Shown: piece after piece, positions 1-64,000 of the stretch | Layout: every line of letters starts with the position of its first letter | Position numbering within the stretch: the stretch's first letter is position 1 | Assembly (NCBI RefSeq): GCF_009914755.1 | Contig: NC_060931.1 | Direction: 5' to 3' (one strand) | DNA: 64,000 nucleotides | Source of the DNA: the human T2T-CHM13v2.0 reference genome, Homo sapiens | Program-made: the position numbers and the translations under genes | The notes under the pieces: model-generated | Told to the model about the DNA's origin: nothing | Seen by the model: only the letters and a program-made list of their open reading frames with translations | Databases searched by the model: none

Positions 1-184
1 TGCGCCACTGTCCTCCAGCCTGGGTGACAGAGAGACTATTTTTATCTGTCTCCAAAAAAATAAAAAAATAAAAAAAACGAAACAAGAATTATCTGGAATT
101 CAGCCGTAGGAAGGTTTTTTCAGGTGTGCGTGAAAGAACACAGGCATGAAATATCCTGTCTGGCATGTGGCAGTATGTTTGTTA

Positions 185-361
<177 letters not shown>

Positions 362-400
362 TTAGCTGGGTGGGTGTGGTGGTGGGTGCCTGTAATCTCA

Positions 401-589
<189 letters not shown>

Positions 590-628
590 CTAATTTGAAT
601 TACAACAGAAATACTATTTCTTTTTTTA

Positions 629-901
<273 letters not shown>

Positions 902-1368
902 TTAAATTGAAAGAAAAAGAGAAAAAGAGGCTGAGTGTGGTGGGAAAATCAAGTGGGAAGATCACTTGAGGCCAAGAGTTCAAGACCAGCCTAGGCAACA
1001 TAGTGAGACCCTGGTCTCTATACTTAAAAAATAAAATAAAAAGAAATCTTGGGCCGGGTGCAGTGGCTCATGCCTGTAATCCCAGCACTTTGGGAGCCGA
1101 GGCAGGTGGATCATCTGAGGTCAGGAGTTCGAGACCAGCCCGGCCAACATGGTGAAACCCCGTCTCTATTTAAAATACAAAAATTAGCCAGGCATGCCAG
1201 GCGCAGTGGCTCATGCCTGTAATCCCAGCACTTTGGGAGGCTGAGGTGGCTGGATCACGAGGTCAGGAGTTCAAGACCAGCCTGGCCAACATGGTGAAAC
1301 TCCATCTTTACTAAAAATACAAAACTTAGCCACACGCAGTGGCAGGAGCCTGTAATCCCAGCTACTCA

Positions 1369-1665
<297 letters not shown>

Positions 1666-2319
1666 TTATTTCTAAGCACATTGTTAGAATATTCTAACCA
1701 CTTTCAAACTGACCCACGATGATAAAACTGCAGTTTCAGGCCAATGATTCCCAGGGGAAATAAGGGAACTTTATACAATGGTGATCTAAGGGAACTTTAC
1801 ACAACGTTGTTGACTAGAGGAACACTCTGGAAGACAGCGAATGTGGATTCTTGCCTAAACTGGAAGTTTATAAAAATTTTCCATGAGGTGGCAGCAGTTC
1901 TTCAAGTAGTTGTGAAAAATGATCTTGTTTGAAATTTATATTTTCTTTTTTTTTTTTTTTTTTTTTTTAGAGACAAGGTCTCGCTGTGTCACCCAGGCTG
2001 GAGTGCAGTCCTGTGATTATAGCTCACTGCAACCTTGACCTCCTGTGCTCCAGCAATCCTCCTGCCTCAGTCCTCCAAGTAGCTGGGATTACACATGCAA
2101 GCCACCATGTCCAGCTAATTTTCTTTTTATTTTTTTGTAAAGATGGAGTCTTGCTCTGTTGCCCAGGCTGGTCTCAAACTCTTGGCCTCAAGAGATCCTC
2201 CCAGTTTGGCCTCTCAATTAGATTTCCTTTCTTTCCTTTCTTTTTTCCCTCCTTCCCTCCCTCCCTCCCTCCTTTCCTTCCTTCCTTCCTTCCTCCTTTC
2301 TCTTCTTTTTTTTTTTTGA

Positions 2320-2722
<403 letters not shown>

Positions 2723-2942
2723 TGATCCACCCACTCCCTCTCTCCCTCCCTCTCTTCCTTCCTTCCTTCTTTCATTCCTTTCGTCCTTCCTTTCTTCTTT
2801 CCTCCCTCCCTCCCTTCCTTCTTTTTCTTTCTTCTTTCTTTCTCTTTCTTTTCTTTGCTTTGTTTTGCTTTGCTTTCTTTTTCTTTCTCCACCACAGAGG
2901 TCTCTTTCATACACTTGGATTTGTCTGTTTAAATAAAACCTA

Positions 2943-3137
<195 letters not shown>

Positions 3138-4049
3138 TCAGGAGGCTGAGGCAGGAGAATCACTGCACCTGGGAGGAGGAAGTTGCAGTGGGCCGAGATT
3201 GCACCACTGCACTCCAGCCTGGGCCACAGAGCAAGACTCCATCTCAAAAATACATATATACATATATATATATTTTGTTTTTTTAGACAGTTTTTTTTTT
3301 TGTTTTTTTTTTGTTTTTTTTTTTTTGTTTTTGAGACAGAGTCTTGCTCTGTCACCCAGGGTGGAGTGCAGTGGGTCAATCTCAACTCAGTGCAACCTCC
3401 GCCTCTGGGGCTCCGCCATCCTCCCCACTCAGCCTCCCAAGTAGCTGGAACTACAGCTGTACACCACCATAACTGGCTAATTTTTGTATTTTTTGTGTGT
3501 GGAGATGGGAGATTTCGCCGTATTTCCCAGGCTGGTCTCAAATTCCTGACCTTAAGTTATCCGCCTGCCTCGGCCTCCCAAAGTGCTGGGATTACAAGCA
3601 TGAGCCACCTCGGCCGGAACAATTTAAAAATATTTAAAGTCGTTTTAAGTGTCACTCTTTTCTTAACAGTATTTTCTACCAATTAATGCCAACTGAGGTT
3701 CTTCTATCTTTCAAGTCCATTTCCAAACAGTCTAAGGAAAGATGCAAAATTCAATTTCCACTCCAGCTACTGGAAAGCAGTATTTAATTTTAGTCCTGCC
3801 AAACAAAATGAAGCAAGCGGTAAGTGATTGTGGCACATGGAAGTGTTTCATGCTTCAGACCGATTGAGTTCGTTGTCCTTTACTTTCCACTCTGAGGCTG
3901 GCTGCCCTGTTAATTTCCATTTTCTCAGGGATTACACTGATCTCAATTTACACCGTAATAATAATAAGAAGAAAAGAATCAAGCTAAGTAAATTACAGCA
4001 GAGAGCAAAACGTGGAATGGATGGGCCCTTACAGAAGAGACTTGTTTTC

Positions 4050-4300
4050 AGGCTGAGAACAAAGGAGTGTGGATGGATTAGGACAGCCTGAGTCCAGCCT
4101 CAGCCTCTTACCAGCTGGGCTCCTCACCTGATCTCTCTAAGCCGGTTTTTTCAAGCACAAACATAATGACAACAATACCTACTTAGAGGATTTGGGAATG
4201 CAAAGAGGAGAAAAAATATCCATGAAAATACTTGAAAAAATTTTCCGTGCCGCACACGTCGGCTGCAGTTAGATCAGGTATTTATCAAGTCACCCAAATA
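4050..4300 (+). mobile_element. MIR
   Basis: CAGCCTGAGTCCAGCCTCAGCCTCTTACCAGCTG...CTCTCTAAGCC...AATGACAACAATACCTAC resembles the MIR core. Confidence 0.6.
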
Positions 4301-5033
4301 TTTTTACCCACCAGCTTTTCTCTCCTCCTACTTTTTGCCTGTCTCCCATGCCAGAGAGACAAAGGAGGTAAAAACCAAAGTCCTCATCCTCTTCTCAATC
4401 AATTCATTGGCTGGTTCTCATCCCTGGCTGCAGATCACAGACCCCGGGGAGCCTTCGCCCCACCCCAGGGCCATTGCAACAATCCCTCCGGGGTGGGGCA
4501 TGGGCTTGAAGCCACCACTTCATAAACCCTCTCTCTGAACGTCCTTGAAAGGACTCTGCCATACCCTGGGAGGTCACGTGGTTTTCTTGCTAAGGCTACT
4601 GCCAGCCAAGAAACCAAAGCTTTTGCTGAAATGAATCTGTTAAACAGCTGCTTCAAATTCAACCTCACAGATCCCTGGGGTATGAAACTGTCTGCCCTCA
4701 TGGAGTTAAATGGGCATACTTTCATTCTGGTATGATTGCAGCATTTTAACTAGCAATGTTATGGAGTTTTTCAACATTGAAAGTGGTTATCTGTGACCCA
4801 TAATTTGCGAGATCTTTAATTTAATATAATTAGAGGGACACTCCTGAAACAAACGTCCACATAACCAAAGGCATTAGATGACTACTCAAATACATTACTT
4901 CAGCACCTTTCTCCTTTCCCTTTCCTCTTCCGTGTCTCTTCCCAAAAATGATGCTTAAATTCAGAGGTTTGGGTTTTGGGGGATTTTTTTTTTAACTAAT
5001 TAAGCAATTTATCGGTTGCAACTAAGCTTATTA

Positions 5034-5183
<150 letters not shown>

Positions 5184-5490
5184 TTAAAATACAACATTAG
5201 GCGGGCGTGGTAGTGCATGCCTGTACTCCCAGCTACTCAGGAGGCTGAGGCAGGAGAATGGTGTGAACCCGGGAGGCGGAGCTTGCAGTGAGCCAAGATC
5301 ACGCCACTTCACTCCAGCCTGGGCGACAGAGCGAGACTCCGTCTCAAAAAAAAAAAAAAAGAAAAAAGAAAATATTACTGGTTTTTGGTTAGTTTTAAGT
5401 CAGAGGCATTCATTAATAAGGAATCTTCAAATGTGAGTGTTCCAGAAATGTTCTCCATGCCATCTGAATTATCAAGAATAAGTTTCTCTA

Positions 5491-5823
<333 letters not shown>

Positions 5824-6542
5824 CTAGGCCGGACACCAGGTGCAGTGGCTCATGCCTGTAATCCCAGCACTTTGGGAGGCCAAGGTGGGTGGATTACTTG
5901 AGGCCAAGCGTTTGAGACCAGCAGGATTACAACATGGTAAAAACCCACTCTACAAAAAATACGAAAAATTAGCCAGGTGTGGAGGCAGGCACTTGTAGCT
6001 AGTCAGGACACGAAGGTGGGAGGATCACTTGAGCCCAGGAAATCGAGGCTTCAGTGAGCTGTGACTGTACCATTGCCCTGAAGCCTGAGCAACAGAACAA
6101 GACCCTGTCTCAAACAAACAAAAACATCTCTAACATTACCTTTTTCTGCGAAATATCTGTGTACATTTGAACTGAACTCAGAATTTTTCAAAATAAGCCT
6201 TAAATTAAAACTATTCTCGCTGGATGTAGTGGCTCACGCCTGTAATCCCAGCACTTTGGGAGGCTGAGGTGGGCGGATCAAGAGGTCAGGAGATCGAGAC
6301 CATCCTGGCTAACACAGTGAAACCCCGTCTCTCTAAAAAAAAAAATACAAAAAATTAGCCGGGCATGGTGGCAGGTGCCTGTAGTCCCAGCTACTCAGGA
6401 GGCTGAGGCAGGAGAATGGCGTGAACCCAGGAGGTGGAGCTTGCAGTGAGCCGAGATCGTGCCACAACACTCCAGTATGGGCGACAGAGCGAGACTCTGT
6501 CTCAAAAACAAACAAACAAACAAACAAACAAAAACTATTCTC

Positions 6543-6577
6543 ATCACTTCTCGGCCTTTTGGCTAAGTTCAAATGTA
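6543..6577 (+). pseudogene. 3'-truncated U2 snRNA retro-pseudogene (first 35 nt)
   Basis: ATCACTTCTCGGCCTTTTGGCTAAGTTCAAATGTA versus the U2 5' end ATCGCTTCTCGGCCTTTTGGCTAAGATCAAGTGTA (3 mismatches). It is flanked by AAACTATTCT direct repeats. Confidence 0.9.
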
Positions 6578-6717
6578 AAACAAACTATTCTGTAGATCGG
6601 GCACAGTGGCCTGTAATCCCAACACTTTGGGAGGCTAAGGAGGGAGGATCGCTTGAGCTCAGGAGTTCGAGAGCAGCCTGGGCAACATAGCAAAATCTTA
6701 TCTTCACAAGAAATTCA

Positions 6718-6843
<126 letters not shown>

Positions 6844-7239
6844 CTAGGTAATAGAGTGAGACTCTGTCTCAAAAAATAAATAAATAAATAAAGTAAACGT
6901 ACACTGAACTTCACCCCAAAAACAGGAGCCCTCTGTTGTGCTGCCTTGGAAACCAAGGGGAAGTCACTGGTAGCAAAACTCAGGCTGCTATGGGCCAGGT
7001 ATTTCCCTATTAGGGATCACACGTCCACTAGTTCCAAGGCCACACTGTGTATCTGTAGCACCATTATTATATCATCATAACCACATCTATGACCATCCTA
7101 ACTTATAATTCATACTCTGTGCCTGCAAAGTCCTTGGGTTTGACCACTATCCCTATTTACAAAGCCATTCACCATTGGCCAGGTGCTGTGGCTCACTCTT
7201 GTAATCCCAGCACTTTGGGAATCTGAGGCAGGCAGATCA

Positions 7240-7555
<316 letters not shown>

Positions 7556-7588
7556 CTAAAAAAAAAGCCATCCACTATCCACTATTAA

Positions 7589-8222
<634 letters not shown>

Positions 8223-8249
8223 GCAAGCAAATGATTTTTTTTTTTTTGA

Positions 8250-8429
<180 letters not shown>

Positions 8430-8488
8430 TAGTAGAGATGGGGTTTCACCATGTTAGCCAGGATGGTCTTGATCTCCTGACCTCATGA

Positions 8489-8821
<333 letters not shown>

Positions 8822-8933
8822 TGAGCCATCGTGCTCAGCCAGGAAATATTTTTAACCATAATTGTGTTGCATCAAATTCACAGCCAGAAAGCAGAAATCT
8901 GAAAATTCGAAGCTTAGCAATAAGTACGTAAAC

Positions 8934-9031
8934 CACACACACACACACACACACACACTCATACATACACACATTCACACATGCATACACACATTCACAC
9001 ATATACACACACATTCACACATATACACACA
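8934..9031. repeat. (CA)n-rich microsatellite
   Basis: Read directly. Confidence 0.95.
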
Positions 9032-9220
9032 CGCTTCCTATAGAACTGAGCTCAGGACAAAATCCAACTGTGAGGGCCACTGAAGGCCTGTTTTGCAAAA
9101 CGGCTGCTCCAGTTTTTTTTCATCTGGATGAGCAGAAGAGAAAGACATGCTTGTGGGCCAGGCGCAGTGGCTCACGCCTGTAATCCCAGCACTTTTGGGG
9201 GGGCCTAGGCAGGTAGATCA

Positions 9221-9460
<240 letters not shown>

Positions 9461-9463
9461 CTA

Positions 9464-9924
<461 letters not shown>

Positions 9925-10280
9925 TCACACAAGACTCGTCCCATTCTGCAGGTCTGGATTTGAGGATTTGCTCCTGGGCTTCACTGGTTATCTGCACATC
10001 GGTGCCAACTGGCAAAGGTCAAGGTAGGCTGGATCCAGGCTGGAACCAGCAGGTGCCCTGAGGACTGCGACAGGAAGCCAATTAGGAACAACTTCTTATT
10101 GTCTCCTTGCTGAAAACCACAGAGTTCTTATCTTCTGAAAACTTTGCTCTGGGCTGGAAGGCGTGGCTGGTTGCCCTGCTGGTATCAGGGCCACAGTGGG
10201 AACCAGTACTGGCCATTGGACTAAGTGTCCTTTTTTTAATTAAAAAAAAAAAAGTTGGATTATTTTATATACAGTATTAG

Positions 10281-10556
<276 letters not shown>

Positions 10557-10559
10557 TGA

Positions 10560-11063
<504 letters not shown>

Positions 11064-11132
11064 TAATCCCAGCACTTCGGGAGGCCGAGGCGGGTAGATC
11101 ATGAGGTCAGGAGATCGAGACCATCCTGGCTA

Positions 11133-11349
<217 letters not shown>

Positions 11350-11494
11350 TCAGTAGGCTGAGGTGGGAGGATCACTTGAGCTAGGGATGTCAGGGTTGCA
11401 GTGAGCTGACATCTTGCCACTACGCTCCAGCCTGGGCTGCAGAGCAATACCCTGTCTAAAAAAGAAAAAAAAGAAGAAAGTAAGCAGGCAAGCA

Positions 11495-12028
11495 GGTCAG
11501 TGATTGCCAGGGCCTGGGGTGGTGGGTGGTGAAGAAAATTAACTAATGAAGAGGGGCACAGGAAACTTTCTAGAGCAATGGAAGTGTTGCATATATTTTT
11601 TTTTGACGGAGTCTTGCTCTGTCGCCCAGGCTGGAGTGCAGTGTTGTGATCTCGGCTTACTGCGACCTCCACCTCCTGGGTTCAAGCCATTCTCCTGCCT
11701 CAGCCTCCGGAGTAGCTGGGATTTCAGGCACGGCATGCGCCAGCACGCCCGGCTAATTTTTGTATTTTTAGTAGAGACAGGGTTTCACCATGTTGGCCAG
11801 GCTGGGCTCAAACTCCTGACCTCAGATGATCTGCCTGCCTCGGCCTCCCAAAGTGCTGGGATTACAGGCATGAGCCACCGCACCCAGCCCTGTATCTTGA
11901 TTATGGTGGGGGTGACACGGGTGAGTGAAAATATTTGCTAAGGCTCCTTTAAGTAAACACATAAAAACGAATGCATTTTATTCTGTGTAAATAAAATACT
12001 TGAATAAAGTTGTTAAAAAAAAAAAAAA
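11495..12028 (+). mobile_element. Old L1M 3' end split by an Alu
   Basis: CAGTGATTGCCAGGG...GGGCACAGGAAACTTTCT...TATCTTGATTATGGTGG...TGCATTTTATT...AATAAAGTTG plus poly(A). Confidence 0.7.
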
Positions 12029-12387
12029 GCAGCAGCAGCTTAGTCCAGCTTCCCTGAGTGGGTGGTGTAATTTCGCCTGGAAGCGGAGGCTGGAATGACA
12101 GGCATCTTGGCCAACGTGTTCAGCACAAACCAGTCAACTGGCACAGAGGGCCCATTGTGATCAGACCACAGACTCTTCAGACAGAGCTGCATCTTCCCCT
12201 GCGCCCCGGCCAGCGCTGGCTGTGTGCCATTCCCTCTGCACCCTGTGCACCTTGACACAGTAGATCTCTGCACAAGCCCTTCTCTTTGCCTCCTTACCCC
12301 CTACCCTCCACCTTCTTCACCAGGAAAGTTCTATGCATTGTTCAAATGCCCCCACTCCCCACCTCCTCTGGGCTCTTTTTTTTTTGA

Positions 12388-12942
<555 letters not shown>

Positions 12943-13051
12943 TAGTTTCACCATGTTGGCCAGGCTGGTCTCAAACTCCTGATCTTAGGTGATCTGCCCA
13001 CTTCAGCTTCTCAAAGTGCTGGTATTCCAGGCAGGAGCCACCATGCCCGGC

Positions 13052-13215
13052 CTCTGGGCTCTTATTACAGATGCCATAGTCAGATTGTATTATAACCTGT
13101 TCACAACGCTGTCCTCCCACAAGTCCGTAAACTTCTTGAGGTCACAGATGGTACCATTTTTATCTCTGCATCCCCAAAGCACCTAACACATTCCCTAAAA
13201 CACAGCAATAAAACA
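13052..13215 (+). mobile_element. L2 3' end
   Basis: GTAAACTTCTTGAGG...TCTCTGCATCCCCAAAGCACCTAACACA...CAATAAA resembles the L2 tail. Confidence 0.55.
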
Positions 13216-13449
13216 TTCCTTGCATCCTTGTCAAGCAATGGTGTCAGCCCTTTACACGCTTTGTTTATTTATTTATTTATTTATTTATTTATTGACGGAA
13301 TTTATTTAGAGACAGCCTGTTGCCCAGGCTGGAGTGTGATGGTGTGATCATAGCTCACAGCAGCCTCGAGCTCCTGCACTCAAGCAATCCTCTCACTTCA
13401 GCCTCCTGAGTAGCTGGGGCCACGGGTGTGTGTCTCCAAACCCAGCTAA

Positions 13450-13903
<454 letters not shown>

Positions 13904-14418
13904 AAATTTTTCTTTTTTGTAGAGATGGGGTCTCCCTATGTCGCCTGGGCTGGTGTCAAATTCCTGACCTCGAGTGATCCTCCTGCCTTGGCTTCCTAAA
14001 GGGCTGAGATTACAAGTGTGAGCCACTGTGCCTGGGCAACTCAAGTCCCCTTCACCTTCAGTCATTCAGTCAACAAACACCAAATACTTGCTCCACACTA
14101 GGCATGCCCCAGGCCAATGAATGAGGCTTGGTCCCCGCCCTTAGTGAGCTTATATAAGAGGAAGACTCACAAACAGTGGGCTTTTTGGATGGAAACATGA
14201 ATGAATGAATGAATGAATGAGTGAATACAAGCTGCCTTTCCTCTCCACTGCTGTCTGGGTGATCACGCAGTATGTGCGGCAGGTGCCTATCCCGTCCCAT
14301 TCCACGTCCGCTCTGGAGGGTCCTAATCTAGGACACCTTAGCGTATCTCATAGATGGCCAGCTATGGATCTAAGATTCATTGGGCCAATGGATTTGTACT
14401 TTTTTGGTGGGCTAATAG

Positions 14419-14666
<248 letters not shown>

Positions 14667-15544
14667 TAGACATCAAGTGATTCACCTGCCTCGGCCTCCC
14701 AAAGTGGCAGGATTACAGGGGTGAGCCACTGTACCTGGCCTGTTTTTGTATTTTATTATCAAAATCTAGTGGATTTTATTAACTAGGCTTATGTTGAGGG
14801 CCGGACGCGGTGGCTCATGTCTGTAATCCCAGCACTTTGGGAGGCTGAGGTGGGCAGATCACCTGAGGCCAGGAGTTCAAGATCATCCTGGCCAACATGG
14901 TGAAACCTCGTCTCTACTAAAACTACAAAAATTAGCCTAGCATGGTGGCACGTGCCTGTAATCTCAGCTATTCAGGAGGCTGAGGCAGGACAATCACTTG
15001 AATCCGGGAGACAGAGGTTGCAGCAAGCCGAGATTATGCCACTGCACTGCAGCTGGGGCGACAGAGCGAAACTCCGTCTCAAAACAAAAAAACAAAAAAC
15101 AAAAAAACTAGGGTTATGTTGGCATCGCTTGCTTTTTTTTTTTTTTTTTGAGACAAGGTCTCGCTCTGTCACCCAGGCTGGATTCCAGTGCTGTGATCAT
15201 AGCTCACCACAGCCTCAAACTCCTGGGCTCAGATGATCCTCCCACCACAACCTTCTGAGTAGGTGGGAATACAGGGGTGCACCACGACACCTGGATAATT
15301 TTTAAAATTTTTTGTAGAGGTCAGGGGTCTCACTATCTTGCCCAGGCTGGTCTTGAACTCCGGGCCTCAAGCGATTCTCCTGCCTTGGCCTCCCAAAGTG
15401 CTGGTATTACAGGCACACCATACCAAGCCTGCATTTTCACTTAAATTCGCATTTGGAGTACCTAACCCCCACACATGTGGGTAAAGAACCAAACATAAGT
15501 TTCCTTGTCAGCTGCTGCTGCTTTTTTTTTTCTTTTGAAACTGA

Positions 15545-15868
<324 letters not shown>

Positions 15869-16181
15869 TGAAATTTCTCATGTATTCGGATATCTGTTGC
15901 TAATAAGTTTTGTTCGTTTTGTTTGCCAAAACTTGATTTTCCCATCCCTTTGGGAAGCCAAGGCAAGAGGATCACTTGAGGCCAGAAGTTTAAGACTAGC
16001 ATGGCCAGGCCGGGCACGGTGGCTCACGCTAGTAATCCCAGCACATTGGGAGGCTGAGGCAGGCGGATCATGAGGTCAGGAGTTTGAGACCAGTCTGGCC
16101 AACACGGTGAAACCCTGTCTCTACTAAAGATACAAAAATTAGCCCGGCGTAGTAGCACGCGCCTGTAGTCCCAGCTACTCA

Positions 16182-16328
<147 letters not shown>

Positions 16329-16917
16329 CTACTAAAAATACAAAAATTAGCCAGGCGTGGTGGTGCACGCCTGTAATCCCAGCTACTCAGGAGGCTGCGG
16401 CACGAGAATTGCTTGAACCCAGGAGTTGGAGGCTGCAGTGAGCCTAGATTTCACCACTGTACTCCAGCCTGGGTGACAGAGTGAGACTCTGTCTCAAAAA
16501 AAAAGAAAAGAAAAAAAAAGAACTTGATTTTCAGGGAATGAACTTTCCTAGTGAGGTTTCTTTAAAAATCTTTAATTTCCTGTGTCTGCAGTATGTCAGG
16601 AGGTGGTTCACAGCTCATTTCACTTTGCTTGAAACAAAGTATAAGCTTTCAGTTGGGGAGGAGTGTTGCTTGTTTACTACTTTTCAATTCATTAGTAGAA
16701 GAGATAAAATTGTGCCTTATGTTTTACCTCATGGTAGGGCCCAGAACAATGCAATCTGGAAATAAGTACACTGTTTTAATTTTTTTGCACTTTTTGTGTG
16801 TGTGGAGACAGGATCTCCCTATGTTGTCCAGGCTGGTCTCAAACTCCTGGGCTCCAGCCATCCTCCCACCTCTGCCTCCCAAAGTGCTGGGATTACAGCA
16901 TGAGCCACCACGCCTAG

Positions 16918-17196
<279 letters not shown>

Positions 17197-18109
17197 TGAT
17201 CTGCCCGCCTCGGCCTCCCAAAGTGCTGGGATTACAGGCATGAGCCACTGCGCCCAGCCAGTTTACTTTAGTTTCTTTTTTTCCTCTCTTTAAATTTTTT
17301 ATGCACAAGTAGATTTTTTATTTTTCTTTTGAGACAGGGTTTCTAGCACCAGGCTGGAGTATACTGGTGCAATCATGGCTCACTGCAGCCTCTAACTCCT
17401 GACCTTAGGCAGTCCTCTTACCTTACCTCAGTAACATGATATAGGTTGTTTTTTTGTTTGTTTGTTTGTTTTTTGTTTGTTTGTTTTTTTTTTTTGAGAC
17501 GGAGTCTCCCTCTGTCGCCTAGGCTGGAGTGCAGTGGCACGATCTCGGCTGACTGCAAGCTCCGCCTTCCGGGTTCACGCCATTATCCTGCCTCAGCCTC
17601 TTGAGTAGCTGGGACTACAGGTGCCTGCCACCACGCCCGGCTAATTTTTTGTATTTTTAGTAGAGACAGGTTTTCACCGTGTTAGCCAGGATAGTCTTGA
17701 TCTCCTGACCTCATGATCTGCCCACCTCAGCCTCCCAAAGTGCTGGGATTACAGGCGTGAGCCACTGCGCCGGGCAATATAGGTTTTTATAAGAATTAAA
17801 TCTATTATCAAGCCAGGTGTGGCCGCTCATGCCTGTAGTCCCAGCACTTTGGGAGGCCAAGGCAGGCGGATCCCCTGAGGTCAGGAGTTCGAGACCAGCC
17901 TGGCCAACATGGTGAAACCCCGTCTCTGTTAAAAATACAAAAATTAGCTGGGCATTGTGGCAGGCAACCTATAATCTCAGCTACTTGGGAGGCTGAGGCA
18001 GGAGGAGTGCTTGAGCCCAGGGCAAGGCTACAGTGAGCTGTGATCACATCAGTGCTCTCTAGCATGGGAGAGAGAGTGAGACCCTGTCTCTCAAAAAAAC
18101 AAACAAACT

Positions 18110-18410
18110 ATGATAACTGAATAATAAAAAGACAAGCAACCTTCACAAAATGGGCAAGAAACACACATGACCAATGAGCAAAAGATGCTCCACTTCGTCT
18201 GTTATTAGGGTAATGCAAATCAGAATTACAGTGAGATATCTTTCATACCCATAGCAATCAGACAGGAAAAAGCAAAAGCAGAAAATAAGTATTGACAAGG
18301 ATGTGGAGACACTGGAACCCTAGCGCATTGCTGGTGGGAGTGGAAAAATCATGCAGCCACTGTGGTACTTTGATGGTTCCTCAAAAAGTTAAATATAAAA
18401 TTACCATGCG
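18110..18410 (+). mobile_element. L1M ORF2 3' fragment
   Basis: AAAATGGGCAA...AAAGATGCTC...ATGCAAATCA...GACAAGGATGTGGAG...TGCTGGTGGGA...GTTCCTCAAAAAGTTAAA. Confidence 0.8.
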
Positions 18411-19065
18411 AGGCTGGGCACAGTGACTCACGCCTGTAATCCCAGAACTTTGAAAGGCCGAGGTGGGAGGATTGCTTGAGGTCAGGAGCTTGAGACCAGC
18501 TTAGCCAACATAGTAAAATCCCGTCTCTACTAAAAATACAAAAATTAGCCAGGCGTGGTGGGACTGTAGGTGGGACTACAGTCCCAGCTACTTGGGAGGT
18601 TGAGGCACTGCACTGCAGCCTGGGTGACAGAGTGAGAGAGACTTTGTCTCAAAAAAAAAAAAGAAAAAAGAAAAAGAAAAATGTCATGTGAGGCTGGGCA
18701 TGGTGGCTCACGCCTGTAATCCCAGCACTTTGGGAGGCTGAAGTCGGAGGATTGCTTGAGGCCAGGATATCAAGACCAGTCTGGGCAACATAGTAAGACC
18801 CCATCTCAATTTTTTTTTTTTTTTTGAGACAGAGTCTCACTCTGGAGTACAGTGGCGTGATCTCGGCTCACTGCAACCTCCACCTCCGGGTTCAAGCGAT
18901 TCTCCTGTCTCAGCCTCTCAAATAGCTGGTATTACAGGTGTGCACCACCATGCCCGGCTAATTTCTGCATTTTTAGTAGAGACGGGGTTTTACTATGTTG
19001 GCCAGGCTAGAAAAATATTTTTTTAATTAAAAAAAAAAGAATTAGGGACCGGGCGCGGTGACTCA

Positions 19066-19421
<356 letters not shown>

Positions 19422-20125
19422 CTAGTTAGAATGAGATTAAGTTAAAGGGAAACCTTTTCACGGTTTACTCCAGTGCCCTGTGGTTGCGCATGGAGGCAGG
19501 CTGGCTGGCTCAACACGACTGAGATCGGGATTACGGAGGTAACTCATGCTAACCAAGCTCCTACAGACTGAACTATAAAACTAGAGCACCTTTCCCCCAT
19601 GCACAGTTTATAAGGGGAAACAGAATTGTCAGCTGGACTTAACAGAGCTTTCGTTCTAAGCTGTTTACGTTCTCTCCGTCTGCCAACTGCATGCATGGAA
19701 ATCCCCATAGGGCGGCAGCTGCCCAGGGAAGGGATTGCATTAGGATTTAGCAATGTCATCGGTCCTGTCCCCCACCTCCTCATACTGGGGTACCCTCCCG
19801 AACACTCCCTTGCCCCACATACTTGTGGGATTTCAGAACCAGTGGGGAAGGGCACGGCTCTGAGTGCAGGGCGGAGGAGGACTTCCGCCACCTGGAAACC
19901 GAGGGCCTGGGGCTGCAGGGGAAGTGACCAGTGTCTGTGCTGCCAGGGAGCCCTGGGAGGTGGCCATTCAGAGGAGGGCAGCGGCGGGGGAAGGTGCCCA
20001 CAGGCCACCAAAGGCCACAGCAGGCGCAAGGGCTTGGGGCCAGGAGGGACAGCCCTAAAGCCACCGTGAAAAGGATAGCCCTGGACAGCCAGGCTGACGC
20101 AGGAGAGAGAAAAAGATCTCGGTGT

Positions 20126-20129
<4 letters not shown>

Positions 20130-20172
<43 letters not shown>
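20130..20172. repeat. (GA)n microsatellite
   Basis: Read directly. Confidence 0.95.
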
Positions 20173-20175
<3 letters not shown>

Positions 20176-20340
20176 TAATTATTGGGGTGGGGAGGGCATT
20201 TCTCACTGTTGATTTTTAACACCGAAGACATTAAGAAAAAAAAAATTGTACTCCAGCCTGGGCAACAGAGTGAGACTCTGTCTCAAAAAACAGAAAAAGA
20301 AAAAAATTGGTAAGTTTCACTATGTAAAAATGAAACTTCA

Positions 20341-20998
<658 letters not shown>

Positions 20999-21009
20999 TA
21001 AAGCGCTTA

Positions 21010-21975
<966 letters not shown>

Positions 21976-22041
21976 GATGGCTGGGTGCGGTGGCTCACGC
22001 CTGTAATCCCCACACTTTGGGAGGCCGAGGCGGGCGGATCA

Positions 22042-22307
<266 letters not shown>

Positions 22308-22705
22308 TCACCCCTGTAATCCCAGCACTTTGGGAGGCTGAGGTGGAAGGATCACTTGAGCCCAGGAGTTTGAGACTAGCCTGGCCAACATGGCAAAACC
22401 CTATCTCTACGAAAATACAAAAATTAGCTGGGTGTGGTGGCGGATGCCTGTAATCTCAGCTACTCAAGAGGCTACGGCACAAGAATTGCTTGAACTCAGG
22501 AGGCAGAGGTTGCCATGAGCTGAGATTGTGCCACTGCACTCCAGACTGGGTGACACAGTGAGACTCCGTCTTAAAAAAAAAAAAAAAAGATATAAGAGAA
22601 TGCCAAGCCAATTAACATTGCAAAAATATAAGAAACAACTTAGGCTGGGCGCGGTGGCTCACGCCTGTAATCCCAGCACTTTGGGAGGCCGAGACGGGCG
22701 GATCA

Positions 22706-23110
<405 letters not shown>

Positions 23111-23236
23111 CTAAGAGAGTACACTCCCCCTTTTAAAAATCATATTCATGGCCCGGCGCGGTGGCTCACGCCTGTAATCCCAACACTTTGGGAGGCTGAG
23201 GCGGGCAGATGACCTGAGGTCAGGTGTTCGATATCA

Positions 23237-23425
<189 letters not shown>

Positions 23426-23579
23426 TCAATCTCAAAAAAAAAAAAAAAAAAAAAAAAATCGTCCAGGCACAGTGGCTCAAGCCTGTAATCCCAGCACTTT
23501 GGGAGGCCCAGGCGGGCGGATCACGAGGTCAGGAGATCGAGACCATCCTGGCTAACACGGTGAAACCCCGTCTCCACTA

Positions 23580-23828
<249 letters not shown>

Positions 23829-24096
23829 TCACTTGAGCCTAGGAGTTCCAGACCAGCCTGGGCAACATGGCAAGACCCTGTCTCTACAAAAAAATACAAA
23901 AATTAGCTGGGCGTGGTGGTGTGCACCTGTAGTCCCAGCTACTTAGGAGGCTGAGGTGGGAGGATCACTTGGGACCAAGAGATAGAGGCTACAGTGAGCA
24001 GTGATTGTACCCCTGCACTGTAGCCTGGGTAACAGAGCCAGACACTGTCTCAAAAAATAATAATAATAACAAATAGAAAAATTAAAATCATATTTA

Positions 24097-24527
<431 letters not shown>

Positions 24528-24597
24528 TCATGCAACTGCACTCCAGCTTGGGCGACAGAGTGAGACTTCGTCTCAAAATAAATAAATAATTAATTAA

Positions 24598-24831
<234 letters not shown>

Positions 24832-25089
24832 TAGTAGAGACGGGTTTTCACCGTGTTAGCCAGGATGGTCTCCATCTGCTGACCTTGTGATCTGCCCGTC
24901 TCGGCCTCCCAAAGTGCTAGGATTACAGGCGTGAGCCACCGCACCTGGCTGCAAATGCTACTTTCTCCATGAAAAATTTTCTGCTTTGTGTCTAGCTTTC
25001 TTGTGCCATCTTGACACATTTACCTGAGTGTATATTGTATTTGATTCATTCGTCATATCTGCTTGAATCAGATGGTTATTGCTGGCGAA

Positions 25090-25320
25090 TAGACAACAGT
25101 ATTTAAGAATTCGGGCTTTGGATCCGAGCAGGTTTAGATCAAAATCTGGTTGTGCCATCTGTGTATCCCAGGCTGAGTACTGAGCCTTTCTGAGCCTCTT
25201 TAGCATGAGGGTGGAGGGGCATTCGGAGCACTTGCCACAAAGGCAGCAAGCAATGAGATAATCTATTAAGTGTCGAGCCTGGTGTGTGGCTCCAAGGACT
25301 GCTCAATACATGTCAGCCAT
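25090..25320 (+). mobile_element. MIR
   Basis: TTAAGAATTCGGGCTTTGGA...TTTCTGAGCCTC...GAGATAAT...TGCTCAATA. Confidence 0.6.
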
Positions 25321-25610
25321 AATCACATGTTTCTGGAGAGCACAGATGGTCTTGCAGGCTTTCCAGAATATAGTAGGTGTTCAGATTCTTTCTTGATACT
25401 CATTGGTGCCCCTCGCTTTCTTCCATTATCTCCGGGTCAGTCTGAGCTCATCTGGGATTGGAAAACACAGCAGGCTGGTATGAATGAAGTCAGCCTACAG
25501 CCCCAGGTACAAGCCAGAGTGTGGTCAGCCCCCTCTCTAGGTTTAGCGGGAAGGGAATGGATAATTAACACTTTCTCACTGCTGGGAAAACAATGAAAAG
25601 TACTTGATAG

Positions 25611-26162
<552 letters not shown>

Positions 26163-26279
26163 TAGGTCCACGGTGGAAACAAAAAGAGAAAAGGAAGGAT
26201 GCAGGTATTTGTTGTCAGCATTTAACCTAGATTTTTCTTCTCTTGATTTTATGACTATGTTGCAAAGCTATAGGTTGTC

Positions 26280-26287
<8 letters not shown>

Positions 26288-26317
<30 letters not shown>
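26288..26317. repeat. (TA)n microsatellite at the truncation point of the MER44 fragment
   Basis: Read directly. Confidence 0.9.
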
Positions 26318-26319
<2 letters not shown>

Positions 26320-26324
26320 AATTG

Positions 26325-26496
26325 TTCTAACATCTATAACAATATACCGTAATAAAAGTTATGTGACTGTGGTCTGTCTCTGCCTCTCTCTCAAAAATAT
26401 CTTCTTGTACTGAACTCAGCTATTTTTGGACCGCGGTTGACCGTGGGTAACTGAAACTGCAGAAAGCGAAACTGCAGATAAGAGGGGGAACTACGG
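26325..26496 (-). mobile_element. MER44A-like MITE fragment, inverted, abutting the Tigger7 copy at a TA
   Basis: TATTTTTGGACCGCGGTTGACCGTGGGTAACTGAAACTGCAGAAAGCGAAACTGCAGATAAGAGGGGGAACTACGG-TA is the reverse complement of the MER44 5' end. Confidence 0.8.
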
Positions 26497-27291
26497 TAGA
26501 CGCCACCCACCCGTTAGTCACTTGGGAGCCGTCTGGGTTATCAGATCAACTGTCTGCAAGTATTGCATTGTTTGTGTTCAAATCACCCTTATTTTCCATC
26601 ATAATGGCCCCAAAGCACAAGAGTAGTGATGCTGGGAATTTGGATAGGCCAAAGAGAAGCCGTAAAGTGCTTCCTCTAAGTGAAAAGGTGAAAGTTCTCG
26701 ACTTAATCAGGAAAGACAAAAAATCCTATGCTGAGGTTGCTAAGATCTACGGGAAGAATGAATCTTCCATCCGTGAAATTGTGAAGAAGGAAAAAGAAAT
26801 TCGTGCTAGTTTTGCTGTCTCACCTCCAACTGCTAAAGTGACGGCCACAGTGCGTGATAAGTGCTTAGTTAAGATGGAACAGGCACTGCATTTGTGGGTG
26901 GAAGAGATGAACAGAAAACGTGTCCCCATTGACAGCAACATGTTGCGCCAGAAAGCCTTGAGCCTATACCAAGACTTCAGCAAGGGATGCTCTGAAACTG
27001 ACACCAAGCCATTTACTGCGAGTAAGGGATGGTTACACAGATTCAGGCATAGATTCTCACATCATTACAAGAAGAAGAAGGGTGAGTACAGTACAAGTTA
27101 TTTTGAGAAAGAGGAGAGAGAGAGAGAGATGGATCACATTCGCCTAACTTAGTACTTGCTATACTTGTTCTATTTTGTTATCATTGTTGTTAATTTCTTC
27201 CTGTGCCTAATTGGATTTGGTATTATCCAAGGTTTCAGGCATCCACTAGCCATCTTGGAATGTGTCCCCCACAGATAAGAGGGGACTACTG
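26497..27291 (+). mobile_element. Internally deleted Tigger7/MER44 DNA transposon (TcMar-Tigger), left end missing
   Basis: Contains the transposase 5' ORF. The right TIR ...CAGATAAGAGGGGACTACTG ends at 27291 and is followed by a TA target dinucleotide. Confidence 0.88.
26604..27081 (+). CDS. Tigger7-derived transposase DNA-binding region (CENP-B_N/psq-type HTH + HTH_Tnp_Tc5), 159 codons up to a splice donor; candidate coding alternative first exon of GTF2I (182 aa if unspliced, stop 27150-27152)
   Basis: Open frame MAPKHKSSD...RKVLPLSEKVKVLDLI...YAEVAKIYGKNESSIREIVKKEKEI...KMEQALHLWVEEMNRKRVPIDSNMLRQKALSLY...FTASKGWLHRFRHR shows the pogo/Tigger/CENP-B HTH signatures. Kozak ATAATGG is good (A at -3, G at +4). 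The exon ends at AAGG|GTGAGT. Confidence 0.7.
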
Positions 27292-27314
27292 TATTCGCTC
27301 TCTCTCTCTCTCTC

Positions 27315-27823
<509 letters not shown>

Positions 27824-29161
27824 TCATCTACATATCATCTGATTTCCCCAAATCCCTGGAGGAGGCAGAGAAAATACTATGGAGGTTTTATTTTTAACAA
27901 CTTAAATTTAGAGCTTTATATTTAAAAACTTAAATTTTAAAACTTCAAAAAACAACTACAATGTTAACATAATCCTAAATAGCAGATAAAATTCATCTAA
28001 ATCCTGCTACCCCAACAAAGAAAACTGTTTATTTCAACTGGTGCTACATGAATATTCGTTTTACTGTGTCGGCCAGATGCTCACACAAAAGGCAGAGCTG
28101 GAGCTGGAAGGTCTATTTAGATCACACCTACATTATTAATTGTTATGAATAAATTATAACTTGGATTTAGTCTTTTTTCCCCACCTTTGGATGAATTCTA
28201 AGAACCATACATACTGGAAAAGGTCGTCATTTATTCAGGATTCTAAATATTCAAATTATTCAAACAAAAAACCATTCAAAAACAGTGTTTTATAATCAGT
28301 ATTAAAAAATATCATTGTGGTTGGATGTGTTGGCTCATGCCTGTAATCCCAGCACTTTGCGAGGCTGAGGCAGGCAGATTACAAGGTCAGGAGTTTGAGA
28401 CCAGCCTGACCAACATGGTAGAATCCCGTCTCTACCAAAAATACAGAAATTAGCCGGGCGTGGTGGTGCTCGCCTGTAATCCTAGCTACTCAGGAGGCTG
28501 AGGCAGGAGAATCGCTTGAACATGGGAGACGGAGGTTGCAGTGAGCCGAGATCACGCCACTGCTCTCCAGCATGGGATACAGAGTGAAACTCTGTCTTAA
28601 AAGAAAACAAACAAAAGAAAAAGTGGCTGGGCACGGTGGCTCATGCCTGTAATCCCAACACTTTGGGAGGCCGAGGTGGGCGGATCATGAGGTCAGGAGT
28701 TCGAGACCAGCCTGACCAACATAGTGAAACCCTGTCTCTACTAAAAATACAAAAATTAGCTGGGCCTGGTGGCACGCACCTGTAATCCCAGCTACTCAGG
28801 AGGCTGAGACAGGAGAATTGCTTGAACCCGGGAGGCGGAGGTTGCAGGAGCCGAGATCGCGCCATTGCACTCCAGCCTGGGCAACTGGAGTGAGAGACCT
28901 TGTCTCAAAACAAAAAGCAGAAAACAAAAAAACAGAGTATCTGAACTTTCACCAGAATTATGGTTTTGGGCAATCTGGTCTGGGCGCAGTGGCTGAAAGT
29001 GCAATGGCAGCACTTTGGGAGTCCGAGGTGGAAGGATCACCTGGGCTTAGGAGTTTGAGACCAGCCTGGCCAACATGACCAACATGGTGAAACCTCGTCT
29101 CTACTAAAAATCCAAAAATTAGCCGGGTGTGGTGGTGTGCACCTATAATCCCGGCTACTCA

Positions 29162-29263
<102 letters not shown>

Positions 29264-29600
29264 TCAAAAATAATAATAATAATAATAAATAAATATAATA
29301 TAATATATGAGAGACGGTGGGTGCAGGTGCTCTCGCCTGTAATCATAGCACTTTGGAAGGCTGAGGCAGGAGGATTGCTTGAAGCCAGGAGTTTGGAACC
29401 AGCCCGGTCAACATAGCAAGACTCCATCTCTACCAAAAAAAAAATGATATAACAGAGTCACCAAAAGAGTATTCAGTTTGGATTCAAAAAAACATCTTTA
29501 AAAAGAGCATATGATCCCAACAACAGAGATCTCAACAAAGTGGCATAACCACCGTTCTGTCACCGTGGGCTTTCAGGGGTTCCTATGCAGGGTCCCATGA

Positions 29601-30092
<492 letters not shown>

Positions 30093-30500
30093 TGAGCCAC
30101 CGCGCCAATCACATGCTATTTCAAAGCAGTCAACGAAGCTCTAAGCCCAGAGTCTAAGCGAAGATGCATCTGAGTTGGTGGAAGTGCTCACGTGGGGTCC
30201 AGATCCATCTCTAGCTTGGCCAAGGCCCATTTGACCTGGCTTTGTTTCCCACCAAACAGAAGAATGGAAAAGTCACATCATATGGACGCTTATCTGAAGA
30301 CTAAGCTAAACATTAACAAAAAGAGAGGGGGAAATAATTGAAATAACATGGATGGTTCTGCCAGCTGTTGGACTCTGTACTTATGTCCTGACTGACCATG
30401 AGCTGAGAGCCGCAAATCTGCTCTTGCTGAAGCCCCAATCCAGTCTGCATCTCTTGGTATATGCATCCTGTGATTCTAGTATTTTTTTTTTTTTTTTTGA

Positions 30501-30605
<105 letters not shown>

Positions 30606-30872
30606 TGAGTAGCTGGGATTACAGGCATGCGCCACCACGCCCGGCTAATTTTATATTTTTAGAAGAGATGTGGTTTCTCCATGTTGCTGAGGCTGGTCTC
30701 GAACTCCTAACCTCAGGTGATCTGCCTGCCTCGGCCTTCTAAAGTGCTGGGATTACAGGCATGAGCCACTGTGCCCAGCCCGATTCTAGTCTTTAAAGGA
30801 GGATTTCCTGGCTGGGTGCAGTGGTTTACGCCTGTAATCTCAGCACCTTGGGGGGCTGAGGCAGGCAGATCA

Positions 30873-31154
<282 letters not shown>

Positions 31155-31569
31155 TCAACTATTATTTTTCTTCTGTTGCCCAATCCCCAAAACAGTAATC
31201 TGATCCTACATTTGAAAAAAAACCTGGGCCCAGTGCAGTGCCTCATGCCTGTAATCGCAGCACTTTGGAGGCCACGGCAGGAGGCTTATTTGAGCCCAAG
31301 AAGTCAAGACCAGCCTGGGCAACATAGTGAGACCCGTCTCTACAAAAAACGAAATTAGCTGGGTGTGGTGGCACATACATGTTGTCCCAGGCATTTGGGA
31401 GGCTAAGGTGGGAGGATGGCTTGAATCTGGAGTTGGAGGCTGCAGTGAGCTGTGATCGAACCACTGCAGTGCAGCCTGGGTGATACAGTAAGACCCTGTC
31501 TCAAAAACAGGAAAAAAAAAAAGTAAAACAAAACCCCAGCTTTGCAGAGAGATAGTATCCAAAGTGATT

Positions 31570-32290
31570 TATAACAATGGCCACAATTAATGTAGTATCT
31601 ATGCCACTAAGATGAAGGAGAAATTGGTTGACAAGTGTTCCAACAAGCCGCAGTGAGCCAGACCTTAATGAAGACAGAACACGCAAGATCTTTATGACTG
31701 TAACACATGAATTTGAGGGTTACAAACCTTAATGGCAAAATGCTCAGAAAAACGCTTTGTCTGCATACACATTGCCTCAACAGAGACAGCTTTCTGACTA
31801 GAGGTAATTCAAAACCAGCTCATGTTGACCTAACCGTTTTAGGAATTGCTTCAGTCTCAAAGAAGTTGGAGTTGTTTATGAAGAGGCAGCAAAATTCCAC
31901 TGTGGGCCCGGTGCGGTGCTCACGCCTGTAATCTCAGCACTTTGGGAGGCTGAGGAAGGCAGATCACTTGAGGTCAGGAGTTCGAGAACAGTCTGGGCAA
32001 CATGTTTAGTAGAAACCCGTCTCTACTAAAAATACAAAAATTAGCTGGGCGTGGTAGTGCACGCCTATAATCCTAGCTACTCAGGAAGCTGAGGCAGGAG
32101 AATCACTTGAACCCGGGAGGTAGACGTTGCCGTGAGCCGAGATCGCGCCACTGCACTCCAGCGTGGGTGACGGAGCGAGGCTCGGTCTCAAAAAAAAAAT
32201 TCCACTGTGAACCACTAAACAAATTCATAGAAGAAAGGAACTACCTTCCAAACGTTTTCACGATGATAAGAGTCATCTTGGCTAAATAAA
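31570..32290 (+). mobile_element. Ancient decayed Tigger-type transposase fragment interrupted by an Alu (~31905-32200)
   Basis: Broken frames give MNLRVTNLNGKMLRK/ALS and [25 protein letters not shown], resembling the pogo HTH end and the pre-DDE linker. The Alu TSD AATTCCACTGTG lies on both sides. Confidence 0.55.
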
Positions 32291-33822
32291 CTTCTGCCTT
32301 GCTAACTCACTTTGTAACATCCCCCCAAATTCTACTCCACGACTCCACTATACCCAGGAAATCCTTTCCCTGACCCCTCCAGGTGGAGAAACCACTCTCT
32401 CAACAAAAGATACTCACTGAAGTCCACAGCAGCTGAAATCTGCATCTCGTAGGCTGGCTGCTCTTACTAGAGTGAGTTATAGGCTTCTCAAGAGTTAAAT
32501 TTGTTCCTAAATATATGCCAGTGGCACGTGGTATTGGGAATAGAGAATTTAATTAAATATTACTAAATGTCAATGAAATACAAGTGCAAAAAGAAAGTTG
32601 CTCTTGTGCAAACTTAATGAATGACTTTCGAGACAATCGACAAAGGAGAGTCACAATCTTATTAGGCAAGGACCGAAGGGATCCTAGACATTGTCCGGGA
32701 AATCGCAAAAATTCAGGCTTCTGTAATCAGATTGCTTCTCCGGTGAGCTTTACGCTCTCCATGTATTTTTCAAAAAAAATCCAACATGAAAATTCTAGAG
32801 GAGGCTTTATTGGGTGCGGTCTGTGCAAGAGAGACGATGGGGAATGCCAATCGGAGAACCCAGATTGAAAGGAAAGGTTTTTGGAACCCACATCAAAAGA
32901 CTGGCTGCTCGGAAAGTTTTCTCGCTAGCGACAAAGGCTTGGAGGCTGGAAAAAGCGTCGTGGTCGCCACCTACCGAGAAGCGGCGGGTGGGGGGAGGAT
33001 GGCCGTCGTGGCCCGAATCCCCAGTGGGTGGTACTGGGTGGGGGGGCGGGCGGGAATCAAAAAACCACTCAATCTCGTGCTTTACATAAACATCTAAAAA
33101 TCGTCGGCCTCGGGGTTGTAAAGTTTTGGAGTTTAACTTAGGTGAACAGTAATGTCTCTCCATTTTCAAAACCCACCGGCTAATTCAAGTTGAGAAGCAA
33201 AAAATAGTGGTAGGGGGAGGAGTTTGAGTTAAATCGCATCGCGGTTGACAGAACAAAACAGGAGCTACGAGTCAGGATTTCTGCTCCCACTCCCTTGCAA
33301 GTTTCCTTCCAAATCCTGAGGGAGAGATAGAGGCGGAGGGTCTGGGGGAGGAATTAAAACACAAGGTCTCCTCCCCTCTCGCCTGTCCGAACTTGGGGGC
33401 AACGGTCTCTTTGGAGGCCAGCTTGGAAAACACTAGAGAGGAGTTCTTTGTGTCCTGGAGGGTGGTGCAAGGCGGAAGGACTCCCCTTTTGCAGAGCAAG
33501 GAGGGCGACGGCCCAGCCCGGGGCTCCCCGGCTTTTGCAGCTTCCCTGCCTCGCAATTTGCAAGGAATGTGGGGTGCAAGAGCAAGTGGCGGACTTGGAC
33601 GGCGGCTGGCGCTCGGTGGGGACGACGCCGGAGCCACCACCCGTCCAGATTTCCGTTTCTGCACCCCGGCTCCCCTCCCCCACCCGGGCGGCCGCGCAGG
33701 CCCCAGGTGCAGCCATGTTCTCGCTCCCACCACCCTCGCCTCCATTGACAGCCCTTGCTGGAGAGGGCCGGGCGCCGCGCTTGCCTCGTCCTCGGGTTCG
33801 GGGCTAGCCGGCGCGGTGCTTC

Positions 33823-33889
33823 CTGGGAGTTGTAGTCCACGACCGCCGCCGCCGCGTTGACGGGGAACGCATCCGAAACTACAACTCCC
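33823..33889. promoter_or_regulatory. Inverted pair of ACTACAACTCCC motifs (ZNF143 SBS2 / THAP11-HCFC1 type)
   Basis: CTGGGAGTTGTAGTCC at 33823-33838 (minus-strand GGACTACAACTCCCAG) and AACTACAACTCCC at 33877-33889. Confidence 0.8.
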
Positions 33890-33907
33890 GCTGGGCGGCG
33901 CTGCGGA

Positions 33908-33919
33908 TGCGCAGGCGCA
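33908..33919. promoter_or_regulatory. NRF1-type motif TGCGCAGGCGCA
   Basis: Close match to the NRF1 consensus YGCGCANGCGCR, immediately upstream of the TSS region. Confidence 0.7.
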
Positions 33920-33936
33920 ACGCGCCTTCGAGGAAC

Positions 33937-33998
33937 AAAAAAAAAAAAAAAAAAAAAAAAGAAAAAAAAGAAAAAAAAAAGGAGGAGGAGGAGGAGGG
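33937..33998 (+). repeat. Poly(A) tract A24-G-A8-G-A10 followed by (GGA)n
   Basis: Read directly from the sequence at the TSS region. Confidence 0.95.
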
Positions 33999-34350
33999 TG
34001 AGAGAGAAGCTGGGAGAGCAGAGAAAAGGGGCCACCGGTCGCCCCCCCGCTTCCCCGCACGCGCTCTCCAGCCGCGGCCGCCCGCCTGCCGCGGTCACCC
34101 CGGCCTCTGCCTCTGTCCCCCAGTGATCGGATCAAGGCGCTGAGCGAGGCCCTGCCTGCGGGGCGGCCATGCGGCGGTGACAGGAGCGCGACCGACACGC
34201 ACGGGCCCCTCGCCCCCTCTCGCCTCCCGTCCGCTCGCCAGCTCCCCTCAGCCGAGGCTGCTCCGCGGCGGCCGCAGCCCGCGCGCGGCCCACACTCGCC
34301 TCCCCTCGGCACCCCCGGCCCCGGAGCTGCCTGGAGGCGGCCGCACTCGG
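33981..34350 (+). other. GTF2I: GTF2I non-coding exon 1 (5' UTR); 5' boundary approximate
   Basis: The sequence GGAGGAGGAGGGTGAGAGAGAAGCTGGGAGAGCAGAG...GGAGGCGGCCGCACTCGG matches my recollection of the GTF2I mRNA 5' end. It sits in a CpG island and ends at consensus donor CGG|GTGAGT (GT at 34351-34352). Confidence 0.9.
34169..34180 (+). other. uORF ATG CGG CGG TGA (Met-Arg-Arg-stop) in exon 1
   Basis: GCGGCCATGCGGCGGTGA with a purine at -3; the only ATG I see in exon 1. Confidence 0.7.
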
Positions 34351-34750
34351 GTGAGTCCCTCTCGCCTCATCCCCGCGCCCCCCGCCCCCGCCTCGGGGGC
34401 CATTGCGAGCGGGGGCCTTTATTAGAGACTTTGCCCCGCCGGGGCCTGCAGGGACAGGGGCCTGGGAGCCGCGGCCCGCCGCGCGCGGTGTGGGGCCTTG
34501 GGGGGCGCCCGTGCCGCCTCCCCCTACCCCCACCCCCACCGCCTCGCCGGGTCTCGAGCCCCGCCGGCCTTGGCAGTGGCCGAAACGAGGCGATGGGGGT
34601 GGGGCGGCACGGACGCGGTCGCGGGGGACGACAGTGGCACGCGCGCGCCTCAGTGCGCGTGGGGGAGGGGCGCGCGCGCCGACCGGCGTGCGGTGGGGGG
34701 GCGCCTCGCGCGTGCGATCCCGCGCGCGAGCGAGCGAGCGGCCCTGCGGG

Positions 34751-34975
34751 CTGCGCATGCCCCGCCGCGCTGATTGGCCGGCTAGGCGGTGCGGGGGCGC
34801 GCGCGGTGCCAGGCCCGAGCCGTCGTGGGGTCGCGCTCGCCTGGTGTATCTGGGGCTCCTGCGCCGGGGCAGCAGACGCGCGGGATTGGCCAACCGGCGC
34901 GGGGGCGGGGCCGCGCGTTGCCTGGTAACTGCGGCGGGCGGGGGAGCGGGAGCGCTGTCCCCCGCCCCGCCCCGC
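34751..34975. promoter_or_regulatory. Second promoter-motif cluster at the start of intron 1 (NRF1-like, two ATTGG/CCAAT boxes, GC boxes)
   Basis: TGCGCATGC at ~34752, TGATTGG at 34771-34777, GGATTGGCC at ~34883-34891, GGGGCGGGGC at ~34902, CCCCGCCCCGCCC at ~34960. Confidence 0.55.
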
Positions 34976-35373
34976 TCCCAGGTGGAGTCCGCAGTGGGCT
35001 TTGTCCCGGGCCGGCCCGGCGCGCCTGCCCCGCGGGGCCTGTTCTTTGGGGGAAATAAACACAATGACCGGAAGGAAAACTTCAGCTTTAGGCCATGAAA
35101 ATTAAGCCGTCTGGGTTCAGCCAGCACCCAGACGACGGGAGTGCAGAGGAAGAAGGAAAATGAAATGGAAAAAGCTGTCTCCTTCCCGCTCCCCGACTTC
35201 TCCACTTTTTCTTAATCCAGCTTTTGCTTTTTCGTGTAGCGAATTTTGTCCTCCCTAGGTTATGGATTTGCGCTGATTTGCGGCTGGGGATGTTCACAGG
35301 TGGGGTGCTGTTGGAGTAGTGTCCACTCTTGGCGATGCGCAGCTCTTGCTGACTACTGACCTCCTTTTTTTAA

Positions 35374-35523
<150 letters not shown>

Positions 35524-36376
35524 TAGAAACAGGGTCTCTCTGTGTTGCCCTGGCTGAAGCGCAGAGTGGCACAATCATAGCACATTGCAGCCTCCAACAC
35601 CTGGGCTCCAGCGATCCTCCTGCCTCAGCCTCCTCAGTGGCTGGGACTACAGGCGCATGCCATCATGCCCTGCTAATTTTTTTTTTTTTGAGATGGAGTC
35701 TCACTCTGTGGCCCAGGCTGAAGTGCACTGGTGTGATCTCGGCTCACTGCAACCTCTGCCTCCCGGGTTCAAGCCGTTCTCCTGCCTCAGCCTCCTGAGT
35801 AGCTGGGATTACAGGCGTGCCCACCACGCCCGGCTAATTTTTGTATTTTTAGTAGAGATGGCGTTTCACCATGTTGGCCAGGCTGGTCTCCAACTCTTGA
35901 ATCAAGCTGAAAGCAATCGGCCCGCCTCGGCCTGCCACCAAAGTGCTGGGATTACAGGCGTGAGCCACCGCCCTGGGTCACGCCTGGCTAATTTAAAATT
36001 TTTTTTTAGAGATGGGGTCTTCTTGTGTTGCCTAGGCTGGTCGGGAACTCCTGGACTCTGGTGATCCTCCCGTTTAGGCCTCCCAAAGTGGTGGGAGTAC
36101 AGGCTTGAGCCACCACGCTGGGCCTCATCTCTTTTAAATTCAACTTTGCCGCAGACAATGGCTTGATCAGCCAACAGTGCAGAGGAGAAGTCTCCAGTCC
36201 TTCAGGGAACAAAAGGGGAAGTTAGTTTGCAAATGAGAACGTGCAGGTAGAGTGCCCTGCGGAGGCGGGGTCTTCTCCCCAGGCTGAGGCCTGTGGTGTG
36301 GGATGACCGATTTTATTTCCTGCTACAGGATTTTTCTGTGGCTGCTACCTTGGCTTTCGTTTCTCCTCCTCCTTGA

Positions 36377-36601
<225 letters not shown>

Positions 36602-36757
36602 TAGCTGGGATTACAGGCGCCTGCCCCCAAGCCCCGCTAATATTTGTATTTTTAATAGAGACGGTGTTTCGCCATGTTTGTCAGGCTGGTCTTGAACTCC
36701 TGACTTCAGGTGATCCGCCTGCCTCGGTCTCCGAAAGTGCTGGGATTACAGGCGTGA

Positions 36758-37027
<270 letters not shown>

Positions 37028-37424
37028 TGAGTAGCTGGGATTACAGGAGCGCTCCACCACGCCCGGCTAAGGGCACTTTTACTTTCCTCTGCATCTGGCC
37101 TAGTCACTGGGTGTTGAGCTCGTAGGGGCAGGGACAAGAAGCCTTTTCCTCCTATGTCTTTCTCCCTCCACTTCCCCCTCCAGTTTGGCATCGTCCTCGT
37201 GCCTTGCCGGTGGTAGCAATGCTGCTTACATTTGAGTGTCTTCCGTGCCCCCTCCATGGCTCTTGAGCGCTTTGGATGTACAGTATTTTTCTTATTTAAT
37301 CTTTGTGACAAGTCTGTAATTCTATTCTATAGAGCGGAACAAGTCTAGAGAAGTTGGAGAGTTCTGTACTCTTGCTTGCCTAGCACATGAACCTGGCCAG
37401 TGTGACTCAACCCCTAAGCCGAGG

Positions 37425-37607
37425 TTGTGAAACCACCGCGCCTGGGCGTCCCCGGGAGAGCTGGCATGTGCGGACTCTGCTTGCTGGGCCCTACCTCCCA
37501 GGCTGATTCTGCAGGTCTGGGGAGTTGCCCCACAATTTGCATTTCGATTAGCTCCCCAGGTGGTGTTGATGGTGGCTGCTTCCCGGACAGCCCTTTGAGA
37601 ACCATTC
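37425..37607 (+). mobile_element. MER5A-type hAT-Charlie MITE
   Basis: CTGATTCTGCAGGTCTGGGG...AATTTGCATTTC...CCCAGGTGGTGTTGATG...CTTTGAGAACCA. Confidence 0.75.
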
Positions 37608-38782
37608 ACAATGGTGCAAAATGAAGGGAGAGAAATTTATTGGAGATATTTGCTTTTTCTTACTTTAAAATTAGATCTTGGCCGGGTGCGGTGGCTCACA
37701 CCTGTAATCCCAGCACTTTGGGAGGCCGAGGGAGGTGGAACACCTGAAGTCAGGAGTTGGAGACCAGCCTGCCGACATGGCGAAACCCCGTCTGTACTAA
37801 AAATACAAAAATTAGCCGGGTGTGGTGGCGTGCGTACGTAGTTTCAGCTACTTGGGGAGGCTGAGGCAGGGGGATCTCTTGAACCCAGGAGGTGGAGGTT
37901 GCAGTGAGATGAGATCTCACCACTGCACTCCAGCCTGGGCGACAGAGCGAGACTGTGTCTCAAAAAAAATAAAAATAAAATAGATGTTAAAGAATGAAAA
38001 ATAATTCGGACGACTGACGGTAGATTGCTCAGAAAACTGGCTGAGAGTTGAGAATTCCTGTTAGCCATGATTAGAAAAGTTAAAAGTTTCATAAGTCTCC
38101 AGTTTAAAAAGGGGCCATGGATTTAAGTGTGGAATAAAATGGGAAATCTTTGGAAGTTTGGCTTTTTTCCCACTCTGATTTATTTATTAATTTAGTCGCA
38201 GCACGGGCATTTGTTACATTATCCTCTTCAGATGCCCAAAGTCTGCCACACCACCACACAGAAGGTTTGAGTGATAGGACCACAGCTTGTAGTTTTGGCC
38301 CTTGGAGGTAGGGGGGTTGGGGAGCATTGTGTGCTGAGTCTCCTCTGCCACATGCCCCTCCAGCGATTCAGCTTACTCAAATATGACTACAGAGACTGAC
38401 ATTAAAATGTAGGCTTTGGGGGTTCTTTTTGCGGGACGGGGTTGGGGGCAATTCTTGCTGAGAAAGATTTTTAGGTTTTTTCTTTCTTTTTTTTTTTTTT
38501 TTTTTGATGGAGTTTCACTCTGTCGCCCAGGCTGGAGTGCAATGGCACAATCAGCTCACTGCAACTTACGCCCCCCCAGGGTCAAGTGATTCTCCTGCCT
38601 CAGCCTCCGGAGTAGCTGGGATCATAGGCATGCGCCACCATGCCTGGCTAACTTTGTATTTTTAGTAGAGACGGGGTTTCTGCATGTTGGTCAGGCTGGT
38701 CTCGAACTCCTGACCTCAGGTGATCCGCCTGCCTTGGCCTCCTTAAGTGCTGGGATTACAGGCGTGAGCCACTGCACCTGGA

Positions 38783-38814
<32 letters not shown>

Positions 38815-39521
38815 GAGACACAGTCTTGCTCTATCGCCCAGGCGGGAGTGTAGGTGCGTGGTCTCGGCTCACTGCTACCTCTGCCTCCTGGGTTGAAGTG
38901 ATTCTCCTGACTGAGCCTCCTGAGTAGCTGGGATTACAAGCACGCACCACCACGCCTGGCTAATTTTTTGTATTTTTAGTAGACACGGGGTTTCATCATG
39001 CTGGCCAGGCTTGTCTCCAACTCCTGACCTTGTGATCTGCCCGCCTAGGCCTCCCAAAGTGTTGGGCTTACAGGCGCCCTGTGATTTTTAGGTTTTTAAA
39101 ATTATAATGGATTTCTTTCCGGGGAAAATAACCGCAGATAGGTGGGAGGAATGGTTTTAGTTTACAGTTGATGACCCCCCTCCTTTCCCCACCTACACCC
39201 TTAGGCGAGTTGTACACACTCCTCAGGGGATCCCAACTTCCATGGCCACTGTCCTATGTTCTGGCATTTTCGATGACCCATAGGTGGACAGGTTGTTATC
39301 ATCTAAAGGAGCTGAACACTGAACAATTACTAAACACTTAACCTTTTCTGTTATTACTGGTTACCAGCTATTTGCATTGCATTTCACCTAATTCATTTCT
39401 ACTGTTGTTTCATTCTTTGTTGATGACATGAATGTTTTATATAAACATGAGTTTTTGCAATATGCTTCATAACTGGGGTGGTATAATTAACACGAAATTG
39501 TTTTACCACTGGCTTAAATAG

Positions 39522-39871
<350 letters not shown>

Positions 39872-40064
39872 TGAGTGAAGGTTATTCATTGTTAATAACT
39901 GAAAGAAAGTAGAAAATACACCTAATCAGTTGCTTATTCTAATTGTAGAGTTGAGATACTTGGGAATCAGTAGGCTTAAGCTGGCAGCATAGCTCTATGA
40001 AGACTCATACTCGGTTAACTAAAGTGTATTGGGGCTACCTACCTGGGGGAGCAAAACGCCTTAG

Positions 40065-40406
<342 letters not shown>

Positions 40407-40650
40407 TAAAAATTGTGTGGGTACGTCATCGGAAGAGGTGAAGGTATTGTCTTGATAATTCTTCATTCTCCATTCTTGCCCTGTCGTCCTTTACTGTTGT
40501 CCTTTTGTTCTGGAACTCTCCCTGCTGTCTTCCTGTTTGTTTTCTCCTCTGTAAAATTCTTGTTTTGGTATTCCATGCCTGTTTCTGGCAGTACTCATTT
40601 GCTTTTTACCACTTTGGCCTACTGAGAAAGTAAGAGAAAGTTCAGTATAG

Positions 40651-41042
<392 letters not shown>

Positions 41043-41094
41043 TAAAAAATATATCATGAGAGGGAAGACAAATTTATAAATTGAGAGAGGGTTT

Positions 41095-41950
<856 letters not shown>

Positions 41951-42048
41951 AAGTACTATTATAAAGACTTTTGGGAAATTGAGGAAGCGAAAATTTTACT
42001 AGTAATATCGACTATGACGTTAATCTCCAAGAACTCTGGAGAATATGA

Positions 42049-42444
<396 letters not shown>

Positions 42445-43022
42445 TGAGAATGTATGCTTTATATGTTGTTCATTTTAATTTGTTATATCTAGAAATTTAG
42501 CTCTTACTGTTGACTATAACACATACATGACGTGAGTAGAATTTTATCTAGATTGAGTTTTCAGACCGTAATTGGTTTCAAGAAAATAAATAAGGTATTG
42601 GAAGTGAACTAAAATTAGTAACTGGCTTTGGCATTAGACTTTAATGCACTTAAATTACATGATCTCATCTGTGAGATAATTTGACAGAGGAGGACGATGG
42701 CATGTATTATGTCCATATGAGGAAAGGGCAGAGAAATAGACCCTGCAAGATTCATTAGTGTTACTCCTTCCTCCTGTTCGTTTTCTTTCTTCGTTTTCCC
42801 CCCCGGTAAGCATTAAAAAAAATTTTTTTTGGCTGGGTGTGGTGGCTCACTCCTGTACTCCCAGCACTTTGGGAGGCCATGACTCACTTGAGGTCAGGAG
42901 TTTGAGACCAGCCTGGCCAACATGGTGAAACCCCGTCTCTACTAAAAATACAAAAAATTGGCCGGGCACGGTGGCTCACACCTGTAATCCCAGCACTTTG
43001 GGAGTCCAAGGCGGGTGGATCA

Positions 43023-43744
<722 letters not shown>

Positions 43745-43957
43745 TTAAATTGTGGTAACATATACTTAACACAAAAATTACCATTTTAACCTTTTTTTGT
43801 GGGGGGAGGGACGGGATGTCACTCTGTTGCCCAGGCTGGAGTGCAGTGGTATGCTTTTGGCTCACTGTAACCTTCGTGTCCTAGGGTCAAGACATCCTCC
43901 CACCTCAGTCTCCCGAGTAGCTGGGACTACAGGTGCATGCCACCACGTCTGGCTTGA

Positions 43958-44342
<385 letters not shown>

Positions 44343-44606
44343 TGATCCACTTGCCTCGGCCTCCCAAAGTGCTGGGATTACAGGCGTGAGCCACCGCGCC
44401 CAGTCTTAACCATTTTTAAGTGTATGTATAGTTCAGTGGTGCAGAACTTTTTTTTTTTTTTTTTTTTTTTTGAGACAGGGTCTTGCTCTGTTGCCCAGGC
44501 TGGAATGTAGGATATTATCAAGTTCATCTGTGTGTTAGAATCTCCTTCTTATTTAATCCTTCTTGTGGTTTTTGGAGTCTTTGTTTTGTAGCATGGCAAA
44601 GCCCAT

Positions 44607-44631
44607 TGTGTGTGTGTGTGTGTGTGTGTGT
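44607..44631. repeat. (TG)n microsatellite
   Basis: Read directly. Confidence 0.95.
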
Positions 44632-44803
44632 ATGTAAGAAGTATATATAATTATATTATGGTGTACTTGGAGAAGTGGAGCATGATGAAGAGTTTGATCC
44701 ATAATATAACTGGTTATATAGAACCCTGTTTAGCAGACAGAGCCTAGGAAGTTTTCTGATTGTATAGGTTCTATGCTTTTGAGAATTCCTGCTTGTGTTT
44801 TGA

Positions 44804-45067
<264 letters not shown>

Positions 45068-45494
45068 TGAACTCCTGACCTCGTGATCCACCTGCCTTGG
45101 CCTCCCAGAGTGCTGAAATTACATATGTGAGCCACCGTGCCTGGCTAAGAAGGGATCGTTTAAATTTTTAAAAATACATTAATTTATTTTTATAGAGACA
45201 GGATCTCGCTGTGTTGCCCAGGCTGGTCTCAAACTCCTGGGCTCAAGTGATCCTCCCACCTCAGTCTCCCAAAGTGCTGGGATTCAGGTGTAAGCCACCA
45301 CGCCCGGCCCAAAAGAAGGGATCTTTTATCATGTCGGGAACAGTAACTATTCATTTATTCAACATACTGATGGGCTCATCCTATGAGGCCTCAGAACACA
45401 GCATGTTTCTTGGAAAATACTGGCATGGGCAAATGACATTGTTGAGAGCTTCAGGATAAAGAATCTTTTAGTTTAGTTTGTATATCCAGACTAG

Positions 45495-45686
<192 letters not shown>

Positions 45687-46846
45687 TAGAGAACGAGGTT
45701 TCATCATGTTGGCCAGGCTGGTCTCAAACTCCTGACCTGAAGTGATCCGCCCGCCTAGGCCTCCCAAACTGTTGGGATTACAGGCGTGAACCATCGCTCC
45801 CAGCTGGAAGGTGACTTTTTTTTTTTTTGAGACAGTGTCTCCCTCTGTTGCCCAGGCTGGAGTGCAGTGGCACGATCTCGGCTCACTGAAACCTCCGCCT
45901 CCTGTTCAAGCTCTTCTCGTGCCTCAGCTTCCTGAGTAGCTGGGACTACAGGTGCACGCCACCATGCCCAGCAATTTTTGTATTATTAGTAGAGACGGGG
46001 TTTCACCATATTGGCCAGGCTGGTCTCAAATTCCTGACTTTGTGATCCACTCACTTCGACCTCCCAAAGTGCGGGGATTACAGGTGTGAGCCACCGTGTC
46101 CGGCCAAGGTGACTTTTTAAAGTTAAATTTTAAAACGATCTTTGAGGAGTAAATTTGACATAAGCAGGTGTTCATGCACAAATGCCTTAAAAGGTACACA
46201 TACTTCATTTCAAAGCAGTTATTTATTTTGACACTTGTCTCATTAATTTTCCTGCTCTCTCAGAAAATAGGTTATTTTATTTAGCCGTGATAATTAATGC
46301 AGTTTGTTGGGAAATAAGCTATTTTCAATTTACCAGGCTTGGATTTGGTGAGTTTTTATGTAAATTAATAGATATATGTACATATATTTTTAAAATAACT
46401 ATTTTAGTGAAGTTTAAATTATAAATGCTTGCTCATTCACTGAATGCTTTTGTGATGCACTTTATTAAGAATTGACATGCATTCTGATAACAACTTTGTA
46501 AGGTAAGTATGCAGACTGTTGTCATTTTCCAGACTAGTAAATTTGGGATTAAAGAATCCCAGGGTCACCTGTAAGATTTGAGACAGGACTTGAATTCAGA
46601 ACTTTTGCCTGATTGCAAAGCTCACCTTCCTAATAGCTTTGCTCTGTTGCCTGCCTTCTGTGAACAGTGCTTTTAAAAAAGTAAAGATTGTCGGGTGTGG
46701 GTGGCTCACGCCTGTAATCCCAGCACTTTGGGAGGCCGAGGTGGGTGGATCATCTGAGGTCAGGAGTTTGAGACCATCCTGGCCAACATGGTAAAACCCC
46801 GTCTCTACTAAAAATACAAAAAATTAGCCAGGTGTGGTGGCATCTA

Positions 46847-47026
<180 letters not shown>

Positions 47027-47342
47027 TTAGATAATAGCTACTTGATTTTCATTTTCTCTTCCAAATGGTTTTTCCAAAATCCAACTGAGTTTTAAATTTG
47101 GAGTCATGTCAAAGGGACACATTCTTTGTGTATTGGCAGAGTAAGCTGCTGCTGTTTAAAAATCTGGACTATCAATTTAAAAGTATAATTAATACATATG
47201 CAAAAATGGTGTCTTAAACTGTGGTGCAAGGAAAATAGGTCTTTCCGAATAGCTGGTAAGATTTTTCCTTGTTTGTTTTTTAAGGATGTTGTTTTGGCTA
47301 CTGTGAAACTCAGAACTCAGAGCTGAACTTGTGATCCACTGA

Positions 47343-47816
<474 letters not shown>

Positions 47817-49118
47817 TAAATCGTTTCAAATCTTAACCCTTCAAATTTATTTTATTTTTTCTTGAGGGATATTTGTTATTTATTGATGTAAGTGCCAGCT
47901 TTATTTCAGCAGATAGAAATTAACAATTTTGTATCTTAAAATGTCAGCATACGCCCCTAGAAAAATTTCACAGCCGGCTGGCCATGGTGTCTCACGCCTG
48001 TAATCTGAGTACTTTGAAAGGCCACGGTGGGAGGACTGCTTGAGCACGGGAGTTTGACACCAGCCTGGGCAACATAGTGAGACCCTGTCTCTACCAAAAA
48101 ATCAAAAAAATTAGCCGGGTGTGGTGGTGCATTCCTGTAGTCTCAGCTACTAAGAAGGATGAGGTGGGAGGATTGCTTGAGCCCAGGAGGTTGAGGCTAC
48201 AATGAGCCATGTCCCTGCCACTGCATTCCAGCCTGGGTGACAGAGCAAGACCCTGTCTCAAAAAAAAAAATTCAAACCCTTGATTTAAAAATCAATCCTG
48301 ATCAAAGATTTGGCCTAGGGATTTCTTATTTTATTTGGAAGTACTTGCCATTCATATATATGTATGAGTTATATATATTCATATATATATGAGTTAAAAA
48401 TTAAAGTCAAATGAACTAAAATGAGTTCTTTGGCTCTATTTCTTATCTGCTGAAGTGTATATGTTAATATACATTAATATAAATCGTGATAGTTTATATC
48501 CTGTTATTAAATATTTGTAAAACAGAACCTCTGGCCGGGCACGATGGCTCTCGCCAGTAATCCCAGCACTTCGGGAGGCTGAGGCGTGCAGATATTGCCT
48601 GGGCTCAGGAGTTTGAGACCAGCCTGGGCAACATGGTGAAACCCCGTCTCTACTAAAATTACAAAAATTAGCCAGGAGTGATGGTGCACCCCTGTAATCC
48701 CAGCTACTCGGGAGCTGAGGCAGCAGAATCACTTGGACCCGGAAAGCAGAGTTTCCAGTGAGCCAGGATCGTGCCACTGTACTCCGGCCTGGGCAACAGA
48801 GTGAGACTCTGTCTCAAGAAAAACAAACAAACAAACAAAAAAAAACACAGAGCCTGTGAATTGCTGACCTAATTTATTTTCCTTGGGAAAATACCTAGTA
48901 AGCCTATGGAGATAAACTCTTAGAATTGAAGTATTGTTCATTATAAGCAAGGCATACAGAAGTCCTGCCTATTCCAGGTCTAGTGTAGTCTCTGGAGAAC
49001 TTATCTTTTCTAAGATACTATGTACAGTAAACAGGAAGCTCTCTGTTGGAGGATATGTCAGAGCTGGAGATTGGACTAGAATACTGAAGACAATATCGAC
49101 AACAATGACATTTTTTGA

Positions 49119-49341
<223 letters not shown>

Positions 49342-49444
49342 TAGCCAGGATGGTCTCCATTTCCTGACCTCATGATCTGCCCGCCTTGGCCTCCCAAAGT
49401 GCTGGGATTACAGGCCTGAGCCACTGCCCCGAGCTGAGTTTACT

Positions 49445-49625
49445 GTTTTAAGTGCTACCTGCATTAACATCTTTAATCCTCATAGCAATCCTGAGATGTG
49501 AGGTAGGCACTATTATGATCCCATTTTAAAGTTGAGAAAAATGAGGTTAACTAATCTGAAAAATATAGTAAGGGACAGTGTTAATATAAAACTAGGCAGC
49601 CAGACAACTCCTGCTCTTAACTGCT
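49445..49625 (-). mobile_element. MIR
   Basis: TTTAATCCTCATAGCAATCCT...GAGGTAGGCACTATTATGATCCCATTTTA...GAGAAAAATGAGG. Confidence 0.7.
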
Positions 49626-49938
49626 ATGTGGTTTTTGGATTTGTTTGTTTGTTTGTTTTTGTTTTGTCTGAGATGGAGTTTCTCTCTTGTTGCCCAGGCT
49701 AGAGTGCAATGGTGTGATCTGACCTCAGCTCACTGCAACCTCTGCCCCTCAGGTTCAAGCAATTCTCCTGTCTCAGCCTCCCGAGTAGCTGGAATTACAG
49801 GCATGCGCAGCCATGCCTGGCTAATTTTGTATTTTTAGTAGAGACAAGGTTTCTCTGTTAGTCAGGCTGGTCTCGAACTCCTGACCTCAGGTGATTGCCT
49901 CACCTCGCCCTCCCAAAGTGTTGAGATTACAGGGATGA

Positions 49939-50235
<297 letters not shown>

Positions 50236-50644
50236 TGAGCCACCGCGCCTGGCATAAAACTATTTTTAAAAGAAGAAAAATAGCTACAAAATTTAAAAAG
50301 CAGGTAAAATGTACAACTAATATAAACCAGCTAGTGATCTATGACTTTTTTTTTTTTTTTTTTTTAACAGGGTCTTGTTCTGTCTCCCAAGCTGGAGTGC
50401 AGTGGTGTGGTCATAGGTCACTGCAGCGTCGAACTCCTAGGCTCAAGTGATCCTCTTGCCTCAGGCTCCTGAGTAGCTGGGACAACAGGCGTGTACCACA
50501 CCTGGATACTTTTTAAATTTTTGGTAGAGAAGGGATCTCACTCTATTGCCAAGCTGGTGTCGAACTCTTGGTCTTAAGCAGCCCTCCCACGTCAGCATCC
50601 CAAAGTGTTGGGATTTCAGAGGTGAGCCACGGCGCCCAGTCTGA

Positions 50645-51700
<1,056 letters not shown>

Positions 51701-52069
51701 TTAAAAGAATGAATATTTTTAAAAGAAGAAAAGTAGCTATGAACTAGTATTTTGTGGTACAATACTTTGGCAAAATGAAAATATCTCCTTTTAGTATTGA
51801 GGAATCCTATTTCTTTGAGAGGCTGTTTTTTTTGGGGGGGGCAGAAGGTCAGTTCATAGACTTAAATACCATTATAGTTGTTGTCTAAGCCCTTGAAAAC
51901 TTAATGTTTTTCTAAAGTTTAAATTTGTAGATAATGGAATTTGAAAAATATTTAAAATCGGATTAAATTTTACAGTGTATAGTGTGGTTTGAAAGAGAAT
52001 GGGGGGCTGGGCGCAGTGGCTCACACCTGTAATCCCAGCACTTGGGAGGCCGAGGTGGGCAGATCACTA

Positions 52070-52419
<350 letters not shown>

Positions 52420-53204
52420 TTATCAGCTGTTCTTAGGTTATAAAAAGATCCATTTTGTAAATTGTGTCAAGCAGATGTCGACCATTTATAATAAACTTAT
52501 CAAGATATGAAGTTAATTTCTTTGCTGTCATTCGAAAGACAAACTGATAGGGTCAGCAAACTACCTTAAACATGTTCTCATTAAAACAAAAATTAAAAAC
52601 ACAGCTCCTATAGCCAGACGTGGTGGCAGATGCCTGTAGTCCCAGCTAATTGGGAGACTGAGGTAGGAGGATCCTTTGAGCCCAGGAGTTTGCAGCCATC
52701 TTGGGCAACATAGTGAGACCCTTATCTGAAAAACAAACAAACAAACAAACCAAAACCCTAGCAAAGCACATTTTCTATAGAAGCTACTCAGTGGACATAA
52801 TTAAAACAAATGGTAGTATCTTGAAAAAATTAAGACATTTAGTGTGAACCACATGTCTAGAAAAAAAAATTAAATAGAAAACATTAAGATATTTACAAAG
52901 TCTGTGTTTACAATCTGAACTGATTATATTAAATGTATACTGACATTTTAGGGATGAATAAATTTCCTTCTGAAAAACAGATTTTAGTTTTGGCTTTTAG
53001 TACTTAATAATTATAGGGAGAACATGGAAATATTAAATACCAACAATTTGGCTGGGCATGATGGCTCATGCCTGTAATCCCAGCACTTTAGGAGGCTGAG
53101 GCGGGCAAATCACTTGAGGTCAGGAGTTCAAGACCAGCCTGGCCAACATGGGGAAACCCTGTCTCTACTAAAAATACAAAAAAAGCTAGCTGGGTGTGGT
53201 GTCA

Positions 53205-53480
<276 letters not shown>

Positions 53481-53837
53481 CTAAAGTCAGCTGATTGAAC
53501 TACTAGTATTAGATCTTTTGGATTTATTTTAAGCACTATTTTAGGACAAAATATCTAACATTTTACTTGATGAATTTTAACTTTTTCTTACCACTCATTG
53601 TTTTGAAGAAATTACTTTGTAAAAGTTTGAGATGTCACTAATTTTTCCCTTGGCATTAAGCGATACATGAATTCATTTTATTCTTCTGACTGAGGATGTT
53701 TCTGTTAGTGTATACATTCAAGAATATGATGATGCCATTAGTCATTTAATTTTGTTGAAACTTGGCTTTAGTGGCTGTTAATAAAATGAATTGGTTGGCC
53801 AGGTGTGGCACTTTGGGAGGCTGAGGCGGGCAGATCA

Positions 53838-54129
<292 letters not shown>

Positions 54130-54283
54130 TCAAAGAATGAAGACAGCTGGAAAGCTGGAAGACACCAGAAAACCAAGAAAGAGAGAACTTCCCTGAAATA
54201 CTGGCCAAGGCAGAAGTGCATCCACCAGTACTGCAGACTCACCGCTGTAGTCCATTTTTTGGAATAGGGGGACAAAAACTTAG

Positions 54284-54513
<230 letters not shown>

Positions 54514-55030
54514 TAACTCAAGCCTGTTGAATAATTACAGAATTGAATACCATTACCTGTCTTAAATACTGTCTTCCAGGGACAATATCCTAGTGGCAAT
54601 TATTTTAGCTAATTTTGAAGGTTTTTCTCAGTTTTTATTCATCTAAGCATCTAGGGGTTTAGTGATTATTGTCTGAATGCAAAACATTGAGTTAAGAAAG
54701 ATACTGATTTTTGCAGTCTTGAGTTTATCTCGCCTTCCTTAAGTAAAGGTGCAGTGTAGATCTTCATTGCTTATTACAAGTAAAAATAGTAGCCTGTAGA
54801 AATTTGTGCAGAAGAAAATAAAATAATGGGCCTGGTGTTTCTCATCAGTTTAAATCCATTTCACCTTCGTTGAGACTGAGTCTTCAGTCTTTTAGGTGGC
54901 GAGTCAAGGTTTTACTAATTTAAACTATTGTCTAAATTCAGGGCTGTCTTTCATTGTTAAAGGAGATAGTTTGCCTGACAGTACCTGGAAGCAGTGTTTT
55001 GTGACATAAGTAATGTGTTCACCTAGATAA

Positions 55031-55326
<296 letters not shown>

Positions 55327-55366
55327 TGAGCCACCGCGCCCAGCTATATTTTTAAAAATTTTTTAA

Positions 55367-55588
<222 letters not shown>

Positions 55589-56210
55589 TGATCCACCTGA
55601 CTTGACCTCCCAAAATGCTGGGATTACAGGCGTGAGCCGCTGCCATATTTTCCATTTATTTTTTTTTTAACCAAATGCCTTATTTTCTTAGAATGTGACT
55701 GATGCTGATACAGAAAGTTCAGTGTCCACTATCATCTTTGCTTTCTAATGAAAAGGATATTATACTTTGCTTCAGTCAGTTCGTTTATGATGAGTGGCAG
55801 TTAATTCTCTGCTGAAAGACTGTGTAGTATTATAGTTGCAATCACTGTCTAATTATTTACCTTGTGTTGATTATGTTTTTAAAACCTGCCATTCTTTGAT
55901 TGTTATTATGCATTAAAAAGGCAGTTTGGTCTTGAACTCTAGACCTCAAGCGATCCTCCTACCTTGGCCTCCCAAAATGCTGAGATTACAGGTGTGAGCC
56001 ACCACACCTGGCTGTAAAGAGGCAATTTGGAATTTAGAGAGGGATTCTAGTCCCTTGTTAAAGAACTAACTCTAGGCTGTGCACAGTGGCTCTCGCCTGT
56101 AATCCCAGCCCTTTCGGAGGCCGAGGCAGGCAGATTTCCTGAGGTCAGGAGTTCAAGACCAGCCTGGCCAACGTGGTGAAACCCCATTTTTACTAAAAAT
56201 AGAAAAATTA

Positions 56211-56495
<285 letters not shown>

Positions 56496-57328
56496 AACAT
56501 GAAAAAGAAATAGGGCATGAATGTAATTTAAATAAAAGAGTGTTCTAGCACCTGCCCACTTGCCAGTCTGACTGGAACCTTGTTTTGAAGCAGAAATGTA
56601 TTGAAAGTTCAGAAGTATCTCAGAGAACAGCATCATAAAAAATATTAAGAACCTCAGTTTTTATGAGGGTAATGATAAGGTTTGTAAAAATCTTCAAGCG
56701 CGTTCTTCCTTTCACTCACTATAAAATATTTTTTTTTGTCTGGGTGCAGTGGCTTATGCTTTTAATCCTAGCACTTTGGTAGACTGAGGCGGGAGGATCA
56801 TTTGATCTCAGGAGTTCGAGACCAGCCTGCGCAACATAGTGAGACCCGATCTCTACTAAAAATACAAAAAATTAGCCGGGCGTGGTGCTGCAAGTCTGTA
56901 GTCCCAGCTAGTAGGGATGCTGAGGTGGGAAGATCGCTTGAACACAGGAGGTGGAGGCTTCAGTTAGCAGTGATGGTGCCACTGTACTCGTCCAGGCAAC
57001 AGAGTGAGACTTTGTCTCATAAAACCCAAAACCAAATGTTGTTGTGTGCTGTTTGGTATTAACAGCAAGGAATCAGATAATTAAAGCAGAAGTACAGACA
57101 AAAAGAAAATTTTATGGAATTAGTTATTGGCTTATTTTGAGGAAGAATGGATCAGAACAGCAAGGACACGGATAAATCTAATACCTGAAATGGATCTCCA
57201 ACAGGAAACTCGAGGATTTCAAACAATGGCTAGAGTCTTGTTTTCAGAGATAAAGAAGGCATCACATATACAGTAGCCAACCAGAATCGGAGATAAACAA
57301 TGAAATAGCAACAGGCCAATTGAGTTCA

Positions 57329-58494
<1,166 letters not shown>

Positions 58495-58949
58495 AAATTG
58501 TTCTTGAGAATAAAGGATATGGAAGGTATGGTTCCCAGAGTTGGTGAGGTTAGTTATTCTTACTGAAAACAACCAACACTGTTGTAAAATTATAAAACAA
58601 AACTTTTGTGAAAACACCAGAAAGTTGAAAAGTAGAGAAAATTTGAAGGGCTGGGTTATGGGAACTCAATTGACAGAAGTGAGAATTACTCTTGTCCTGA
58701 AGGCAAACATTTCACCACTTGACCTTGAGTTTTAAAAGCTTTGTGGGGTGAGAGACTCAGAATAGTCTGCATCCTTACTTGTGGCCTGGGTTAACTTCTA
58801 CTGGGTGGGCCAAGGAACCAAGTCTCGAACTTGGATTAGAGTGATTCTAGGCAGGTGTTGTCTCTTGACACCTGGAGGAAGCTGCCTTCACCCTAGGCTT
58901 AAGATTATAAGTAATTTTTTCACGTAAAATAACTAACTCACTAAGATAA

Positions 58950-59740
58950 TTAGGCATAGAAGGGAATAAGAACCATGCATAAGGGTAAGAACCACTGGGA
59001 ACAACAGAAATAGTCCTGCAAAAACTTGAGATTTGGAATTATCAGAGACTATAAAATAACTGCCCCATTACCAAAGAAATATGACAATCTTGAAATTCCT
59101 TAGAGAGTAGGAAACTATAAAATATGACTTAGCAGTAACTAGAAATCATAGAAATGAAAATTACAAACAAAATTAAAAACCGGATAGGTGTTTTAACAAC
59201 AGAATAAAAAGATGAAGAAGGAGTTAGTGAAATGGAAGGTAAGCCAGAAGAAATAATTGTTTAGTATGGAGAAGAAAACGTAAAAAAAGGTAAGAAGCTA
59301 AAAGGATAAAGTGATGACTAACATACATTAATGTGAGTCCCAGTAGGATAGGAGATAGAGAATGGGGCAGAATCTAAAGAGACAATAGCTTAGAGTTTTC
59401 CACATCGAAGGATACCATTTCATAGTTAAGCCCATGAATGACAGACATATGTTTAATAAAAATAAAATCTACACCTAGAATACACAGTGAAACTGTAGAA
59501 AACATCTTAGACAAAGAAAACCTCTTAAAAACAGCAGGAGTAGGAATGGGAATCACCTAAAAAGAGACCGTAGATTACTTCTCAATAGCGACAGTGGAAG
59601 CCAAAATATAATGACACCAACAGATAATGAAATAACCTTAGTGTGCTGAAAGAATATAATTGTCAACCTAGGTTTCTATTCCAGCGAAAATACCTTTCAA
59701 GAAAAATTTTTTAGCAAACAAAAACAGTTTGTCACCAGAG
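58950..59740 (+). mobile_element. Old L1M ORF1 region remnant
   Basis: AATAAAATCTACACCTAGA...ACAAAGAAAACCTCTTAAAAACAGC...GTGGAAGCCA...GTGCTGAAAGAA...TGTCAACCTAG...TATTCCAGCGAAAATACCTTTCAA are typical L1 ORF1 motifs. Confidence 0.75.
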
Positions 59741-61119
59741 GACAGCAGGAACACAAAAGAATGAGCAAATTATGTCATAAATACGTGGTTACATCTAAAG
59801 GAAAATTAAATTAAGCAAAAATAGTGTTGCATCTAAAAATACAGAATTAGGCCGGGTGCGGTGGCTCACGCCTGTAATCTCAGCACTTTGGGAGGCTGAA
59901 GCGGGCAGATCACCTGAGGTCAGGAGCTCAAGACCAGCCTGCCCAATGTGGTGAAACCCCATCTCTACTAAAAATACAAAAATTACCCGGGTGTGGTGGC
60001 GGGCGCCTGTCATCCCAGCTACTCGGGAGGCAGAGGCAGGAGAATTACTCGCACCCAGGAGCTGGAGATTTCAGTGAGCCAGGATCGTGCCACTGCACTC
60101 CAGCCGGGGCAACAGAGCGAGACTCCTTCCCCCCACCAAAGAAAAAAAAAACTTAAAAACTCGTACCTAGTTGCATTCCTTATGAGCACAGAGCAAAATG
60201 TCCTCATTTTACCTGGTTTAATTTTTTTTTTCTTCCACGGCCTCTTTTACTGGGAGACCTCTGAGTTTTGATGTGTCATGACAGATAGGAGAGGTCATAT
60301 CCTTGTGATTTGTGGTTCATTGCTGGTGACATCAGAAAGTAAAGTCAACCAGGAAAAGACTCCATGGGCCTGGCTCAGGTGGCTTCTGGAGCACCACCTC
60401 CATCAAGGAGCTTTTCCTGGGGTCCATGTGTAGTCCATGTTGCCTGCTCTCCCACCCAGGGTTGCTGTGCTTATTATACAAGATGGCCAATAAAGCATGA
60501 CATATATTCAATAAATGTTCATTTCTTTTTCCAACCCTTCTTATTTTAAGTTGAGGGTATTCATAAAAGGGATTGAGCATTTCCATTTATGGACGAGGCA
60601 ACTGAGTACAGCCCCCAGGGGCACGCAGCGAGATGGCTGTCTGCTGAACCCATACACCAGCTCTCTAGGCGTTTGGTCCTGTGGGGACCGGTGCATCAGA
60701 TGCTTCCTAAGCTGGCGTCACCTGCCTGGCCCGATGCCTCCTCTGGTGTTCATTGTTTAATTAATGCCACCTCCTGATGGCAGTTTCTTTCTGGGAAGAG
60801 GAGAAAAGAGAGCCGTCCCCAAGTGAAGGGTGCAGGGAAGCCTCCACGAATAGTTTCAACTAAGGACTGTCCCAGGAAGGAAACTCTTGGGATGGGCAAA
60901 GAACAGCGAACTTCCGGTGTGACCCGGATGCACCCATTTCCAGAGAGCAGGAAGCACAGAGAAGGCCCGTGGGTCGCCCTTGGGGTGCTTTCCATCCTGC
61001 AGGGCTCGCTGCCTGCCCTGAAAGTTCTGATAAAGACATAGGACCTTCATCACCAGGGGCGCCCCGTGGGCTGTTGCTGTAGCGTCTGTCCCCCATTTCT
61101 TACACACATTGAGTGTGAT

Positions 61120-62626
<1,507 letters not shown>

Positions 62627-63407
62627 TGATGACTTGATGGCAGATTTATGGCGATTAAAGATGAGAAAAAGTGGTAACAGCAGTAGGCAGAAAATTGCCC
62701 TAGTTTCATGTTCTGACTGTGATAGTGGCAATATGACCTTGACAAATCACTGCATTTGTAAAATGAGAACACATCTCTGTTTTCTTTCGCTGGGGAATTA
62801 AAGGAAAAGTGAGATTATGAAGAAATACTATGAATTTTCAGAAATAATGAAAGTGTACGCTAAGTGAATGTCTAATTATAGAAACATATATGCCTTTGTT
62901 GTCCATTTCGCCTAAGCCACATTTTAATGGAAATTTACTTAGACTTGGGGGAGAGGGAGAGGGAAAGAAAACCAGACAAATTCACTTAGTTTTATCCAAG
63001 AGAAAAAGAATGGGACCTAAGCTGTTAGGCCAAATAATTTCTATAATTTACCTATTCACTTGCTTGATACGGCCTTTACTTCCGTCTCTAGTCAGGGACC
63101 CTTGTGTTGGGAATCAGATTTGCTTCTGTTTGTTCAAATATATGGGGATAAGTGTTTTGTTTGTTTTGTTTTTGTTTTTTTTTTTTGAGATAGAGTCTTG
63201 CTTTGTTGTTTGGGTTGGAGTGCTGTGGCGTGATTTTGGCTCACTGCAACCTCCACCTACTGGATTCAATTGATTCTCGTGCCTCAGCCTCCTGAGTGAC
63301 TGGAATTACAGATGGTACACCACCATGCCTGGCTAATTTTTGTATTTTTAGTAGAGACAGTGTTTCGCCACATTGCCCAGGATGGTCTCGAACTCCTGGC
63401 CTCATGA

Positions 63408-63714
<307 letters not shown>

Positions 63715-64000
63715 TGATCTCGAACTCCTGACCTCAAGAGATCCACCCGCCTCGGCCTTCCAAAGGGCTGGGATTACAGGCGTGAGCCACCACGCCCAGT
63801 GGATTATGGTTTTTATTATAAAGCGCAACTTCCTAAGTATGTATGCTTCGTTACTTGTTGATGGGTAATCTGGGCTAGCAGTTAATTCACATGGTAACAG
63901 ATAAAGCTAGATCACAGTCTTTAATAATAGGGAAATAGAGCATCCTCTTTAATAATAGGGAAAAGATTTACTGACATTTTTAGGCATAACAGTTTTCTGC

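What the first reader, a model, noticed from the sequence alone, without database searches (positions are those of the whole stretch)
26604..27087. Candidate transposase capture: an intact Tigger7 HTH exon positioned to splice in frame onto GTF2I (Tigger-DBD::TFII-I fusion)
Seen in sequence: an old Tigger7 copy keeps a stop- and frameshift-free 159-codon frame from a good Kozak ATG through both HTH domains, with basic patches PKRSRK and KKKK. An internal deletion removes the DDE domain just after WLHRFRHR and brings in a consensus donor G|GTGAGT (27081|27082). This is on the same strand as GTF2I and ~7 kb upstream of exon 1. The donor is phase 1 (27081 is base 1 of codon 160). Recalled, not visible here: GTF2I exon 2 starts GGATC-ATG, 5 nt before the start codon. 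If so, the splice reads ...KKKK-GGG(G)-ATC(I)-ATG(M)AQVAM..., perfectly in frame. Established: host-transposase fusions such as SETMAR, CSB-PGBD3 and the paralogue GTF2IRD2 (Charlie8) exist. Inference: an alternative promoter produces an N-terminally extended TFII-I with a new sequence-specific DNA-binding module. Such a transcript may already be in annotation sets, but I know of no established function for it.
Basis: partly seen in the sequence, partly recalled or inferred. Interest (0 to 1): 0.92.

Follow-up and report, generated by a model that had tools for sequence, protein, structure and literature searches.

The report
Known Tigger7 first exon of GTF2I
The DNA-binding part of an ancient Tigger transposon serves as an alternative first exon of human GTF2I and reads in frame into TFII-I; this fusion was already reported in 2018, and its function is still untested.

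Summary
Window 26604-27081 (+) is an open 159-codon frame with CENP-B_N and HTH_Tnp_Tc5 domains. It ends at a phase-1 AGG|GTGAGT donor. GTF2I exon 2, fetched from the same assembly, begins GGATC-ATG, so the join reads ...KKKK-G-I-MAQVAM in frame.

It is not new. Dougherty et al. 2018 (Genome Res, PMC6169893) describe this Tigger7-derived first exon for GTF2IRD2, GTF2IRD2B and GTF2I. Their transcript model GTF2I_1 has a first-exon CDS of 478 nt, which equals window 26604-27081. It has long-read and junction-read support, and they report dN/dS of 0.019 in primates.

- Only this locus and the two GTF2IRD2 copies keep the frame open. The 13 other long genomic copies each carry 3-7 stops.
- Predicted fused TFII-I isoforms exist in five mammalian orders. 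All 21 examined join to exon 2 in the same phase. Their donors differ by lineage, and the internal deletion is seen only in the primate sequences.
- The human GTF2I and GTF2IRD2 copies are 99.4% identical in the CDS but 77% identical in the 5' flank, which suggests gene conversion.

Protein expression and DNA targets remain untested. Verdict: real, interpretation supported, already known, moderate-to-low interest.

The parts
26540..27081 (+). Alternative first exon of GTF2I, derived from the 5' part of a Tigger7 transposon (64-nt 5' UTR plus 478 nt of CDS)
   Evidence: Transcript model GTF2I_1 in Supplemental File S2 of PMC6169893 has exon 74650255-74650796 and CDS from 74650319. Its printed 5' sequence equals window 26540 onward. 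The 5' end comes from PacBio reads and could be incomplete.
26604..27081 (+). Coding part: 159 codons plus base 1 of codon 160 (phase-1 exon end)
   Evidence: This locus and the two GTF2IRD2 copies are the only 3 of 150 scored genomic matches that span the full length with no stop.
26652..26813 (+). First helix-turn-helix (CENP-B_N / psq type), residues 17-70
   Evidence: Pfam PF04218, E 2.7e-6. Mean pairwise identity over residues 16-72 is 93.8% and 44 of 57 columns are invariant among 13 mammalian GTF2I-fused sequences.
26874..27077 (+). Second helix-turn-helix (HTH_Tnp_Tc5), residues 91-158
   Evidence: Pfam PF03221, E 6.3e-15. It aligns to the CENP-B DNA-binding domain 1hlv. Mean pairwise identity over residues 91-152 is 78.1%.
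27054..27055 (+). Internal deletion junction of the element. It joins the end of HTH2 to Tigger 3' subterminal sequence and removes the DDE catalytic region.
   Evidence: only 3 of 40 scored loci match across it (this locus and the two GTF2IRD2 copies). The 37 others match only from query position 35-62 onward. The 12 non-primate fused orthologues lack the SHHYKKKK tail, and 11 of them keep a longer Tigger frame.
27082..27087 (+). Splice donor GTGAGT, preceded by AGG
   Evidence: It is used in the published transcript model. The GTF2IRD2B copy reads GTAAGT at the same place.
27088..27291 (+). Remaining 3' part of the Tigger element, now intronic, ending ...GGGGACTACTG and followed by TA
   Evidence: Read. 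It is homologous to the GTF2IRD2B copy up to 27212. That this is the typical Tigger terminus is recalled, not tested.
26496..26603 (+). Truncated 5' untranslated part of the Tigger7 copy. It holds the published transcript start at 26540. The first ~175 nt of the element, including the 5' terminal repeat, are missing here.
   Evidence: The alignment to the GTF2IRD2B copy (L012) starts at 26496. L012 keeps the 5' terminal repeat upstream of that point.
26340..26496 (-). Separate short Tigger-type element in opposite orientation, abutting the truncated exon-bearing copy. It is probably a MER44-like non-autonomous derivative.
   Evidence: Inverted repeats 26356-26418 against 27062-27150. Window 26421-26460 matches the 5' terminal repeat of L012 on the opposite strand at 82.5% over 40 nt. 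The MER44 name is my inference from PMC5753468.
34000..34350 (+). Canonical non-coding exon 1 of GTF2I, skipped by the Tigger7-initiated isoform
   Evidence: Hub gene table. The published model goes from the Tigger exon straight to exon 2. Exon 2 lies outside the window at window-equivalent 65403-65506.

Best explanation
Window 26540-27081 is a real alternative first exon of GTF2I, made from the N-terminal DNA-binding region of a Tigger7 (pogo/Tigger superfamily) transposase.

How the transcript forms:
- Transcription starts inside the truncated 5' untranslated part of the element.
- Translation starts at the transposase's own ATG (26604) and reads through both helix-turn-helix domains.
- The transcript is spliced from a donor in the element's 3' subterminal sequence (27081|27082, phase 1) to the normal acceptor of exon 2, skipping exon 1.
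- The product is TFII-I with 161 extra N-terminal residues: 159 from Tigger plus Gly-Ile from the junction and the 5 nt of exon 2 that are normally untranslated. It has no transposase catalytic domain.

History, inferred from predicted orthologues:
- The capture is at least as old as the common ancestor of primates, rodents, rabbits, bats and artiodactyls.
- Lineages then shortened the exon with different donors.
- Primates did so through an internal deletion, and they carry the same exon in front of GTF2IRD2.
- The coding parts of the GTF2I and GTF2IRD2 copies are kept nearly identical, probably by gene conversion.

Function, inferred and not shown: the module is a sequence-specific DNA-binding domain, most likely for Tigger7/MER44 terminal sequences. 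It would give a minor, tissue-restricted TFII-I isoform a different set of genomic targets.
For: Shown here:
- Open frame, both HTH domains and homology to the CENP-B DNA-binding domain.
- Donor position and phase.
- Exon 2 starts GGATC-ATG, so the join is in frame.
- In one search, 3 of 150 scored genomic matches are full length and open. The other 13 long matches have 3-7 stops each, a mean of 4.6 by my arithmetic.
- Neutral copies are 76-84% identical at DNA level, with 1-11 gap openings.

Shown in print (PMC6169893; passages of section 9, the Fig. 7 legend, Table S8 and Supplemental File S2):
- Full-length cDNA model GTF2I_1 with exactly this exon and a continuous CDS.
- Long-read and junction-read counts.
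- dN/dS of 0.019 across primates.

From databases:
- One search returned 143 longer proteins at E <= 1e-5, of which 120 were listed.
- I examined 14 GTF2I-fused and 7 GTF2IRD2-fused proteins. In 21 of 21, G-I or G-T stands directly before MAQVA.
- They come from Primates, Rodentia, Lagomorpha, Chiroptera and Artiodactyla, and from several annotation sources.
- Pfam on 5 fused GTF2I proteins gives HTH_Tnp_Tc5 plus 6 GTF2I repeats and no DDE_1 in all 5, and CENP-B_N at E <= 0.001 in 4 of 5 (not rabbit).

Domain-specific constraint among 13 orthologues: HTH1 is 93.8% identical on average. The N-terminal tail is 60.7% and the residue 123-134 loop is 54.9%.
Against: - The isoform is minor in most samples: 6 of 220 nanopore reads in GM12878, and junction reads of 0 against 58 in fetal brain, 1 against 58 in adult brain and 6 against 472 in cortex.
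- I saw no peptide, Ribo-seq or DNA-binding evidence.
- The RefSeq human annotation in the hub table starts GTF2I at 34000, so it does not include this exon.
- The non-human fused proteins are computational gene models. I could not check synteny or RNA support for them.
- The tree of the 152-residue domain does not resolve a single origin. The GTF2I label needs 5 changes, and the base is a polytomy with free Tigger copies.
- In primates the open frame of the GTF2I copy could be kept open partly by conversion from the GTF2IRD2 copy. There are only 3 substitutions in 478 nt of CDS, against 18 mismatches in 77 ungapped 5'-flank columns.
- Marmoset differs from human at 11 of 152 residues, so constraint is not uniformly extreme.
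Confidence: 0.85

Rival explanations
1. The exon is transcribed and spliced but has no function of its own in GTF2I. On this view it is a by-product of an enhancer or weak promoter in the element. Its frame stays open in primates because it is repeatedly overwritten by gene conversion from the GTF2IRD2 copy, where the Tigger7 exon heads the dominant brain isoform.
For: - Low share of GTF2I transcripts against 92% for GTF2IRD2 in PacBio brain data (154 against 14 and 251 against 21).
- RefSeq marks an enhancer at 26573-26702 (hub table).
- The CDS is 99.4% identical to the GTF2IRD2 copies, while the 5' flank is 76.6% identical. Only 2 synonymous differences occur in 159 codons.
- The marmoset GTF2I and GTF2IRD2 exons are identical over the 152 aligned residues, and that shared sequence differs from human at 11 of them.
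Against: - Of the 120 proteins listed, the Tigger-fused proteins outside primates that carry GTF2I repeats are GTF2I-named or unnamed; none is named GTF2IRD2. Even so, the GTF2I-fused frame is open in bats, pig, rodents and lagomorphs, with the HTH domains conserved.
- In PacBio iPS data, 4 of 5 reads use the Tigger exon.
Confidence: 0.1
2. The unit is a stand-alone 182-residue HTH protein (26604-27152) translated from an unspliced transcript. It would act as a DNA-binding-domain-only factor, not as a TFII-I extension.
For: The frame continues past the donor for 23 more codons to a stop at 27150-27152.
Against: - The published full-length reads are spliced to exon 2.
- The read-through tail differs between the GTF2I and GTF2IRD2B copies.
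- The region after the donor is poorly conserved between the paralogues, with 29 gap columns in 132.
Confidence: 0.03
3. The open frame is a chance survivor among many decayed Tigger copies and means nothing.
For: - With a mean of 4.6 stops per long copy, a Poisson estimate gives about 1% of copies with none (my arithmetic).
- The genome holds thousands of Tigger-like fragments (2964 candidates).
Against: - This exon is 82-86% identical to DDE-bearing Tigger-like proteins of other species, whereas decayed human copies are 44-61% identical.
- It has no indel, whereas neutral copies have 1-11 gap openings.
- The frame is also open in all 21 predicted orthologues and paralogues examined.
- The exon is spliced in frame to a host gene.
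Confidence: 0.01

Closest known systems
Tigger7-derived first exon of GTF2IRD2 / GTF2IRD2B and GTF2I (Dougherty et al. [quoted passage not shown] 7, Table S8, Supplemental File S2)
   Same: This is the same object. Their model GTF2I_1 has the same first exon, the same 478-nt first-exon CDS and the same 104-nt second exon. [quoted passage not shown]
   Different: The paper centres on GTF2IRD2 and gives GTF2I one sentence. In the passages I read it claims conservation 'throughout primate evolution' only. Those passages do not mention the non-primate fused forms, the lineage-specific donors, the deletion seen only in the primate sequences, or the contrast between CDS and flank identity of the paralogues. 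I did not read the whole text or see the figures.
GTF2IRD2 as a Charlie8 (hAT) host-transposase fusion
   Same: It is a paralogue in the same gene family, born by transposase capture. The preprint of Cosby et al. (10.1101/2020.05.07.082677, passage read) cites it as a documented example.
   Different: There the captured transposase is C-terminal and of the hAT superfamily. Here the captured part is N-terminal, of the Tigger/pogo superfamily, and consists only of the DNA-binding region. Primate GTF2IRD2 isoforms carry both captures.
SETMAR (SET domain fused to Hsmar1 mariner transposase)
   Same: A host gene spliced in frame to a Tc1/mariner-superfamily transposase. From my own knowledge, its DNA-binding domain still recognises the element's terminal repeats. 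This serves as a model for how the GTF2I module could work.
   Different: In SETMAR the transposase is a 3' terminal exon, keeps its catalytic domain, and is anthropoid-specific. Here it is a 5' exon, lacks the DDE domain, and appears far older. The details on SETMAR are recalled, not tested here.
Domesticated pogo/Tigger genes: CENPB, TIGD1-7, JRK, JRKL, POGK, POGZ
   Same: They share the bipartite N-terminal DNA-binding architecture (CENP-B_N plus HTH_Tnp_Tc5). There is direct sequence homology to the CENP-B DNA-binding domain structure 1hlv.
   Different: From recall, those genes retain most of the transposase body, including a DDE-derived domain, as single genes or C-terminal fusions. Here only the first ~152 residues survive, as an optional first exon of a pre-existing transcription factor.

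Membership tests
Host-transposase fusion gene (transposase capture by alternative splicing) | A domain derived from a recognisable DNA transposon | tested here: met
   Both Pfam transposase HTH domains score above their cut-offs. The genome holds thousands of decayed homologous copies. Remnants of the element's termini flank the exon.
Host-transposase fusion gene (transposase capture by alternative splicing) | Spliced in frame to host exons in mature mRNA | tested here: met
   The frame was verified from the assembly: phase-1 donor plus GGATC-ATG. The mRNA itself is shown only in print (full-length cDNA model and junction reads).
Host-transposase fusion gene (transposase capture by alternative splicing) | Kept by purifying selection in orthologues | tested here: inconclusive
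   At protein level, 21 of 21 predicted fused proteins have open frames and HTH1 is 93.8% identical across 5 orders. I could not compute a codon-level dN/dS outside humans. The published value of 0.019 is for primates. Gene conversion with the GTF2IRD2 copy confounds the primate signal.
Host-transposase fusion gene (transposase capture by alternative splicing) | Fusion protein is made | not testable with these tools
   No proteomic or ribosome-profiling data were available, and none was found in the papers searched.
Tigger/pogo transposase | N-terminal CENP-B_N plus HTH_Tnp_Tc5 DNA-binding region | tested here: met
Tigger/pogo transposase | DDE_1 catalytic domain | tested here: not met
   No DDE_1 was found in the window ORF or in any of 5 fused GTF2I proteins. 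It is present in the dugong and elephant Tigger-like proteins scanned in the same call. The exon is therefore a transposase fragment, not a transposase.
Tigger/pogo transposase | Terminal inverted repeats with TA target duplication | tested here: inconclusive
   The 3' end ...ACTACTG followed by TA lies at 27285-27293. The proper 5' terminal repeat is missing. The terminal repeat at 26421-26496 is in the wrong orientation and belongs to another short element.
Tigger7 subfamily (Repbase/Dfam name) | Best match to the Tigger7 consensus rather than to other Tigger subfamilies | not testable with these tools
   No repeat consensus library was available. The name is taken from PMC6169893.
TFII-I (GTF2I) isoform | Uses the GTF2I exon 2 acceptor and continues into the six I-repeats | tested here: met
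   Exon 2 acceptor and frame. The published CDS runs into the penultimate exon. Fused orthologues show 6 GTF2I repeats.

The most novel reading that the evidence does not exclude
The fusion is not a primate curiosity. It is a boreoeutherian-age host-transposase fusion of TFII-I that the transposase-capture literature I could read does not list. On this reading:
- Its DNA-binding module still recognises Tigger7/MER44 terminal sequences and tethers a testis- and stem-cell-enriched TFII-I isoform (and, in primates, the main brain isoform of GTF2IRD2) to those dispersed repeats.
- In primates, gene conversion between two genes of the Williams-Beuren region keeps the coding exon nearly identical.
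Probability: 0.3. Interest if true: 0.65.

Novelty: already known. Interest (0 to 1): 0.3.

Why it matters
GTF2I is a dosage-sensitive gene of the Williams-Beuren region and has been linked to social behaviour. An isoform with an extra sequence-specific DNA-binding module could have its own target set. The case is a clear example of transposase capture through an alternative first exon.

The existence of the isoform, its domains, its frame and its conservation in primates were published in 2018. As a discovery the finding therefore adds nothing.

What may still be worth a specialist's time:
- The apparent age of the fusion, with fused forms in five mammalian orders.
- The turnover of donors among lineages.
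- The apparent concerted evolution with the GTF2IRD2 copy.
- The complete lack of protein-level and DNA-target data.

Tried and rejected
- Structure prediction of the 159-residue module from alignment A1 was not accepted, because the tool was not ready. No fold or fold search was done. Homology to the CENP-B DNA-binding domain rests on sequence only.
- The main text of the Cosby et al. preprint has 0 mentions of Tigger or pogo and 1 of GTF2I*, which is GTF2IRD2. Its supplementary gene list, which may or may not include GTF2I, could not be opened.
- File 1 of the Dougherty supplement was not searchable. The sequence of GTF2I_1 in file 2 is cut after about 400 letters, so the junction was confirmed from the GTF and the genome, not from the cDNA letters.
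- Literature searches other than one search found nothing further on this exon:
  - Tigger7: 15 papers.
  - Transposase, GTF2I and fusion terms: 11 papers.
  - Host-transposase fusion plus GTF2IRD2: 4 papers.
  - GTF2I, pogo and domesticated: 3 papers.
  - TFII-I plus Tigger: 1 paper.
  - GTF2I with chimeric-transcript terms: 223 papers at 3 of 4 terms. Two that hold GTF2I were checked and are irrelevant.
- The ML tree of the 152-residue domain was meant to test a single capture. The base is an unresolved polytomy, so it neither supports nor rejects one (33 rows; the gray whale row was dropped for its truncated HTH2).
- I considered that the GTF2IRD2 copy is a recent segmental duplicate of this locus. 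I rejected this because, within the 3.5-kb loci compared, homology beyond Alu-like repeat hits is limited to 26496-27212 and the 5' flank is only 76.6% identical.
- There is no CpG island at the start site. GC content is 0.38-0.47 over 26300-26700.
- The minus-strand 64-aa ORF at 26747-26941 was not pursued.
Full report
**1. The observation**

The sequence at 26604-27087 is as described.
- An ATG-initiated frame runs 26604-27152 (182 aa) on the plus strand.
- Its first 159 codons carry CENP-B_N (residues 17-70, E 2.7e-6) and HTH_Tnp_Tc5 (residues 91-158, E 6.3e-15), both above Pfam's cut-offs.
- The one clear hit among solved structures is the CENP-B DNA-binding domain 1hlv (E 1.7e-6).
- The start context is ATAATGG.
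- The exon ends ...AAG AAG AAG AAG G | GTGAGT at 27081|27082. Base 27081 is the first base of codon 160, so the donor is phase 1.
- The exon is on the GTF2I strand, 6919 nt upstream of exon 1 (hub table).

**2. The recalled exon 2**

Exon 2 lies outside the window, so I fetched the next 6 kb of the same assembly. The acceptor reads CAG|GGATC-ATG. The ATG is at window-equivalent 65408, and the exon is 104 nt long, 5 nt plus 33 codons.

**3. More than chance**

I searched the whole assembly with the 159-aa translation. That gave 150 scored matches out of 2964 candidates.
- Only three span residues 1-159 with no stop. These are this locus and two 99% identical copies at C7:76051424 (-) and C7:76298492 (+). 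By their offsets from the hg38 coordinates in the 2018 supplement, these are the GTF2IRD2 and GTF2IRD2B copies.
- The 13 other matches that span at least 140 residues have 3-7 stops each (60 in all) and 44-61% identity.
- Nine decayed copies aligned at DNA level are 76-84% identical to the CDS, with 1-11 gap openings.
- A Poisson estimate from 4.6 stops per copy gives roughly 1% open by chance. Openness alone is therefore not decisive. The low amino-acid divergence, the absence of indels and the orthologues in section 5 are.

**4. Already in print**

A search for GTF2I plus Tigger returned 6 papers. One of them is Dougherty et al. 2018 (Genome Res, PMC6169893).

I read these parts of the paper:
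- The legend of Fig. 7.
- Passages of the discussion and methods.
- Table S8.
- Parts of Supplemental Files 2 and 3.

What the paper reports:
[quoted passage not shown] It is conserved throughout primates, with dN/dS of 0.019.
- 'A similar phenomenon ... in the ancestral GTF2I', as a much less abundant isoform.

Their GTF lists transcript GTF2I_1:
- The first exon is chr7:74650255-74650796 (hg38), with CDS from 74650319. That is 478 nt of CDS, equal to window 26604-27081, with a 64-nt leader.
- The printed start of the transcript equals window 26540 onward.
- The next exon is 104 nt long and lies 38.3 kb downstream.
- The CDS continues into the penultimate exon.

Table S8 counts Tigger7-first-exon reads against annotated-first-exon reads for GTF2I:

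| Data set | Tigger7 first exon | Annotated first exon |
|---|---|---|
| PacBio brain capture | 48 | 261 |
| Nanopore GM12878 | 6 | 214 |
| PacBio iPS | 4 | 1 |
| Junction reads, iPS | 10 | 188 |
| Junction reads, adult brain | 1 | 58 |
| Junction reads, fetal brain | 0 | 58 |
| Junction reads, cortex | 6 | 472 |

For GTF2IRD2 and GTF2IRD2B the Tigger7 form dominates in the PacBio brain data (154 against 14 and 251 against 21).

- The RefSeq annotation given by the hub starts GTF2I at 34000, so it does not contain the exon.
- Other searches found no further work on it.
- The main text of the Cosby et al. preprint on transposase capture does not mention it.

**5. Orthologues**

A search of the large protein collection for longer proteins gave 143 hits at E <= 1e-5, of which 120 were listed.
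- Many are named general transcription factor II-I isoforms that combine the Tigger HTH with GTF2I repeats.
- I examined 14 GTF2I-fused proteins: chimpanzee, marmoset, four bats, pig, gray whale, beaver, naked mole-rat, ground squirrel, degu, hare and rabbit.
- I also examined 7 primate GTF2IRD2-fused proteins, including two lemurs.
- In 21 of 21, G-I or G-T stands directly before MAQVA. This is the same acceptor and the same phase.

The fused GTF2I proteins have HTH_Tnp_Tc5 and six GTF2I repeats and no DDE_1 in all 5 scanned, and CENP-B_N at E <= 0.001 in 4 of the 5.

The part between HTH2 and the junction differs by lineage:

| Lineage | Residues after WLHRFRxRF |
|---|---|
| Bats | 34-35 |
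| Rodents and lagomorphs | 48-52 |
| Pig | 82 |
| Primates | the short SHHY(K)n tail |

Donors have therefore turned over, while the two HTH domains were kept.

Mean pairwise identity among 13 orthologues:

| Region | Identity |
|---|---|
| HTH1 | 93.8% (44 of 57 columns invariant) |
| HTH2 | 78.1% |
| First 15 residues | 60.7% |
| Residue 123-134 loop | 54.9% |

This pattern suggests selection on the DNA-binding fold in at least five orders.

Caveats: these are computational gene models. I could check neither synteny nor codon-level rates. The tree does not resolve a single origin.

**6. Anatomy of the element**

- A DNA query across 27020-27130 matches at full length only this locus and the two GTF2IRD2 copies (3 of 40 scored).
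- The 37 other loci match only from about 27055 onward.
- The deletion junction is therefore at about 27054/27055. The HYKKKK codons and the GTGAGT donor are ordinary Tigger 3' subterminal sequence brought next to HTH2 by a deletion seen only in the primate sequences examined.
- The element ends at 27291 and is followed by TA.
- At the 5' side, homology to the GTF2IRD2B copy starts only at 26496. The first ~175 nt, including the terminal repeat, are missing.
- Immediately upstream (26340-26496) lies a short Tigger-type element in the opposite orientation. It is probably a MER44-like derivative, because Repbase regards MER44A-D as Tigger7's non-autonomous derivatives (PMC5753468, passage).
- The published transcript start (26540) lies about 43 nt downstream of that boundary.
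- The region is not a CpG island.

**7. Relation to the GTF2IRD2 copies**

Within the 3.5-kb loci compared, homology beyond Alu-like repeat hits is confined to 26496-27212. Identity between the copies by segment:

| Segment | Result |
|---|---|
| CDS (478 nt) | 3 substitutions (two synonymous, one Ser126Cys) and one in-frame AAG; 99.4% identical |
| 5' flank 26496-26575 | 76.6% identical (18 mismatches in 77 ungapped columns) |
| 3' flank | 29 gap columns in 132 |

- Two synonymous changes in 159 codons is far below the flank rate. Protein-level selection alone does not explain the contrast, so gene conversion is the simplest reading.
- The marmoset GTF2I and GTF2IRD2 exons are identical over the 152 aligned residues. 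That shared sequence differs from human at 11 of those residues.
- In the tree, the primate sequences group by species, not by gene.
- This fits concerted evolution, provided marmoset has two physical copies. I could not check that.
- The two 5' regions are collinear: Tigger exon, then a unique 426-nt segment, then exon 2. The exon-2 flanks are only 69% identical, which fits an old duplication.

**8. Mechanism and verdict**

Shown: an alternative start in the Tigger remnant; the transposase's own ATG; two intact HTH domains; a phase-1 donor from the element's 3' region; and in-frame splicing to exon 2, skipping exon 1.

Inferred:
- The 161-residue extension is translated.
- It works as a sequence-specific DNA-binding module, most likely for Tigger7/MER44 terminal sequences. 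This is by analogy with transposase-derived domains such as that of SETMAR (recalled).
- It retargets a minor TFII-I isoform. The paper's Fig. [quoted passage not shown]

No structure prediction could be run.

The finding is real, correctly interpreted and already published. The extensions noted here (age, donor turnover, concerted evolution) are incremental and rest partly on predicted proteins.

Noticed in passing
window 60662-61087 (GTF2I intron 1): This 426-nt segment is unique in the genome apart from collinear homologues in the 5' introns of GTF2IRD2B (C7:76307306-76308068) and GTF2IRD2 (C7:76042323-76043089), at 91-93% identity. That is far higher than the 69% identity of the exon-2 flanks. 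It could be a conserved regulatory element, an unannotated exon or a second conversion tract.
   Followed up: partly
window 26340-26496, minus strand: A short Tigger-type element, probably MER44-like, sits head-to-head against the truncated 5' end of the exon-bearing Tigger7 copy. Its terminal repeat lies about 43 nt upstream of the published transcript start. If the fusion protein binds such repeats, it could bind next to its own promoter. This is speculation.
   Followed up: partly
window 27069-27080; proteins P0014, P0023, P0030: The AAG (Lys) run before the donor varies in frame among primates. There are 3 K in green monkey GTF2IRD2 and 4 K in this window and siamang. There are 5 K in chimpanzee GTF2I and in human GTF2IRD2B.
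   Followed up: no
proteins P0055, P0065, P0066 (Equus) and P0051 (Loxodonta): These are other predicted fusions of a Tigger7-like N-terminus. In horses and asses, CENP-B_N plus HTH_Tnp_Tc5 is joined to nucleoside diphosphate kinase A. In elephant, a KRAB box ('ZNF404 isoform X1') is joined to a Tigger-like protein that still has DDE_1. They may be further captures or annotation artefacts.
   Followed up: partly
proteins P0001, P0037, P0068, P0087, P0089, P0101, P0106: Close relatives of this Tigger domain (57-82% identity) are annotated in a bony-tongue fish, orb-weaver spiders, lizards, an opossum and a leafcutter bee. The spread suggests horizontal transfer of the family, or contamination.
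   Followed up: no
genome-wide: Many genomic matches to the domain stop at about residue 105-116, which suggests an abundant internal-deletion derivative with a common breakpoint. Eight such copies, seven on C2 at 87-113 Mb and one on C7, share one frame pattern and look like parts of segmental duplications.
   Followed up: no
window 26283-26322, 27114-27129, 27295-27320: Simple repeats flank the element: (TA)n upstream, (GA)n inside the 3' remnant and (CT)n just after its end.
   Followed up: no
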